Below, piece by piece: positions 1 through 64,000 of a DNA stretch of 64,000 nucleotides (its first letter is position 1; the number at the start of each line of letters is the position of its first letter). The stretch spans positions 32,001 through 96,000 of the IMG/VR virus record IMGVR_UViG_3300027777_000023; one strand, given 5' to 3'. The translations under genes and the position numbers were made by a program. This DNA comes from a virus. The notes beneath the pieces were generated by a model. That model had not been told where the DNA came from, searched no databases, and was given only the letters and a program-made list of their open reading frames with translations.

Positions 1-312
1 CATTGACTTCGCCCCTTCGGTTGAAGAAGCTGATGCAGTCCTCGCCACCTTCGGGTACGCGGACGCTGATGCGATCCTCGCTGCCTAAGGAGTGCCTGGA
101 ATTGATTGTCTGCTATTTTCCAGGGTAACACGCAGCAGACTGGTTTGTGGGAGTATTGAATCCTACTCCACATAACGAGATAATGGATAATCGAGAAGTC
201 GTAGCCTGCTTGTTGGCGCCGTCTTCTCTAAATAAAAATAACATAGCTAAACGTGTAGAGGTTTATAGTGAAGGCGTTCAGGACAGGGGTTCAACTCCCC
301 TCGGGTCCACCA
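1..312 (+). ncRNA. ssrA: tmRNA, 5' end outside window
   Basis: 3' end GGAC-AGGGG-TTCAACT-CCCCT-CGGGTCC-A-CCA gives T-arm, acceptor strand with the U of the G3:U70 alanine determinant, and encoded CCA (310-312); upstream reading frame ends in LAA-stop. Confidence 0.93.
2..88 (+). other. tmRNA tag reading frame (partial): IDFAPSVEEADAVLATFGYADADAILAA*
   Basis: Open frame ending in the typical degron LAA then TAA, about 220 nt upstream of the tmRNA 3' end; resume codon outside window. Confidence 0.85.
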
Positions 313-317
313 CTTTT

Positions 318-585
318 AGGGGTGAAGCTTAATGGTATAAGCAGGCGACTCATAAAAATTGTGCATTATAACGAGAAATCATATAATGAATGATGTCAAA
401 TTCGGTGAAACCTAAAACAGAAATGTTAAGGCAACGCCGAGCGAAGCCTCGAAAGAGGAACGTGTAGAGACTTGACGGCATCCTCCTAAGGCGCAAGCTA
501 AGGAGAAGACAAAGTCCAGGGAGTGAGGAAACTCACACAAACCTAAATCGCTCGACAGTGGGTTCGATCCCCATCACCCCTACCA
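318..585 (+). tRNA. trnI: tRNA-Ile2 (anticodon CAU, lysidine type), exons 318-353 and 546-585
   Basis: Acceptor AGGGGTG/CACCCCT-A-CCA; D-arm GCTT/AAGC; anticodon stem GGCGA/TCGCT with loop CTCAT|AA; T-arm GTGGG-TTCGATC-CCCAT; anticodon arm GCAGGCGACTCATAATCGCT matches the bacterial Ile2 type. Confidence 0.9.
354..545 (+). mobile_element. Group I intron (Azoarcus-like, IC3) at tRNA position 36/37, 192 nt, no ORF
   Basis: P1 CAT(351-353)/GTG(361-363) with U.G; P7 G-A-GACTT(467-473)/AAGTCC(512-517); P9 GTGAG-GAAA-CTCAC; P10 ATT(358-360)/AAT(546-548); core motifs GTCAAATTCGG and GCAACGCCGAGC. Confidence 0.92.
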
Positions 586-1097
586 TTTATCTCGCCTAAC
601 GTGAGCAGATTGTGGTCAAATTCCCAATGACAGTTAGGACACAGGAATAGTATGTTTTCCCTGGCGTTAACTGTCTTTAGTTTGGTTTTTTTGGGAAAAG
701 AAGAAATAGGGCGGATATGACAAATCTCGATATGTTTGTTGTAGCCGCACCGCTGGCACAAAGGATTGGTCTTCTCTGCTTTATATAGGCTATTGGCATG
801 ACCTCGAATTTGATCATAGTGGTTCGCTCCTTTTCTTGCCGCGATTTCTTCTATGGTTGCTTCATTTCTATCTTTACCTTGTAGATGCTTTTTGTGTGCG
901 ATACAGGCATCGCAAAAGACATTAAGTCTACCGTATTTGTTCGGGTACAAGATAATTTCACAACCTTTACAAATCTTAGACCGAGTTGACCGTCTTTTTG
1001 GTTTAATTGTATTGTTGTGTCTAGCGGCACAGCGCCTACTACAAAACTTTTTTTGATCTCTGGTCTTTAACTTTGTGGTGCAGGTGATGCAATTCAT
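543..1097 (-). CDS. Free-standing HNH endonuclease with N-terminal Zn-finger-like CxxC..FCSxxC repeats
   Basis: CQRCG..HI..N..LCPNCH motifs; last codons overlap tRNA exon 2 in antisense. Confidence 0.8.
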   Translation of the reverse strand: MNCITCTTKLKTRDQKKFCSRRCAARHNNTIKPKRRSTRSKICKGCEIILYPNKYGRLNVFCDACIAHKKHLQGKDRNEATIEEIAARKGANHYDQIRGHANSLYKAEKTNPLCQRCGYNKHIEICHIRPISSFPKKTKLKTVNARENILFLCPNCHWEFDHNLLTLGEINGRGDGDRTHCRAI

Positions 1098-1126
1098 ATA
1101 ATTATTTATTATTTGGGTTAGGGTTG

Positions 1127-1168
1127 CCCCAACTACTTCACTATATTTGTGAGGTAGTTGGGGTTTTT
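1127..1168 (+). terminator. Intrinsic terminator
   Basis: CCCCAACTACTTCAC/GTGAGGTAGTTGGGG stem followed by TTTTT. Confidence 0.75.
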
Positions 1169-2467
1169 CTAGACCTCATTTTCTTTAGCTGGTGCCTGTG
1201 CAACGATTTTTACGTTGTGGCAGGTGAGCTGAATCATAGTCATTAGTTGTCTAATGTACTTCTCATTTATGAACGGTATACCTATACCTAGATTAAGAAA
1301 CATCTTTCGTATGCCTTTAGCAAACAGAAAACAACTCACAAAATATCTATCCTCCATCTCAAACGGTACAGCATGCTCTTCAAAATAGACCATGCCGCAC
1401 CAAACAAACTCATCCTCATTTTTTTTACGTATCTCTTTAATATCTAATGTGAAGTTTGTGAGTTGTTCTTCTTCACGTTTACCTACAAGGAAATAGGCTT
1501 TGTCTCTTTTAATATATGTTCTGCCTTGCACAGTAAATTGCTGTTCTCGGCTTTTCATCCAGCTGTCCATCAGTTTTTGCCCACTCAGTTTTTCAAGTTC
1601 TAATACTTGGCTGTAGTTGAGCATTTGTAGATGGTTTCGCAAATCATCATTTCCTTGTTTGCCTATAAGCAACTCGGTAAGATCTTCAGTAAATAAAGAA
1701 TGATTGTTCTCACTCCAGATTTTGATTAGCTGTTCTGTAGTAAGCATAGTGGATAATTTGACCGGTGTGTTGTTCCAGTAGTCGTTTTTATAGTTCCATG
1801 TATTGCCCTGCTTTATTTTAAGCTCTTCAATATTACGAACGATCTCAACGCCGGATTTACCATACCAGCCATATTCACAGTTTAGAAACAATGTTTCACG
1901 CTCATTCATATCGTTTAGCTTGGCGAGCTCTAAAGAGCAAATATGCTTGGGTGAACAGAACGAGGGTATAACTATAGTCTTTTTGTATTTATACTTTCGA
2001 TCCAAAGACAAGTTAGGAAAAGCTTTTAGAACTTTTTCAGTGATATAGCCAATCTTATTGTTCAGCAGCTCAGGCATACCCATATCGTTCAAGATGTCTC
2101 TAAAATACAAAACTTTATCATGGTATCTCGCCCGGCTGGTCTGCGCTTCCTGAGCACTCATCAACCACAAGGCCTGATACTGCATTATTCTGGTCTGATC
2201 TTTAAAAAGATTCTTTTCAGCATACTCACTATAGGGTAAACTGAAGTCAAAACAATCACTGAAGTCTCTGCATATTATTCGATACAATCTGCTCCAATCA
2301 CCTATAGGAAAAAAATCGAATATGTTTCCAACAAAATCACTGGTCTTGGAACGAGCATACCAACCAAACATAGGCACACGAACGAAATCAAAATCGGCCG
2401 AACTTCCACCTAGTTTAGACACAACACTAGGTAGGTTTATTTTTGAATTGAAAGAATTTAACAACAT
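1169..2467 (-). CDS. Hypothetical 432-aa protein, possibly degenerate primase-like
   Basis: Long ORF; weak resemblance only (GNIFDF, IVIP, TNF motifs). Confidence 0.6.
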   Translation of the reverse strand: MLLNSFNSKINLPSVVSKLGGSSADFDFVRVPMFGWYARSKTSDFVGNIFDFFPIGDWSRLYRIICRDFSDCFDFSLPYSEYAEKNLFKDQTRIMQYQALWLMSAQEAQTSRARYHDKVLYFRDILNDMGMPELLNNKIGYITEKVLKAFPNLSLDRKYKYKKTIVIPSFCSPKHICSLELAKLNDMNERETLFLNCEYGWYGKSGVEIVRNIEELKIKQGNTWNYKNDYWNNTPVKLSTMLTTEQLIKIWSENNHSLFTEDLTELLIGKQGNDDLRNHLQMLNYSQVLELEKLSGQKLMDSWMKSREQQFTVQGRTYIKRDKAYFLVGKREEEQLTNFTLDIKEIRKKNEDEFVWCGMVYFEEHAVPFEMEDRYFVSCFLFAKGIRKMFLNLGIGIPFINEKYIRQLMTMIQLTCHNVKIVAQAPAKENEV

Positions 2468-2485
2468 AGTATAATAAAATTAATT

Positions 2486-3547
2486 ATGAGTATTTACAAC
2501 TTTGATGCAAGCACAGACTATTCAGGCAAAGAACTATACAACATCACAGCCCATGTAGACTTACCTGAGTACGTTAAGACTGCAGAGGTAGACGACAGCG
2601 TCGAGCTTCGGAAGCTACCTAAAACGGCTTTTGCTGATAGTGAGCGGATGATATATCCCATTAATAGTCCATCTAGAGTTTATGTGAGTAACGCTTACTT
2701 CATGAATAAGCGCGCTGATATAGTTAAACTATACGGAGAAGACTATGCAGGTCAACTACAAAGCAACATTGAAAAGGCTGCTGAGATCTTTGAAATCTCT
2801 GAAGATTTGGTAGATTACAATCGCAGCTTTAATGAGAAGCAAGCATCTGACTATGTGGAAAACTACATGGTAGATTTTAATGTTTCTGGTATGAGTGTCC
2901 CTGTGCAGCTTTATCCTGTAAAGACTGCGCAAGATCTTTCTGAGTCTGCCGAAGCATTCACCAAGAACATCAGCAAATTCCCGTTCGACATCAGGGTTAA
3001 ATCTGCTGAAAACTTTGTCAAGGCAGCCGGAGAACTAGGAGTTGATGATTTGCCTGAGCTGCTTTTGAAGTATGCTGGGATGTATTATCCTGACCTCACC
3101 AATCTGTCTAACGAAATTTGGCGTAGAAGCACAAAGCTCACTAAAGAAGCCCATAAGAAGGTTTATGAAAGCATAAGCAAAGACCTCAGCAACATGACAG
3201 ACCTGAAAGAAGTGATGAAGGTCGCTGAAGTGCTTTTCGACATCGAGAACATGGAAGGTCTTTACGACAATGTAAAAGTTGCACAGATTCTTGGAGACCC
3301 TGTGGATCGTATCTTCACAGAACAGATCACTAAGATTGCATCAGATTTGAGCTACGTCGAGGTTCATGGTGATAAGTATAAGCTGGACGATCTCACAAAG
3401 ATCAGCAAAGATCAGTATGAAGAAGCATTCGGCGATTGTGGAATTGACCCCTCGAGCCCAGAGAAGATCGCAGACATTCTTCCTACAATGCCAAGAAGCG
3501 ATGTAAAGCTTCTTGAAGAAATTACAGGACTTCGACCAATTAACTAA
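2486..3547 (+). CDS. Hypothetical 353-aa acidic protein rich in K-x-A motifs; candidate virion head protein
   Basis: Long ORF, TATAAT at 2470-2475 upstream; 14 K-x-A occurrences counted by hand. Confidence 0.65.
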   Translation: MSIYNFDASTDYSGKELYNITAHVDLPEYVKTAEVDDSVELRKLPKTAFADSERMIYPINSPSRVYVSNAYFMNKRADIVKLYGEDYAGQLQSNIEKAAEIFEISEDLVDYNRSFNEKQASDYVENYMVDFNVSGMSVPVQLYPVKTAQDLSESAEAFTKNISKFPFDIRVKSAENFVKAAGELGVDDLPELLLKYAGMYYPDLTNLSNEIWRRSTKLTKEAHKKVYESISKDLSNMTDLKEVMKVAEVLFDIENMEGLYDNVKVAQILGDPVDRIFTEQITKIASDLSYVEVHGDKYKLDDLTKISKDQYEEAFGDCGIDPSSPEKIADILPTMPRSDVKLLEEITGLRPIN

Positions 3548-3553
3548 TCATAT

Positions 3554-3778
3554 ATGCCAAATCCGGATCCTCAATATGTTGCAGCATTTAAAGCCAGTTC
3601 TAAAAGATATGGTGCTAGTGAAGAGCAGATTACAGAATTGTTGAACGCCACACTAGCTATGCATGAAAAGCTGCTAGAGATGGAGCATCTTTCTGTACCG
3701 GTTACACCCCACGAAGAAACATCCACATCAATTCCTGTAGCTGTAGAAACTGCGGAAACGTCGCACCAGGACATATAA
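3554..3778 (+). CDS. Hypothetical protein
   Basis: Follows previous gene by 6 nt, ends before a terminator. Confidence 0.6.
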   Translation: MPNPDPQYVAAFKASSKRYGASEEQITELLNATLAMHEKLLEMEHLSVPVTPHEETSTSIPVAVETAETSHQDI

Positions 3779-3801
3779 ACTAGCTATAATATTAACTTAA
3801 C

Positions 3802-3831
3802 AAGCCCGGACTAATCCTCCGGGCTTTTTTT
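3802..3831 (+). terminator. Intrinsic terminator
   Basis: AAGCCCGGA/TCCGGGCTT stem followed by T-run. Confidence 0.85.
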
Positions 3832-4389
3832 ATGTTTACGAAAGACGACGTACACCTACTCTGGCAAGAAAGTAAATACCTAAAGAAACGCGGAATCGAG
3901 CCGCATGGACATCACAATCAAACAACGATGTATAACGAGGCGATGCGTACAGGAAAACCTGTAATCGTCAATGTTAGTAATTTGGTAAGATACACAAGAC
4001 AATATCTGAAGCGTTTTGAATTTAATTTTTTTATTTTGAGAAGATACTTTGATGACGAACCCCGGACCGTTGTTGACAGAAATGATTATCGGATCACGGC
4101 AACAAATCCTATATTAGCACTATACAGACCATCACTAGAATTCAGCTCGATCAAGATCGTGCAGCCGTTGGAAGAGCAGATAATAGATGAAACCCAATGG
4201 GCGCATACCTCACCGCACACGATATCAAGAAAACCCCGAGTAACGTTAAAACCACCATTTGGTGTGGACTATCGAACTAGAGCAGAAGATAGTATACCGA
4301 TCGAACACGTCATGACATGGATGCCTACTATTAACACTGCATATGAGGCGGTAGCCGCCCAATTCTTCAAGGATGGGGTGCTGGTGTAG
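3832..4389 (+). CDS. Hypothetical protein
   Basis: 185-aa ORF, no motif recognised. Confidence 0.65.
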   Translation: MFTKDDVHLLWQESKYLKKRGIEPHGHHNQTTMYNEAMRTGKPVIVNVSNLVRYTRQYLKRFEFNFFILRRYFDDEPRTVVDRNDYRITATNPILALYRPSLEFSSIKIVQPLEEQIIDETQWAHTSPHTISRKPRVTLKPPFGVDYRTRAEDSIPIEHVMTWMPTINTAYEAVAAQFFKDGVLV

Positions 4390-4427
4390 CAGGGATATTC
4401 CAGGTAGACCTAGGGGTCATAACAAAC

Positions 4428-4433
4428 TATAAT
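4428..4433 (+). promoter_or_regulatory. -10 box, probable leaderless promoter
   Basis: TATAAT 6 nt before ATG 4440. Confidence 0.5.
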
Positions 4434-4439
4434 TAAAGG

Positions 4440-4988
4440 ATGAAGACTAAAAAAGAAATACTATCCGACGACAAATCACCAGCCATCGCACTCCTTCGAT
4501 TAACGATCAAGGAATACGGTAACGAATGCTTTGAGTGGGAACCTTTGGTTTTGAAAGCTGAACTGCAGCGTGATTTTGATTGCGAACTATCAGACACGCA
4601 ATCAGATAAGCTGCAGGCAGCAATCACACTTCTCACAACAGACACCTATGAGAATTTCATAAGTGTGTTTGAGACGTTCAACCATTTGTTCAATCATCAG
4701 CATGCTCACCTGGAAGAGTTAGACCCATTAGAAGCTGAGGAGCTGATACTGGGACTCACAGAGGCATATTTGATTCGTGGTGAATCTTTAGACTTTTCTC
4801 CCGAAGTTAGAGTGTACGCTGGTCAAATATTCCACGACTATGGAATGCATAAACCTCCAACATTATTCCCAGAAGCAATTATGCGGGAGCGTGATGGTAG
4901 CGATACAGAAAAGAACGAAGCTCTTCAAGAGATCTTCGATGAAAAAATCAAAATAGTAGAAGCATATTTAAAACAATGCACAAATTAA
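4440..4988 (+). CDS. Hypothetical helical protein
   Basis: 182-aa ORF overlapping the next gene. Confidence 0.7.
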   Translation: MKTKKEILSDDKSPAIALLRLTIKEYGNECFEWEPLVLKAELQRDFDCELSDTQSDKLQAAITLLTTDTYENFISVFETFNHLFNHQHAHLEELDPLEAEELILGLTEAYLIRGESLDFSPEVRVYAGQIFHDYGMHKPPTLFPEAIMRERDGSDTEKNEALQEIFDEKIKIVEAYLKQCTN

Positions 4989-6130
4989 ACAATCGTGAAA
5001 CTATAGGCAACAGCTTTTATGCAAAGCCTGGAGACTCACATTCAAAGAGACTAGAGTATGTATACAACCATATTCATGGCGTTCTTCCAACAATGCTTAG
5101 TTTTTCTGATGAGTTCGAGATGACTTGTCTGGCACCTATTGAGGAAAACTTTGAATTGTTCTGCTCTACACTAAATAAAGTGGGAGACAGGCTATTAGAG
5201 GAAGGTGTATGGATAGGTAAAGACGATACAATATACGAGGGTATTTTCCTGAACATAGCCTATAAAACCCAAGATGGGCATAGATTATTCTACGACAATA
5301 CCATAATCATGCACGGAGGACCGGTACTATCAGACAAGGAAAAGGCTCTACAAGACCTTACTGTGGGTGTGCGTGTGGCATGTCGTGATAAAGAGCATAC
5401 AAAGGTAATCATCGACTTGCTTGAGCAGCATAAGCTTAAAGATAAGGCAAAGATATATATGCTCGCCAACAGTTATGGTGACCTAGCATTCACTGCGCTA
5501 CCCATGCCTGAGGTTTCTATGAATCTTGAGTTAAACTATGGGGAAAGTTTCCCAGAGCTGCATGAGAAGATTGTGAATAGTCTGAATAACGATAAGTCTG
5601 GCTTGTACCTATTCCATGGCCCTCCAGGCACAGGCAAGTCCTCTTATGTGAAGCATCTGTTGTCTGGTGAGGTAAAAAGAAAGATTGCCTATATCCCTGT
5701 GGGTATGATTAATCAGTTGGTAAGCCCAGACATGATTCCTCTGCTTATGGAAAACAAGGATATTATTCTTGTGATTGAAGATGCCGAGAAAGCATTATTG
5801 TCCAGAGAGACATCTGAGAACTCAGACGTTGTATCCACGATTCTGAATCTCACAGACGGCTTCATCGGTAATGCACTAAACATCAGTGTCGTCGCTACCT
5901 TTAACGTAGAAAAGGAAAAGCTCGATGCTGCGTTGTTGCGTAAGGGTAGATTGCGGCATAGCTATGAGTTCAAAAAGCTCACGGTAGAACAATCCAAACG
6001 TCTGGCAGAGTCCATTGGTGCAGACAGCAGCAAAGTAACAGAAGACAGTACACTAGCAGACATCTACAATATGGAAGTAGATACAGGCTACGTTGCACCT
6101 GTAGTGCGTCGGGTGGGCTTTGGGGCCTAG
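4976..6130 (+). CDS. AAA+ ATPase (single domain, N-terminal extension)
   Basis: Walker A GPPGTGKS, Walker B LVIEDAE, sensor TFN, SRH DAALLRKGR, C-terminal RRVGF tail. Confidence 0.9.
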   Translation: MHKLNNRETIGNSFYAKPGDSHSKRLEYVYNHIHGVLPTMLSFSDEFEMTCLAPIEENFELFCSTLNKVGDRLLEEGVWIGKDDTIYEGIFLNIAYKTQDGHRLFYDNTIIMHGGPVLSDKEKALQDLTVGVRVACRDKEHTKVIIDLLEQHKLKDKAKIYMLANSYGDLAFTALPMPEVSMNLELNYGESFPELHEKIVNSLNNDKSGLYLFHGPPGTGKSSYVKHLLSGEVKRKIAYIPVGMINQLVSPDMIPLLMENKDIILVIEDAEKALLSRETSENSDVVSTILNLTDGFIGNALNISVVATFNVEKEKLDAALLRKGRLRHSYEFKKLTVEQSKRLAESIGADSSKVTEDSTLADIYNMEVDTGYVAPVVRRVGFGA

Positions 6131-7851
6131 CCGTTAAGGAACATATCGTTCGACGACGAGCTTGGGCCGGTGAGACCAGCATCCCCAATAGCCATATATG
6201 CCGCGCATAGTGAAAATACAAGGCTGTGCATAGCATCATCTGGCTGTTTGGGGTGATGGTCGTAGACTAGTTCTTGACCATACAGACCGTCCCGGACTTC
6301 GATAAATACGTTCATAATGTCTTGCATATAGTCAGACACATCATCCCATTGTGGGAATAGTATTTTGCCTGCTTTAAGCTGGCGAATAACTAGTGATATA
6401 ACGTCTGATCTGTGCAGCACCCAGCGGTTCTGTCTCCAGTCGTATTTGCCCGAGTCAAAATACTGCACAACCTTACTGCGTCTATAGGCAGCTAATTGAG
6501 ATCTCTGAGGACTTGTGAGTTCACATAGCTTGATTCCTCGTATAGGGTCAGGACCTGAGTCACTAACACAAAAGGCACCTACACCATTAGCCCGGTCAGC
6601 AATGTCTCTGATGTGTGCCTCATGATCAAACCCTCGATATACTTTAGCGAAAAAAACCTCAAATACTCCATCAGAACGAACTGCCCCCATGGTCGCAACT
6701 GTACGAGATTGTGCCATACTAACCCCCCAGTCGACCCCCATAGTATAAACACGATAATCGCTTTTATTTTTATTTAAAATAGTTAAGTTGTTTTCGTTAC
6801 CAGCCTCAAATTGTGGACCTAGCACGCAGAGCTTAAGTAGCTCCTCTTTCGCGATTGGTTTTGATCCTATATCATATGTGAGGCCGAAAGTTTCATTCAT
6901 GATCACGCGCATCTCGTTTTTACCGCTATGCACCTTTTCATAGATTTCCTTCCATTCTTTGGGGTCTTCGTTGAAATGAGGCAACAAGGGTTGAGCAAGA
7001 TGATAGCCAGTTAACAAAGAATTGCTAGGATTCATACTCACCCATTCACCATCTCTAGAACTTATAATCTTACTACACTTACTGCAACTAAACCCGTGAG
7101 GCTGAATCATCTTTAATGGATCATTACCTTCCGTTAAAGAATTCCAATGATTGCATCCTGTGCACTTCATCATCCATTCAAGTTGATTGCTTGAGTTCCA
7201 TATTCTCTGAATTGTATTTGTAGAATCCAGTGGGGTTCCTGCAAATATTTCTCGTTTGTATGGACTCATCGCCATCGTTTCTTGAATGATCGGTATTTGA
7301 TCATATTCAATGTTTTGAATTTCGTCGTACACGACCTCATCAATAGCCGGACCACGAGTTCTTGTAGCATCATCACTTACATATCTAAACAACACACTAC
7401 TATGCGTATCATCCAAAATCTTTTCAAACACATCATTTTTAAACCATCCTTTTACCAACAAATTTTTAATCTTTGGGCTCTCAAACCTGGGAGGAATATA
7501 ATTACTTGAGAAATACTTAGTAGTTAGCTCCTGGGGCCCGACGTACATCATTTTAAAATAATTCCATCTAATCAAATTAAGACAAATAATGTTACTAATC
7601 AGTGTACTCTTTAGAGTTTTACGACTGCATTTAAGTAACAACTTCTGAGGCATATTATCATAAATATGCTTTAGCATCGGGAAAGCATCCAATTTTTGCA
7701 GCCGCCCTTCATTATCATACAAGTAGTTCTCGACAAAATGAGAGGGAGGCAGTACCGAGAAAATAAGCTGTCGAGCAAGAAACGCAGACTTCGGATTATT
7801 TTTCCGAAGCAGTTTCTCAATAGTGTCTGTAATTTTATTATGGGTAGTCAT
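6127..7851 (-). CDS. terL: Terminase large subunit (GpA-like ATPase plus RNase H-like nuclease)
   Basis: Walker A-like SRKTLKST, Walker B VVYDEIQ, GTP coupling motif, Zn-ribbon CTGC..CSKC, nuclease GVDWG and DDAMHS; ATG 7851 preferred over 7890. Confidence 0.88.
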   Translation of the reverse strand: MTTHNKITDTIEKLLRKNNPKSAFLARQLIFSVLPPSHFVENYLYDNEGRLQKLDAFPMLKHIYDNMPQKLLLKCSRKTLKSTLISNIICLNLIRWNYFKMMYVGPQELTTKYFSSNYIPPRFESPKIKNLLVKGWFKNDVFEKILDDTHSSVLFRYVSDDATRTRGPAIDEVVYDEIQNIEYDQIPIIQETMAMSPYKREIFAGTPLDSTNTIQRIWNSSNQLEWMMKCTGCNHWNSLTEGNDPLKMIQPHGFSCSKCSKIISSRDGEWVSMNPSNSLLTGYHLAQPLLPHFNEDPKEWKEIYEKVHSGKNEMRVIMNETFGLTYDIGSKPIAKEELLKLCVLGPQFEAGNENNLTILNKNKSDYRVYTMGVDWGVSMAQSRTVATMGAVRSDGVFEVFFAKVYRGFDHEAHIRDIADRANGVGAFCVSDSGPDPIRGIKLCELTSPQRSQLAAYRRSKVVQYFDSGKYDWRQNRWVLHRSDVISLVIRQLKAGKILFPQWDDVSDYMQDIMNVFIEVRDGLYGQELVYDHHPKQPDDAMHSLVFSLCAAYMAIGDAGLTGPSSSSNDMFLNG

Positions 7852-8013
7852 TATCGCAACAGGAAAAAAAATAACAAAGAAATCAACCAAACCGCGCCGA
7901 ATGCGCTGTTCGACTTTTTCGCAGGCTCACTAGATGCTCTAGCCAGTATCTTTTATAGTGGAGATAACAGCAAGATAAAAAAGCATTATAGGGTCTACAA
8001 GCCGAAACGTTAG

Positions 8014-8022
8014 TGCTATAAT
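8014..8022 (+). promoter_or_regulatory. Extended -10 promoter (TGCTATAAT)
   Basis: TGnTATAAT 9 nt before ATG 8032, divergent from terL. Confidence 0.6.
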
Positions 8023-8031
8023 GGTCCTATC

Positions 8032-8214
8032 ATGAGTAAGACCATTCGCAAATATCAAGTTAGAGATAAAAGCAAACGCTACGAACGCGTCGAAAAAGTT
8101 GAATTCGAGGGCCGGTATTACACCGATGTAGCAAAATCACATGACAGGAAAATTAGAAAAAAGGGGCTTGAAAACAGCCGTACCGAGGACGAAGCAGAGT
8201 ACCCTGAAGACTAG
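8032..8214 (+). CDS. Small charged hypothetical protein
   Basis: 60-aa ORF directly behind a promoter. Confidence 0.55.
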   Translation: MSKTIRKYQVRDKSKRYERVEKVEFEGRYYTDVAKSHDRKIRKKGLENSRTEDEAEYPED

Positions 8215-8629
8215 CATTCAGCAGATTAAAAGTAGGGGCCGGCCAAAGGGAGCAAAAAACAAACCTAAGTCGCCCGCAGCTCCAGCAGCCGCCATTGTGA
8301 TCAAGCACAGAGGCAGACCAAAAGGAGCTAAGAACAAACCTAAAGCGGCTAGGACTGAAAAAAGTCCGCAAGCAAAAAAGCCGGAGGAGGTAAAACCGCC
8401 ACCTCCAGCAGAGCACGTATTGCTTACTGCAGTACGCTGGATAGAAAAGAATATGCACCCGTCTCAGGTGCAATATTACAGAGCCAGAGCAAGCAGAGCT
8501 GGCATAACGATACATCACTCGATGATATCAGACATTCTGGGCTTCTTTAACGTCCAAGAATGCGAACTATCAAAGCAGATCAAGAAAAATAACTTCATAG
8601 CATCCACACAAAATCATGAACTTCATTAA
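8141..8629 (+). CDS. AT-hook DNA-binding protein
   Basis: Two copies of RGRPKGAKNKPK; start uncertain because of a 74-nt overlap with the upstream ORF. Confidence 0.7.
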   Translation: MTGKLEKRGLKTAVPRTKQSTLKTSIQQIKSRGRPKGAKNKPKSPAAPAAAIVIKHRGRPKGAKNKPKAARTEKSPQAKKPEEVKPPPPAEHVLLTAVRWIEKNMHPSQVQYYRARASRAGITIHHSMISDILGFFNVQECELSKQIKKNNFIASTQNHELH

Positions 8630-9467
8630 TAAACTAGCAAACTATCACAAAGCCTCATATCCTGGTCTTTTCGTTCTTACCCACGAAGAAAGCCGACTCA
8701 CTCAAGAGGTCACAAGTATGGTATCCACGCACCCACGAGTCTCTGTGCATGTTTGGGACGCTCAACGAGGCTTGCAGCATCATGCAGGGGTTAACGACAC
8801 TCCACACCCAGCAAGCACAGCAACCTCCACAGATCTATTAGAGTATCTGTCCAGGTATCGACAAGAGAACAACATCTTTATTCTAAAAGATTTTCATCTT
8901 CACTTTGACAAGGTGATCAATATCCGACTTCTCAGGAATGCTTGGAATTGGTTGAAAAGTTTGAATAATATGGTTGTGTTTGTAGGGCATAAATTCAATG
9001 TGCCTGGGGAGCTAATAAAGGAGATTCAATTACTAGACTATAGCCTACCTGACTCCGAAGCTGTTCGTGAGCGCTTGGACTATATTGTAGGTTCTGTTAA
9101 TGGTGGCCGCGCTGCCGCAGAAAAGCCTGAATTACTATTAACTGAGAGCGTTGCGGAAGCGGCTGTAGAGGCTGCAAAAGGCATGACTCACTGCGAGGTT
9201 GAGAACGCTTTCTCGCTAGGCATCATCACTGCTAAAGAATTCAATCAAGAGTTCGTGAATGCAGTGTTCCAGGAAAAGATCGCTCAACTTAAAAAAGGCG
9301 GACTGCTTACATATATGGAGCCTAACGTATCGTTTGATAATGTTGGCGGTATGCAAGGATTGAAGAAGTGGCTCACGGCCCGTAAAGATGGTTATTCCAA
9401 AGAAGCTAGGGAATATAATCTACCAATGCCTAAAGGTATGCTGTTGGCAAGTGTTCCTGGTACCGGT
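8616..9467 (+). CDS. Ycf46-like AAA+ ATPase, exon 1
   Basis: N-terminal ILKDFH degenerate ATPase domain, then VGGMQGLKKWL and first half of Walker A (SVPGTG). Confidence 0.88.
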
Positions 9468-9476
9468 AATATTTTG

Positions 9477-9504
9477 TTGTAATTTGCAAAAGCTAAGCTA
9501 TACT
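9477..9504 (+). promoter_or_regulatory. Intron-internal sigma70-like promoter for the homing endonuclease
   Basis: TTGTAA-16 nt-TATACT, 5 nt before ATG 9510. Confidence 0.55.
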
Positions 9505-9509
9505 TAGGT

Positions 9510-10361
9510 ATGGCTAAAAGAATATCCAATATAGAAGAACTTAAGAAAGACTATTTAGCAGGCAATTCATTAACCAAGCTGCAAGATAAGTACGGGTTTG
9601 AAAGGCATGCATTGGCAAGAGCGCTCAAGGCATCCGGAATAACTATTGTACAGAATAATCAAAAGCATGACTATAACAGCGAGCTTTTTAATGAGATCCG
9701 AAGCGAAGCAAGTGCTTACTGGTTAGGTTTTCTATATGCCGACGGCTCCCTAGACTTAAAAAAACCTCAAGTAGAGTTATCTTTAAAGTCTACAGACATT
9801 GCACATATGGTAAAACTGAGGGATTTAGTATGTACGACTTTACCTATAGCATATAAAGAAATTAAAACTAAAGGTAAAGTATATCAAGCTGTACGGATTA
9901 GCTTATCGAATCAGTGCATATACTCACAGCTAATTGCCTTAGGTTGTCCTCCTAGAAAATCATTGACGCTATCGTTCCCAACAAAAGAACAAGTGCCACA
10001 CAACCTACACAACCATTTTATCCGTGGTTATTTTGACGGTGATGGTAGTGTAGGTGTATATACCTATAATGATAAAGAACCTCAAATTCGTTGTAGTTTT
10101 GAAGGAACTGAAGCTATGCTAAGAGGTATACAGGCAGTGTTTTGCGACAACATTTCAAATTACACTGCGGTGGGTGTTTCGCAAAGGGCGAAGCAAAAAT
10201 CTTGTGTTCTTCAGAAGGGGGGAAACGCTAGTGTTGAAGGATTATATGACTATATGTATAAAGACGCGACCGTCTTTCTTGAGAGAAAAAAGGATATTTT
10301 TGATGGCTTTTATAAAAAAACAATTTGCCGCGCAATAGAGCAATCTGTTGCTGATAATTGA
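9510..10361 (+). CDS. Intron-encoded LAGLIDADG homing endonuclease with N-terminal HTH-like segment
   Basis: Two motifs AYWLGFLYADGS and FIRGYFDGDGS; its TGA stop lies in the P3 strand of the ribozyme. Confidence 0.9.
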   Translation: MAKRISNIEELKKDYLAGNSLTKLQDKYGFERHALARALKASGITIVQNNQKHDYNSELFNEIRSEASAYWLGFLYADGSLDLKKPQVELSLKSTDIAHMVKLRDLVCTTLPIAYKEIKTKGKVYQAVRISLSNQCIYSQLIALGCPPRKSLTLSFPTKEQVPHNLHNHFIRGYFDGDGSVGVYTYNDKEPQIRCSFEGTEAMLRGIQAVFCDNISNYTAVGVSQRAKQKSCVLQKGGNASVEGLYDYMYKDATVFLERKKDIFDGFYKKTICRAIEQSVADN

Positions 10362-10561
10362 GGAAAAAATCTGGAAGGCTGAAATGCTAATCAGAGGTGA
10401 AGGTGTAGCAAAGCTGCACCAGCCGCAACGCATAGGAAGTGAAAAGATATAATCTTCCCAAGAGGCCTCAACATCCCAAGTGGATGAAAAGATATGCTGA
10501 GCTATATCGAATAGTAAGATATAGAACTATGGGATAAAAAGCCCATAGGATAACAATACTG

Positions 10562-11293
10562 AAAAGCCTTATTTGTAAAGCAATCGCAAAGGAATTTGAT
10601 TGTCCTTTGTTTGCATTGGATATCGGTAGTATGTTTGACTCACTGGTAGGTAACAGCGAGAAGAATATGCGTGAGATGATCAAGACGGTTGAGAGTATTG
10701 GTAAGTGTGTCATTTTGATCGATGAAATTGAGAAGTCGTTGAGTAACAACGCAGTAAGCGGTGGCGGAGACTCAGGCGTAAGCTCAAGGATCTTTGGCAC
10801 TTTTCTTACTTGGCTAAATGACCGCAAGAATCCAGCATTCATTGTAGCAACCACAAACAATCACACACTATTGCCTCCAGCGTTGATTCGTAAGGGGCGC
10901 TTCGACCAGCTGTTCTGGGTAGACCTTCCTACAGCCGAAGAGCGTCGAGAGATCTTTAATGTGGTGATCAAAAAGTATGGGCGCGATCCATTGAACTTCA
11001 GCCTGAAGACACTTGTTAACGGAGCTGAAAACTTCACTGGTGCAGAAATCGAAGAAGTGTTCAAGGATGCCTTGTACAAGGCGTTTGATAACAAAGAAGA
11101 AGTAACAGACAGTCATGTCATGGAAGTATTAGCGGAATTTATTCCGTTTGCAGTGAGCCATGAAGAAGACCTAAAAATGATGCGTAAACAGGCACAAGGT
11201 AAGCTTGTGATGGTTACGAGTAAAGGAGATCCTGTGGCGGATGTCCAGAAAACAATGCGCAAGCTAAGTATTGCAATTGGTAACGAAGAATAA
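10562..11293 (+). CDS. Ycf46-like AAA+ ATPase, exon 2 (spliced product 527 aa)
   Basis: KSLICKAIA, Walker B ILIDEIEK, ATTN, LPPALIRKGRFDQLFWVDLP. Confidence 0.9.
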   Translation, partial: KSLICKAIAKEFDCPLFALDIGSMFDSLVGNSEKNMREMIKTVESIGKCVILIDEIEKSLSNNAVSGGGDSGVSSRIFGTFLTWLNDRKNPAFIVATTNNHTLLPPALIRKGRFDQLFWVDLPTAEERREIFNVVIKKYGRDPLNFSLKTLVNGAENFTGAEIEEVFKDALYKAFDNKEEVTDSHVMEVLAEFIPFAVSHEEDLKMMRKQAQGKLVMVTSKGDPVADVQKTMRKLSIAIGNEE

Positions 11294-11294
11294 T

Positions 11295-12299
11295 ATGAGT
11301 AACGAGTACAAAATTACGGAAACCCTCCAAAACTACTATGACAAAGTATTTCAGGACGGAAGACTTACACTAATTCACATCGGCATGTGGGGAATGAGTT
11401 ACAACCTCACCGAAGAGGACATCAAGCTTGACAAGCAACTACCCGAGACGATCAAGCTCGGGAAGAAAATGCTAATCAAGCCAGCAGTATACAACAAGTT
11501 CAAGACCTTTGAGCAAAAGGCTAGGAAGTATCTATACAGCAATTCGTTTGATTTTCCTCTAGTCAACCAGGCGCACTTTGTGCCGAAGACAAAGTATATC
11601 GAGGTGTTCACTAAATTGACTGAGATGAAGGCAGAGTACACGCAGATGGTGGACGAGTTTATTGAAAAATATGAAGACTATAAAGCTGAGGCTCTTGAGT
11701 ACTACAAAGGACACACAGACACTGTCAATATTGAGAATCTTGAAAGCTACTATCCCAGTGTAGCAAATCTCAAGAAGAAGTTTCATTTTGATATTGTGTC
11801 CTTTGAGATTGCCCTGCCGTCAGAGTTTAAAGAAATTGATCTGCAGGGTGAGATCGATCGTGAACAAGCTGTGGCTGTGGTGAAACAAGAAGCATTGACT
11901 GCGCACAAGGAAGAGTACAAGAAGCAGCTCGATACACACATGAGCAAGATTCATGACTTTGTGGGCGAGGTGACAAACACGCTTCGCTCTAAAGTTGTAG
12001 AGCACTGCTCGGTAGCCTTGAATAAGATCAACAAGCGTGAGGTAGTGTCTGAAACCAACATTAAGACATTGCTAAAGCAAATTCAAGAGTTCAGAGATAT
12101 GAACTTTGTGGATGACAAAGCTATCGAAACAGAACTAGCTAAAGTCGAGAAAATGCTCAACGGTGAACATAATTTCGACAAAGACAAGGATGCGTTGGGA
12201 CTGCTCCGGCAGCACCTATCATCTGTAGTTGATCAGGCTAAGAGCCTCTCCGACGTAGCAAACGTATCTGGAGAATATTTCCGTAAACTAGAAATCTAA
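11295..12299 (+). CDS. DUF3150-like coiled-coil protein
   Basis: LGKKMLI..ARKYL..S.F..AHFVP pattern and position after a Ycf46-like ATPase. Confidence 0.55.
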   Translation: MSNEYKITETLQNYYDKVFQDGRLTLIHIGMWGMSYNLTEEDIKLDKQLPETIKLGKKMLIKPAVYNKFKTFEQKARKYLYSNSFDFPLVNQAHFVPKTKYIEVFTKLTEMKAEYTQMVDEFIEKYEDYKAEALEYYKGHTDTVNIENLESYYPSVANLKKKFHFDIVSFEIALPSEFKEIDLQGEIDREQAVAVVKQEALTAHKEEYKKQLDTHMSKIHDFVGEVTNTLRSKVVEHCSVALNKINKREVVSETNIKTLLKQIQEFRDMNFVDDKAIETELAKVEKMLNGEHNFDKDKDALGLLRQHLSSVVDQAKSLSDVANVSGEYFRKLEI

Positions 12300-12605
12300 A
12301 TGTACAACAACGACGAAGAAGACAGTCTACTTGCAGAGCCTCCACGCTATGACACACTCTCTGTAAAATTCAGAGGAGACAGCTATGAAATCGTATTGCC
12401 ATACATCGAGGTGGCAAACGGCGACATTGTTCACATATCTGAGACAGAAATTGAAATCATGCTGATAAAAGATAACGTGCAAGACGTAACCAAGATGACC
12501 TACAATGACTTTGCAAAGCTTGTGGAGACTACGTTCGACACAAAAGAAGTAGTCGAACTCAAACTTCAGCTTGCAGGCACCTACGACAAAATAACAATAC
12601 TATGA
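12300..12605 (+). CDS. Hypothetical protein
   Basis: Abuts both neighbours. Confidence 0.6.
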   Translation: MYNNDEEDSLLAEPPRYDTLSVKFRGDSYEIVLPYIEVANGDIVHISETEIEIMLIKDNVQDVTKMTYNDFAKLVETTFDTKEVVELKLQLAGTYDKITIL

Positions 12606-12988
12606 GTCACGCAGTAAATATCAAAACAGCGTTCACTAACATCTCAAATCTACTAGCCCAGTTCGAGCAGCGTGGTTGGAAGATTGTAGAGAATGAGAAA
12701 TGCAATACGTATCCTAGTGATCCTCGACGAAATGAGGTGCACCAGTACGTAGCTAAAAATCCAACGCCTGGAGGTTATGATGTCGGTGTCAATGTTGACT
12801 CTGACGGGACGACCTACTTTGTTTGCGATTTCTTTGATCGCAGCATCGGACAGCAGCTTGGTAGTAATCTAAAAGACATCAAGCAAGGGTATGCTCTAAG
12901 CGAGCTGCAAAAACAGCTAAAGTATGAGGACTTATCTTATAAAGTCTCAGAACTAGCGTCAGGTGAATTAGTGGTAGTAGCGGAATAA
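12602..12988 (+). CDS. DUF1257 (Ycf35-like) protein
   Basis: MSH..IKT start, D.G..YF..DF and QGYA..G patterns; context. Confidence 0.7.
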   Translation: MSHAVNIKTAFTNISNLLAQFEQRGWKIVENEKCNTYPSDPRRNEVHQYVAKNPTPGGYDVGVNVDSDGTTYFVCDFFDRSIGQQLGSNLKDIKQGYALSELQKQLKYEDLSYKVSELASGELVVVAE

Positions 12989-12992
12989 TAAT

Positions 12993-13283
12993 ATGGCAAT
13001 CTTACTTAACAAAGACTTCGATGGTCTCAAATCAAAATTGGCTCGTTCGATTAAAGAAACATTAGCGCGAGACTGTGAAACGCCGTCAGGTGAAAAACCT
13101 ATGCGATGGGAAATGCACATCCCATATCATCAGATCGTGCCTTCTGAAGAAGACAATAATACAGCTACCGCGGTGGTAACATACATTGTGCAGTGTCCTA
13201 GAGAGAAATCACACACAGTGCGTATCAAATTCGCATACGACAGCACAGGACGCTTCTTGAAAGAATCAATGCTATATGTCTAA
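12993..13283 (+). CDS. Hypothetical protein
   Basis: Abuts neighbours. Confidence 0.6.
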   Translation: MAILLNKDFDGLKSKLARSIKETLARDCETPSGEKPMRWEMHIPYHQIVPSEEDNNTATAVVTYIVQCPREKSHTVRIKFAYDSTGRFLKESMLYV

Positions 13284-13476
13284 GAAAATGACGTTTAAAA
13301 TCGACAAGGAAGGAAATGTACTTGTTGAAAAAGTTGAAGGCTACGGTTCCTCGTGTTTGGAAGTTACAAGGAACCTTGAACGGGCTCTGGGTAATGCTGA
13401 CGAAAGCACTAGAGTACTCACAGACGAGATCAACAAACCAGTTGAGCTCGACAATAGAGAACGGTCAACTCACTAA
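13276..13476 (+). CDS. DUF2997-like protein
   Basis: F.IDKEGNV..V.G..G.SC.EVT..LE.ALG. Confidence 0.75.
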   Translation: MSKKMTFKIDKEGNVLVEKVEGYGSSCLEVTRNLERALGNADESTRVLTDEINKPVELDNRERSTH

Positions 13477-13482
13477 AATAAA

Positions 13483-13746
13483 ATGGCATCTGTAATATAC
13501 ATCAGCAAAGAAGGAAATATTAGCGGTCTTGCAGACAATCTGCTAGACAAGCTTACGTCACTAGGGCCTAAGAAAGTTCAGCGTGTTTCACATGTTGACT
13601 TCGATGAAGGCCTGCAATGTTGGGTAGCTACAGATCTCGAGGGCAATGTGATCGCAGCTAACTCAATTCGCAGTAAAGTAATCGAAGCCGAGCGTGAATA
13701 TCTTAACAAGAAGATAGAGGCAGAGTTTGCAACGAAGCCAGTATAA
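13483..13746 (+). CDS. Small hypothetical protein closing the AAA module
   Basis: I.KEG..G..LG...V.RVSHV..W.A..RS..I.AE pattern. Confidence 0.6.
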   Translation: MASVIYISKEGNISGLADNLLDKLTSLGPKKVQRVSHVDFDEGLQCWVATDLEGNVIAANSIRSKVIEAEREYLNKKIEAEFATKPV

Positions 13747-13750
13747 AGAC

Positions 13751-14110
13751 ATGAAAATTACACTAGCAACACTACAGGAAGCCTCAGCGCAAGAGGTATT
13801 TGACCAGGTGGTAACCCATCTACTAGAGCAGAAAAAGAAGGCCGTAGACGGTAACGATGTGTGCTCATACCGGGCAGATGGGGGATTAAAGTGTGCAGCG
13901 GGCTGTTTGATTGCAGATGCGGAGTACCTAGAAGAGTTTGAAGGTCGGGCCTGGCACGGACTGGTAGATACAGCCAGAGTTCCAGCCACACACAAGCTAC
14001 TCGTAGGCGACTTGCAATATCTTCACGACCACACAAAGCCTGAGACATGGCAAGCTGGACTGGAGAAACTGGCTAAATTGCATACGTTGAGTATGCCTGC
14101 GGTGAATTAA
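13751..14110 (+). CDS. Phage hypothetical protein, C.YR..GLKCAAGCLI family (paralog of 16274)
   Basis: Shares AQEVFDQV, GLKCAAGCLI and LQ.IHD with 16274-16678. Confidence 0.7.
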   Translation: MKITLATLQEASAQEVFDQVVTHLLEQKKKAVDGNDVCSYRADGGLKCAAGCLIADAEYLEEFEGRAWHGLVDTARVPATHKLLVGDLQYLHDHTKPETWQAGLEKLAKLHTLSMPAVN

Positions 14111-14124
14111 GCATCACATACTAC

Positions 14125-14164
14125 AGGGTGCCCACTAGTAATTTGGTGGGCACCCTTTTTATTT
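14125..14164 (+). terminator. Intrinsic terminator
   Basis: AGGGTGCCCAC/GTGGGCACCCT stem then T-run. Confidence 0.85.
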
Positions 14165-14521
14165 ATGATCAGAGCAAATCTAGAGATTTTACATCATCAA
14201 GATCAGGATAAGGTTTATATCGTCGAAATTCTGGAAGACGAAGGCATGTTTCATGTGTACGCCCACTATGGACGCAGAGCACAAGAAGTGCTTACTCGGC
14301 GACACAGAATGAAGACAGAGCACATCGAGTTTGCAGAGACGATGTTTGAGGCTATTGTGGCCGGAAAATGCAAGGACGGCTATGGTTTCCCTGATGACGG
14401 CGACAACATCGACATACCTGCATTGGCTAGTATTTTTGCAAGTACTGCACCAAAACCCAAGAAGAAGGAAAAGGCTGCGCCTTGCGCGCTCGCCGAACAA
14501 CCTAGAAAGTTGGACATATGA
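14165..14521 (+). CDS. WGR-domain protein
   Basis: DKVYIVEI..V..YGR..A...K.KDGY. Confidence 0.7.
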   Translation: MIRANLEILHHQDQDKVYIVEILEDEGMFHVYAHYGRRAQEVLTRRHRMKTEHIEFAETMFEAIVAGKCKDGYGFPDDGDNIDIPALASIFASTAPKPKKKEKAAPCALAEQPRKLDI

Positions 14522-15057
14522 TTAAATCAATAAAGATTACGACACTGAGTGAGGCAAAAGATCTGCCTTTTAAAGCTGGGGTAGCGCAGAATCTCTGGAT
14601 TTCCGCTGTCGACCCCGAGGACGAGCAGACCGTCAAAAAACTGTGCCTGCGCTTTGGTAAGATAGGAATGAAGCATTTCTATCAAATATTTAGAGACTGG
14701 AGCGAAGAAGATGGTAGCCCCCACATACAAAAAAATATCGAAGAACAAGGACCAGGAGAACGACATGTCAACAACATCATTTCTTTTCTGGAGCCTTTTG
14801 TTGCTACTCCTCACGAGTACAATCTCGGAGTCAATTGCTTTGCTGGTATCAGTCGAAGTACAGCCATTGGCATAATCGCCTGGGTAATGCAGGGAAAGAC
14901 ACCCGAGCAGGCTCTAAACGACATTCTAGATGTTCGTTCGTTTGCATGGCCCAATCTACGAATATTAAGATTTGCATCACAAAGATTAGGTGTAGACATT
15001 TACACAGTTGTTAAAGCCTGGAAAGATGCAATCCTAGCAGAAGGGATAATCCCATAA
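14518..15057 (+). CDS. Cys-dependent (PTP/DSP-like) phosphatase
   Basis: CX5R loop VNCFAGISRSTA; WPN..I motif. Confidence 0.8.
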   Translation: MIKSIKITTLSEAKDLPFKAGVAQNLWISAVDPEDEQTVKKLCLRFGKIGMKHFYQIFRDWSEEDGSPHIQKNIEEQGPGERHVNNIISFLEPFVATPHEYNLGVNCFAGISRSTAIGIIAWVMQGKTPEQALNDILDVRSFAWPNLRILRFASQRLGVDIYTVVKAWKDAILAEGIIP

Positions 15058-15221
15058 TGAAAGAATCAATTATAGTGGTTATACTTACCGCTATGCTTAT
15101 ATTTTTGGGTGCATGGACACAGCACATAGCGGAGCAGAGAAAGGCTATTAAAGCTGGAGTAGCCTACTACGCATCAGACGAGCTAGGCTATAGCGTGTTC
15201 AAATATATCACAGAAAAATAA
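15057..15221 (+). CDS. Small membrane protein (54 aa, own translation)
   Basis: MKESIIVVILTAMLIFLGAW...; fills the gap between genes. Confidence 0.5.
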   Translation: MKESIIVVILTAMLIFLGAWTQHIAEQRKAIKAGVAYYASDELGYSVFKYITEK

Positions 15222-15222
15222 A

Positions 15223-15364
15223 ATGAGATTTTTAAACATTGGCGAAACAATCCGAAAGGGAGACGAAGTAAATGTTCAACCATTTACAGGCGAACACTGG
15301 ACACCAATTTGGATCAAAGTTTCTTGCTCGTGAGGTTGTAAAGAAGTACGCTTACATTGACTAA
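15223..15364 (+). pseudogene. Possibly frameshifted small ORF
   Basis: Frame from ATG 15223 stops at 15331; the +1 frame reads FGSKFLAREVVKKYAYID to a TAA abutting the next start. Confidence 0.3.
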
Positions 15365-15365
15365 T

Positions 15366-15677
15366 ATGACAGATCAAGAAATCAATAAAGCTATTGCAGA
15401 ATACTGTGGATGGACGGAATGTAGATTAACGATCAAAGGTGCTGGCGGAGGCACTGTATTTGAAACTGCATATGGTAAACCTCCAAATCGTAAGTATGAA
15501 GCACCTTGTCCAGATTATACGGGTTGTTTAAATGCAATGCATGAGGCAGAGAAGAACTTGAAAGAAAAACATACGCATGCATACGCATGCAACTTAAATC
15601 AAGCAGTTTGGTACTGGGGACTAATTCACTCGACAGCTAAACAAAGAGCAGAAGCTTTTTTAAAGACAATTAATTGA
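15366..15677 (+). CDS. NinX-like (DUF2591-like) protein, paralog 1
   Basis: MTDQEIN.AIAE.CGW..PDY...LNAMHEAE..A.QRAEAFLKT. Confidence 0.7.
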   Translation: MTDQEINKAIAEYCGWTECRLTIKGAGGGTVFETAYGKPPNRKYEAPCPDYTGCLNAMHEAEKNLKEKHTHAYACNLNQAVWYWGLIHSTAKQRAEAFLKTIN

Positions 15678-15695
15678 CAGTATATAGTAGATAAT

Positions 15696-15887
15696 ATGGA
15701 ACCAACAATAAAACTAACAGACGAACAAAAAGTATTGCTTGATAGAATTGCAAAAGTACTTGAAAGTGATATAGAAGATCATTGCGCTCATCATGAAATA
15801 TTAGATCCATACGATGGTCGTGAATTCGACAATAACAAGTTTACTGCAATGGTGTGGTATATTGGAGATAAGTTATCATCTTATTAA
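15696..15887 (+). CDS. Hypothetical protein (paralog of 17048)
   Basis: KLTDEQK..IEDHC..NKF.A.VWYIGD. Confidence 0.7.
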   Translation: MEPTIKLTDEQKVLLDRIAKVLESDIEDHCAHHEILDPYDGREFDNNKFTAMVWYIGDKLSSY

Positions 15888-15890
15888 TTT

Positions 15891-16268
15891 ATGGAAGAAT
15901 ATAAAATTAACCTACTAAAACTAGCAGCAGAGTATGATTTCCGAGAAGATCTTTATTGGAACAAAGATCTTCGTTTTCTTATCATGTGTAGTGATGTTTT
16001 TGCTTGGGGATATGCAGATCTTGAAAGTATTACTAGTCAAGAAGATGTAGATTTGCTAGAGCAATGTATTAAAGATTGTCAAGTGGCAGGACAATTTGGT
16101 GAAGTTTATGCGTCTCAATTGTACTGTGCAAAGAAACGGAAAATGCGACCTCAAGGGGCTTACTACAAACATATAGAAGTCAAGGAGTTATGGCCTTTGT
16201 TTGATGCTTGTGGACCAGAAAGAGAAGTGAACTTCGGTAATCCTAAACCTCGTCCTTCAGAAAAATAA
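15891..16268 (+). CDS. Hypothetical protein
   Basis: Co-oriented, abutting. Confidence 0.65.
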   Translation: MEEYKINLLKLAAEYDFREDLYWNKDLRFLIMCSDVFAWGYADLESITSQEDVDLLEQCIKDCQVAGQFGEVYASQLYCAKKRKMRPQGAYYKHIEVKELWPLFDACGPEREVNFGNPKPRPSEK

Positions 16269-16273
16269 CCTTA

Positions 16274-16678
16274 ATGAAGACTAGAATAACACTAAAAACA
16301 CTGGAACAAGCAACCGCTCAGGAAGTATTTGATCAGGTTGCCGAGCATATGTTAACGCAGGACGAACTGTCGATACTCAATGGTACTTGCATGTATAGAG
16401 GAGATAATGGACTCAAATGCGCTGCAGGTTGTCTTATCGGTGATGACGAGTATAACAACGAGCTGATGGAAGGATGTCCATGGGCTGACATGCTCGATAG
16501 ATTAGATGTTGGAATTTCAACCAAGCACAATAAACTTATTTCAAAATTACAGAATATACACGACAGAATTAAGTGCGATCTGTGGTTGGACCACCTGCAG
16601 GGCGTGGCAACCGCCTTCGAACTCAGCGATAAAGTAATTACGGAGTATGAAAGAAAAATACACTGCTTATCAAAATAA
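16274..16678 (+). CDS. Phage hypothetical protein, GLKCAAGCLI family (paralog of 13751)
   Basis: Shared motifs with 13751. Confidence 0.7.
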   Translation: MKTRITLKTLEQATAQEVFDQVAEHMLTQDELSILNGTCMYRGDNGLKCAAGCLIGDDEYNNELMEGCPWADMLDRLDVGISTKHNKLISKLQNIHDRIKCDLWLDHLQGVATAFELSDKVITEYERKIHCLSK

Positions 16679-16907
16679 GAAGACTCATAGATGGTTAATC
16701 TTTAACCCCAGCATTAAAATATACTATGAAAGATACGGATACGGGCATTCGCTCTATGACGCATTTGACAAATCTGTATTGTATTGTGTTAGGAATATTA
16801 TTGAAGAAGATTTCTCTAAAACTAAATTAGAGAACAGAGAAGATTGGCAGTTGATGGAAGTTGATATTGAGTATAACTTTAATAGTGTAGTAAGAAATGA
16901 AATTTAA
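16647..16907 (+). CDS. Hypothetical protein
   Basis: Co-oriented, short overlap. Confidence 0.55.
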   Translation: MKEKYTAYQNKKTHRWLIFNPSIKIYYERYGYGHSLYDAFDKSVLYCVRNIIEEDFSKTKLENREDWQLMEVDIEYNFNSVVRNEI

Positions 16908-16908
16908 T

Positions 16909-17046
16909 ATGGGAATTAACCAAGAATTTCTCAGCTGGTTTAAAAATCGCTTAAACAAGAACCTACATATTGATGAGTGGCAGAGACCTATTCTTGTGAG
17001 CCTTCTTGATACCTTGACTAGAAATAATGTTAGCAAAGAACTGTAA
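16909..17046 (+). CDS. Small hypothetical protein (45 aa, own translation)
   Basis: Fills the gap exactly between neighbours. Confidence 0.5.
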   Translation: MGINQEFLSWFKNRLNKNLHIDEWQRPILVSLLDTLTRNNVSKEL

Positions 17047-17047
17047 T

Positions 17048-17245
17048 ATGGGACACTCAAACTATAAACTAACAGACGAGCAAAAGAGAGTGCTTGGCAC
17101 CATCGCAGACAGTATTGCAATCGCAATCGAAGATCACTGCAGAGATCACGAAACCGACACGTATGATACCGCTGACGGTAAATTTGACGACAACAAGTTC
17201 TCGGCGGCAGTATGGTATATCGGAGATCAACTAAGTGCATATTGA
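17048..17245 (+). CDS. Hypothetical protein (paralog of 15696)
   Basis: Shared motifs with 15696. Confidence 0.7.
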   Translation: MGHSNYKLTDEQKRVLGTIADSIAIAIEDHCRDHETDTYDTADGKFDDNKFSAAVWYIGDQLSAY

Positions 17246-17549
17246 TATGAAATTTGACCGAGACAAACTAGAAGAAGAAGTTCTCAAAAAAGTTAAAGAA
17301 GTTAATGAGGAGTCGGGCTACCGTCCTTACTTTGAGCTGCCCGAATATGTGCACATCGTCGCTTCTATCATGGAAGATAAGTTTAAAGTTGAGTATGATG
17401 ATTTTGTGAATCAAATACATCTACTTTCCAAAGAACTAGACAAAGCTCAGATCAAAGCAGAAAATTTAGAAGAAGAGTTAATCCAATTAAAAGGAGACAT
17501 GGATGTGATAACCTTATGGCTGAAGAACACAAAATCAATATTGCGCTAG
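17235..17549 (+). CDS. Hypothetical coiled-coil protein
   Basis: Co-oriented, abutting. Confidence 0.6.
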   Translation: MHIDMKFDRDKLEEEVLKKVKEVNEESGYRPYFELPEYVHIVASIMEDKFKVEYDDFVNQIHLLSKELDKAQIKAENLEEELIQLKGDMDVITLWLKNTKSILR

Positions 17550-17854
17550 CCGAATTGTATGGCTGGACAGATATTCAAATAAGTACAGACTATAGGGGTT
17601 CCTATGGTTTGGATGAACAAGGTAGACTTCGTTTGCTTCCTAAATACTGGGAAGACGCTTATACATTTGAAGAACTTTGGCCTAAGCTGACTGACGAAAA
17701 GAAAATGAGATTCACTAATGAACTTTGCTCTATTATTGATCGTGAAGACTATCCAACAAGATACATAGGAGGCGGCTGTTCAGCTTTCTTTGCTACAGCA
17801 AGACAAAGAGCAGAAGCTATGTTGAGAACATTTGATAATTGGAAAGAAGAATAA
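17516..17854 (+). CDS. NinX-like protein, paralog 2
   Basis: IN.ALAE.YGW..ATARQRAEAMLRT. Confidence 0.65.
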   Translation: MAEEHKINIALAELYGWTDIQISTDYRGSYGLDEQGRLRLLPKYWEDAYTFEELWPKLTDEKKMRFTNELCSIIDREDYPTRYIGGGCSAFFATARQRAEAMLRTFDNWKEE

Positions 17855-17855
17855 T

Positions 17856-18968
17856 ATGACATTTATTGCATTCAGCGATCAGCATCTGGAAAGCAAACTA
17901 TACAATATTCCAGAACTCGAGAAAGACAACAGAACCCTATTCAGCCTTGTAATCGACACTGCTATCGAGCGAGAAGTTGATTATCTTGTGAGTGTAGGTG
18001 ACTTGTTCGACAACAATAAGCCTAGCAGCGATACGATTAGATTCGTCACAGGTGAGCTAGAGCGATTAAAAAAACACAACGTAAAGCCTGTAGCAATTGC
18101 TGGCGACCATAGCAAGCCTGTCTATGGCAGTACCTGGGAGCAGGTATGTGGGTTTGAGGATATCAACACCGTGGCTGAGTTTGCTGGTGTGGACTATAGC
18201 GACAATCCGCAGGATGTAGTCGAACTGCTCAACCATGAATTAAACAAACGCGATAAAGACACGGTCGAGTTCCTATTCATGCATCAGCAAATCCCTGAAC
18301 TCTGGCCGTTCTGCGACGAGAAGAAAAAGATCTCGTTAAAAGATCTAGATCTAGGCAATCACTGCGGCTCGATGCAGGGTGTGTTTCTTGGCGATATTCA
18401 TATTCGTCGAGAAATGCGCTATCATGACATAGCCTGCGATAAAGAGCTATTCGTGGGCTATTGTGGCAGTCTTGGTGTAACCGCAGCCAACGAAACAGAA
18501 AAACCTGGCTTGTACTACTATGATGGTGAAAAGCTGAAGACAATCAAGTATGACTTGCCTCGCCAGTATGTAACCCTCAACGTTACCCCAGACAACCTTG
18601 AAGAGACTGCCCGCACCTGTAGGTATGACATCTATAAGTTGGGCGACACAGGCCGTAGTAAGCCTGTGCTTCTTGTGAAGCTGTACAACGGAGTTGAGAT
18701 TGAGGGTAAACTAAACTTCCTCTACGACATCGGTCATGTAAAGATGACCAGAGTACGCTCTGATGCCGAAGGTAAGGAAGAGTTGGTAAACATTCGATCT
18801 GAGATTAAAACCATGGACAGGTTTAGTGGAGTTCTCAGAGACCTTACAAACGGTATCGAAAACAGTGAAACTGTATACGACCTAGCATACAAACTGCTCA
18901 CATCAGCAGACCCTAAAAGTGAACTAGACACGTTCAAAGCATCAGTATATGAGCCACAAATTAACTAA
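17856..18968 (+). CDS. sbcD: Mre11/SbcD-like metallophosphoesterase nuclease
   Basis: SDQHL, GDLFD, GDH, HQ, GDIH and YCGS motifs. Confidence 0.85.
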   Translation: MTFIAFSDQHLESKLYNIPELEKDNRTLFSLVIDTAIEREVDYLVSVGDLFDNNKPSSDTIRFVTGELERLKKHNVKPVAIAGDHSKPVYGSTWEQVCGFEDINTVAEFAGVDYSDNPQDVVELLNHELNKRDKDTVEFLFMHQQIPELWPFCDEKKKISLKDLDLGNHCGSMQGVFLGDIHIRREMRYHDIACDKELFVGYCGSLGVTAANETEKPGLYYYDGEKLKTIKYDLPRQYVTLNVTPDNLEETARTCRYDIYKLGDTGRSKPVLLVKLYNGVEIEGKLNFLYDIGHVKMTRVRSDAEGKEELVNIRSEIKTMDRFSGVLRDLTNGIENSETVYDLAYKLLTSADPKSELDTFKASVYEPQIN

Positions 18969-19206
18969 ACAGCAGAAGCAGATCATCCTAGATGCAAGAA
19001 AATGTATCATGGAACATTATAAAGTTGTTGATGAGATTGAAAAGAAAGTTCTCGAGGGTTTAGGAATTAAGGAAGATAGTAATGCTCATTGCGAATTGAT
19101 AGACATCTTTCACAATCAATCTGTAGTAGCATTCGAAGGCATGGATAGATTATTAGAATTGGTTGCTCTTTATATGGAACAAGATAAACAAAAAGAACTA
19201 GAATAA
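18949..19206 (+). CDS. Hypothetical protein
   Basis: Co-oriented, abutting. Confidence 0.6.
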   Translation: MSHKLTKQQKQIILDARKCIMEHYKVVDEIEKKVLEGLGIKEDSNAHCELIDIFHNQSVVAFEGMDRLLELVALYMEQDKQKELE

Positions 19207-19209
19207 ACT

Positions 19210-19530
19210 ATGAACGCTAAACAAGAATTACTACATCGTTTAGAAGAACCCTGCGCCAGGCTCTTGTGTGCTTATATCCAATATGGTGCAGACTGGGAGG
19301 AGCCTCGTACACTTATAACTCTTAAGGTTGGATACGATTCAGCAGAATTAGAAAGCTTTTTGAATAAGCTAAATTTTGGCTATGATAGTGGTTTCGGTGC
19401 TCAAGAATTGTTTGGTGTGGTTTGGTTGGAAGATGGTACGTGGTTGAGTAGAGAAGAATATGATGGTAGTGAATGGTGGCAGCATAACAAGCTTCCTCAT
19501 ATTCCAATAGAGTGTTTAAGAGTGCAATAA
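19210..19530 (+). CDS. Phage hypothetical protein
   Basis: YDSGFG.QELFG.VW..DGTW..R.EYDGSEWW pattern. Confidence 0.7.
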   Translation: MNAKQELLHRLEEPCARLLCAYIQYGADWEEPRTLITLKVGYDSAELESFLNKLNFGYDSGFGAQELFGVVWLEDGTWLSREEYDGSEWWQHNKLPHIPIECLRVQ

Positions 19531-19533
19531 ATT

Positions 19534-20109
19534 ATGAAAGAATATAAAAAAATTGTTGAAAAATATCCTGAGTTGTTTGGTGCTACCGATAAACGCTCAC
19601 CATACGCTATGTTTGGCTTTGAGTGCGGAATTGGCTGGTATGACATTATCGAAAATGCCTGCTTTGTCTTATACCAACGATACGCTAATGCAAAATGGTA
19701 TCTAAATATTATCGAGCAGCAGCTGGAAGATGTGCCTGGGTACGCCAAGAGAACAAGCTACGGAGACAAAGTTGTTTCCGAAGAAGAAGCACAGACTGAG
19801 CTGGAAAAGCAAAAAGCTAAATGTGTGGTTAAGCTAGAGGAGGCAAAAGAAAACCTACCCAAAGTGGCGCAAATCAAAGAGAAGTTCGGATCACTACGGT
19901 TCTATCTCTATAACGTGGACGATGTGAGCAACGCAGTCACAACATATGCTGAGGCCATGAGTACGAGCACTTGCGAAGACTGTGGGTGTCCAGGCAAAAC
20001 ATATCGTATGGGCTGGTATCGCACATTGTGTCCAGCACATGCAGCTGAGCAATACGATGCAGATCAACTAGCAAACTACGAGAAAGAACTAGAAGAAGAC
20101 GAGAAATAG
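19534..20109 (+). CDS. Phage hypothetical protein with C-terminal Zn ribbon
   Basis: C..GW, QIKEKFG.LRFY, CEDCG..W.RTLC..H. Confidence 0.7.
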   Translation: MKEYKKIVEKYPELFGATDKRSPYAMFGFECGIGWYDIIENACFVLYQRYANAKWYLNIIEQQLEDVPGYAKRTSYGDKVVSEEEAQTELEKQKAKCVVKLEEAKENLPKVAQIKEKFGSLRFYLYNVDDVSNAVTTYAEAMSTSTCEDCGCPGKTYRMGWYRTLCPAHAAEQYDADQLANYEKELEEDEK

Positions 20110-20110
20110 T

Positions 20111-20242
20111 ATGACTGAATTAGAATATCAGCTGGCTAAAGACATATCGTTAAATCTTTGTATTACGGTATCGGGATTTATACTGGGATGGATATTAGGG
20201 TTAATATTTTTCCACTTCATTGGTGGATTATTTAAACGATAG
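20111..20242 (+). CDS. Small membrane protein (43 aa, own translation)
   Basis: Single hydrophobic segment; fills gap. Confidence 0.5.
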   Translation: MTELEYQLAKDISLNLCITVSGFILGWILGLIFFHFIGGLFKR

Positions 20243-20254
20243 GAGTATAAATTT

Positions 20255-20482
20255 ATGGCTACAATCAAAAGGTTCAAGATTCAGTTCATACTGGTGAAAG
20301 AAGCTATAAGACCCTATACCCGTAAACGCTGGAAAGATAAGACAGGCTGGTCGTATTGTACACTAGCTAACGCAACACAAGCCTTAGCAGAACTTAATAG
20401 CGCGTACGAGTTGTTAGGTAGAACCAAAACAGAAACATGGCGTATATACGACATGATTAACCACGAACCTCTAGTACTATGA
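20255..20482 (+). CDS. Hypothetical protein
   Basis: Co-oriented. Confidence 0.55.
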   Translation: MATIKRFKIQFILVKEAIRPYTRKRWKDKTGWSYCTLANATQALAELNSAYELLGRTKTETWRIYDMINHEPLVL

Positions 20483-20700
20483 GTCTTGATAAAGCGATTA
20501 AATACTGCAAAGAACACAGAAAGAACTATACTGGCGCTGCTGCATGGGACGCCACCTGTAGACCTCATGGAGGATGTCCTTGGTGTGAAGATAATCGTAC
20601 ACATCAAGACAAGAAAGCCAGAGCAGCGGCAGATGAAGAACTAGAAAACTGGGAACCAGAACACAACGAACTGTGGACGCAGAACAGCAAAACACAATGA
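20479..20700 (+). CDS. Phage hypothetical protein
   Basis: KE.RK.Y....D.TCR.HGGCPWC..NR. Confidence 0.65.
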   Translation: MSLDKAIKYCKEHRKNYTGAAAWDATCRPHGGCPWCEDNRTHQDKKARAAADEELENWEPEHNELWTQNSKTQ

Positions 20701-20924
20701 GCGAACCAATTCCAGAAAGCCACCGGAACGCATCAAGAATGTATAATTCTTTTTACGAGGCCATGATATTACCGGGCATATACAATAAAGAAGCTGTACA
20801 GCTACTTATCGCACAGATTGAGCACGACCTGCATACGTACAAAGAAGACTTTGACGATGTGGAGATGGCTTTGTATCGAAACTATATCCACTACCTAAAA
20901 ACACTTAAACATGAATCAAACTGA
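20697..20924 (+). CDS. Hypothetical protein
   Basis: ATGA overlap. Confidence 0.55.
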   Translation: MSEPIPESHRNASRMYNSFYEAMILPGIYNKEAVQLLIAQIEHDLHTYKEDFDDVEMALYRNYIHYLKTLKHESN

Positions 20925-21465
20925 CGAACACACAGACAAACTAGCAGCAAAACTAGAGAAGCTGAAAGAGCGAGCGCATTTCGCGCTAGACTGTGCATAC
21001 GAAGATCTACAAGAACTCGCGTTGTGTAGTGCAGCTTTTGCCGAGTTTATATACTACTTCACAGCGTACATAGCTGCAAATGAAACGGCAGCTTTTCAGC
21101 TCACAGATCCTGATATCGGCCGAGAACTATGGCTCTTTGTTAATGAAATATGTGAGGGCAACGGCATGGCAGATGATATAGATCATCCGACTAAATGGGT
21201 ATTTTGCTTGAATCAGTTTGCAGGCAACTATTTCTTTGATGACAACTGTTTCAGGTTTCGTCAGGAAAATTACGGAGTATTCAGCTTCTACTCTGATTAC
21301 GATCAAGGTTTTCATAATCCCAGGATTCTCATAGAGGCAGCTAAAGCAAACGTTGCATGGAAGAAAGAGCGCAAGAGTCGGGGCTGGATTACTGAAGCAG
21401 CCAAAGCAATTAAAGTAGACGGAAGTAAAGTATTAGAACTAGCAAAAAATGAGCATACTAGGTAA
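20911..21465 (+). CDS. Hypothetical protein
   Basis: 184-aa ORF, abutting. Confidence 0.65.
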   Translation: MNQTDEHTDKLAAKLEKLKERAHFALDCAYEDLQELALCSAAFAEFIYYFTAYIAANETAAFQLTDPDIGRELWLFVNEICEGNGMADDIDHPTKWVFCLNQFAGNYFFDDNCFRFRQENYGVFSFYSDYDQGFHNPRILIEAAKANVAWKKERKSRGWITEAAKAIKVDGSKVLELAKNEHTR

Positions 21466-21640
21466 AAAGGGTTTAAAGCCTGAAATGGTGTTCAAGTGCA
21501 ACGACTGTGATCATACGACCACAGGACAAAACATTATCGACGGCGAGTATCTTTACATCGTACGTCGAAACACAGAAGTTCCCAATCTGTCAATATTCCG
21601 CTGTGAATCTTGTCAGGATGACCACGATGATCAGGAATAA
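21449..21640 (+). CDS. Small Zn-ribbon protein
   Basis: CNDC..CESC. Confidence 0.6.
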   Translation: MSILGKKGLKPEMVFKCNDCDHTTTGQNIIDGEYLYIVRRNTEVPNLSIFRCESCQDDHDDQE

Positions 21641-22529
21641 AGGCGTGTGCTGCATTGTTCTCGCACTAGAAGAGAACGACCCACCAGTAAAGTTCAAGAC
21701 AATCACATACAAGTCCTTCAGTGCTCTTCCTAGAGAAGCTGCACTGGAGAAACTTGGGGGTGTGATTGAGAATAACTTGAAGGTTACATGGGAAGCAGTT
21801 GAATATTGTGGATTGTCTGGACATAACTATAGACTTAGTTCCGACGTATTCCCGTTGATCACATACAAGGCAGCCGCAGTGAGTATAGAGGATCTGCCCA
21901 ATGTTGCCGGAATATGTGAATTGCTAGACATCATCAAAGACACAAGAAAGCGATATGGTGTACGCATTAGCTGTCATCCAGATCAGTTTAATGTGCTTGC
22001 CAGCGATAACACTGAAGCTGTGGCACGGTCCATTACTGAATTAAACTTTCAGGCATGGTTCATGACTCAGATAGGCTGTCCGTTAAATTATGATGCACCA
22101 CTAAACATACACATAAATAGGTCACATAAAGGCGATCTTGAAGGTATTGCTAGACTGTTTAACGACAGTTTCAAGCTACTCAGCGATGATGCTCGCCTTC
22201 GGCTAGTACTCGAAAACGACGACAAGCAGACTGGCTGGAGTGTGATGGACTTGTACAGGATGCAGCACATTCTTAATACTCCCATCACATTCGACTATCT
22301 GCATCACAAGTGTCACCCAGGAAACATGCCTGAGGACTCAGCATTAGTATTAGCCAGCCTTACATGGGGAGCGTACGTTCCCCTGTTTCATTATAGCGAA
22401 AGCATACCTGGACATAACAATCCAAGGAAGCACGCAGATTACGCCTCAAAGCTGCCAGAAACCTACAACAAAACCTTCGACCTCGACTTCGAGTTCAAGA
22501 TGAAGGAAAAATCATTCGAAAACTTATGA
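21627..22529 (+). CDS. uvsE: UV damage endonuclease
   Basis: YRLSSD.FP, R.S.HPDQF.VL, RL.LENDD, FD..HH, P.FHYS, HAD. Confidence 0.92.
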   Translation: MIRNKGVCCIVLALEENDPPVKFKTITYKSFSALPREAALEKLGGVIENNLKVTWEAVEYCGLSGHNYRLSSDVFPLITYKAAAVSIEDLPNVAGICELLDIIKDTRKRYGVRISCHPDQFNVLASDNTEAVARSITELNFQAWFMTQIGCPLNYDAPLNIHINRSHKGDLEGIARLFNDSFKLLSDDARLRLVLENDDKQTGWSVMDLYRMQHILNTPITFDYLHHKCHPGNMPEDSALVLASLTWGAYVPLFHYSESIPGHNNPRKHADYASKLPETYNKTFDLDFEFKMKEKSFENL

Positions 22530-22816
22530 CGAAATATAAACTGTACAGAGTAACTGTCGAAAAAGAATTCGTGATAGCTGCTCCTGCAGAGGATGCGCTT
22601 GATATTGTGGAATCTAGCGTAAATAATATTATACGACTTCACTCAGACGATATGCGGAGCGAAGACCCTACACAAGTTACTGCAAAGGAAATCAAAGGTG
22701 TCAGTGACCTCCCTGACGGCTGGGTGCCTTCGTGTTTACCATACACAAACCACAGCCCTGCTAAAATACCGCGTGAGATAATAAATAAAACCATTAAAGA
22801 TTTCTTGAATGACTGA
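22526..22816 (+). CDS. Hypothetical protein
   Basis: ATGA overlap. Confidence 0.6.
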   Translation: MTKYKLYRVTVEKEFVIAAPAEDALDIVESSVNNIIRLHSDDMRSEDPTQVTAKEIKGVSDLPDGWVPSCLPYTNHSPAKIPREIINKTIKDFLND

Positions 22817-23108
22817 CGAACAAATTAACGCGGCGATTGCCGAGGCGTGTGGGTGGACCAACGTGCACCCAGCAAACAGGTCTGGCAAAGCGCCCGGGAC
22901 TGACTATACGAGCAATTACGAACACATTCCAGACTATTGCAACGACCTCAACGCAATGCACCAAGCTGAAGGAGCCCTGTCGGATGGCGACTTGTGGACA
23001 ATGAAATACAATTTACCGCTCCAGGGCGATCTTGAGTTTCGGTCAACAGCCAGACAGCGGGCAGAAGCATTTCTAAGAACACTAGACAAATGGAAATCAG
23101 AAAACTAA
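22809..23108 (+). CDS. NinX-like protein, paralog 3
   Basis: MTDEQINAAIAEACGW..PDYCNDLNAMH.AE..TARQRAEAFLRT. Confidence 0.7.
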   Translation: MTDEQINAAIAEACGWTNVHPANRSGKAPGTDYTSNYEHIPDYCNDLNAMHQAEGALSDGDLWTMKYNLPLQGDLEFRSTARQRAEAFLRTLDKWKSEN

Positions 23109-25135
23109 TTCTTAAAAACTTCAGGTCTCATAGAGCACTAACACTAGACTTTGCTTCTGGTGTTACAGGCGTCTGTGGTGGTAATGGTAGTGGCAAGAGT
23201 AGTGTTGTTGAGGCGATAGTCTTTCTTCTTACAGGGGAAGGCTATGCTAAAAGCAAGAGCGACATGATCACTGTTGGACAAACAACAGGCTATGTCATAG
23301 GTCACTTACTCATTGACGGTAAAGAAGCCGTACTAGAACGCCACACAGACACTGCAAAGGTTAACTTCGTATACGATGGTGTGACATATAAGAAGAGTAG
23401 CGAGGTGAATGAGATTTGGGATAAACTATTTCAGATCGACAAACACATCCTTCAAAATGTAGTTGTAAGCAATCAGGGTGAAATAGCCCTACTGTTCAAC
23501 GGTGATGCAAGCACCAAGGAAAAGCTGTTTCAGAAGATCTTTATGGTGCCAAATACCACAAAGCTTCGAGATACGATCTGGAACAATTATATCAAGACTG
23601 CGCCTCCTGAATATCCAGTAAAGGACGAGACCTTGATTTCTAGCGAGATTCAGTGTGTTGAAAAGCTCATTGAAATGGCTACTGAAGAGTTGGCGACACA
23701 GCAGGTAAACGAAGACGAATACAACAAACTCATTGCTCGTAAAGCATACCTTGATAAAGTAGAAGAATCGCAGGCAGCACATAAACAGTTATCAGAAGAT
23801 ATCGATAAGTCTAACGAGGTAGTGGCAGCTAGTTCAAACGAGATAGCCTCACTACATACTAAGATGGCATCGATAGTTATAACTGACTATCGTGACTGCG
23901 TTGCTGCGCAGAAAGCTGCAAAGCCTATGCATGAGAACAAGCAAAGATGGCTAGCTAAAAAGGCCTCGTTGACTGCTCCGACGTGCGCAAAAGTAGATGA
24001 AACAGATATCGCCAAGCACAGAAATGCTGTAGCTGATCTGGAAGCAGAGCTGAAGACTAAGCGTGCGTCTGTGATTGAGCTTAATCGTAAACTGCAAGAG
24101 TACGAGAAGTCCGGGCTGAGTTCTGGTGTTTGTCCTACCTGCGGTACAGAGGTAGATAACATTGTAAAGCTCGTAGAGCATGTTAATAAAGAGTTGGAGC
24201 CTCTCATCGCAGAAGGTATAGCAATGAAATCCTCTCTAATAGCTGTCACAGCTGAAAGAGATAAAACTCTAGAGATGTTTAAACTGTGGGAAACCTACAG
24301 TAAAGCGCAGGCTGAAATTGACACAGCTCTGGACTCTATAGGAGAAGTTTTCTTCAATCAGGAAGACCTTGATCTGTGTCAGAGTGTTCTTGATAAATAC
24401 ACTGCATGGGAACTTGATCTAGCCTCACTACACAGAGGACACACGTCAGCACAGAGCAGAGTGAACGAGCAGACCCTGAAGCTCTCTTCGTTGACATCAT
24501 ATGATCGAGCTATGGACTCTTTCGAGGATGAGAGAAGGGCTGTAAATGATGTTTTGATTGTAGCGAGAGCGTCTAAGGAAAAAGCCAAAGCCCTAGAGAT
24601 CGAAATAGCTACCAACAAAGTATCATTAACCACAGCTCAGAAAGAACTGAAAGAAAACAGTGAATACATTGAAAAGAACAAGAAGCGAGAGGAATATGTG
24701 AGCGTATTGAATAGTTTGTACGAGCTGTTCCATACTTCTAAGTTTCCTCGCAGTCTCATTCAAACGTATGCCAGCACAGTTTCAGAGTATATGAATAGTG
24801 TGCTAGCTTCGTTTGACTTTCCATACACAGCCAAAGTAAACGAAAGTTTCGGGATTGATGTATTTAACGATGAAGGTCTGGAGTTGCCAGCTATATCAGG
24901 CGGCCAGCAAGTTATGGTCGGCTTTAGCTTACGTTTGGCCCTTCACAATATGTTTGTGGGAGCGTTCCCATTTATGATTGTTGACGAGGGGAGCTATGGA
25001 CTGAATAGTGAGAATGCAAAGAAGTACTTTGAAATTATTCGATCCCTAGGTAAAGATAGTAAGTTTAAACAAGTGATCGTTATCGACCATCATAACGAAC
25101 TCAGTGAATACGTAGACAACACCATTAATCTATGA
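23090..25135 (+). CDS. sbcC: Rad50/SbcC-like SMC ATPase
   Basis: GGNGSGKS, Q-loop, coiled coils, Zn hook CPTCG, signature ISGGQ, Walker B IVDEG, H-loop IDH. Confidence 0.92.
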   Translation: MEIRKLILKNFRSHRALTLDFASGVTGVCGGNGSGKSSVVEAIVFLLTGEGYAKSKSDMITVGQTTGYVIGHLLIDGKEAVLERHTDTAKVNFVYDGVTYKKSSEVNEIWDKLFQIDKHILQNVVVSNQGEIALLFNGDASTKEKLFQKIFMVPNTTKLRDTIWNNYIKTAPPEYPVKDETLISSEIQCVEKLIEMATEELATQQVNEDEYNKLIARKAYLDKVEESQAAHKQLSEDIDKSNEVVAASSNEIASLHTKMASIVITDYRDCVAAQKAAKPMHENKQRWLAKKASLTAPTCAKVDETDIAKHRNAVADLEAELKTKRASVIELNRKLQEYEKSGLSSGVCPTCGTEVDNIVKLVEHVNKELEPLIAEGIAMKSSLIAVTAERDKTLEMFKLWETYSKAQAEIDTALDSIGEVFFNQEDLDLCQSVLDKYTAWELDLASLHRGHTSAQSRVNEQTLKLSSLTSYDRAMDSFEDERRAVNDVLIVARASKEKAKALEIEIATNKVSLTTAQKELKENSEYIEKNKKREEYVSVLNSLYELFHTSKFPRSLIQTYASTVSEYMNSVLASFDFPYTAKVNESFGIDVFNDEGLELPAISGGQQVMVGFSLRLALHNMFVGAFPFMIVDEGSYGLNSENAKKYFEIIRSLGKDSKFKQVIVIDHHNELSEYVDNTINL

Positions 25136-25332
25136 GTACAGACGAGAAAATACAAAGCTTACGGACCATCTTAAAATGGTACAACAGAAGTCATCGTTGG
25201 TTGACAGGGAATACAGATGGTAAACCTTCGGATTACGAGCAAAAGCTAGCTCGCGAATTGACCCTAGAACTCAACGAGTACCTGGATATACAATCAAACG
25301 AACAATGTACACATACGCAAAAGACATCGTAG
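25132..25332 (+). CDS. Hypothetical protein
   Basis: ATGA overlap. Confidence 0.55.
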   Translation: MSTDEKIQSLRTILKWYNRSHRWLTGNTDGKPSDYEQKLARELTLELNEYLDIQSNEQCTHTQKTS

Positions 25333-25517
25333 ATAAAGTTCGCATGACAAAGCTTCCGCCTTTTGGTCCTGGGTTTACAAAAGCACAGGCAGAAGAAGCA
25401 GCGACCATGGACGTATTATGCTCGTCGTTTAAAGACGACGGAGATGACTATACAGTGTTCGTATTAAAAAACAAAGATGGAAAAACCATCACAACAACAA
25501 GAGTAGACAACTATTAA
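25305..25517 (+). CDS. Hypothetical protein
   Basis: Co-oriented. Confidence 0.6.
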   Translation: MYTYAKDIVDKVRMTKLPPFGPGFTKAQAEEAATMDVLCSSFKDDGDDYTVFVLKNKDGKTITTTRVDNY

Positions 25518-25518
25518 T

Positions 25519-25743
25519 ATGAGTAAAGAACCTAAAGACAACCTACTAATTCCACTATTGATAACTGCGGTGGCGGCTTATTTTGGACTTAAGGGTAGAA
25601 GTGAGAAGCTCGCAGAAATAGCGAAAGATCTCACGAACAGAGCCATCAATGACCAGGCTAGAGACAACCATAGAGACCGAGCAATTCGTCACCACGTTAA
25701 CCGCAAAGGTGCGCGAAGTCTGCAGGATAGATATTACGCATGA
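25519..25743 (+). CDS. Small membrane-anchored protein
   Basis: N-terminal hydrophobic stretch. Confidence 0.55.
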   Translation: MSKEPKDNLLIPLLITAVAAYFGLKGRSEKLAEIAKDLTNRAINDQARDNHRDRAIRHHVNRKGARSLQDRYYA

Positions 25744-27203
25744 AAATAAAGATAACTAGGTTTGACGGAGGCCTAAAAATAAATCCCTGTCCTGCCTATT
25801 TATCTAAGTTTTTGCGCTATCACCATCGCGAGATGAAGAGCGTTCAGTATAAACGTGAGTGTGTTTTTACTGAACGCCTTCTCTACGCTACTGATGTGGA
25901 CGGCTCAATATTTACATTGCCTGGGCTCTACCAAGACATTGTAAAGCTGTTGAATAAAAACTTAGACACACTAGAGCTGGAAGACTATCGAACGCCAATG
26001 CCTGATCCTGATTGGAATGAGGTAAAGAAAATTAAACTCAGGGATTATCAGGTAGAGCCTGTACTTGATCTCTTGTTCAAGGGTAAAGAGGACAGCGGTG
26101 TAATCAACGCTACCGGTGGTTTCGGTAAAACTCACTGTCAGGCAGTTACTTACGCAGCTTGGCACAACCTAAATACAATTCTAGCAATCCCGCTAAAACA
26201 AGTGGTGTTGCAGACGTATGAAAAGTTTAAGCGCTGGTTCCCGCATAAACATATAGGTATCGTGGGTGACGGTAAACATGATGTGAGTAATGACATTACC
26301 ATCACCACATTCAGGTCTATGCAAAACTGCGCACTGGAAAAGTGTCAATTACTGTTGGTTGACGAAATGCAATCAGCAGGACAAGACACATTCCAGAATG
26401 CACTAAAGCAAATGAAGCCTGTGCGTATGTTTGGATTTAGTGCCACCACCGAGGGAATCTTCAATAATACTGACAAGCTAATTAAAGGCTTGTTTGGTGA
26501 GGATCTCATATACTTCCCATACGAAGATGCTGAGGGTGCAGGGGCAGTTGTCCCAGGCATGGTGTATATGGTCCGAATGCCTGACTATCTATTTATGGAG
26601 AATTACACCAGCTTTGACGCCAAGTTCAAGCACGGCATCAAAAGGTGTGATAAGCGTAATGAGATTATCGGCAGAGTATGTTCGTTGATACCTAAAGAAT
26701 GGCAGACGATCATCTTTATCGATCACGTCAAAGATCACTTGATTCCATTGTTCAAGTATCTACCTAAAGAAACGAGGTACCTGCATCGCGAGAGTAGCAA
26801 GAAGAATGTAGGAGCATTTGCACTAAGCGCAAAGCAGCAAAGCAAAACAATCGAGGAGTTCAGTAATAATGAATTTTCTCAGCTAGTCGCATCCGACGCT
26901 TTCCGCGCAGGAGTTGATATTCCTAACTGCCGTGTAGTGGTGCAAGCTAGTGGAGGCAGTAGTAAAGTTGAAGTATTACAGGAAGCCTATCGAGGTAGCC
27001 GTATTCTCACCAGCGAGCAGATGGAAACATTCGACCTACCGCCAAAAACACATTTTGTTCTGGTAGATTTCATGGACAACCACGATCCTACTCTAGAGGG
27101 AATGGCTAAAAAACGCATCAAGTATTATGAGGAACAAGGCTGGACAGTGAACATAGTAAATTCCCCAAAAGAAATATCCTGGTACGATTACCCTAAAAAA
27201 TAA
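25740..27203 (+). CDS. Superfamily 2 helicase (UvsW/SSL2-like)
   Basis: LRDYQ, TGGFGKT, LVDEMQ, SAT, GVDIP, QEAYRGSR. Confidence 0.88.
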   Translation: MKIKITRFDGGLKINPCPAYLSKFLRYHHREMKSVQYKRECVFTERLLYATDVDGSIFTLPGLYQDIVKLLNKNLDTLELEDYRTPMPDPDWNEVKKIKLRDYQVEPVLDLLFKGKEDSGVINATGGFGKTHCQAVTYAAWHNLNTILAIPLKQVVLQTYEKFKRWFPHKHIGIVGDGKHDVSNDITITTFRSMQNCALEKCQLLLVDEMQSAGQDTFQNALKQMKPVRMFGFSATTEGIFNNTDKLIKGLFGEDLIYFPYEDAEGAGAVVPGMVYMVRMPDYLFMENYTSFDAKFKHGIKRCDKRNEIIGRVCSLIPKEWQTIIFIDHVKDHLIPLFKYLPKETRYLHRESSKKNVGAFALSAKQQSKTIEEFSNNEFSQLVASDAFRAGVDIPNCRVVVQASGGSSKVEVLQEAYRGSRILTSEQMETFDLPPKTHFVLVDFMDNHDPTLEGMAKKRIKYYEEQGWTVNIVNSPKEISWYDYPKK

Positions 27204-27207
27204 TGTT

Positions 27208-27558
27208 ATGCTAAAAATAATAATCTGCTTGTTGTTGTTAACGACCACTGCTGCAAACGCCAAAATTTATCAAAGTGGTGTAGCCTCGTGGTATGGACGA
27301 GAAAACAAGATTTCCGCAGCAGGAAAAAAACTGCACAACGACACACCTGCTGCAGCACATAAAACATTACCTCTAGGGGCTAAAGTCAAAATTACATCAC
27401 TGAAGACTAAAAAGTCTGTCGTCGCTGTAATTGTCGATCGTGGACCATACACTAAAAACAGAATTATCGACGTGAATTTGCTTGCGGCTGTGCAGCTGGG
27501 TATGGTGAAATCAGGCACAGCGCGCGTAACAATCCAAAGACTAAACGAACATGAATAA
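27208..27558 (+). CDS. rlpA: RlpA-like DPBB lytic transglycosylase with signal peptide
   Basis: G.ASWYG, AAHKTLPLG, V...IVDRGPY..RIID...AA..LG. Confidence 0.85.
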   Translation: MLKIIICLLLLTTTAANAKIYQSGVASWYGRENKISAAGKKLHNDTPAAAHKTLPLGAKVKITSLKTKKSVVAVIVDRGPYTKNRIIDVNLLAAVQLGMVKSGTARVTIQRLNEHE

Positions 27559-27754
27559 CAAAGTAGATGAGACATTGAAAGCTCTTGAAGAGTATTGGAG
27601 AGAACGCCCATATCTAAGACTTGGGCAGATTGTGTATAACGCCTGGAGGCTGCAGTCCAGGAGCGAGTCAGACGTATTCTATATGTCAGATGACACATTC
27701 ATAAAAGGGTTGCAGTTACTGGGCGAGAACGAGAAGTATGAATCAAAGGGTTAA
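27551..27754 (+). CDS. Phage hypothetical protein
   Basis: W...P.LRLGQ..N pattern. Confidence 0.6.
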   Translation: MNNKVDETLKALEEYWRERPYLRLGQIVYNAWRLQSRSESDVFYMSDDTFIKGLQLLGENEKYESKG

Positions 27755-28646
27755 AGCTCTTCTCAAAGCTAAGTTTGGAAAAGTCACAGCAGCGTCGGGC
27801 GGGAGCTATAGAATTCCTTGCCCGACCTGTGACCCCAAACATAGCAAGAAGATGAAGCGCTACGTAAGCCCTGGCTGGGCTGAGAGCAAATGCTTCATCT
27901 GCGAAGAATCAATACCTCTTTGTGAGTTGCTTGGTGAGAATGTTGTTTTTGAGCGTGGGCCTGATGACGACAAGGAAGTTGAGTACAAGTATGCCACGAT
28001 ACTGCCGTATAATGATGCTATCAAATTATCAGGGCTAGACAAAAGCGATCCTGCGATACAGTTTCTCACAAAAGATCATTTGTTTAATTTTGAGTATTAC
28101 GACAGTCTCGGTATAAGGTATATCCCCAGCACTGCTGGTATGAACATCCAGTTTGACAGCGGCTTTACAGTAAACACTGCAAATAGCTTGTTCTTTCCTG
28201 TGTTCGGTAAAGACGATCAATACGCAGGTTGGCAACTACGTTTCATACCAAACACATGGAACGGCGACCGCTTTCAGTTCATGCGCTACATGCACCTTTT
28301 TCCTAAAGGCAACCATCTATTCAATTATGCTTTTGCAAAACAGTATAAAGACGTGGTGGTTGTCGAGGGTGTAAAGAAAGCATTAAAACTAGGAAACGCT
28401 GTGGCTACACTAGGCAAAGGCATATCAACGAATCAAAAGCAACTCATTCAAGAGTGGAAAACAGTAACTCTAATACTCGACGGCGAGGACAGTACTCAGG
28501 AGCTTGCTAGAGAAATCCAGCAAGAGTTCAAAGCTAATGGCAGGAAGTGTGTTAATATCGACCTACGAAAGTATGGTTTTGAATCTCCCGACGACACAAC
28601 CACAGAACAGCTTCAAAGCATAATTCAACAAGAACACACAAGGTAA
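27738..28646 (+). CDS. DNA primase (Zn finger plus TOPRIM)
   Basis: CPTC..C..C finger, GWQLR, VVVEG and LILDGED; next to DnaB. Confidence 0.82.
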   Translation: MNQRVKALLKAKFGKVTAASGGSYRIPCPTCDPKHSKKMKRYVSPGWAESKCFICEESIPLCELLGENVVFERGPDDDKEVEYKYATILPYNDAIKLSGLDKSDPAIQFLTKDHLFNFEYYDSLGIRYIPSTAGMNIQFDSGFTVNTANSLFFPVFGKDDQYAGWQLRFIPNTWNGDRFQFMRYMHLFPKGNHLFNYAFAKQYKDVVVVEGVKKALKLGNAVATLGKGISTNQKQLIQEWKTVTLILDGEDSTQELAREIQQEFKANGRKCVNIDLRKYGFESPDDTTTEQLQSIIQQEHTR

Positions 28647-28653
28647 ACTATAC

Positions 28654-29223
28654 ATGGGAATAATGAAAGAACCGCCCGATCAAAGAATATTTGAAGATAT
28701 CCTCGGTTATTATATTGAAAAGAAAAGATTAACAAACAAGAAATACTTGTATATTCCTGCAGACAAGTATCTAGAGAATTTTGCTGAAGCCACTAGGATT
28801 TGCGCTCGTCATGAGATGCATCCGGCAAAATATGTAAACGTCATATATGACAATCTCGAAAAGAAAGAGTTCTTCTCTCCATCTCACCTATGTGGTGCAG
28901 GTGCAGTTAAGGTTGTACAGAAAGTATTGGAATCGGGTAATGACTACAAAGTCGAAATTACAAATGCTACTATAGACTATGTTGACGTGTGGCAGCAGCA
29001 GCGAAATCTGGCTATGCTATATGTGAAGCATGGTGAAAGTGTGGAATCTGTTCTAATGGATTCTTCACTGAAATTCTTTGCCTGGTATCGAATCTTGTCG
29101 ACACCTGAAAAGAACATGGAGATAGTCAACAAGTATAAGCGGATAGCCCGTGACGAACTAAACCGGAGCCTCACAGAGTTTATAAAAGCTCAAGGGCTAG
29201 ACCTAGACAGAATAAAAGATTAA
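28654..29223 (+). CDS. Hypothetical protein between primase and helicase
   Basis: 189-aa ORF. Confidence 0.65.
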   Translation: MGIMKEPPDQRIFEDILGYYIEKKRLTNKKYLYIPADKYLENFAEATRICARHEMHPAKYVNVIYDNLEKKEFFSPSHLCGAGAVKVVQKVLESGNDYKVEITNATIDYVDVWQQQRNLAMLYVKHGESVESVLMDSSLKFFAWYRILSTPEKNMEIVNKYKRIARDELNRSLTEFIKAQGLDLDRIKD

Positions 29224-29225
29224 CT

Positions 29226-30629
29226 ATGAGCGATATATACAACGACGCAGACTATCTAGAGTTAACAATCAAATGCTTGTTCAAAGACAAAGCAACACTG
29301 CAGAAAGCGATTGAACTTGGTATAACCCCTAAAGATTTTGGTACTATTGAGGTATACCGGGCGTTTGTCTCGGTCGCCCTGAGTATTGCTTCCGCGCCGA
29401 TAGATCAACATCTCTGCTTACTTAAACTTAAAGCTGAATTGAAAGCCAGGGGTATCCTGCACCCGGAAGAGGCTCTTACTCTTTGGGAGTTCGTGTATCG
29501 AGGAGAGCCCCAAAACTCAGACTATGTAGCAAAGAATCTAGCAGACTTCATCAAGTTTCGCAGGTATCAGACCCTGAAAATCGACAAGCTCTCTAGTCCT
29601 GAGGAGCTGATCCATGAGGCGGCTCTTTTGGTGGCAGATATTGAATTGAAAAGTTCTTCCGGAGCAATCCGAGAATTCGATCCGTTTGAGAATCTGGTAC
29701 TGGTAGAGCACAAAGAAAGTCTTATGACAGGCTTTCCTCCTATTGACGCTGTGGCTCGGGGATTAAACTATCAGGAGTTTGGTATCATCCTAGGACATAG
29801 CGGTAGCGGGAAAACTGCGATGGGTGTATATTCTGCAGTACAGAACGCTAAGATGTACAAAAATGTATTGTATCTATCATTAGAGGAGCCTGCAGAGAAT
29901 ATTTGTAGTCGTGTGTATAGTAATATTTTTAGAATAAGCTACAGCGACCTACACAAAGGTTCTTCTTTTGCTCAGCAAGATCTCAAAGCGGCATGGGCCA
30001 ATATGAGCGATCGTGATCGAAAGGCGCTAAAGCATATAAAGATTCACGATATGCGCGAAGCCACGCCCTGCACCGCAAAATATATTCAGAACTATCTCGA
30101 TGATCTATATGAGCGCACAGGCTATCATCCTGACCTTGTGTATATCGACCAGATGGACTATCTAACTACGAGCGATAAAACAGACAGTGAATGGCAAAAA
30201 TACGGCAAAGTAGCTTTTGATGTGGATGATCTGACCAATCACCTTATCGGAGGCGAGCATATGTTCAGTGTGTGGTTATTGCACCAGGCTACAGGCAAGA
30301 TGACTCGTAAGTTCACTAACGGCGAAATCTCAGGCTTCAAGGGTATCATAAAGCCTGCAGACATGTGTCTGGCTATTGGTCGTGATAGCTCACAAGACAG
30401 TGTGGTAAGCATATTCTCCTTAAAGTCTCGACACGCTAAAAACTTCCAGTTCGACTTTCTTGCTGAGCTAGAGTTTATGAACTTTGAGCACCAGGATAAA
30501 GGTGCAGAAGCTCGAATGGCTGAAGAAGACAAAGATAAAAAGAAAACTAAAAAGAGTAACTTCAGCAACATACCTTGCAAGGCCGAGCTACTACCCTCAA
30601 CAACCTCAGGATTCAATGCAAGCACATGA
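29226..30629 (+). CDS. dnaB: DnaB-like replicative helicase
   Basis: GHSGSGKT, YLSLEE, VYIDQMD, LHQ, K.R motifs. Confidence 0.88.
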   Translation: MSDIYNDADYLELTIKCLFKDKATLQKAIELGITPKDFGTIEVYRAFVSVALSIASAPIDQHLCLLKLKAELKARGILHPEEALTLWEFVYRGEPQNSDYVAKNLADFIKFRRYQTLKIDKLSSPEELIHEAALLVADIELKSSSGAIREFDPFENLVLVEHKESLMTGFPPIDAVARGLNYQEFGIILGHSGSGKTAMGVYSAVQNAKMYKNVLYLSLEEPAENICSRVYSNIFRISYSDLHKGSSFAQQDLKAAWANMSDRDRKALKHIKIHDMREATPCTAKYIQNYLDDLYERTGYHPDLVYIDQMDYLTTSDKTDSEWQKYGKVAFDVDDLTNHLIGGEHMFSVWLLHQATGKMTRKFTNGEISGFKGIIKPADMCLAIGRDSSQDSVVSIFSLKSRHAKNFQFDFLAELEFMNFEHQDKGAEARMAEEDKDKKKTKKSNFSNIPCKAELLPSTTSGFNAST

Positions 30630-31153
30630 CCATAACAGCTGAAGAGTTTACACGCGTATACAAAAGGTATTACCGTGTTCTCTTAAAAAATACTACCAGA
30701 CAGCTGAACAATCCAGACGAAGCTGCGGATGTTGTGCAGGACGTGTTTAAGGCATTGTTAAATCACCCAGACTACAGCAAACTTGAAAAAAATATTATGG
30801 GCTGGCTCACAACCTGCTGCAAAAACAAATGCTCCAATCTTGTGCATCGAGCAAAAACAAAAGCTAGATGCGCCAGTGCTCTTATGCGCGGATTAAACGT
30901 TTTTGCAGAAGAACCCAACCCGTTCGAGTACGCCTGTTTGCAGGAGCGAAACAATGAGTTACTGGAGACTATGGCTGACCTGAGCACTGCACAAGCAAAT
31001 GGGCTGCGTATGTATTATTTCAAACACATGACATATGAAGCCATCAGTGCGCAAACCAGAAAAAGCATAACAGCCGTGAGCACCCTACTAGAACGAGCAC
31101 GCAAAAAAATGAAGGTAAGACTGAAGGCACAAATACATGAGTTCCAATATTAA
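30626..31153 (+). CDS. ECF-like sigma-70 factor
   Basis: Region 2 DEAADVVQDVF..WL...KN and region 4 L..Y..MTYE.I...V..LL.RARKK. Confidence 0.82.
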   Translation: MTITAEEFTRVYKRYYRVLLKNTTRQLNNPDEAADVVQDVFKALLNHPDYSKLEKNIMGWLTTCCKNKCSNLVHRAKTKARCASALMRGLNVFAEEPNPFEYACLQERNNELLETMADLSTAQANGLRMYYFKHMTYEAISAQTRKSITAVSTLLERARKKMKVRLKAQIHEFQY

Positions 31154-33857
31154 ATTAAAGATAGCTACACCTGTGGCTGAAGGATGTAAACCCGAGTTAC
31201 TCATCATATTCAGTCATCCAAACAAAGAAGACCTAGAGGCTAGAAAATTTGGTGTGGCCGGCTTTGCTACAACAGAAGTAAAGGCTGGACTAGCTGCTGC
31301 AGGTATACCCCTAGAAAAAGTGCATTTTACCGCTATGGTAAAGCACGGAATAGGCAGCAAAAGCAAGCCAAGTGCAGAAGACATTGAAGAGTTTGCACAA
31401 GAACTAGATAACGAGATAGAACAGATCAAGCCAAAGCTGATCATGCCTTTGGGTGCAGAGGTGTTTAAAAGGATAATGAAAGCTAACACAAAGATGGGCG
31501 ACTATCTTGGTGAGATCATTGATACCTCATACGGCAAAGCACTAGCAAACTACTCGCCAGGTATGATTGTAGCTATGGACCCTACAAAGCGTCCAGAGTT
31601 TAGAGATGTGTTTCTTCTCGCAAAGCGCGCACTAGACAACAATCTGAACTATGATAAATATCGATATATATTGGTAGATGATCCTGAAGTAAATAAAGCG
31701 ATACTTGAGAAGTATATCGAGCAGGAGAAATTTGACATTGGTTATGACGCTGAATGGTATACGGAGACCAAGTGGACAGATGATGAGGTAATGTATGAGT
31801 TTCAGTATAGTTGTGAAAAAGATGTAGCAATCATACTGAATATTAGTAAAGACGGCGTATCAGAGAATCGTGAGTTACTGGATACGATGAAGCTATTGCT
31901 AGAGCACCCAAAAGCTCGGCGTATGGGTTGGAATATCCGTGTGGACGATCTTCGACTTAGGCACAGAGGATTCGACCTACCAGACGAGACGCTGGCTTTC
32001 GACGGCATGAAGGCTGTCGCATTCTTTGACTCGCGCTTGTCGAAAGGTCTCGAGACAGGGATCAAGATGTTTACTAATTATGAGCCATACTATACAGCCT
32101 TAAACAGAAAGCTGAAAGAGCACAAGCTCAGTAAGAGTGAGATGAGCAAGCTCAAGTTTCTAGAACCTGAGGTCTACTATCATTACTGTGCTGGTGACGC
32201 AGTAAGTCACAGAGAAGCCTGCTTGCAAATGATGCACGCGTTCCCTGAGAATCTAAAAGACCATTACTATAAGACATATCTGCCACTGACTCACTATCTC
32301 ACAGATATGGAGTTCACGGGTATACCTATCGATAAAAATGTGCTAGCAGACATTACCGATAAGTACACAGTCAAGTATGAAGAGCTAAAACAGGAGCTGA
32401 TAGTGTTCTTGCGCGATCGCTTTGGTATTGAAGATTTTAATCCCAACAGCGCACCGCAAAAAAAGAGTCTTTTATTCGAGACTCTTCAGGTCACACCAGC
32501 CTACTACACGAAAAGCGGCAAGTCTCCTAAAGCAAAAGCATGGTATGACAAACAAAAACCTCAAACGCAGAAGCTGTATGAGCCGAGCACAAACTCAAAG
32601 TCAGTATCGACAATAAAGTTCCAGCTAGAGGAGCTTATAGAAAAGGATAAAACAGAGCTACCTGAGAACCGGAGAAATCCTGAACCTCTGGAGGCTGCAC
32701 ACAAAGCACTAGGTCTATTACTTTCAGTAAGTCGCCTAGGTGTGTTTGCGACAAAGTTTCTGAGTAGAAAGGGTGTTGCCATTGATCCTGAGAGTGAACT
32801 CGATGATGAGGATGAACCGCTCAAACAAAGCTACTGGGCAGCGATCAGTAATGATGGTAGAGTACATGCAAGCTTCTTTGAGTGTCTCAAGAACTTTAGG
32901 GCCAGTAGTAGTCCGAACGTACAGAATCCTGCTTCAAAGGTTTTGGTACACATCCCAGATATTTTTGTTCCTGGATACAACAAACTAGACAAAGATCAGC
33001 AAAAAGAGGTAGAGCACCTGCTACCAAAAAACATCAGAAACATATTCTATTCAGGCGATCCTGACTATTACTTTGTTGAGAGTGACGTGCTAGGCGCAGA
33101 TATTTATATCATGGCTCTGTTGTCCGGCGACCCAGACTTTATTCAAGATTTTCGACAGGGTGGTTTTCACCAAACGAAAATGCGTGAATATTTTCAGGAT
33201 CCTGCGCTCACAAAAAAAGATGTGTCAAAGTATACTATATCAAAAGGTATTACTTTTCGTGTAAGTTATACTGCCGGATTAAAATTTGCTGCGGTACCTA
33301 TTCAGGCTGACATCTATGCCGAGAGCGGTCTCAGTGTGAAGCTAAGCACTATCGACTATGCACTAGGAACCTGGAATAGGTATAAAAGCTACATGGCGTT
33401 CAGGGACAGGTGTACCTCAGAGGTGCAGGAAAAGCAGCAAATCACCAACGCCAGAGGACAAATATTGAAGTATGAGGAAACAGATAATTTTGGTATTCTT
33501 GCTGGCTGGATGAATGAGAGTCTCGCCTATCCTGTGGCGAGCGAGCTTGCAAACTATATGTGGGATGCATCAGTGAATCTAAAGAAACTCCTCAAAAAGG
33601 AAGGACTTTGGATGCGTTATATATATCCCGTAAACACTGTGCACGATGCAGGATATTGGATTGTACACAAAGACCTATGTAAAGATAACTATATCGCAGA
33701 GGTGATCAAATACGCCATGTGTCATCAGACGAAAATTGCTACCGGAGACAATGTTGGCTGCGAAATCGTAGTATCAGATTGTTGGAAAGGTAAGAAAATA
33801 TTCGAGAAGGAAACAATGTGGTCTTTTGATCAGAAACAATGGATTTGGAAAGAATAG
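31137..33857 (+). CDS. polA: Family A DNA polymerase with N-terminal UDG-like domain and 3'-5' exonuclease
   Basis: UDG-like N-terminus (KPKLI..LG); Exo DAE, N..D, Y...D; polymerase motifs ESDVLGAD, SK..TF..Y, VHD. Confidence 0.88.
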   Translation: MSSNIKLKIATPVAEGCKPELLIIFSHPNKEDLEARKFGVAGFATTEVKAGLAAAGIPLEKVHFTAMVKHGIGSKSKPSAEDIEEFAQELDNEIEQIKPKLIMPLGAEVFKRIMKANTKMGDYLGEIIDTSYGKALANYSPGMIVAMDPTKRPEFRDVFLLAKRALDNNLNYDKYRYILVDDPEVNKAILEKYIEQEKFDIGYDAEWYTETKWTDDEVMYEFQYSCEKDVAIILNISKDGVSENRELLDTMKLLLEHPKARRMGWNIRVDDLRLRHRGFDLPDETLAFDGMKAVAFFDSRLSKGLETGIKMFTNYEPYYTALNRKLKEHKLSKSEMSKLKFLEPEVYYHYCAGDAVSHREACLQMMHAFPENLKDHYYKTYLPLTHYLTDMEFTGIPIDKNVLADITDKYTVKYEELKQELIVFLRDRFGIEDFNPNSAPQKKSLLFETLQVTPAYYTKSGKSPKAKAWYDKQKPQTQKLYEPSTNSKSVSTIKFQLEELIEKDKTELPENRRNPEPLEAAHKALGLLLSVSRLGVFATKFLSRKGVAIDPESELDDEDEPLKQSYWAAISNDGRVHASFFECLKNFRASSSPNVQNPASKVLVHIPDIFVPGYNKLDKDQQKEVEHLLPKNIRNIFYSGDPDYYFVESDVLGADIYIMALLSGDPDFIQDFRQGGFHQTKMREYFQDPALTKKDVSKYTISKGITFRVSYTAGLKFAAVPIQADIYAESGLSVKLSTIDYALGTWNRYKSYMAFRDRCTSEVQEKQQITNARGQILKYEETDNFGILAGWMNESLAYPVASELANYMWDASVNLKKLLKKEGLWMRYIYPVNTVHDAGYWIVHKDLCKDNYIAEVIKYAMCHQTKIATGDNVGCEIVVSDCWKGKKIFEKETMWSFDQKQWIWKE

Positions 33858-33858
33858 T

Positions 33859-34365
33859 ATGAGGACAGTCAGAGTATCAAATAAATATGACGTAAAAATA
33901 GATGAAGAAGATTACGAGAAGTTCTCTCCTGAGAAGTATACCTGGAATGTTCAGTTAAGGCGTGGTGGGCAAATCTATCGTGTGAGAGCAAATTACCGGA
34001 AAGCTCAGCAGGTAAAAGGTGGGAAGCATGCATTACTTCACAGATTGATTATGGGCGTCACCAACCCGAAAGTCGTAGTGGACCATATTAACCATGACCC
34101 GTTGGATAATCGAAAAGCTAATCTTAGGCTTTGCACATCAGCAGAAAACACGAGAAATTCTCGAACCTCAAAAAGCAAATCAGGCCTCAAGGGGGTACGA
34201 TTAAAACGCAAAAAATGGGAAGCGCGTATCACACACAACAAAAAACAAATATACATTGGTGCATTTGCAACACCACAAGCAGCAGCAGAGGCCTATGACA
34301 AAAAGGCAATAGAGTTGTTCGGGGAGTTTGCCTGCACTAATAAGATGTTAGGTAGACTAGAATGA
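33859..34365 (+). CDS. Free-standing HNH-AP2 homing endonuclease
   Basis: LHR.IM..VDHINH..LDNR..NLR, then AP2 GV..KW.ARI...YIG.F.T...AA.AYD. Confidence 0.9.
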   Translation: MRTVRVSNKYDVKIDEEDYEKFSPEKYTWNVQLRRGGQIYRVRANYRKAQQVKGGKHALLHRLIMGVTNPKVVVDHINHDPLDNRKANLRLCTSAENTRNSRTSKSKSGLKGVRLKRKKWEARITHNKKQIYIGAFATPQAAAEAYDKKAIELFGEFACTNKMLGRLE

Positions 34366-35081
34366 CGACCACAATTAAATTAACAAACAACAGTAAAGTA
34401 CGATTTCATAAAGCACACTACAACACTTTCAGCCTCACGCAAGGTCTTCCCGAGCATGGAGGATCTTGTCCGGGGGCTACCTGTGGAGAAGGTGGGTGTG
34501 TAGACGTTTGCTATGACTGCAATTTACGTAAGCTGTACAAGGCATATGCTGCGGTAGAGGACAAAAATTTTGATCTTGTTAAAGGTAAAACAAGAGAAGA
34601 ACTATATCCAATACTGAGCAATACCGTAATTGCCTGGAAGTTGACCCAGGGCAGTAAGAAACCCTATTTCAGGCTACACACCGGAGGAGACATGTATGAT
34701 GAGGAATACGCTTATGCGTGGGCCGCCACTATAGAAGAAAACCCAGATGTTCGTTTCTGGGCGTATACAAGATCATTGTTTGCTGTACCTATACTTGCCG
34801 AGCTAGATAACCTTACATTGTTCCTTAGCTGCGATCCTGTAAACAAGGACAGTGTGCTAAAGATGTATGAGAAATACAAACATCGTCCCAACGTAGCTGT
34901 TGCATGGATGGGAAATGATCCGTTAGAGTTAAATGACAGAGATATGCTGGTCTGTCCTGAAGTAACAAAAAAACTGAAAAATACCAAAGATATTGGTGCA
35001 TGCGCCAGATGCAGAGCATGCATAGATAGACCATTGAAGACTGGGAAGATACGACATATACAGTTCCCAATTCACCGTTAG
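34362..35081 (+). CDS. Gp88-like Cys-rich (radical-SAM-related) protein
   Basis: CPGAT..C..VCY, FRLH..GD, W.YTR, CP..C..C..C. Confidence 0.7.
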   Translation: MTTTIKLTNNSKVRFHKAHYNTFSLTQGLPEHGGSCPGATCGEGGCVDVCYDCNLRKLYKAYAAVEDKNFDLVKGKTREELYPILSNTVIAWKLTQGSKKPYFRLHTGGDMYDEEYAYAWAATIEENPDVRFWAYTRSLFAVPILAELDNLTLFLSCDPVNKDSVLKMYEKYKHRPNVAVAWMGNDPLELNDRDMLVCPEVTKKLKNTKDIGACARCRACIDRPLKTGKIRHIQFPIHR

Positions 35082-35141
35082 AAATAAGTGTTCCCCCAGG
35101 AACAAAAGTAGAGTAAAATTAAACTAATAAAACAACACAAT

Positions 35142-35471
35142 ATGACCACTGAAAACAACAACTCCGCAGAAATCATCAACACAGCAGCAACAATCGCAAC
35201 TAACATGAACAAGTACACAGTAGAAATCGCAGACAACACCGGACACAGCACTTTCGCAGATCTCGACATCGAGACGGCGACCGAAAACATTCTCGCTAAT
35301 GCTGAGAAGAAAGCTCATTGGGTTTACATCAACGGCGAAAAGTTTGAGTTTGAAGGTAGCAATCATCGCAGCAAGGCAAACGTGCAAAAGCTTCAGCAGC
35401 AGCTGCAGGCTGTGGAAGATCCTAATATTCTTCTCACCGGCGTGCTTCGCGGCGGCGCAGCGCAGGAATAG
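35142..35471 (+). CDS. Ubiquitin-like protein with C-terminal LRGG plus AAQE extension
   Basis: Small protein ending NILLTGVLRGG-AAQE; JAB and E1 genes downstream; start may be Met22. Confidence 0.75.
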   Translation: MTTENNNSAEIINTAATIATNMNKYTVEIADNTGHSTFADLDIETATENILANAEKKAHWVYINGEKFEFEGSNHRSKANVQKLQQQLQAVEDPNILLTGVLRGGAAQE

Positions 35472-35537
35472 TTCTCATTCACCAGGCGTGAAAAGAGCAA
35501 CGGGTTCGTTCTAGTCTAGAGCGCGCCCAGCAAAACT

Positions 35538-35575
35538 AGCCCCTAGGGATTAACCTCTCTAGGGGCTTTTTATTT
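35538..35575 (+). terminator. Intrinsic terminator after the Ubl gene
   Basis: AGCCCCTAGGGA/TCTCTAGGGGCT stem then TTTT. Confidence 0.85.
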
Positions 35576-35590
35576 ATATTTATTCTCTAT

Positions 35591-44536: not shown

Positions 44537-44779
44537 ATGCTCAAACAAAATGCCTATCACATTATTATGTTCTATGATAGTCACGATAAATGGAACTATA
44601 GAGACGACCATCATAGAGTGGTTAAATTTAACGAACAAAACGAAGCTGAGAAAAAGGTTGAGCAGATCTTGAAGCAGGACAACTCTATCGTCGCAGCCGA
44701 CGTTATACTGGTCACTGAGTATGCGGTAAAACATATAACAAGAAATAATGACAACGCCGACAACACAAGAAAAGATTAA
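44537..44779 (+). CDS. Hypothetical protein
   Basis: Co-oriented. Confidence 0.5.
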   Translation: MLKQNAYHIIMFYDSHDKWNYRDDHHRVVKFNEQNEAEKKVEQILKQDNSIVAADVILVTEYAVKHITRNNDNADNTRKD

Positions 44780-44990
44780 ACAATACGAAAATTTCCTGCA
44801 CAACATCAATCTAATGATGGTTTGCTCTAGTAGCGAAGGGATTAAGAAGCTATTAAAGAACGTAGACAACTGGAGTTATGCTCATAGAGCAGGAAACGGT
44901 GAAATGAGTGAAGAAGATCAGCAAGAGTATATAAACAGGGCATTCTGGAAGCTGAATGACCTTGACCTTACCAGACACACCTTAAACTAG
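44748..44990 (+). CDS. Phage hypothetical protein
   Basis: WSYAHR.GNG pattern. Confidence 0.6.
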   Translation: MTTPTTQEKIKQYENFLHNINLMMVCSSSEGIKKLLKNVDNWSYAHRAGNGEMSEEDQQEYINRAFWKLNDLDLTRHTLN

Positions 44991-45010
44991 AAAACTAATA
45001 GAATAACATT

Positions 45011-45463
45011 ATGGGATTAGACATGTACCTAGAAGCCGAGTGTTACATCTCGGAGTATGACGAGCAAAACAACGAACTCATTAAAGCTATCGAGCAAACC
45101 GCACCGTTGGGATTAGCTGAATTCAAACCTAAAAGCATTACGTTTGAATTAGCGTATTGGCGCAAAGCTAACGCTATTCACGGCTGGTTTGTAAAGAATG
45201 TGCAGGGCGGTAAAGACGACTGTCAGGCTAGTTATGTTTCAAAAGAGCAGCTCAAAGAACTCAAAGAAACATGTGAAAAAGTATTAGATAACCTAGAGCT
45301 GGCTCCTGAGTTGTTACCTACAACACCAGGTTTCTTCTTTGGAAATTATGAATATGACGAATGGTTTGAAAGCGATCTTGATAAAACCGTAAAGATTTTA
45401 GACAAGATTTTGACAGCACCATTAGCGCGCAAGTGGTACATTCAATACAGAGCATCCTGGTAG
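45011..45463 (+). CDS. Phage hypothetical protein
   Basis: MGLDMYL..YWRK.N.IH.WF..LPT..GFFFG..Y.ASW. Confidence 0.75.
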   Translation: MGLDMYLEAECYISEYDEQNNELIKAIEQTAPLGLAEFKPKSITFELAYWRKANAIHGWFVKNVQGGKDDCQASYVSKEQLKELKETCEKVLDNLELAPELLPTTPGFFFGNYEYDEWFESDLDKTVKILDKILTAPLARKWYIQYRASW

Positions 45464-45464
45464 T

Positions 45465-45647
45465 ATGGAACCTGAAATATTAAAATTTACTCCTGAAGAA
45501 GAATTTGCTTTTTATTGGAGTGGATTAATTGCTAGTGGCTGTCTGGAAACCATAGACGAGTATATGGAGCAATCTATTATACGCTATGGTCGAATTCTTG
45601 TGGCTGACAGCCTAAAAAAGAACATTGATACCGGTGACCATATATGA
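45465..45647 (+). CDS. Hypothetical protein
   Basis: Abutting. Confidence 0.5.
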   Translation: MEPEILKFTPEEEFAFYWSGLIASGCLETIDEYMEQSIIRYGRILVADSLKKNIDTGDHI

Positions 45648-45862
45648 TTCCAGAACTAGGTAAATACTACTACGTAGACTATAAAGACAACACAAATCCC
45701 AAAGGCTCGTACTGTGGGATTGCCCGCTGTGTTAACAAGTACGAATATGATGAAGCAGGCAACAAACTAAATCCTGTGATGTACGAGTTCGAGCATCCTC
45801 AGGGCGACAAGAACGTATTGAGTTTGTTTGTAGATAAAGAAATATTATTGAAAGCAACATAA
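45644..45862 (+). CDS. Hypothetical protein
   Basis: ATGA overlap. Confidence 0.55.
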   Translation: MIPELGKYYYVDYKDNTNPKGSYCGIARCVNKYEYDEAGNKLNPVMYEFEHPQGDKNVLSLFVDKEILLKAT

Positions 45863-45863
45863 A

Positions 45864-46058
45864 ATGTACACGTTTGAATCAAAGAGGGATCAGCTGTATT
45901 TCAGAAATAGAGAAGAGCTTCGTAAAGCAATAGAACTAGCTGGCGGAAATGGCGACTTCGTTATCTCAAAAACGGCTGAGGAACTATTGGATACTCTGGC
46001 TAAAAACAGCATAGAGTTAGAGGCGCACTATATCGGAGAAAAAAACAATGAAAATTAA
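45864..46058 (+). CDS. Hypothetical protein
   Basis: Abutting. Confidence 0.55.
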   Translation: MYTFESKRDQLYFRNREELRKAIELAGGNGDFVISKTAEELLDTLAKNSIELEAHYIGEKNNEN

Positions 46059-46159
46059 AACTCCAACTCTCAAAGATAAGGCTGAAGTATTAACCTACAG
46101 AAAATTTATCAAAGCTGTAGGTGGTTTCATCTTACAGCAAAAAAGAAAAAATAATTAAT

Positions 46160-46366
46160 ATGAACAAAGAATACTTCATTCGCACAGTAACAGAAAAAGG
46201 CAAACTAAAGACTCCTAAGTATGTAAGCGGAGAGCCAGTAGCCTTTTGGAGAACATTCAAATCAGAAGCGGAAGCACTTGAGTTTGCTAAAGAGTATGAT
46301 TTGGATAACTTCGTAATCTTAACAAAGTACGTACAAACAAAAGAAATTACACAGAGATTTGATTAA
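46160..46366 (+). CDS. Hypothetical protein
   Basis: Abutting. Confidence 0.55.
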   Translation: MNKEYFIRTVTEKGKLKTPKYVSGEPVAFWRTFKSEAEALEFAKEYDLDNFVILTKYVQTKEITQRFD

Positions 46367-46367
46367 A

Positions 46368-46637
46368 ATGAGAACAACCTATCCTGAAGATTACACAGGC
46401 CCAAAAGCCGGCGGATCAGACGATAAAGAATGGTTGAGTATAACAGAGTATCAAGCATTCTGCTGGGTGAAAGATGGTACTTGGTATTATTCTGATTTCG
46501 ATTGTTGGTTATCGGCTAGAGCCACACAGCACGTTCAGCTAGGTAGAGATTCTCTTCTAGACAGCCTTAGAGGAGAAGTTGACAAAATTATGACTGCTAT
46601 GATACAAGACACAGAACAGAAAACAACAGTATGCTAG
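46368..46637 (+). CDS. Hypothetical protein
   Basis: Abutting. Confidence 0.55.
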   Translation: MRTTYPEDYTGPKAGGSDDKEWLSITEYQAFCWVKDGTWYYSDFDCWLSARATQHVQLGRDSLLDSLRGEVDKIMTAMIQDTEQKTTVC

Positions 46638-46831
46638 AAATAGATAAACTAAAGGCTGAGGCAATTCACTACAAAGAGCTGTGTTTTAAATTGTACACTG
46701 CACTCAACACAGTTGTTGATAGAAAGACTGTTGAAGGTTTTGACAATTGTACCACAATGCGGGCCAAAGCCGGCGACTCTGATCTCATCTGCAAAGCACT
46801 ATTAGCTTACGAATACAACAAACTAAAGTAA
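46631..46831 (+). CDS. Hypothetical protein
   Basis: Abutting. Confidence 0.5.
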   Translation: MLEIDKLKAEAIHYKELCFKLYTALNTVVDRKTVEGFDNCTTMRAKAGDSDLICKALLAYEYNKLK

Positions 46832-46832
46832 T

Positions 46833-47123
46833 ATGTTAATAACACTAAGAGACGAAGGTACTTGTCCTGTGTGTGAAGGTGCATGCGTTGTGCCTGGACC
46901 AAAGTACGTGGGAAAGGCGGATTCAGGCACAAGACCATGCACTAACTGTGGTGGACAATATATGTTCGGTACACCTAGAGGTAAGGTGCACCTACGGTAC
47001 CACGATGGAGTGCCTTGTACACATTCCTACAAGGCAGCCACGAGGCAGTCCATATATCGCACCATACATACGTCTGAGTGCGAACATTGCGGAGACACAT
47101 GGACATCAGATAGCGGAGATTAA
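46833..47123 (+). CDS. Cys-rich Zn-finger protein
   Basis: CPVC, CTNC, C.H, CEHC. Confidence 0.65.
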   Translation: MLITLRDEGTCPVCEGACVVPGPKYVGKADSGTRPCTNCGGQYMFGTPRGKVHLRYHDGVPCTHSYKAATRQSIYRTIHTSECEHCGDTWTSDSGD

Positions 47124-47185
47124 ACAAATAAACAAAGTACTATTCAACAGTAAAGAAGAAATTAAAAGAACAACCGTAGAAGAAT

Positions 47186-47644
47186 ATGAAACTAACTAAA
47201 GAAAACCCAGCAATTGCACTTAACAAAGAAATCTTTAAAGCTTTTTGCGAAAAGCACAACATCAGTAAGATAACGCTAGACTATGATGGTTGCGGAGATA
47301 GTGGACAGTTTGAAGGATATCAGGCCTACAACAAAGAAGAAGCGCAGGTTGATTTGCCTCGTGAAGATTGCAATGTGTTCTCGAGTTATCAGAGGTGCGA
47401 TCTGCATGAAAATGGTACTGACGTTAAAAAAGTATGGTGGACTTATACAGAGCCTGAAGAAAAAAAGGCTAACAGCGAAGAATTGGTCGAGACCCTAGGC
47501 TATATGGCACTAGAAGATTATTACGGTGGCTGGGAAATCAATAGCGGTAGTTATGGCACAGTTACATTGATGGCTGACGGTAAAGGCCATATCGAGCACT
47601 ATGAAAGAATTGAAGAAGTGAACAGCAGCGAAGCTGAATTCTAA
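47186..47644 (+). CDS. DUF6878-like protein
   Basis: Y.G.GDSG..GWEIN.G..G.V. Confidence 0.6.
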   Translation: MKLTKENPAIALNKEIFKAFCEKHNISKITLDYDGCGDSGQFEGYQAYNKEEAQVDLPREDCNVFSSYQRCDLHENGTDVKKVWWTYTEPEEKKANSEELVETLGYMALEDYYGGWEINSGSYGTVTLMADGKGHIEHYERIEEVNSSEAEF

Positions 47645-47645
47645 A

Positions 47646-47990
47646 ATGGCAAATCCATATCATCACGCAGTAAGCTCTGTTAAAAAGTGGGGCGGTTGTG
47701 CGGAGGATTATATAACTATCCATAGTTGGTTTGACGAGTCAAAGAGTCATTTTGCCGATTTCAGACACAGAGCGTTAAGGCATCACTCTGAAGGTATATT
47801 TCAGTGTGAGCAAAAGTTCGGTAATACTATAACCACTAGCACAGGGAAAGTGATCCCTGTGCGGTGGATCGGTGAACAGCACGTCAAAGAAGATTTGGGA
47901 AGAATCCCAAGCATTCAAGACTGGTTTCAGTATATAGTTCCACAATCGTGGATGGGTAGAACAGAGAAAATTGAAAAAGACCTAGAGTAA
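47646..47990 (+). CDS. DUF6915-like His-rich protein
   Basis: PYHHA.SS.KKWGG..DY..IH.WFD.SK..RHRA.RHH..G..EQHV.ED. Confidence 0.7.
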   Translation: MANPYHHAVSSVKKWGGCAEDYITIHSWFDESKSHFADFRHRALRHHSEGIFQCEQKFGNTITTSTGKVIPVRWIGEQHVKEDLGRIPSIQDWFQYIVPQSWMGRTEKIEKDLE

Positions 47991-47991
47991 T

Positions 47992-48297
47992 ATGAATAAA
48001 GATCTACAGACAGCGTTCAGCTATGTACTAGCTTCAAGAAAGTATGGGAATGTTTATATTAAAAAAGACGATCACGTATTATTTGCTCGCTACATTGTAG
48101 AGCTTCCATATGTTGGTGATATAGGTGCCGTGGTGGCTTCAACAAAGCCCTTTGGTAGAAGTAAGACAAAGAGCAAATGCTATCTACATTGGGAGGATCA
48201 TCCTCACAAGCCTGAAAGAAACGGTAAACCTGTCAGCTCGTTGCTCATCAAAGTAACACTAGAAAACCTCAACAACATTAATATTTATGAACTTTAA
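47992..48297 (+). CDS. Hypothetical protein
   Basis: Abutting. Confidence 0.55.
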   Translation: MNKDLQTAFSYVLASRKYGNVYIKKDDHVLFARYIVELPYVGDIGAVVASTKPFGRSKTKSKCYLHWEDHPHKPERNGKPVSSLLIKVTLENLNNINIYEL

Positions 48298-48619
48298 GGA
48301 TCAAATTGACAAGTTGCAGAAACTATTCACCGACGCATTCATCCTATGGGATGTTGATGTGAAGATGAAGAATATCGATGAAGAAGAATACTCGTGTGCA
48401 GTATTCTTCAATGTCTGGGGCAATGATATTCTGCTCGAGCTAGAGTATGAACCATACCTGAAAGCCTGGAGATTAACTGACGACGATGCAGTATTTACTG
48501 TCAGCTCCTATGAAGAAGTCTGGATGGTTGTTGCTACTCAAATGCAAACGGTCATTTCAGAACAAGAACGCAAGATCAGTAGACTCGAACACATCATAAA
48601 GAACCTAACAAAAGTATGA
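48287..48619 (+). CDS. Hypothetical protein
   Basis: Abutting. Confidence 0.6.
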   Translation: MNFKDQIDKLQKLFTDAFILWDVDVKMKNIDEEEYSCAVFFNVWGNDILLELEYEPYLKAWRLTDDDAVFTVSSYEEVWMVVATQMQTVISEQERKISRLEHIIKNLTKV

Positions 48620-48828
48620 GCGAAACCATTCAAGACAAATCAAAAGCATTCACCATTGAGTGGGGCTACTATCAACAACTATTGAGTACTATTGAAGAGC
48701 TCAGAAAAGACCTAAAGTACTTTGCTGAGGTAGACGACATCAACCATCGCCTTATGGACGATCGTCTTCGATTAAAAGATGAGATTGCAGAATTACGAGG
48801 ATCGCCTTGCGAACATTGCGGGCATTAG
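48616..48828 (+). CDS. Hypothetical coiled-coil protein
   Basis: ATGA overlap. Confidence 0.55.
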   Translation: MSETIQDKSKAFTIEWGYYQQLLSTIEELRKDLKYFAEVDDINHRLMDDRLRLKDEIAELRGSPCEHCGH

Positions 48829-48829
48829 C

Positions 48830-49048
48830 ATGAACTATTACGAAAATATACACCAAAGCATAATTGACCACCTTGGTGTGGATGTGGGTAAATCTGCTGG
48901 GCTGCAGATCGACAACGCGCACACAGGTTCTCCTGAGTACCATGTCACAGACCTACATACAGGAGAAGAAAGTAAGTACATAACACACAACGGCGCATAC
49001 CTTGCAATGGCAGGTATCGTTAAAAGACATAAACTAAACAAACGATGA
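48830..49048 (+). CDS. Hypothetical protein
   Basis: Abutting. Confidence 0.55.
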   Translation: MNYYENIHQSIIDHLGVDVGKSAGLQIDNAHTGSPEYHVTDLHTGEESKYITHNGAYLAMAGIVKRHKLNKR

Positions 49049-49485
49049 GTACACCAGTAAAATATCTAATCCAGGCCAAATATAGCGACAACTCAACGTT
49101 CGCGTATAAAACATACTTCTACGATTCTTTTGAAAATGCTTGGAAAAAAGCTGAAGAATTAAATGGTATTGGTAATGACGAGTACAGTATACCCTGCACA
49201 TTCTCGGTAGTAACAGTAACACCTGGGGGTAATGAATGTTTTAATCCTGTGGAACCTTTGGAACCTTTGGAACCTTTAGATAATGTAAATCATCCAAAAC
49301 ACTATAATACAATTGAAGGTATCGAATGTCTCGATGTCGCAGAAAACTTCAACTTCAATCTAGGGAACGCCATTAAATATATCTGGCGCAGCTCTTTCAA
49401 AGGTAAACAATTGGAAGATTTGAAGAAGGCTGCGTTCTATGTAAATCGTGAAATAGAGAGGATTAAACATGAGACGAAAAACTGA
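49045..49485 (+). CDS. DUF3310 (SaV-like) domain protein with N-terminal extension
   Basis: DNVNHP.HY..IEC.D..F.LGNA.KY.WR...K...EDL.KA. Confidence 0.8.
   Translation: MSTPVKYLIQAKYSDNSTFAYKTYFYDSFENAWKKAEELNGIGNDEYSIPCTFSVVTVTPGGNECFNPVEPLEPLEPLDNVNHPKHYNTIEGIECLDVAENFNFNLGNAIKYIWRSSFKGKQLEDLKKAAFYVNREIERIKHETKN
49251..49277 (+). repeat. In-frame tandem repeat (GGAACCTTT)x3 encoding the EPL linker
   Basis: Three exact 9-bp copies. Confidence 0.9.
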
Positions 49486-49888
49486 AGTAATTGCAGAAGA
49501 TCTATATAACGAAGCTAATCGAATCAGTGCTCTATTGAGTGAGGCGGCGCGACGATTAGATGTACTCAGCAGGCTAGAAGCTGCAGGTGCAGAGATATCC
49601 ACTAAGTTAGAGTCCGACGAAGACAGCTTGTCGTTAGTAGAGCAAATTACAAAGCTCACTACTGAATGGCAGGCCTTGATATATGCTCAGGGGCATCACA
49701 AAGATAAGGATTGTCACTGGAGCATAGAAACAAGATGGTCTTATGGAGATTCTCCTAGGTATGTTGTACAGCATTACGGATATATTCGACCGTACGAGAT
49801 AAATGTAAAATACAGCACATATCCTGAGGCGGTAAGAGGATTGAAACTAGCGCTTGAAGAAGCCATCAGAGACCTAAAAAATGAGTAG
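49469..49888 (+). CDS. Hypothetical protein
   Basis: Abutting. Confidence 0.6.
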   Translation: MRRKTEVIAEDLYNEANRISALLSEAARRLDVLSRLEAAGAEISTKLESDEDSLSLVEQITKLTTEWQALIYAQGHHKDKDCHWSIETRWSYGDSPRYVVQHYGYIRPYEINVKYSTYPEAVRGLKLALEEAIRDLKNE

Positions 49889-50105
49889 AACTACGTGTGT
49901 GCATTTTGTGCCTATAGAGGAAGAGTGCAGTCAGTGTAATGAAAAACATACGCACTCGAAGATTCAAATACTTGAACAACGGTTAAAGGCTGTGCAGAAC
50001 ATGCTGAACAACCGAGACAACGAGTTGAGCAACGCTCGCGAAGAAATAGCTGATCTGACTAGACGACTAACCACAATAACGAACCTATATGGGAGCAACA
50101 TTTAA
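49881..50105 (+). CDS. Hypothetical protein, short Cys motif plus coiled coil
   Basis: C.H..C..C. Confidence 0.55.
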   Translation: MSRTTCVHFVPIEEECSQCNEKHTHSKIQILEQRLKAVQNMLNNRDNELSNAREEIADLTRRLTTITNLYGSNI

Positions 50106-50484
50106 AACCATAGAAATAACTAAAGAATTCCTTGATGCGAACAATGACGCGTACTTTGTCTACGGAGACAATGCGCAGCATCAAGGTTTGGGTGGTGCCG
50201 CCAAACTCAGGCACCACCCTAGGGCTATCGGGTTCGTAACCAAGAAAGCCCCAACACACGAGCAGACAGCATGCTTTAAGGTAGAAGAGTACACAAAGCC
50301 GTTCTTCGATCAATTAAAGCAACTGGAAACACACATAAAGAACAACCCTAAAGGAATCTTCTATATATCAAAGATAGGTTCCGGGTTTGCTAATAAACAT
50401 CACATCTGGGAAAAACTAATAAAGCACAACCTGATTGCAGAATTGGAAAACTACGATAATGTGGTGTTCTGTTGGGAAGAATAA
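50089..50484 (+). CDS. Hypothetical protein, possibly macrodomain-like
   Basis: FVYGDN....GG.A..IG..TKK..IGSG pattern. Confidence 0.5.
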   Translation: MGATFKTIEITKEFLDANNDAYFVYGDNAQHQGLGGAAKLRHHPRAIGFVTKKAPTHEQTACFKVEEYTKPFFDQLKQLETHIKNNPKGIFYISKIGSGFANKHHIWEKLIKHNLIAELENYDNVVFCWEE

Positions 50485-50490
50485 ACAATT

Positions 50491-51516
50491 ATGTCTAAAT
50501 TAGCAACAATAGCAAAAATACTAGCGCTAGAAGCTATTCCTGACGCAGACCGTATTGAGCGAGCTACAGTGCTTGGTTGGTCGGTGGTAGTAAGAAAAGG
50601 CTTACACGAGGTAGGTGATCTGGTTGTGATGATATTCCCAGATACACTAGTACCTAAACAGTACCTAGACCCGACTTACGAGGGAGATGAAAAGGTTCGG
50701 CTTAAGACTATAAAGATGAAAGGTCAGTACAGTGCAGGCCTAGTTATTCCACTAGCCGATTGGGCTACGCCCCCCGGTAAATATAGTGAGGGTGATGATG
50801 TGGCTGAACTTCTCGGTGTAGAGAAATATGAAACACCTATCCCTGCAAGTATCGGTGGAGATGCGTTGGGGGTATTTCCAACAGCGATCGTAAGCAAGAC
50901 AGATGAGGATAATTACAGGACTAACCCTCAAGCAATCGAAGAACTAGGTGAAGAGCGATTTAAAGATACTTCGTTTGTAGCTACGCTAAAGTGTGACGGC
51001 AGTAGCGGAACATTCTTTCTTAAAGAAGGGTTGTTTCGAGTATGCAGTCGTAACCTAGAGCTACGTGAAACTGAAGGTAATGCTTTCTGGCAGGTGGCAC
51101 GAAAGTACAGACTAGAGGAAGTTATGCGTGAGCAAGACGTAGAATATGCTATTCAAGGCGAGGTGTGTGGTCCTGGAATACAAGGAAATCCTATGAAGCT
51201 TAAATCGCTTTCATTATTTGTATTCCTGATCAAAGATCTAAGCACAGACAAATGGCTACCTTGGGAAGACACTGTAGAGTTCTGCAATGCGCACAACATT
51301 CCGCTTGTGGAAGAACTATTCAAGATAGCTCACTATCACGATCTGCCCAGATGGGATGAGCTACAAGCAATCGCAAACAATACTAAATACGATAACGGTA
51401 AAACAAACGCTGAAGGCTTGGTGTTGCGCACAACCACACCAATGCACTCAAAAGTACTAGGTAAAGCCTGGTGGAGTCTGAAGATCATGAACGAACCCTA
51501 CGACGTAAAGAAATAA
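50491..51516 (+). CDS. RNA ligase, DRB0094-type with N-terminal OB-like domain
   Basis: D.IE.A.V.GW..VV, KCDGSS, QGE..GPGIQGN, EGLV.R, LK..N. Confidence 0.85.
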   Translation: MSKLATIAKILALEAIPDADRIERATVLGWSVVVRKGLHEVGDLVVMIFPDTLVPKQYLDPTYEGDEKVRLKTIKMKGQYSAGLVIPLADWATPPGKYSEGDDVAELLGVEKYETPIPASIGGDALGVFPTAIVSKTDEDNYRTNPQAIEELGEERFKDTSFVATLKCDGSSGTFFLKEGLFRVCSRNLELRETEGNAFWQVARKYRLEEVMREQDVEYAIQGEVCGPGIQGNPMKLKSLSLFVFLIKDLSTDKWLPWEDTVEFCNAHNIPLVEELFKIAHYHDLPRWDELQAIANNTKYDNGKTNAEGLVLRTTTPMHSKVLGKAWWSLKIMNEPYDVKK

Positions 51517-51518
51517 AT

Positions 51519-51821
51519 ATGGAAGCAACACAACAAACAAATATCTCGCTGTATAAAGAAGAAGACTGCGCAGGCTGGTCACCCAAGATGTGCACAGTGC
51601 CTGTTTGGGGAGTTACGGCTTTGCTTGGCGTCATAGCAGCTTATTCATTAGCAACCATACCAGTGATGTGGGCACAGAATAAGCTGATTATGCGAATGCA
51701 AAAAATGGAGCTAATCATGGTGGACGCAAAAATAGCGACCTATAAAGATGACGGTAAATTTGTGGTGCTGTGGAAAGGTTCACATGTCATGGACAGTCAG
51801 CTAAAAACAGAACATGAGTGA
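51519..51821 (+). CDS. Membrane protein
   Basis: One hydrophobic segment. Confidence 0.55.
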   Translation: MEATQQTNISLYKEEDCAGWSPKMCTVPVWGVTALLGVIAAYSLATIPVMWAQNKLIMRMQKMELIMVDAKIATYKDDGKFVVLWKGSHVMDSQLKTEHE

Positions 51822-51895
51822 AGAATCAAAAGATACACTAGCACTGATTGCCGGCTGCATGCTGGCTGGTTGGTTAATTTGGATTAGACGATACA

Positions 51896-52258
51896 ATGAA
51901 AAAACTATATAAAGCAACGTTCCATGCAGTCATCTATGCAACTGAAGAAAAGGCATGGGAGGTGGCCGATAACATGGAAACTAACGGCGTGATGCTGGAT
52001 AGAGATGATCTTCCAGAAATCACTACGATCGAAGAAGTACCTAGTGGTTGGTGTTACGCGGATAATTATCCTGTGACTGGTTGTGCTCGTATAGGTTTTC
52101 ATCAAGCAGAACTATACGACGACACCATCGAAGAACTTCTGGAGCGCAGCAAGATTCCAATACCAGTAACCTCCGCAGAAAGTATCCTAGAGCTTAAAAA
52201 CGAAATAGCTGAACTGAAGAAAACAGTAGAGGCACTAGCTAAAAAGATTAAAAGGTAA
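51896..52258 (+). CDS. Hypothetical protein
   Basis: Co-oriented. Confidence 0.6.
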   Translation: MKKLYKATFHAVIYATEEKAWEVADNMETNGVMLDRDDLPEITTIEEVPSGWCYADNYPVTGCARIGFHQAELYDDTIEELLERSKIPIPVTSAESILELKNEIAELKKTVEALAKKIKR

Positions 52259-52259
52259 A

Positions 52260-52505
52260 ATGAAAAAGAAGCTGTTTCTTAAAAAAGATCCAGAGTATCT
52301 AACAGTACTCACAGATGAAATGAAGGAGGATGTATCTCGCATTCGAGAGATACTAGATGTTCATGGCTATGAAGCAGCTGAAGCTACAATAGTCAAAGCA
52401 TGGGAAAAAGCGTCAGACGATCGTCTTTGTATGAGTTGGCTACCCACAGATCATATGAAGGACGATCTAGTATTCACCGCAATAATGGACTACTTAACAG
52501 AATGA
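52260..52505 (+). CDS. Hypothetical protein
   Basis: Abutting. Confidence 0.6.
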   Translation: MKKKLFLKKDPEYLTVLTDEMKEDVSRIREILDVHGYEAAEATIVKAWEKASDDRLCMSWLPTDHMKDDLVFTAIMDYLTE

Positions 52506-52933
52506 ATAATATATTCTTCACAAAGAAAGGTTGCACCGAGAAAGCCGATGTAGACCGTATCTGGCCAACAAAGCACTTTAGTACGACTCCGAGGGAGTTC
52601 TTTGCGGCGGCTGGATTGACCGACTTGTTCGTAACGATAGATCCTGTGATGGTAAACAAGAGTTATTTCCTGTTTAATATAACTGTACAGTCCGTCGCAA
52701 ACATAAAATACAATGAGTTTGTTGGTGGGCACGTATATGCGTACTCACCTGCCTTGCTTAGTGCACACTACGAAAGCAAACGGCTAGGGCTGCAGTCCTG
52801 GCACGACCCAGTCAAACATACAGGATTCAAAGTCGACCAGCAAGAGTACTGGCACAACATGCACGATATGCTAGAGCTCGTGCGTGAGGCTGTTGCAAAG
52901 TGTGATACCTATTTCCCTAAACAAACACCATGA
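52502..52933 (+). CDS. Hypothetical protein
   Basis: ATGA overlap; start re-picked. Confidence 0.55.
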   Translation: MNNIFFTKKGCTEKADVDRIWPTKHFSTTPREFFAAAGLTDLFVTIDPVMVNKSYFLFNITVQSVANIKYNEFVGGHVYAYSPALLSAHYESKRLGLQSWHDPVKHTGFKVDQQEYWHNMHDMLELVREAVAKCDTYFPKQTP

Positions 52934-53328
52934 AGCACCTACTAGTAAACGCAATAGTAACACCAGACGGTACAATGCTAGAGTCAACGCACAGGCATGA
53001 TTACCAGGAGCATAAAGATGCTAACGGAGAAACATACATACTAGATGGAGGAATAAACTATATAAGACGCAGCCTAAATCAGATTCCCGCAAAGGATGCT
53101 TCGGTATACTCTGATGATCCTCATGAGATTATTCGTGAGGCGTTTCGCTGGGGTACACGAGGCCCTGGAAGATTAGAACCATTAAAGTGGAAAATCCTAG
53201 CTACACTTGAAGATGACCACATAGAGGCAATACTTGCTACGCAGCTACAACTGCCTGAGTACATCAGAAAAGTATTTAAAAACGAGCAGGTCTACAGAAA
53301 GAACGAGCATGAAAAAGACAACCAGTAG
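52930..53328 (+). CDS. Phage hypothetical protein
   Basis: TPDG..L.S.HRHDY..DGG..Y.RR..WGT.G. Confidence 0.7.
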   Translation: MKHLLVNAIVTPDGTMLESTHRHDYQEHKDANGETYILDGGINYIRRSLNQIPAKDASVYSDDPHEIIREAFRWGTRGPGRLEPLKWKILATLEDDHIEAILATQLQLPEYIRKVFKNEQVYRKNEHEKDNQ

Positions 53329-53400
53329 ACGAGTAAAAACTGTCAAGTCAGGTAATGTAACGATTCGTAAAACAGTAACGATAACAAAAACAGTCAAACG

Positions 53401-54528
53401 ATGAACCTACCAAAACTATACAAGCGTACCGTAACAAGAGCCATCCAAGAATGGCAGATCTTTTTCGCAGATGGCGAATACTATACTGTCAGTGGTCAAA
53501 CAGACGGTAAGAAAGTAACTAGCACCCCTACAGTCTGCAAAGGCAAGAACCTAGGCAAAAAGAACGAGACCACTAATGAGGAGCAGGCTGAGCTAGAGGC
53601 AAAGGCTAAGTGGCAGAAGAAAAAGGATGAAGGGTATATCGAAAACATCGAGGCCGTTGATGGTGCGATGGATTTTCGATTTAATCCCATGCTGGCAAAA
53701 GACTATGCAAACTACGAGGACAAGATCGCTTTTCCTGTATATAGTCAGCCTAAATTGGATGGTCTCAGATGCGTGATTACTAGGGAAGGCACGTTCAGCC
53801 GGCAGTGGAAGCCTTTCGTCACATTAGATTATGTGCAAGATGTCTTGCGAGCTGTGTTTGATCAAAACCCAGGATTGCTTGCATTTGACGGTGAGATGTA
53901 TTCTCACGAGCTCAAAGATCGCTTTGAGGAAATTGTGAGTATTGTAAAGCAGCCAAAGGCTACAGCTGAAGATCTGGAAAAGTGTAAAAACAATATTCAG
54001 TATCATGTGTACGACGCTGTGTTTGAGGAAGCCCATAGCTTTAGTGCGCGTATAAACGCAGTAACTATGCTACTGCGTGAATTGGACAGCCCATATATCA
54101 AGCTTGTGGAAACAGACCGCATCCGAAATCAAGACGATCTTGATGCGATGTATCAGCAGTATATGCAAGAAGGCTATGAGGGTCAAATGATTCGCACACC
54201 TCTGTCATTGTATCAGCATAATCGAACCAAAGATCTATTAAAGCGTAAGGATTTCCACGACGCTGAGTACGAGATCATAGGCTATAAAGAAGGCAAAGGC
54301 AGTCGTGAAGGCTGTATTATATTGCGGCTCGGTATGGCTGACGGCACTGAATTTGATTCTGTGCCTGTTGGCGGTGTAGAATATCTGCAAAGATTGTGGC
54401 TTCGTCGAGAAGACCTGCTGGGCTTGCGGGCAACTGTCAAGTACCAGAACCTCAGCAATGACGGCATTCCAAGGTTCAACAACACAGTAAAGATCAGAAA
54501 CCATAAACTAGAGGAAATGGTATTCTAA
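53401..54528 (+). CDS. lig: ATP-dependent DNA ligase
   Basis: PKLDGLRC, FDGE.Y, YHVYD, EG.MIR, LLK.K, OB domain PRF. Confidence 0.93.
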   Translation: MNLPKLYKRTVTRAIQEWQIFFADGEYYTVSGQTDGKKVTSTPTVCKGKNLGKKNETTNEEQAELEAKAKWQKKKDEGYIENIEAVDGAMDFRFNPMLAKDYANYEDKIAFPVYSQPKLDGLRCVITREGTFSRQWKPFVTLDYVQDVLRAVFDQNPGLLAFDGEMYSHELKDRFEEIVSIVKQPKATAEDLEKCKNNIQYHVYDAVFEEAHSFSARINAVTMLLRELDSPYIKLVETDRIRNQDDLDAMYQQYMQEGYEGQMIRTPLSLYQHNRTKDLLKRKDFHDAEYEIIGYKEGKGSREGCIILRLGMADGTEFDSVPVGGVEYLQRLWLRREDLLGLRATVKYQNLSNDGIPRFNNTVKIRNHKLEEMVF

Positions 54529-54803
54529 TGAAAACATTAAGAGACAAGATAGATGACTGGGTAGATGAATTCTATCCAGATAACACTATATTAATTGCTG
54601 ACGGATTCGAAGAAGCTTTCGTGGGCGTAGCTGTCCAATTCAATACGCCAATAGCAATATTTGACAGACAAAAGTGTATCAAAATACTTATGCAAGATAT
54701 GAGTGAAGATGAAGCGTATGAGTATTTTGAGTTCAACGTTAGTGGAGCATATGTTGGTGAAAACACACCAGCATTCATAGAGTTCTTTCCCAATGAATCT
54801 TAG
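54528..54803 (+). CDS. Phage hypothetical protein
   Basis: ADG..EA..G..EA.EY..FN..GAYVGE.TP. Confidence 0.7.
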   Translation: MKTLRDKIDDWVDEFYPDNTILIADGFEEAFVGVAVQFNTPIAIFDRQKCIKILMQDMSEDEAYEYFEFNVSGAYVGENTPAFIEFFPNES

Positions 54804-55050
54804 AATATTCTTCGTCATAGCCGAATACTCTGATAAGGTGTTCGGTGTCGTAGCTCAAAACAACACATTGCTATATTCAAAGCAGGTGCATGATCGCTAC
54901 GACTTTGCTGACGGCATCAAAGCTGTAAGATCCGTAGAGTCTGAGGAGAGTATTATACATCAAGCGTTCTGCAAAAAATATCCAGAACTAGCTAGTCAAC
55001 TGATTGATAAGCATCCAGAAATAGCAAAAACCAAACAAACAAACCAATAA
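54793..55050 (+). CDS. Hypothetical protein
   Basis: Abutting. Confidence 0.55.
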   Translation: MNLRIFFVIAEYSDKVFGVVAQNNTLLYSKQVHDRYDFADGIKAVRSVESEESIIHQAFCKKYPELASQLIDKHPEIAKTKQTNQ

Positions 55051-55054
55051 AACT

Positions 55055-55366
55055 ATGAAAAAAGTTACACTTGAGCAAGCGCACGAATTACTAGAAAATA
55101 CTTCCGCAGTTATCTGGGGAGAAGAAGGCAACCTATCATATCCTCTTGTCAATGATCTTGAAGGAGACGAAGATAATTGCTTTTTTGAATTAATCCTGGA
55201 CGATGAAGAGATGCGGTTTAATGAAGGAGATAATCAAACAGTCGTACTAGACGGATTTAGTATGGTACTTGTTGATGAGTATGGTGAAAATCAGTCAATC
55301 ACTTTGCTTGTACCTATGGACGTAGAAGATCCTTTTGTAGAAAAATTGAATGACGAAGAAGAATAA
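55055..55366 (+). CDS. Acidic hypothetical protein
   Basis: Abutting. Confidence 0.6.
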   Translation: MKKVTLEQAHELLENTSAVIWGEEGNLSYPLVNDLEGDEDNCFFELILDDEEMRFNEGDNQTVVLDGFSMVLVDEYGENQSITLLVPMDVEDPFVEKLNDEEE

Positions 55367-55445
55367 TCTTAAAGTGTCAGTATGATTTTGTTAAGGTTTT
55401 AAAAAAATACGAAGAAAAATTTCTAAAATATAGAAAGGAGTGACC

Positions 55446-56339
55446 ATGAAAAAGAATCAAATTAAAGAGCCCAATACAAATAATAAAATTATTGTTTGTC
55501 GCGGGCTCCCGTGACCGGCTAGCGGAAAATCGACATGGGCCAAAGACTTTATTGACCGTAATCCTGGGTGGTTGCGAGTCAACAAAGACGATCTCAGGGC
55601 AATGCTTCACAACAGTAAGTGGAGCAAAGATAATGAAAAGCAGGTATTGCTTGTGCGTGACAGCATGATTATCGGAGCATTGAGTAGAGGGTATGGTGTG
55701 ATTGTTGATGATACGAATTTCGCTAGTCAGCACATCACAAATATTCAACTTATTGCTGAGGATTATAAAGCAGACTTTGAGGTAAAAGACTTTGATGTCT
55801 CGCTTGAAGAATGCTTGAAGCGTAATAGTGAGCGAATGCCTAGGGTCCCGGATCGAGTGATCCTAGATATGTATAATAAATATGTGTTGCCTAACAAACC
55901 TAAAGTCAAAAATAATAAAGATCTACCACCGTGTATTGTATGTGATCTTGACGGCACGCTCGCAATTCATGTAGATCGTGGTCCGTTCGAGTTTGAGAAA
56001 TGCTACTCTGACGAGGTAAATGAGAGTGTGCTGGGCTGTATAGACGCAATGACTAAACGAGGATTCAAGCTAATCTTCGTTAGTGGACGTCCAGATAGCT
56101 GTCGAGACGAGACAGTGCGTTGGTTGAATGATAAGTGTTGGCTCGGTTCTGGATACATATTGTACATGCGAGCTACAGGCGACAACAGAAAAGATAGCAT
56201 AGTGAAGGAGGAGATTTATAAAAATGATATTCTTCCTGAATACTATGTAGAGTTTGTGCTAGACGACAGGCAACAGGTCGTCGATGCATTGCGGGAAATG
56301 GGATTACAAGTATGGCAAGTTGCACGCGGAGATTTTTAA
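55446..56339 (+). CDS. pseT: PseT-like 5' polynucleotide kinase/3' phosphatase with an in-frame TGA (55512-55514) in the P-loop; recoded or pseudogene
   Basis: AAGGAG SD then ATG 55446; RGLP*PASGKSTW, NKDDLR, DDTN; HAD domain DLDGT, SGR, DDR intact. Confidence 0.8.
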
Positions 56340-56342
56340 AAC

Positions 56343-56627
56343 ATGAATAAATTTACAACAGAACAAATTGAAAAAATTAAAGAAGTGCATACGGAAATAG
56401 CTGACTTGCAAAAAACGCAAGATAAGCTATTTGATCGACTGATAAAAGATTTAGAGTTCGAAGACTATGCTGAAGCATGGCAAAACGACGCTGATTGCTA
56501 TATATTCAAGGACGATAACCCTGCAAACTGGTTGTTTGACACAATATTCAATACTGCCTTTGACGAGCTATGTGACTCGATTAAAAGCATTGAAGAGCAT
56601 TGGGGTATGTACAATCAACGAGATTAG
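56343..56627 (+). CDS. Hypothetical protein
   Basis: Abutting. Confidence 0.6.
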   Translation: MNKFTTEQIEKIKEVHTEIADLQKTQDKLFDRLIKDLEFEDYAEAWQNDADCYIFKDDNPANWLFDTIFNTAFDELCDSIKSIEEHWGMYNQRD

Positions 56628-56635
56628 ATATGACT

Positions 56636-56671
56636 GGTTGCTGCGGTTCCTTCAATAGGGGCCGCAGCACC
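56636..56671 (+). promoter_or_regulatory. GC-rich hairpin 12 nt upstream of the Rnl1 start, no U-tract
   Basis: TGCTGCGGTTCC/GGGGCCGCAGCA. Confidence 0.45.
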
Positions 56672-56683
56672 AACAACAACCCT

Positions 56684-57772
56684 ATGAAACAATTCATGTA
56701 CTTACTCGACAATGGTTTCGTCGTGAGGGAAAGAGAGATAGGTGGTGAGATGTGCTATCTTGTATTTCCATCTTCTTTGGGTGTTAAATGGACCAAGAAT
56801 AATTTGATATACAGAAGCAGTATCTGGACCGCAGATATGAAACCTGTGTCGCTGGGGTTCAAGAAATTCTTTAATTTTGGGGAAGCGCCTGAACTTGTGA
56901 GAGACCCTCGAAGCAGCGATATCTTGCTTGGTGGATCTGTGGTAGAAAAGATCGACGGTTCTTGTCTCATTGTGAGTAGGTTTAAGGGGCAGTTAATCTG
57001 TAGGACCAGAGGCACCTTTGATGCTAGGGAAAAACCTACAGGAAATGAGTTAGACTATCTGGAAAAGAAATATCCAAAAGCTTTCCAAAACGATGACCTG
57101 GCGAGTGAGCAATGCAGTTACGTATACGAGTGGACGACTAGTGCAAATCGTATTGTTGTGGATTATGGAGAGGAGCCAAACATACGATTAATTGCTAGAA
57201 TCTCCCATGAAGACTATCGCTACTCTTATCAGACCGTCCTGGATGGGATAGCTCAGGATATTGCTGTAAGTAGGCCGTACAGGTTGCTCGCTCCTGGTGT
57301 GAGTATGATAAAGACTCAACTAGAAAAGATGCGTCTCAGTGAAGGATACTGTGTGTACTTCAACGATGATCAGGACATCAAGAAAATGAAATGCGACTGG
57401 TATCTGAAAGCTCACAGATTCAGGAGCAACTGTTCATTACCATACATACTAGATTTATTTCTAGAGCAAGATTGTCCAGATATAACCTCATTTGTCGAAG
57501 CGCTTGAAAAAGAGTATGACTTTGAATGCGCTCCTGAAGTCAGGTCGTACGCATCGTCGGTATGTAGAGCCTATGCAGATGTGCAGGTACTCATACTCAG
57601 AGTCAAAGACTTCACAGGCACACTAGACGGCAAAAACAACAGAAAAGCTGCAGCAGAGGCTATATTAGCAGAATACAAGGACTCAGGATTGACAGGGGTA
57701 GCGTTTAATTGCTTGGACGGAAGACAAACAACAAAACATCAACTCAAACAATTGATACTTCAACAACTATGA
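56684..57772 (+). CDS. rnlA: T4 Rnl1-like RNA ligase
   Basis: GFKKFFN.GE, EKIDGS, YEW, EGY..Y, K.K..WY..AH. Confidence 0.8.
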   Translation: MKQFMYLLDNGFVVREREIGGEMCYLVFPSSLGVKWTKNNLIYRSSIWTADMKPVSLGFKKFFNFGEAPELVRDPRSSDILLGGSVVEKIDGSCLIVSRFKGQLICRTRGTFDAREKPTGNELDYLEKKYPKAFQNDDLASEQCSYVYEWTTSANRIVVDYGEEPNIRLIARISHEDYRYSYQTVLDGIAQDIAVSRPYRLLAPGVSMIKTQLEKMRLSEGYCVYFNDDQDIKKMKCDWYLKAHRFRSNCSLPYILDLFLEQDCPDITSFVEALEKEYDFECAPEVRSYASSVCRAYADVQVLILRVKDFTGTLDGKNNRKAAAEAILAEYKDSGLTGVAFNCLDGRQTTKHQLKQLILQQL

Positions 57773-57936
57773 GTGTAGACGATAAATCAGCATTACTAAT
57801 CACTTTTGGTCTTTTCTCTTTAGTGATTTTGACGGTAGAAACATTAAAAGCATTTGATAAACAACATGACGAAAGAACAAATAGGGATTTACAGAGCGCT
57901 AGCAAAGCACTTCAAGATCAAGCCGGAGATCGTTAA
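57769..57936 (+). CDS. Small membrane protein
   Basis: ATGA overlap; hydrophobic N-terminus. Confidence 0.4.
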   Translation: MSVDDKSALLITFGLFSLVILTVETLKAFDKQHDERTNRDLQSASKALQDQAGDR

Positions 57937-58303
57937 AAACATTGTTGAACGTTACCTCATTGATGTGGGCGGTGAACATCCAGCAATAACAATTGAGTTG
58001 CCGTTTGGTAAGTCATTTAGAGTAGGAGCATCAAAGCATTCTGTAGTAGTGGCAGATATGCTTTTCTACAAAAAGTTTAAAAAGTCTGAGCTCTACGGAG
58101 ATGCAGTCAACTTGTTCGAGAATGAGGAGGTCGACTTTGTGGTTTTCTATTCAGGTAGTGCTCTGATGCTGGTGCAGCCTGAAACGTATTATGATGGTTA
58201 CGGTGGTGTGTTCGTGAAAGATCCTAGCGGCCATCCTTCATTTGTGATTGAGCCCGTCGCGCACCATCTCAATTATAATTATCCACAAGATCCTGTGGAT
58301 TAA
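57866..58303 (+). CDS. Hypothetical protein
   Basis: 145-aa ORF. Confidence 0.6.
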   Translation: MTKEQIGIYRALAKHFKIKPEIVKNIVERYLIDVGGEHPAITIELPFGKSFRVGASKHSVVVADMLFYKKFKKSELYGDAVNLFENEEVDFVVFYSGSALMLVQPETYYDGYGGVFVKDPSGHPSFVIEPVAHHLNYNYPQDPVD

Positions 58304-58370
58304 ATATTTGTGTGTTATTGTGGTATAATATATTGAGGCAGCGATTAACTGCTGAATCTTATTATTAACC

Positions 58371-58964
58371 ATGACAACAACAGAAAATACAACAGTGTTT
58401 TCTCAGGCAGTGATGCTTGAGTACGAGCGTAGAGTCCGTTCCGGTGAGAAGGATGTAGAAATTTTCACGCCGGAAGGACGAGGCGCTTTTGTGGCCAGTG
58501 AAGAGGAAGTCGTTACAGCCATCGACGATCTCCTAGAACTGGTTTCAGTTATCGGAGACAACTGGACGGAGGAGTGTACTTATACCGGCAAAGATCATTT
58601 GTCGGTAGATGTATATCGGGCAAAGTTGCCTGATAATTATTGTGCCAGGGTGTGCTACATCCAAATGCAGCATATACCTGAGCCTCACTTCAGGAGAGGT
58701 GAAGTTCTTCCGCAAGTGGATAAAACTGGGCAGCTGTATATGGCTGCTCCTAGGATTATGCCGGTATGGACCTCCAGGAGTATGGTTTCATACTTTGGTG
58801 GGAAGAGGTTTGAAACCTCTGAGCAAGTGATAACTGATAATTATCACTACTTAACATTCAAGATCCGTAAAGACGGTTCGTTGAAGAGTTGGGCACCTGG
58901 TGTTGATAAAGATACCGGTTTGTGCAAAACACTGAGTCAGCAATACGTGTTCGTTGGAGTTTAA
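58371..58964 (+). CDS. Hypothetical protein
   Basis: 197-aa ORF behind TGGTATAAT at 58321-58329. Confidence 0.65.
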   Translation: MTTTENTTVFSQAVMLEYERRVRSGEKDVEIFTPEGRGAFVASEEEVVTAIDDLLELVSVIGDNWTEECTYTGKDHLSVDVYRAKLPDNYCARVCYIQMQHIPEPHFRRGEVLPQVDKTGQLYMAAPRIMPVWTSRSMVSYFGGKRFETSEQVITDNYHYLTFKIRKDGSLKSWAPGVDKDTGLCKTLSQQYVFVGV

Positions 58965-58967
58965 ATT

Positions 58968-59300
58968 ATGAAAACAATACTCACTGTCGGTATAACCTCA
59001 CTAGCCGCTGCCGGTATAGTGTCCTGTGTCATAGATAATTCGACCCTACATATGGTATATGTGGGGTTGAGCACCAGCCTGCTCACAGCTACAGCTGTGG
59101 GTGGGATAATCCAACATTTTAGACAAGAATCAGTGGACTTTAGAGAGGTCTACAGAGAAAAGTATAGAATGCAGAAAGAGAAGATAAACAGCTTGGAAGA
59201 GACCGTTATACAGTTACAGAAAGAAATCTATGCCACAAAACCCACAACGCAATCCTCGCCAGAATCCAGAGTTAGCGTTGTATGGGAACAAGCAAGTTAA
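58968..59300 (+). CDS. Membrane protein with coiled-coil tail
   Basis: Two hydrophobic segments. Confidence 0.6.
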   Translation: MKTILTVGITSLAAAGIVSCVIDNSTLHMVYVGLSTSLLTATAVGGIIQHFRQESVDFREVYREKYRMQKEKINSLEETVIQLQKEIYATKPTTQSSPESRVSVVWEQAS

Positions 59301-59706
59301 AGCTTTTGTAGCTGTAGGCGCTGTTCTTGATGGACTAGCTGCAGAGTACAGCAGCAACAAAGAGTATTACAAAGACTTTATCAGATTCAATTTCTTTAAC
59401 GGGATTGAGTCTGAGAAGTCTGAGTGCAGGGTGCAGTTCTTCGATACCCCCAAACAGGAACGACCTCGACTTAGTAAACTCTATAGACAGTTCGGCAATA
59501 TAGGTAATACGGCCATATATAAAAGATTGAACGTACCGGTCACAAACGCCTCATCTCAATCTCCACTAGAGATAAAGTGGGCATTTGAGTACCATAAAAA
59601 GTACGGACATTGGAAGTACTATGGTGGCTGTTATGTTAGCGATCGAGATATACTACGACCGCTAAATGAAACTGAGGTTGAAAAGTTCCTAGAATTATTC
59701 GACTAA
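59230..59706 (+). CDS. Hypothetical protein
   Basis: 158-aa ORF ending before terminator; start uncertain. Confidence 0.55.
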   Translation: MPQNPQRNPRQNPELALYGNKQVKAFVAVGAVLDGLAAEYSSNKEYYKDFIRFNFFNGIESEKSECRVQFFDTPKQERPRLSKLYRQFGNIGNTAIYKRLNVPVTNASSQSPLEIKWAFEYHKKYGHWKYYGGCYVSDRDILRPLNETEVEKFLELFD

Positions 59707-59721
59707 GCTAAAATAAAAATT

Positions 59722-59753
59722 GGGAAGACCTTTCGGGGTTTTCCCTTTTTTTT
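59722..59753 (+). terminator. Intrinsic terminator
   Basis: GGGAAGACC/GGTTTTCCC then T8. Confidence 0.85.
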
Positions 59754-59765
59754 AGCTGTCAGTAC

Positions 59766-59774
59766 TGATATACT
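59766..59774 (+). promoter_or_regulatory. Extended -10 (TGATATACT), probable leaderless promoter
   Basis: 7 nt before ATG 59782. Confidence 0.55.
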
Positions 59775-59781
59775 GGAGCAT

Positions 59782-60078
59782 ATGAATAACCCACAAAATA
59801 AAGACGGTTTCACTCTCCCTGAGAGTTTTTTATTGCAGCTGGAAGAATATACTCGTGGGTACATTCTATTCGTTTGTAACGAAAAGGGTGAACTGTACGC
59901 TCATGAAACATTTGATAATCCTGTGATCAAACTAGGATTAACTAATTTCGCAGAGATGCATGTAAACGCCGCGCAAGAATATATGCATAATGTGGCTATC
60001 ATGGCTGAAGAGGAGCATCAGGGAGCGGACGATGGCCCTTCAGATGAGAATATAAACGAAGATGAGCCTGATTTCTAG
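59782..60078 (+). CDS. Acidic hypothetical protein
   Basis: Own promoter; converges on the endolysin. Confidence 0.6.
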   Translation: MNNPQNKDGFTLPESFLLQLEEYTRGYILFVCNEKGELYAHETFDNPVIKLGLTNFAEMHVNAAQEYMHNVAIMAEEEHQGADDGPSDENINEDEPDF

Positions 60079-60698
60079 GAGCAGCTGGCTACCAAAGAAG
60101 CTTCTGCATCTCTTCTTTCCAAGAGACCGTCAAGTCCTTTACCTTCCCAGATACGCTTCATGCTGCGTAGTTGTGCAGCAATTTTAGAATACTGCTTGTC
60201 GGGCACAAGCATCTTTATCACACGCATTTCTCTTCGTGAATCTCCTCGCATAGCTGTTCCTCTATTGAATACCAGAGACACGATGGCCCCATAGGCGTCC
60301 TCATGGAGATCCGCCAACCCAGGGAAAGCTTTCTCTGCAAGTTTTGAGAATTTCGGCCAAGTCAAAGTTTCAAATATATGCTCTGCTTGCTCCCAAGACA
60401 CTGTGATACCCGCTGCGCGCAGCTTTATAGTGTATTGCTTGCCTGCAGCGCCTGTTTTACCTGAAGCTCCCTGGATTAATTCAATTTGTTCGCTAGGTAG
60501 AAATGAAAATATTTGTGCAAGCTCTGCAGGTGTGTAATAACCACAATCGACACCAATAGCGATAGTCGGTCCACTTGCGCCTTTAGGCCATGTAAATTTA
60601 GATAGATATTTTTCATAGTATTTTTGACCGCCACCTACCTCATAATTAAGAAGGAGTGCTAATGTTTTTGCTGAAGGTTTACTCGAGTTCATAATCAT
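60075..60698 (-). CDS. Endolysin, pesticin/T4-lysozyme-like muramidase
   Basis: Catalytic E (YEVGG), SG.TI.IG.D.G, A.VSLVFNRG, GL..RR.AEA. Confidence 0.85.
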   Translation of the reverse strand: MIMNSSKPSAKTLALLLNYEVGGGQKYYEKYLSKFTWPKGASGPTIAIGVDCGYYTPAELAQIFSFLPSEQIELIQGASGKTGAAGKQYTIKLRAAGITVSWEQAEHIFETLTWPKFSKLAEKAFPGLADLHEDAYGAIVSLVFNRGTAMRGDSRREMRVIKMLVPDKQYSKIAAQLRSMKRIWEGKGLDGLLERRDAEASLVASCS

Positions 60699-61131
60699 CC
60701 TCCTTTGAATTGGTATGAATCACCGTTACTTCCTCAGTAATATTTGCGGTATAGTTTGTGTTATTGTTAACAGTTGATTCAGCTGTTGTTCCTTGTAGTG
60801 ATGCACTAGAGCTGCTGTTGTACTTCAAGTCTACCAATGCCTGTCCGCCAAGATAGCAAGCCATGATGGTGGCAAAGACCTCCATAGTCTTGGTGAACAT
60901 TGTGGTGTATGAAGATATTGCAGTAGGACTCTCAACCATAAGAAACAAAGCAGCAACACTTCCAACGTAGAAGATCGCGAGAATAACAAAACCAGATATA
61001 GCCAAGAAGAATTTCTTGGAAGCAAGATGGTTTGTACTGGCTAGTTGTTCAACTTGCTCAGGAGGTGTGTTGGGAGGAGCCACACCCTGCTGCAGGAAAG
61101 ATGCTGCGGTTTTTAGGACATTAGTTAACAT
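60679..61131 (-). CDS. Holin-like two-TM protein
   Basis: SKKFFLA..TM..YLGGQALVD; adjacent to endolysin. Confidence 0.55.
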   Translation of the reverse strand: MLTNVLKTAASFLQQGVAPPNTPPEQVEQLASTNHLASKKFFLAISGFVILAIFYVGSVAALFLMVESPTAISSYTTMFTKTMEVFATIMACYLGGQALVDLKYNSSSSASLQGTTAESTVNNNTNYTANITEEVTVIHTNSKEDDYELE

Positions 61132-61136
61132 AGAAT

Positions 61137-61658
61137 TTAAAATAGTAGATATACTGCTAAATATCCTACACCAAAAGCGCCGGCAGGTCCAGCTACCGTA
61201 ATCAATGGCGCCCAGGCACCCACAACCACAGACAAGGAAGAAACCAGAGTCACGCCAAACCTAAAGTATAAAAGGACCATTGCAACTCCGACAAAATAAC
61301 AAGCAAGTGATTTAAGTCTGTAATACTTTTTTAAATCTGCCGCTGCCTTGGCTTTTAATTGAGTTATCTTTTCAGCTAAACCTGCAACTTGCTCTCTGGT
61401 GGCTAAAGTTTCATGATAATAGCTATCTTTCTGACTTTGCTGCTCTAGTCCCCAGGCTTCCATATTCCGCAGGCTAACCTCAATAGTTACACGGTCGTCT
61501 CTGAGATTGTTTGCGGTTTTATCTGCGTCTGAAATGTCTTTTCTAAGTGCAGTAATTTCAACTTTAAGTTTTTGTTTGATGGTTGCATTCAAGTTCTCAC
61601 CAAATGCAGACGCAGCAAACAAAAACACCAGTAGAAAAGAAGTGAAGTAGTGTTTCAT
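61137..61658 (-). CDS. Signal/TM, coiled coil, C-terminal TMs; spanin-like or lysis accessory protein
   Basis: Hydrophobic N-terminus, heptad region, hydrophobic C-terminus. Confidence 0.45.
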   Translation of the reverse strand: MKHYFTSFLLVFLFAASAFGENLNATIKQKLKVEITALRKDISDADKTANNLRDDRVTIEVSLRNMEAWGLEQQSQKDSYYHETLATREQVAGLAEKITQLKAKAAADLKKYYRLKSLACYFVGVAMVLLYFRFGVTLVSSLSVVVGAWAPLITVAGPAGAFGVGYLAVYLLF

Positions 61659-61873
61659 TACGGTGTTGTGGATAAGCTATCGACAAGAATTTCAATTCTT
61701 TCGATTCTTGTCGCTGCTGCTTTTAAAGATTTTTCAATACTTGAGATATTAGCTCCCAGCGAACCTGTATTTATAGTCGGAGGTTTTGAGGTCGATGGTG
61801 GAGGCAATGGCGGTCTAGATGTAGCGCAGCCAATCAACACTAAAAATAAAGACAAAACAGCGAGCTTACTCAT
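61658..61873 (-). CDS. Small lipoprotein, o-spanin-like
   Basis: Lipobox LIGC and Pro-rich PPLPPPSTSKPP. Confidence 0.6.
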   Translation of the reverse strand: MSKLAVLSLFLVLIGCATSRPPLPPPSTSKPPTINTGSLGANISSIEKSLKAAATRIERIEILVDSLSTTP

Positions 61874-61875
61874 AA

Positions 61876-62232
61876 TTACATTTGATCAAGCTGTGCCTGC
61901 ACTTTTTGAATTCGTTCTAATAGCAGATTTATAGTTTGCTCAGAACGTTTATCTATAGCCAAATCTTCTTCAAGACGCGCACTATCTTTTATCTGCTGGC
62001 GGTTGGCTGCCATAAGAATGAATGGAGCCTGAAGAGCGGCCACACAAGAAAGAACAAGATTAAGTAGGATATATGGATATGGGTCTACAGGAGCAAGCAA
62101 ACCCCAAGTATTAACAGCAATCCAAACAACTATAATAGAAACACACACAATGATAGCCCACCAACTACCACCAAATTTAGCTATGCGATCAGCTAGCTTG
62201 TCTCCGAATGATAGGTTTTCGTCAGGACTCAT
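61876..62232 (-). CDS. DUF1003-family membrane protein
   Basis: GDKLAD.IA.FGGSW, DPYPYILLNLVLS..AA.QAP.I.M..NRQ; ATG 62232 preferred. Confidence 0.85.
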   Translation of the reverse strand: MSPDENLSFGDKLADRIAKFGGSWWAIIVCVSIIVVWIAVNTWGLLAPVDPYPYILLNLVLSCVAALQAPFILMAANRQQIKDSARLEEDLAIDKRSEQTINLLLERIQKVQAQLDQM

Positions 62233-62236
62233 AAAA

Positions 62237-62782
62237 TTATTTGGTTGGAAAAGATTTCGCCGGTTCGTATCGTTGTTGCTGTTTATCAATATACATAAGA
62301 ACTCTATTCAAATCATCCCGCAGAGCATCTTGTTTACTATGCATTGCACTCACAAACCAGATGGCTCCCATAAGCTGAATAAAGATAGCCAAGGCAGTGC
62401 TTGTAAACAATCTTGTGAATAGCTGCTTCGTTGAGTTGTAACTATGCGCTGCTTGTCTTAAAAAGTCTAGATCTCTTGATATTGCCGAGAAATCTGCCTT
62501 TACAGCCTCTATCGTACCCCGCAACCCATTTCTACCGTCAACCCCAATACTGATATGCATTGCGTCTGTCACCTTTTCACGAGTTTCTTTAACAACACGG
62601 TCTAGTGCCTCATGCTGGGTTTTCCCTACCTCCACTATAGAGTCCATTCTCAATTTAAGATTAGTTAATTCTAAATCTAAAAGCCTTTTATACATATCTA
62701 AGTCAGCTTTTAAACAAATTAATTTGTGCTGCTCAGATATATTAGAATCTTCCGGGCTTGTTAAATTGTCGTCTTCCAACAT
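62237..62782 (-). CDS. Coiled-coil protein with one C-proximal TM (holin/XhlA-like)
   Basis: G.DG.NG motif, TM LAIFIQLMGAIWFV. Confidence 0.5.
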   Translation of the reverse strand: MLEDDNLTSPEDSNISEQHKLICLKADLDMYKRLLDLELTNLKLRMDSIVEVGKTQHEALDRVVKETREKVTDAMHISIGVDGRNGLRGTIEAVKADFSAISRDLDFLRQAAHSYNSTKQLFTRLFTSTALAIFIQLMGAIWFVSAMHSKQDALRDDLNRVLMYIDKQQQRYEPAKSFPTK

Positions 62783-62825
62783 AAGTCAAAGTGAGAATGG
62801 TTACTCTAGAGTATAAACTAACGGA

Positions 62826-63182
62826 CTATGATTGTCGCTTAATAATATCTATTTTTTGCTCCGGCTCACTGAGCTCTTCATCAGACACATAATAATTTAA
62901 CTCTCTAGCGTCGTATGTGGCTTCCTCTTGCTTGTCCAGAGGTTCTACCTGCTTTTTGCTGCCCTTGAACACAGAGCGTACAGAATCGTTATAGACCTTA
63001 TCAACGATCAATAACTCGCTCGTGCCTACTTCACCAAGATATATCCCTTTTCTGGGTACAGGAAGAGCATGCTCCACACAAGTCCATCGACTTTCAGGAA
63101 CACCCAGTGAAGCTAAGGCTTCTACGCGTTCCTGGGGAATTACTTTACCACTAACGATACATTTATAGATTTTATTAGTCAT
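62826..63182 (-). CDS. DksA/TraR-like degenerate Zn-finger protein
   Basis: C..SG..IP.ER.EAL....C..H. Confidence 0.55.
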   Translation of the reverse strand: MTNKIYKCIVSGKVIPQERVEALASLGVPESRWTCVEHALPVPRKGIYLGEVGTSELLIVDKVYNDSVRSVFKGSKKQVEPLDKQEEATYDARELNYYVSDEELSEPEQKIDIIKRQS

Positions 63183-63183
63183 T

Positions 63184-64000
63184 TTACTGTTGTTGAGGTT
63201 GTGCTGCTTGTTGTTTTGCTCCTGACAATCCCTGAGATTTAGATTGGGATGTCATTTGTTCGAGCTGTGCCTTTACCTGGGCGTATAACTCCTGGTCTTG
63301 TCCTTTAATTTGTTGTAGTTGTTCTCTGCGCTGTGCTCCGTCTAGAGGGAATAACTGCTGTGCGAGCTGCTGGGCCTTTTCCAGAGCGTCTTGAGGTGTA
63401 CCACCACCACCACCTCCACCAGGCTGCCCTGGTTGACCGCCTTGCTGCTGTCCCTGAAGCATCTGCATGAGATTCTGCTGCGTAGCCTGAGCAATCTGAT
63501 CTTTTTCTTTTTCTTCTTCTTGAATTTCCTGAGTAACGCGATCTTCGTGCATCTTTTTGCGTACCTGATCTTCGTAGTCGAAGTTGTATAGTTTGAGAAG
63601 CTCGCTTCTTGCGATAGAGTTTGCTGAAACTAACTGACCGATTACAGATTTGCGTTCCATATCGTCAGAGAACGTAATCGGAATTAACGATATCTTGGCT
63701 TTAGGCAATCCCATGATGTTACCCACAACCGTACCTACATGTGTAAGTAATTTGTTGTAGTTTGCTGGAATAACACTCCAAGCATTTTCAAACATACGAA
63801 GCATTGGTCCGGCGGCCTGTTGTTGAAAGGTCATTTCAAACATTTCCACAGGTACATCTAATGCATTAAGAATCATTTTTTTAGCGTACTCCATCATTTC
63901 TGTGGGTGCTAGCTTTGTACCTTCACCACCAAGTTGCTGATAATTCAACGGAAACGCGAACTTATGATACGAGCCTGGATCTCTTCTATGCTCTTCAATC
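63184..64000 (-). CDS. Probable portal protein, C-terminal part (5' end outside window)
   Basis: Frame open to the window edge; YQQLGGEG..I.NAL.VP.E, Gln/Gly-rich tail; upstream of late lysis genes. Confidence 0.6.
   Translation of the reverse strand, partial: IEEHRRDPGSYHKFAFPLNYQQLGGEGTKLAPTEMMEYAKKMILNALDVPVEMFEMTFQQQAAGPMLRMFENAWSVIPANYNKLLTHVGTVVGNIMGLPKAKISLIPITFSDDMERKSVIGQLVSANSIARSELLKLYNFDYEDQVRKKMHEDRVTQEIQEEEKEKDQIAQATQQNLMQMLQGQQQGGQPGQPGGGGGGGTPQDALEKAQQLAQQLFPLDGAQRREQLQQIKGQDQELYAQVKAQLEQMTSQSKSQGLSGAKQQAAQPQQQ

What the first reader, a model, noticed from the sequence alone, without database searches (positions are those of the whole stretch)
354..548. tRNA-Ile2 group I intron ends in A instead of the conserved omega-G
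Seen: the intact tRNA needs exon 2 to start at A546 (AA-TCGCT), and P10 (ATT 358-360 with AAT 546-548) points to the same junction, so the last intron base is A545 (...CACACAAACC-TA|AAT). The guanosine-binding pair in P7 (G469-C516) is canonical. Established: the Azoarcus tRNA-Ile intron, which this one follows closely, ends ...CACACAAACC-GG (recalled, verify by alignment). Omega-G is nearly universal, and omega-A is known mainly from some coral mitochondrial ND5 introns. Inference: a natural omega-A ribozyme, a splicing-dead intron, or an intron whose second step is finished by protein, for example 3' hydrolysis followed by the phage Rnl1.
Basis: partly seen in the sequence, partly recalled or inferred. 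Interest (0 to 1): 0.78.

Follow-up and report, generated by a model that had tools for sequence, protein, structure and literature searches.

The report
Phage tRNA intron ending in A
A self-splicing-type (group I) intron in a phage tRNA gene ends in A where every relative has the G needed to rejoin the tRNA halves; it is most likely a crippled copy spread by the neighbouring homing-endonuclease gene, but working splicing is not excluded.

Summary
Window 318-585 is a tRNA(CAU) gene of a 190-kb phage. It is split after U36 by a 192-nt Azoarcus-type (IC3, 'Ile2.5') group I intron at 354-545. Every junction compatible with the cloverleaf puts A at omega.

- **Rarity.** In a 36-sequence alignment, omega is G in 34. 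It is A only here and in one other contig (L006).
- **Wider set.** Of 173 mapped tRNA introns, only these two truly lack a U(-1)/G(omega) placement.
- **Rest of the ribozyme.** It is intact: 93% of cells paired, and the G-binding pair G469-C516 is unchanged.

New context:
- tRNA, intron and an antisense free-standing HNH gene form a roughly 0.8-kb cassette inserted after the tmRNA.
- The two carriers are 98.8% identical over the cassette but 77-80% in the flanks.
- None of 14 related phage loci has the intron. One has an intronless tRNA(CAU) at the same site.

Best reading (about 0.5): a G-to-A change at omega slows or blocks exon ligation. It is tolerated because the tRNA is accessory, and it spreads with the HNH. 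A productively splicing omega-A ribozyme, as in a sea anemone ND5 intron, remains a serious rival (about 0.33). No read or RNA data could be obtained. Earlier unchecked notes of this scan report omega-A in other phage tRNA introns on other DNA.

The parts
1..312 (+). 3' part of a phage tmRNA (whole gene at genome 31899-32312). Its CCA end lies 5 nt before the tRNA.
   Evidence: Rfam RF00023, 69.7 bits; ARAGORN on the whole genome
313..1105 (.). Mobile cassette of tRNA(CAU) with intron plus a free-standing HNH gene. It is inserted between the tmRNA and its terminator.
   Evidence: Window 282-1105 is 98.8% identical to L006, while the flanks are 77-80%. The cassette is absent from 14 related phage loci.
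318..353 (+). tRNA(CAU) exon 1: acceptor 318-324, D arm, anticodon stem 344-348, anticodon CAT 351-353. It carries A8 where 34 of 36 relatives have U8.
354..545 (+). 192-nt group I intron, subgroup IC3, Azoarcus type, inserted after U36 ('Ile2.5' site). It has no ORF.
   Evidence: Rfam RF00028, 68.7 bits; alignment A1 and pair counts
361..363 (+). Internal guide sequence GUG. It pairs with CAU 351-353 (P1), giving U353.G361 at the 5' splice site.
   Evidence: All three P1 pairs are invariant in 36 of 36 sequences
469..473 (+). P7 5' strand. G469 is the G of the guanosine-binding G-C pair.
   Evidence: Pair col 189/248 is G-C in 36 of 36. The Azoarcus base triple uses G129-C176 (PMC13168695).
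512..516 (+). P7 3' strand. C516 pairs with G469.
518..520 (+). P9.0 5' strand (A518 G519 G520). It pairs with C542 C543 U544 directly before omega.
   Evidence: Pairs 519-543 and 520-542 covary in relatives: L071 and L125 have A-U at 519-543, L076 has A-U at 520-542, and L175 has C-G at 520-542
523..536 (+). P9 hairpin with a GAAA loop
   Evidence: 5 pairs, 100% paired, 4 with double changes
545..545 (+). Omega position: A instead of the conserved G
   Evidence: G in 34 of 36; A only in the window and L006
546..585 (+). tRNA exon 2: A37 A38, anticodon stem 548-552, T arm 558-574, acceptor 575-581, A582, CCA 583-585
543..1097 (-). Free-standing HNH endonuclease gene (184 aa). Its last 14 codons are antisense to exon 2. 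Its TAG stop is the complement of C543-T544-A545.
   Evidence: Pfam PF13391 HNH_2, E 3.3e-8; translation. A homologue in L106 is arranged the same way.
1126..1164 (+). 16-bp hairpin followed by a T run: probable terminator of the tmRNA-tRNA transcript, lying beyond the HNH start
   Evidence: L001 2327-2365 corresponds to window 1126-1164

Best explanation
This is an Azoarcus-type IC3 group I intron in an accessory phage tRNA(CAU) gene. The tRNA is probably the AUA-reading Ile2 type. The intron has a G-to-A change at its last base.

Inferred mechanism:
- Step 1 should work normally, because the U353.G361 pair, the guide sequence and the G469-C516 guanosine pocket are all intact. In this step free guanosine attacks after U353.
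- Step 2 needs the last intron base to sit in that same pocket. A545 cannot make the base triple that G makes with a G-C pair.
- Exon ligation is therefore strongly slowed or blocked, and little or no mature tRNA results.

Why the allele persists (inferred):
- The tRNA is optional in this phage clade.
- The gene lies in a roughly 0.8-kb cassette with a free-standing HNH homing endonuclease. That enzyme copies the whole block between co-infecting phages.

Shown here: the anatomy, the uniqueness of omega-A, the cassette and its recent sharing between two phages. Inferred only: the splicing defect and the drive by the HNH.
For: 1. Omega is G in 34 of 36 Ile2-type relatives and in all other correctly mapped tRNA introns. 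A survey of 5,292 bacterial tRNA introns found no genuine non-G omega (preprint 10.1101/2020.01.27.920355). Omega-G is therefore under strong selection wherever the tRNA matters.
2. The guanosine-binding pair is still G-C. No matched change to A-U has occurred. From my own knowledge of Been and Perrotta 1991 (reference seen), that matched change is what restored ligation with a terminal A in Tetrahymena.
3. Only two carriers exist. They share a cassette that is 98.8% identical inside genomes that are 77-80% identical. Omega-A therefore arose once and recently, and it has no long record of conservation.
4. None of 14 related phage loci has the intron. Most have the tmRNA abutting the neighbouring gene. 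One (L418) has an intronless tRNA(CAU) at the same site. The tRNA is therefore optional, and a target allele for homing exists.
5. The HNH differs from its L006 copy by 7 nt and only 2 aa, which suggests an active gene. A homologue sits in the same antisense position beside another intron-split phage tRNA.
6. The tRNA body also carries A8 where 34 of 36 relatives have U8.
7. Targeted scans found no further omega-A copies.
Against: - Apart from omega, the ribozyme shows no decay. All helices pair, and P3, P8 and the D stem carry compensated changes relative to the nearest relatives.
- The single exon difference between the two carriers turns G.U into G-C.
- AUA is 32% of Ile codons in the phage, and its other tRNAs also read A-ending codons. 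A working tRNA would therefore be useful.
- A natural omega-A group I intron in a sea anemone ND5 gene is reported together with ligated mRNA (PMC8146996). Omega-A is thus not always fatal in vivo.
- In a pre-tRNA the acceptor and anticodon stems hold the cut 5' half in place, so even a slow second step could finish (inference).
- The two carriers have diverged too little for any test of selection.
Confidence: 0.5

Rival explanations
1. This is a natural omega-A ribozyme that still splices productively. The 3' splice site would be positioned by the 3-bp P9.0 (including A518-U544 next to omega), by P10 and by the tRNA stems. Exon ligation would then proceed without a G in the pocket, giving useful amounts of tRNA. 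A side effect would be loss of 3'-site hydrolysis and intron circularisation.
For: - The core is intact and carries compensated changes.
- U544 extends P9.0 to the base before omega.
- There is demand for an AUA reader.
- There is precedent for omega-A with ligated ND5 mRNA, and its authors suggest that omega-A blocks hydrolysis and circularisation (PMC8146996).
- Unchecked notes of this scan report omega-A in other phage tRNA introns.
Against: - The G-binding pair is unchanged.
- Only one recent lineage has omega-A, among about 170 relatives here and 5,292 bacterial tRNA introns.
- U at position -1 also occurs in 4 of the 34 omega-G relatives, so it is not a specific compensation.
- The tRNA is optional in the clade.
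Confidence: 0.33
2. The G-to-A change was favoured by the HNH gene because it creates the HNH stop codon. TAG is the complement of CTA 543-545. This trims a 15-residue run-on tail, at the cost of tRNA splicing.
For: The stop codon includes omega. With G at 545 the frame would run 15 codons further, to a TAG at 498-500 (my reading; the same point was noted by first-stage readers).
Against: The L106 homologue tolerates a tail that runs through exon 2 and 20 codons into the intron, with omega-G intact. No evidence shows that the tail matters.
Confidence: 0.05
3. The ribozyme performs only step 1, and proteins finish the job. A nuclease would cut at A545|A546, and the phage Pnkp and Rnl1 would heal and seal the anticodon loop.
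For: Pnkp (55572-56339) and Rnl1 (56600-57772) are adjacent in the window, and an Rnl2-like ligase lies at 50491-51516.
Against: - This gene pair is common in large phages as a tRNA repair system (my own knowledge), so it is not specific to this intron.
- No nuclease for the 3' site is known.
- Ribozyme hydrolysis at the 3' site needs omega-G as well.
Confidence: 0.04
4. A545 is a sequencing or assembly error.
For: Reads could not be inspected.
Against: The same TA occurs in a separate contig (IMGVR_UViG_3300009181_006390, also held as Ga0114969_10006849). That contig's flanks are only 77-80% identical to the window's genome.
Confidence: 0.02

Closest known systems
[quoted passage not shown]
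   Same: Same insertion site after U36 of a CAU tRNA. Same 3-bp P1 (CAU/GUG). Same core sequence through P3-P9, same GAAA loops, and the same 3' tail CACACAAACC.
   Different: The Azoarcus intron ends GG; this one ends UA. This one is in a phage, in a cassette with a free-standing HNH gene.
ND5-717 group I intron of the sea anemone Stichodactyla haddoni (PMC8146996)
   Same: A natural intron whose last base is A instead of G.
   Different: It is a mitochondrial mRNA intron with genes inserted in P8, and it is vertically inherited. Ligated mRNA is reported there. Here no RNA data exist, and the allele is confined to one recent lineage.
Tetrahymena intron with a terminal G-to-A change and an altered guanosine site (Been and Perrotta 1991, from my own knowledge; reference seen)
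   Same: A terminal A in a group I intron.
   Different: Ligation there needed the binding pair changed from G-C to A-U. Here the pair is still G-C.
Collaborative (trans) homing: a free-standing endonuclease beside an ORF-less intron (reviewed in PMC3984707)
   Same: An ORF-less intron with a free-standing HNH gene next to it. An intronless allele exists in a related phage. A high-identity tract covers both intron and HNH.
   Different: The host gene is a tRNA, and the HNH overlaps it antisense. Cleavage specificity is untested.

Membership tests
Group I intron, IC3, tRNA 'Ile2.5Ug' class | Conserved core helices P3-P9 with the P7 pseudoknot | tested here: met
   Rfam 68.7 bits. 93% of cells paired, and 44 pairs with changes on both sides.
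Group I intron, IC3, tRNA 'Ile2.5Ug' class | U.G wobble at the 5' splice site in P1, after U36 of a CAU anticodon | tested here: met
   U353.G361. P1 is invariant in 36 of 36 sequences.
Group I intron, IC3, tRNA 'Ile2.5Ug' class | G-C guanosine-binding pair in P7 | tested here: met
   G469-C516; the pair is G-C in 36 of 36.
Group I intron, IC3, tRNA 'Ile2.5Ug' class | Terminal G (omega-G) before the 3' splice site | tested here: not met
   A545. G in 34 of 36 relatives and in all other correctly mapped tRNA introns.
Group I intron, IC3, tRNA 'Ile2.5Ug' class | Self-splicing with guanosine | not testable with these tools
Adenosine-adapted group I intron (binding site switched together with omega) | A-U in place of the G-C binding pair in P7 | tested here: not met
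   The pair is G469-C516.
Collaborative homing unit (ORF-less intron plus free-standing homing endonuclease) | Free-standing endonuclease gene adjacent to an ORF-less intron | tested here: met
   HNH_2 ORF at 543-1097 on the minus strand.
Collaborative homing unit (ORF-less intron plus free-standing homing endonuclease) | Presence/absence polymorphism, with a high-identity tract spanning intron and endonuclease | tested here: met
   98.8% against 77-80% identity. Absent from 14 related loci. An intronless allele is present in L418.
Collaborative homing unit (ORF-less intron plus free-standing homing endonuclease) | The endonuclease cuts the intronless allele at or near the insertion site | not testable with these tools
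   Needs a cleavage assay.

The most novel reading that the evidence does not exclude
A phage tRNA intron with an ordinary guanosine pocket splices productively with a terminal A. It would be the first omega-A group I ribozyme in bacteria or phages. The tRNA scaffold, P9.0 and P10 would substitute for omega-G docking. The excised intron would be unable to circularise, hydrolyse its 3' site or reverse-splice. If the other omega-A phage tRNA introns noted by this scan are also real, this could be a recurrent phage solution.
Probability: 0.3. Interest if true: 0.75.

Novelty: new variant of a known kind. Interest (0 to 1): 0.5.

Why it matters
Omega-G is treated as a near-universal requirement for the second step of group I splicing. 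The Azoarcus intron is the main structural model for that step.

A natural Azoarcus-type intron that differs from the model essentially at omega alone is a ready-made test. It can show how much of 3' splice-site recognition comes from omega-G and how much from P9.0, P10 and the tRNA scaffold.

- If it splices, the requirement is softer in pre-tRNA than textbook mutants suggest.
- If it does not, the locus shows a homing endonuclease carrying a broken host gene between phages. That would illustrate the cost a selfish element can impose.

Tried and rejected
- **ARAGORN with introns allowed.** It does not call the split gene, so I mapped exons with my own script. That script mis-maps a few loci (L091, L109, L158).
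- **Selection test between the two carriers.** The 8 differences are unevenly spread: 6 lie in 972-1105 and only 2 in 282-971. This looks like a conversion tract, so comparing intron against HNH silent sites has no power.
- **More omega-A copies.** The metagenome scan returned only omega-G relatives, the L006 contig again and one chance match. A viral scan for omega-A with TCC stems gave 82 chance hits and no intron. The 15-base scan gave chance hits plus L006 and L007.
- **GenBank phages.** There is no close relative.
- **Adenosine-specific ribozyme.** Rejected, because the binding pair is G-C.
- **Cryptic 3' site at a nearby G.** G550 would delete A37 to G41 (AAUCG), including part of the anticodon stem. 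G528 lies inside P9. Rejected by inspection.
- **RtcB and TilS.** Neither is found in the phage.
- **Literature search for G414A.** It gave nothing relevant.

Full report
**What is there.** The window is part of a 189.6-kb IMG/VR virus record estimated to be 97% complete. Rfam finds the 3' part of a tmRNA at 1-312 and a group I intron at 329-538 (68.7 bits). ARAGORN sees no tRNA here. Joining 318-353 to 546-585 gives a 76-nt tRNA(cat) with an encoded CCA that ARAGORN accepts. The gene is therefore exon 1 (318-353, ending CUCAU), a 192-nt intron (354-545) and exon 2 (546-585, starting AAUCGCU). P1 is CAU 351-353 with GUG 361-363, P7 is 469-473 with 512-516, P9.0 is 518-520 with 542-544, and P10 is AUU 358-360 with AAU 546-548. 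The intron ends U544-A545. Moving the junction along the A run keeps A at omega.

**Is it unusual?** I scanned viral and genome collections with a core motif. My script found and mapped a tRNA around the intron in 173 of the roughly 240 loci. Of these, 168 allow a U(-1)/G(omega) placement. Three of the five exceptions are mis-mappings whose 3' ends still show a G. The other two are the window and L006. An alignment of 36 distinct Ile2-type pre-tRNAs has G at omega in 34, and A only in the window and L006. The base before omega varies freely (A 15, G 13, T 6, C 2). A survey of 5,292 bacterial tRNA introns reported no genuine non-G omega (preprint 10.1101/2020.01.27.920355). A metagenome scan and a further viral scan found no additional omega-A copies.

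**Is the rest of the ribozyme sound?** I mapped the window's structure onto the alignment.
- 93% of cells pair, against 33-39% when partners are slid by 1-3 columns.
- 44 of 74 pairs show changes on both sides.
- The P7 pair G469-C516 is G-C in all 36 sequences. In Azoarcus this pair binds guanosine in a base triple (PMC13168695).
- P9.0 is supported by covariation. L071 and L125 have A-U at 519-543, L076 has A-U at 520-542, and L175 has C-G at 520-542.
- The window's deviations in P3 (A393-U481), P8 and the D stem are compensated.

The intron therefore looks fully functional apart from omega. There is no matched change of the guanosine pocket.

**Context found here.**
- L006, the only other carrier, comes from a phage whose flanks are 77-80% identical to the window's genome. 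Window 282-1105 is 98.8% identical.
- Within that tract there are no differences in the intron and one in exon 2 (T574C, turning G.U into G-C). There are seven in the ORF at 543-1097 on the minus strand, changing 2 of 184 residues.
- That ORF is an HNH endonuclease (Pfam HNH_2). Its last 14 codons are antisense to exon 2, and its TAG stop is the complement of 543-545.
- A 37%-identical homologue in L106 lies in the same antisense position beside an intron-split tRNA-Arg(UCU). Its tail runs through exon 2 into the intron, with omega-G intact.
- I fetched 14 related phage loci through the neighbouring 432-aa protein (70-78% identity). None has a group I intron.
- Eleven of the 14 show the tmRNA. 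In six of these it lies 60-92 nt from the neighbouring gene, and in the other five 190-460 nt.
- One locus (L418) has an intronless tRNA(CAT) at the same site. It is 58/76 identical to the window's spliced tRNA and has a near-identical acceptor stem.

The tRNA, intron and HNH are therefore an accessory cassette inserted between the tmRNA and its terminator. The cassette was exchanged recently between two diverged phages.

**Reading.**
- Step 1 should be normal.
- Step 2 needs the terminal base in the guanosine pocket. From established work on Tetrahymena (Been and Perrotta 1991, my own knowledge; reference seen), a terminal A is ligated only when the pocket pair is changed to A-U. That has not happened here.
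- The absence of non-G omega from thousands of bacterial tRNA introns argues that the change is costly wherever the tRNA matters.
- Here the tRNA is optional in the clade, and it sits in a block that a homing endonuclease can copy.
- An impaired allele that is tolerated and carried along is therefore the simplest account (about 0.5).

**Against this reading.**
- The ribozyme shows no other decay.
- The phage uses AUA for 32% of Ile codons, and its other tRNAs, Thr(UGU) and Arg(UCU), also read A-ending codons.
- The tRNA stems would hold the cut halves together during a slow second step.
- A sea anemone ND5 intron with omega-A is reported with ligated mRNA (PMC8146996).

A productive omega-A ribozyme therefore remains a serious rival (about 0.33). 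The two carriers are too similar, and their differences too unevenly placed, for any test of selection.

**Other readings.** The phage does encode Pnkp next to Rnl1, plus an Rnl2-like ligase. Nothing ties these genes to this intron, and no activity is known that would cut the 3' site. The stop-codon idea is weakened by the L106 homologue, which tolerates a longer run-on tail. An assembly error is unlikely because two contigs agree, but reads could not be checked.

**Earlier notes of this scan.** First-stage readers had already noted the HNH overlap and the stop at omega on this window. My own reading agrees, including the 15-codon extension. Notes on other genomes report omega-A in other phage tRNA introns. 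I did not test them, and they are leads only.

**Verdict.** It belongs to one young lineage inside a mobile cassette. It is a new variant of a known kind. Its interest depends on a simple splicing assay.

Noticed in passing
window 543-1097 (-); L106:1548-2132 (-): HNH genes of one family (37% identity) lie antisense at the 3' end of two different intron-split phage tRNA genes: CAU here and Arg-UCU in L106. In both, the C-terminal tail is encoded by the complement of exon 2. This suggests a standing partnership between this HNH family and tRNA introns.
   Followed up: partly
L418:5345-5421 (-): A related phage has an uninterrupted tRNA(CAT) at the same place, between the tmRNA and the neighbouring gene. 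It is 58/76 identical to the window's spliced tRNA, and there is no HNH. It is a natural intronless allele.
   Followed up: partly
L411, L412, L417, L418, L423: spacer between the tmRNA and the neighbouring gene: Several related phages share a conserved, unassigned element in this spacer. It has the motifs CTGGTGGAGG, a hairpin with a GAAA-type loop, CCAGGCGTC and CCTGGAC. Rfam gave no hit at gathering score.
   Followed up: no
L411:4833-4931 (-): A 99-nt Rfam tRNA hit (46 bits) next to the tmRNA. ARAGORN can model it only with an odd 5-nt intron. It may be a tRNA with a short insertion.
   Followed up: partly
window 1-312 (genome 31899-32312): The phage tmRNA has a 31-residue tag ending ILAA. 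Related phages have similar long tags.
   Followed up: no
window 50491-51516, 53401-54528, 55572-56339, 56600-57772: A cluster of nucleic-acid end-joining genes: an Rnl2-like RNA ligase with a PHA02142 OB domain, an ATP-dependent DNA ligase, Pnkp (kinase plus HAD phosphatase) and an Rnl1-like ligase.
   Followed up: partly
window 325 (tRNA position 8) and 553-557 (variable loop): The tRNA has A8 where 34 of 36 relatives have U8. It also has A15, A46 and A48 where relatives have G15, G46 and C48. The usual tertiary pairs are therefore altered.
   Followed up: partly
L424:8517-8584 (-); L417:2103-2139 (-); L422:2868-2905 (-): Rfam hits in related phages: a Pistol ribozyme (40.9 bits) and the abiF RNA motif (47.2 and 42.4 bits).
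   Followed up: no
window 9510-10361 (+): An ORF with weak LAGLIDADG-like Pfam matches (E 3.9e-7), possibly another homing endonuclease.
   Followed up: no

What the first reader, a model, noticed from the sequence alone, without database searches (positions are those of the whole stretch)
55446..55530. CCG-TGA-CCG in the Pnk P-loop: a perfect stop-hop (translational bypass) cassette
Seen: the frame from ATG 55446 (with an AAGGAG SD, rare in this window) reads KIIVCRGLP-stop-PASGKSTW. Relative to the canonical GLPASGKST there are 6 extra nt (TGA CCG), giving identical Pro codons on both sides of the stop. A small hairpin can form (CCG-UGAC-CGG plus GCU/AGC) with the stop in its loop. The remaining ~275 codons, including the HAD phosphatase, are intact. 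Established: ribosomes can hop between matched codons across a stop, as in T4 gene 60 bypassing. Inference: take-off on the first CCG and landing on the second rebuilds the exact Walker A, whereas simple read-through would add two residues and break it. This could tune kinase output. Alternatives are a 3-bp duplication footprint of an excised element or an assembly error.
Basis: partly seen in the sequence, partly recalled or inferred. Interest (0 to 1): 0.72.

Follow-up and report, generated by a model that had tools for sequence, protein, structure and literature searches.

The report
Stop-hop cassette in phage kinase gene
A lake phage's RNA-repair kinase gene has six extra bases, including a stop codon, inside its ATP-binding loop; they came in with a selfish nuclease gene, and 55 other phage genes broken in the same way suggest that ribosomes hop over the stop, which has never been shown in nature.

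Summary
From ATG 55446 the pnk frame reads ...RGLP-TGA-PASGKST, and 274 intact codons follow (kinase plus HAD phosphatase).

It is not an assembly error. Two other metagenome contigs (L009, L010) carry the same CCG-TGA-CCG. Four close relatives and about 200 homologues read GLP[AG]SGK[ST]T without it.

New context: in L009 a nuclease gene with a homing-endonuclease layout (zinc fingers, NUMOD3, TnsA-like PD-(D/E)xK domain) sits directly upstream. The window keeps only its last 54 nt (55390-55443), which hold the AAGGAG. The cassette supplies a substitute gene start. Its flanks are mosaic, as expected for co-conversion.

My own IMG/VR scan found 55 genuine P-loop genes with G-x-P-X-P-G-x-G-K-[ST]-T. 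They are kinases, UvrD-like helicases and a second true PNK.
- X is a stop in all 55; the 8 sense-codon hits are chance matches.
- All three stop codons occur.
- The genes have diverged to synonymous saturation under purifying selection.
- 21 have the same nuclease family about 100 nt upstream.

Best reading (0.65): a short natural counterpart of the T4 gene 60 / MobA cassette, in which ribosomes hop from Pro codon to Pro codon. No protein evidence exists.

Identical flanking codons are not conserved in the class (14 of 56). The scan has noted similar cassettes on other DNA.

The parts
55350..55375 (+). Displaced original start of pnk (ATGACGAAGAAGAATAATCTTAAAGT = MTKKNNLKV-), now cut off from the gene and running into a stop
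   Evidence: Identical to the start of the intact gene in L011 (protein P0134, MTKKNNLKVMFLRGLPASGKST)
55376..55389 (+). 14-nt junction filler between the old gene start and the nuclease remnant. This is the deletion joint left when the nuclease gene was lost.
   Evidence: No counterpart in L011, L001 or L009
55390..55443 (+). Remnant of the 3' end of the nuclease (homing-endonuclease-type) gene: last 17 codons plus TGA. It contains the AAGGAG Shine-Dalgarno (55435-55440) for the substitute pnk start.
   Evidence: Aligns with one mismatch to L009:829-882, the end of the 290-aa ORF L009:10-882 (...KFLKKYEEKFLKYRKE*). That ORF hits Pfam Tn7_TnsA-like_N at 7.7e-7..
55446..55511 (+). Substitute 5' end of pnk brought by the cassette: 22 codons (N-terminal extension, strand beta-1 KIIVC, then R-G-L-P), ending in the take-off codon CCG 55509-55511
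   Evidence: Identical in L009 and L010. Only about 59% identical at DNA level to the same codons of L001, against 89% downstream (and the sequences).
55498..55515 (+). 7-bp RNA hairpin GUCGCGG-GCUC-CCGUGAC. Its 3' arm is the take-off codon, the stop and the first base of the landing codon.
   Evidence: Minimum-energy fold. One of two GC-rich 7-bp/4-nt-loop hairpins in 64 kb. The same geometry (GUUAGGG...CCUUGAC) occurs in stop-bearing small kinases.
55512..55517 (+). The six extra bases: TGA stop (55512-55514) and landing codon CCG (55515-55517)
   Evidence: Absent from L001, L002, L003, L011 and about 200 homologues. Present in L009 and L010..
55518..56339 (+). Rest of pnk, resuming at GCT (Ala of GLPASGKST): kinase domain, HAD phosphatase domain and TAA stop
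   Evidence: Pfam AAA_33 and HAD_PNKP. T4 Pnk 1LTQ at E 2e-45. It is the only pnk in the genome.
55390..55612 (+). Tract shared almost identically by the window, L009 and L010 (2 differences: 55396, 55523). Downstream of it the window resembles L011, while L009 and L010 resemble L001. This is read as a co-conversion tract.
   Evidence: Site patterns; alignment

Best explanation
The TGA-CCG insert is the right-hand end of a mobile cassette of the homing-endonuclease type that invaded the 5' end of the phage's polynucleotide kinase/phosphatase gene.

The complete cassette is seen in contig L009. It holds a nuclease gene (zinc-finger-like CxxC pairs, NUMOD3, TnsA-like PD-(D/E)xK domain). Directly behind that gene it holds a substitute start of pnk: a Shine-Dalgarno inside the nuclease's last codons, an ATG and 22 codons up to G-L-P. 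A stop codon and one more Pro codon follow, inside the Walker A coding sequence. In the window the nuclease gene has since been deleted except for its last 54 nt. The substitute start and the insert remain.

Shown: the anatomy, its presence in three genotypes, its absence from close relatives, the mosaic flanks, and the recurrence of the same Pro-stop-Pro break in 55 other phage P-loop genes.

Inferred: the six extra base pairs break the nuclease's target site, which is the conserved Walker A DNA. This would protect the carrier from self-cleavage, as the 50-nt gap does for MobA in T4 gene 60.

Inferred: the gene is still expressed because ribosomes that start at ATG 55446 stall with peptidyl-tRNA(Pro) on CCG and UGA in the A site. 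[quoted passage not shown] This gives the canonical GLPASGKST. Likely helpers are a slow stop (UGA followed by C, after Pro) and the local hairpin. In other families of the class a G-rich Shine-Dalgarno-like run lies 2-3 nt before the take-off codon, as in prfB. The efficiency of the hop is unknown.
For: Real and heritable:
- The identical insert and substitute start occur in L009 and L010, which differ from the window by 5-11% elsewhere.

Nuclease link:
- L009:10-882 hits Tn7_TnsA-like_N (E 7.7e-7, above Pfam's cut-off) and NUMOD3 weakly.
- Its family has more than 1300 clusters at 50% identity, most with NUMOD3 plus PF08722. E160, D200 and K212 are invariant.
- The window retains the gene's last 17 codons. 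The gene is absent from the rest of the genome and from the insert-free relatives.
- A second nuclease, 80% identical (P0223, same C-terminus), shares its contig statistics (6151 nt, 2 contigs) with another truncated 245-aa Pnk call, P0136.

Co-conversion:
- The 223-nt shared tract sits in two different backgrounds.

Class evidence:
- A scan for G-x-P-[TRR]-P-[GA]-S-G-K-[ST]-T gave 56 loci, all with stops (TGA 32, TAA 14, TAG 10) and none with TGG.
- With any codon allowed, 55 of 63 matches have a stop. The 8 sense cases are chance hits outside NTPase genes.
- The genes fall into small AAA_33 kinases, UvrD-like helicases, AAA_33(+HD) proteins and a true PNK (L123, 32% identical, GPP-TAA-PASGKSTWA).
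- There are 35 clusters at 90% identity.
- Pairs of stop-bearing genes are at synonymous saturation, with 31-77% amino-acid identity and dN/dS of 0.08-0.35 where measurable.
- 21 of 56 have the same nuclease family about 100 nt upstream.
- Upstream mini-frames of 10-38 codons encode strand beta-1 plus G-x-P.

Read-through:
- It would give a two-residue insert that no homologue has.

Literature:
- Stop-hops are shown in synthetic constructs, but 'no occurrences are known' in nature (PMC5009743).
- The gene 60 gap travels with a homing endonuclease, protects against it, and is kept after the endonuclease is lost (bioRxiv 10.1101/2022.08.31.505936).
Against: - There is no protein, RNA or read-level evidence.
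- For this allele alone, selection cannot be shown. The three copies are nearly identical in the cassette, so the allele is young.
- Their downstream differences are imported by recombination with intact alleles. The low dN/dS among them (0.02-0.03) is therefore not informative.
- Pnk is dispensable for T4 on most hosts (my own knowledge), and a driving nuclease could carry a null allele.
- Stop-hops in synthetic constructs are described as low-level (bioRxiv 10.1101/2024.12.09.627546).
- Matched codons, expected for tRNA re-pairing, are not enriched in the class (14 of 56). One would have to assume a tRNA(Pro) that reads several CCN codons.
- The hairpin is not universal in the class, and the 71-nt fold is not significant overall (z -0.33).
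- In a class spread by homing, stop-bearing alleles could each be young, with downstream frames shaped earlier in stop-free alleles.
- That the nuclease cuts Walker A DNA is untested.
Confidence: 0.65

Rival explanations
1. Null allele carried by a selfish element. The insert simply kills the kinase, or the whole protein. It persists because the nuclease cassette spreads by homing and because Pnk is needed only on hosts with anticodon nucleases. Any hop or read-through is noise.
For: - The allele is young: 2 differences in 223 nt among three copies.
- Its downstream part is refreshed by recombination, so intact frames prove little.
- Close relatives lack the insert.
- Synthetic stop-hops are low-level (bioRxiv 10.1101/2024.12.09.627546).
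Against: - It does not explain why the extra codon is a stop in 55 of 55 genuine cases, with all three stop codons and never a sense codon, while the neighbouring Pro third positions are randomised.
- It does not explain why UvrD-like helicases and kinases with the break stay open and constrained at synonymous saturation.
- The window kept the insert and an intact gene after losing the nuclease.
- Truncated 245-aa calls make up roughly a fifth of contigs in this clade.
Confidence: 0.2
2. A phosphatase-only product. Translation ends at TGA, and a shorter protein starting at ATG 55602 (245 aa, as the gene callers chose) or TTG 55572 (255 aa) supplies the HAD phosphatase without a working kinase.
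For: - Public gene calls for the window and for at least four other variants start at this ATG (P0132, P0122, P0123, P0129, P0136).
- The HAD domain is complete.
- PDB entry 5UJ0 is a 145-residue chain named polynucleotide kinase that aligns with this part of the protein only, so the domain may fold on its own.
Against: - No convincing Shine-Dalgarno lies before either start.
- The product would carry a kinase domain lacking beta-1, the P-loop and helix 1.
- It does not explain the conserved substitute N-terminus ending in G-x-P in frame with the rest, here and in 55 other genes.
- It may coexist with hopping.
Confidence: 0.08
3. Stop-codon read-through. UGA is decoded by a near-cognate or suppressor tRNA, giving GLP-X-PASGKST with two extra residues.
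For: UGA followed by C is a weak stop in E. coli (my own knowledge). Read-through needs no special signal.
Against: - The genome has no suppressor tRNA.
- None of about 200 homologues tolerates two extra residues.
- In IMG/VR no genuine P-loop gene has a sense codon at this position, TGG included. A sense codon would be expected if the longer loop worked.
- UAA and UAG, which read through less readily, are as common as expected in the class.
Confidence: 0.05
4. Assembly or sequencing artefact.
For: The window is a metagenome-assembled contig, and no reads were available.
Against: The same nine bases occur in two other contigs from other assemblies, which differ elsewhere by 5-11%. Five distinct 245-aa gene calls exist in public collections.
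Confidence: 0.01

Closest known systems
Phage T4 gene 60 translational bypass within the MobA homing-endonuclease element (Manning and Atkins, bioRxiv 10.1101/2022.08.31.505936, which cites Bonocora et al. 2011)
   Same: - A nuclease gene lies beside a conserved enzyme gene.
- The cassette adds a substitute N-terminal segment.
- A non-coding insert starting with a stop follows the take-off codon.
- The landing codon is for the same amino acid.
- The insert is retained after the endonuclease is lost.
- The flanks are co-converted.
   Different: - The gap is 6 nt instead of 50.
- There is no room for an A-site stem-loop, a gap Shine-Dalgarno or a forward slippage barrier.
- The hairpin lies 5' of the stop and includes the take-off codon in its 3' arm.
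- The nascent chain is only 22 residues.
- The nuclease has a different fold (TnsA-like PD-(D/E)xK, not HNH).
- The target is a Walker A motif, not Toprim.
- The gene is not split.
Synthetic 'stop-hops' in E. coli (Weiss et al. 1987, as summarised in PMC5009743)
   Same: Codons for one tRNA flank a stop. Nine nucleotides specify one amino acid. The product is two residues shorter than a read-through product.
   Different: Those were engineered and low-level. PMC5009743 states that no natural occurrence is known. Here the arrangement is natural, recurrent and lies in a catalytic motif.
prfB (release factor 2) programmed +1 frameshift (established knowledge, recalled, not tested here)
   Same: A P-site codon is followed by UGA C. 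In many class members a G-rich Shine-Dalgarno-like run (AGGGGGG) lies 2-3 nt 5' of the take-off codon.
   Different: The shift is +1 onto an overlapping codon, not +6. The window itself has only GCGGGC there.
Free-standing homing endonucleases that insert into genes and add new termini (MobE in nrdA of phage Aeh1; summarised in bioRxiv 10.1101/2022.08.31.505936)
   Same: A selfish nuclease is inserted in or next to a conserved gene, with added sequence that keeps the gene usable.
   Different: There the gene is split into two proteins that associate. Here the second part has no start codon.
Byp elements of Magnusiomyces capitatus mitochondria, and the Streptomyces phage Hau3 terminase bypass (PMC5009743; PMC10732093)
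   Same: Natural short inserts are skipped by ribosomes, with a poorly decoded codon in the A site.
   Different: They are 27-55 nt, or out of frame. They depend on unused or rare sense codons. They are not tied to a nuclease gene or to a Walker A motif.

Membership tests
Stop-hop (one-codon translational bypass) | A stop codon flanked by two codons readable by one tRNA, so that 9 nt can specify one residue | tested here: met
   CCG-TGA-CCG at 55509-55517
Stop-hop (one-codon translational bypass) | The product lacks the two extra residues (junction GLPASGK) | not testable with these tools
   Needs mass spectrometry or a reporter assay
Stop-hop (one-codon translational bypass) | The stop is conserved as a stop, not as a sense codon, across diverged carriers with constrained downstream frames | tested here: met
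   55 of 55 genuine cases in IMG/VR. All three stops occur. 35 clusters at 90% identity. Synonymous saturation. Within this pnk allele all three copies are identical, so that comparison is uninformative.
Stop-hop (one-codon translational bypass) | Identical take-off and landing codons | tested here: inconclusive
   Identical in the window, but only in 14 of 56 class members, which is the chance level. Both are always CCN (by design of the search) and never CCC.
T4 gene 60-type programmed bypass | A take-off stem-loop with the take-off codon in its 5' arm, forming in the A site | tested here: not met
   The predicted hairpin has the take-off codon and the stop in its 3' arm. A 6-nt gap has no room for a 3' stem-loop.
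T4 gene 60-type programmed bypass | Nascent-peptide signal (KKYK... about 14-30 residues from the P site) | not testable with these tools
   The nascent chain is 22 residues here and 10-38 in the class, with no shared motif
T4 gene 60-type programmed bypass | Sequence homology to the gene 60 cassette or to MobA | tested here: not met
   The host gene differs (pnk), and the nuclease is PD-(D/E)xK with NUMOD3. Rfam finds nothing at 55300-55700.
Free-standing homing endonuclease cassette | A nuclease domain with catalytic residues plus DNA-binding modules | tested here: met
   PF08722 at E 7.7e-7. NUMOD3 is weak in L009 but on record for most homologues. E, D and K are invariant.
Free-standing homing endonuclease cassette | Sporadic presence among close relatives, and decay after invasion | tested here: met
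   Present in L009. A 54-nt remnant remains in the window. Absent from L001, L002, L003 and L011.
Free-standing homing endonuclease cassette | Co-conversion of flanking markers | tested here: met
   The shared tract 55390-55612 lies in L011-like and L001-like backgrounds
Free-standing homing endonuclease cassette | Cleaves the insert-free allele and spares its own | not testable with these tools
   Needs a cleavage assay
T4-type polynucleotide kinase/phosphatase (Pnk, PseT) | An N-terminal P-loop kinase plus a C-terminal HAD (DxDGT) phosphatase | tested here: met
   AAA_33 and HAD_PNKP. 1LTQ at E 2e-45, aligned end to end. DLDGT is present. The Walker A is canonical only if the six bases are skipped.

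The most novel reading that the evidence does not exclude
Pro-stop-Pro breaks in Walker A motifs are a widespread natural family of one-codon ribosome hops. They would be the first natural stop-hops. They are carried into phage kinases, PNKs and UvrD-like helicases by TnsA-like/NUMOD3 homing endonucleases, and the stop (with an upstream hairpin or a Shine-Dalgarno-like run) is the programmed signal. The window's pnk is one decayed member: nuclease lost, hop kept.
Probability: 0.6. Interest if true: 0.9.

Novelty: new variant of a known kind. Interest (0 to 1): 0.8.

Why it matters
Translational bypass has one well-studied phage example, T4 gene 60. One-codon stop-hops have been seen only in engineered constructs, and the main review states that no natural case is known (PMC5009743).

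This pnk allele and the 55 look-alike genes give a compact, directly testable natural candidate. A 70-nt segment can be placed in a dual reporter.

If the hop is real, four things follow:
- Ribosomes can be programmed to skip a stop with very little sequence.
- Selfish nucleases would have a general way to invade catalytic motifs without killing the gene.
- Many phage genes now annotated as truncated or as pseudogenes are in fact whole.
- Gene callers mis-annotate these genes. The window's Pnk is on record as a 245-aa fragment.

Tried and rejected
- Alternative genetic code: rejected. TGA ends many genes here.
- Suppressor tRNA: none. The genome has only Thr, Arg and Gly tRNAs plus a tmRNA.
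- Genome-wide use of codon-stop-same-codon: not enriched, at 6 of 277 and 8 of 465. A second scan for start-less long frames behind short ORFs found no other clear case in this genome.
- A second pnk copy or a repeat of the cassette in the genome: none.
- DNA matches in the phage collection: none. tblastn of the nuclease against phages and PDB: none.
- dN/dS among the three stop-bearing pnk copies: low, but not usable because of mosaicism.
- Matched-codon stops beside 80 other members of the nuclease family: at chance level, and the five candidates checked were not interrupted genes. That scan required identical codons, which the class does not need.
- Closer relatives with the substitute N-terminus but without the stop: none found.
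- Rfam at the site: nothing.
- Formal covariation test of the hairpin: not run. The geometry differs between families, and several kinases lack it.
The DNA of the contigs with P0122, P0123 and P0136/P0223 could therefore not be read, and their stop is inferred from the 245-aa gene calls only.

Full report
**Observation.** The window is part of a 189.6-kb IMG/VR virus record. Genes are packed on the + strand and the genetic code is standard. From ATG 55446, preceded by AAGGAG at 55435-55440, the frame reads MKKNQIKEPNTNNKIIVCRGLP. Then come CCG, TGA, CCG (55509-55517), then ASGKST, and 274 codons stay open to TAA 56339. The downstream part is a T4-type polynucleotide kinase/phosphatase: Pfam AAA_33 plus HAD_PNKP, and PDB 1LTQ at E 2e-45. 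In that alignment T4 Pnk needs a two-residue gap at the P-loop. The gene lies between a DNA ligase and an Rnl1-like RNA ligase. It is the only pnk in the genome.

**Is the insert real?** Yes. Two metagenome contigs, L009 and L010, carry the identical CCGTGACCG and the identical 22-codon start. They differ from the window by 5% and 11% elsewhere, and from each other in the phosphatase half. Four close relatives read RGLPASGKST with no insert: L001 and L002 (96% amino-acid identity), L011 (97%) and L003 (75%). Among about 200 homologues every Walker A is GLP[AG]SGK[ST]T. The public protein collection holds at least five distinct 245-aa gene calls that start at the internal Met, as does the call for the window itself (P0132, P0122, P0123, P0129, P0136). 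This suggests that about a fifth of the contigs of this clade carry the break.

**What surrounds it.** L011 shows the undisturbed state. There pnk starts at ATGACGAAG..., overlapping the end of the upstream gene. The window keeps these 26 nt (55350-55375). A 14-nt filler follows, and then 54 nt (55390-55443) that match the 3' end of a 290-aa ORF in L009.

That ORF has:
- CxxC pairs;
- a weak NUMOD3 match;
- a TnsA-like PD-(D/E)xK nuclease domain (Pfam PF08722, E 7.7e-7, above the cut-off).

It belongs to a very large family: more than 1300 clusters at 50% identity, with NUMOD3 plus PF08722 on record for most members, and with Glu, Asp and Lys invariant. The family is common in phage contigs and sometimes occurs twice in one genome. 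These are the features of a free-standing homing endonuclease.

In L009 the nuclease's TGA lies 2 nt before the pnk ATG, and the AAGGAG lies in its last codons. The gene is absent from the rest of the genome and from the insert-free relatives. A second nuclease, 80% identical and with the same C-terminus (P0223), has the same contig statistics as the truncated Pnk call P0136. This hints at an older, diverged copy of the same cassette.

**Mosaic flanks.** The window, L009 and L010 are identical from 55390 to about 55612, except at 55396 and at 55523 (a synonymous change in the P-loop Ser codon). Downstream of that, the window follows L011, while L009 and L010 follow L001. This is what co-conversion around a homing site produces. 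It also means that the low dN/dS among the three stop-bearing copies (0.02-0.03) reflects selection in intact alleles. It cannot show that this allele is functional. On the window's own evidence, a null allele driven by a selfish element was a serious rival at this stage.

**The decisive test.** Notes from this scan reported similar breaks elsewhere, so I tested recurrence myself.
- A scan of IMG/VR for G-x-P-[TRR]-P-[GA]-S-G-K-[ST]-T found 56 loci. All had a stop (TGA 32, TAA 14, TAG 10) and none had TGG. All had a long in-frame downstream ORF and a short upstream frame of 11-67 codons.
55 had a stop. The 8 with a sense codon are chance matches in frames that are not NTPases. By chance 3 of 64 codons are stops.
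- The genes are small AAA_33 kinases (34), UvrD-like helicases (13, one of which also carries an intein), AAA_33(+HD) proteins (5), and a second true PNK. That PNK, L123, is 32% identical to the window's and reads GPP-TAA-PASGKSTWA.
- They form 35 clusters at 90% identity and 14 at 60%. Each family uses all three stops.
- Pairs of stop-bearing genes are at synonymous saturation (pS 0.6-0.9), with 31-77% amino-acid identity and dN/dS of 0.08-0.35 where it can be measured.
- The upstream mini-frames start with Met and encode strand beta-1 plus G-x-P of the respective family.
- 21 of the 56 have a member of the same nuclease family about 100 nt upstream.

A stop that stays a stop while neighbouring third positions are randomised, in genes that stay open and constrained, is the comparative signature of recoding. 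A sense codon there never occurs. This argues against read-through and for skipping.

**Mechanism.** The most economical model is a +6 hop. Peptidyl-tRNA(Pro) on the first CCN, facing a stop, unpairs and re-pairs with the next CCN. Decoding then resumes and restores G-x-P-[GA]-S-G-K.
- Established: such hops occur at low level in synthetic constructs (PMC5009743; bioRxiv 10.1101/2024.12.09.627546).
- Established: in T4 gene 60 a stop after the take-off codon, mRNA structure and a homing endonuclease go together, the gap protects against the endonuclease, and the gap outlives it (bioRxiv 10.1101/2022.08.31.505936).
- Inferred here: the six base pairs disrupt the nuclease's target in the Walker A DNA.
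- Candidate stimulators: UGA followed by C after Pro (recalled knowledge), and the hairpin GUCGCGG-GCUC-CCGUGAC, which is one of two such GC-rich hairpins in 64 kb.
- The small kinases have the same geometry (GUUAGGG...CCUUGAC). The helicases have an 11-bp hairpin that ends at the Gly codon. Many kinases have AGGGGGG 2-3 nt before the take-off codon, as in prfB.
- These elements are not uniform across the class, and I did not run a formal covariation test.

**Limits.**
- No product has been seen.
The hop would need a tRNA(Pro) that reads several CCN codons.
- Because the class spreads by homing, individual stop-bearing alleles may be young.
- One earlier claim of this kind on other DNA partly failed a later check (note e1-3448884). 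I do not know which part failed.

I put the hop at 0.65, a driven null allele at 0.2, a phosphatase-only product at 0.08, read-through at 0.05 and an artefact at 0.01.

**Novelty.** The held literature reports no natural stop-hop and no Walker A break of this kind. The kind is known (bypass tied to a homing endonuclease; synthetic stop-hops), and this is a new, minimal variant. The scan has already noted similar cassettes on other DNA, including PNK genes.

Noticed in passing
window 1-312 (genome 31899-32312; locus L109 200-613): The phage encodes a full-length tmRNA: Rfam RF00023, 156 bits, E 2e-63, all 374 model positions. ARAGORN also calls it. Its 5' end lies about 100 nt before the window.
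   Followed up: partly
window 329-490 (L109 630-791): Directly after the tmRNA there is a sub-threshold match to the group I intron model (RF00028, 41 bits against a gathering score of 50, E 6e-9).
   Followed up: no
L134:2385-5270 (- strand): A UvrD-like helicase gene of 962 codons carries both the Walker A Pro-stop-Pro break (CCT-TGA-CCA) and an intein-like insert (Pfam Intein_splicing, below its cut-off). That is two different selfish-element solutions in one gene.
   Followed up: no
L113, L114, L139, L148, L162, L163 and others, 2-12 nt before the stop: [quoted passage not shown]
   Followed up: partly
window 54793-55050: An 85-aa ORF of unknown function is present in the window and in L011 but absent from L001 and L002. 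It is an indel polymorphism just upstream of the pnk region.
   Followed up: no
L010 position 1: The contig L010 starts exactly at the first base of the nuclease remnant (GTTAAG...). This fits an assembly-graph break at a junction that is polymorphic in the population.
   Followed up: no
window 53401-54528 and 56600-57772: pnk is flanked by an ATP-dependent DNA ligase and an Rnl1-type RNA ligase, both intact. The RNA-repair partner of Pnk is thus kept in the genome that carries the break.
   Followed up: partly
L115, about 0.7-1.5 kb upstream of its stop (- strand ORF 5536-6354): One stop-bearing small-kinase locus that lacks the TnsA-like nuclease has an upstream ORF with a GIY-YIG-like start (...KSYIGY...). 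This suggests that other nuclease types may accompany the same break.
   Followed up: no
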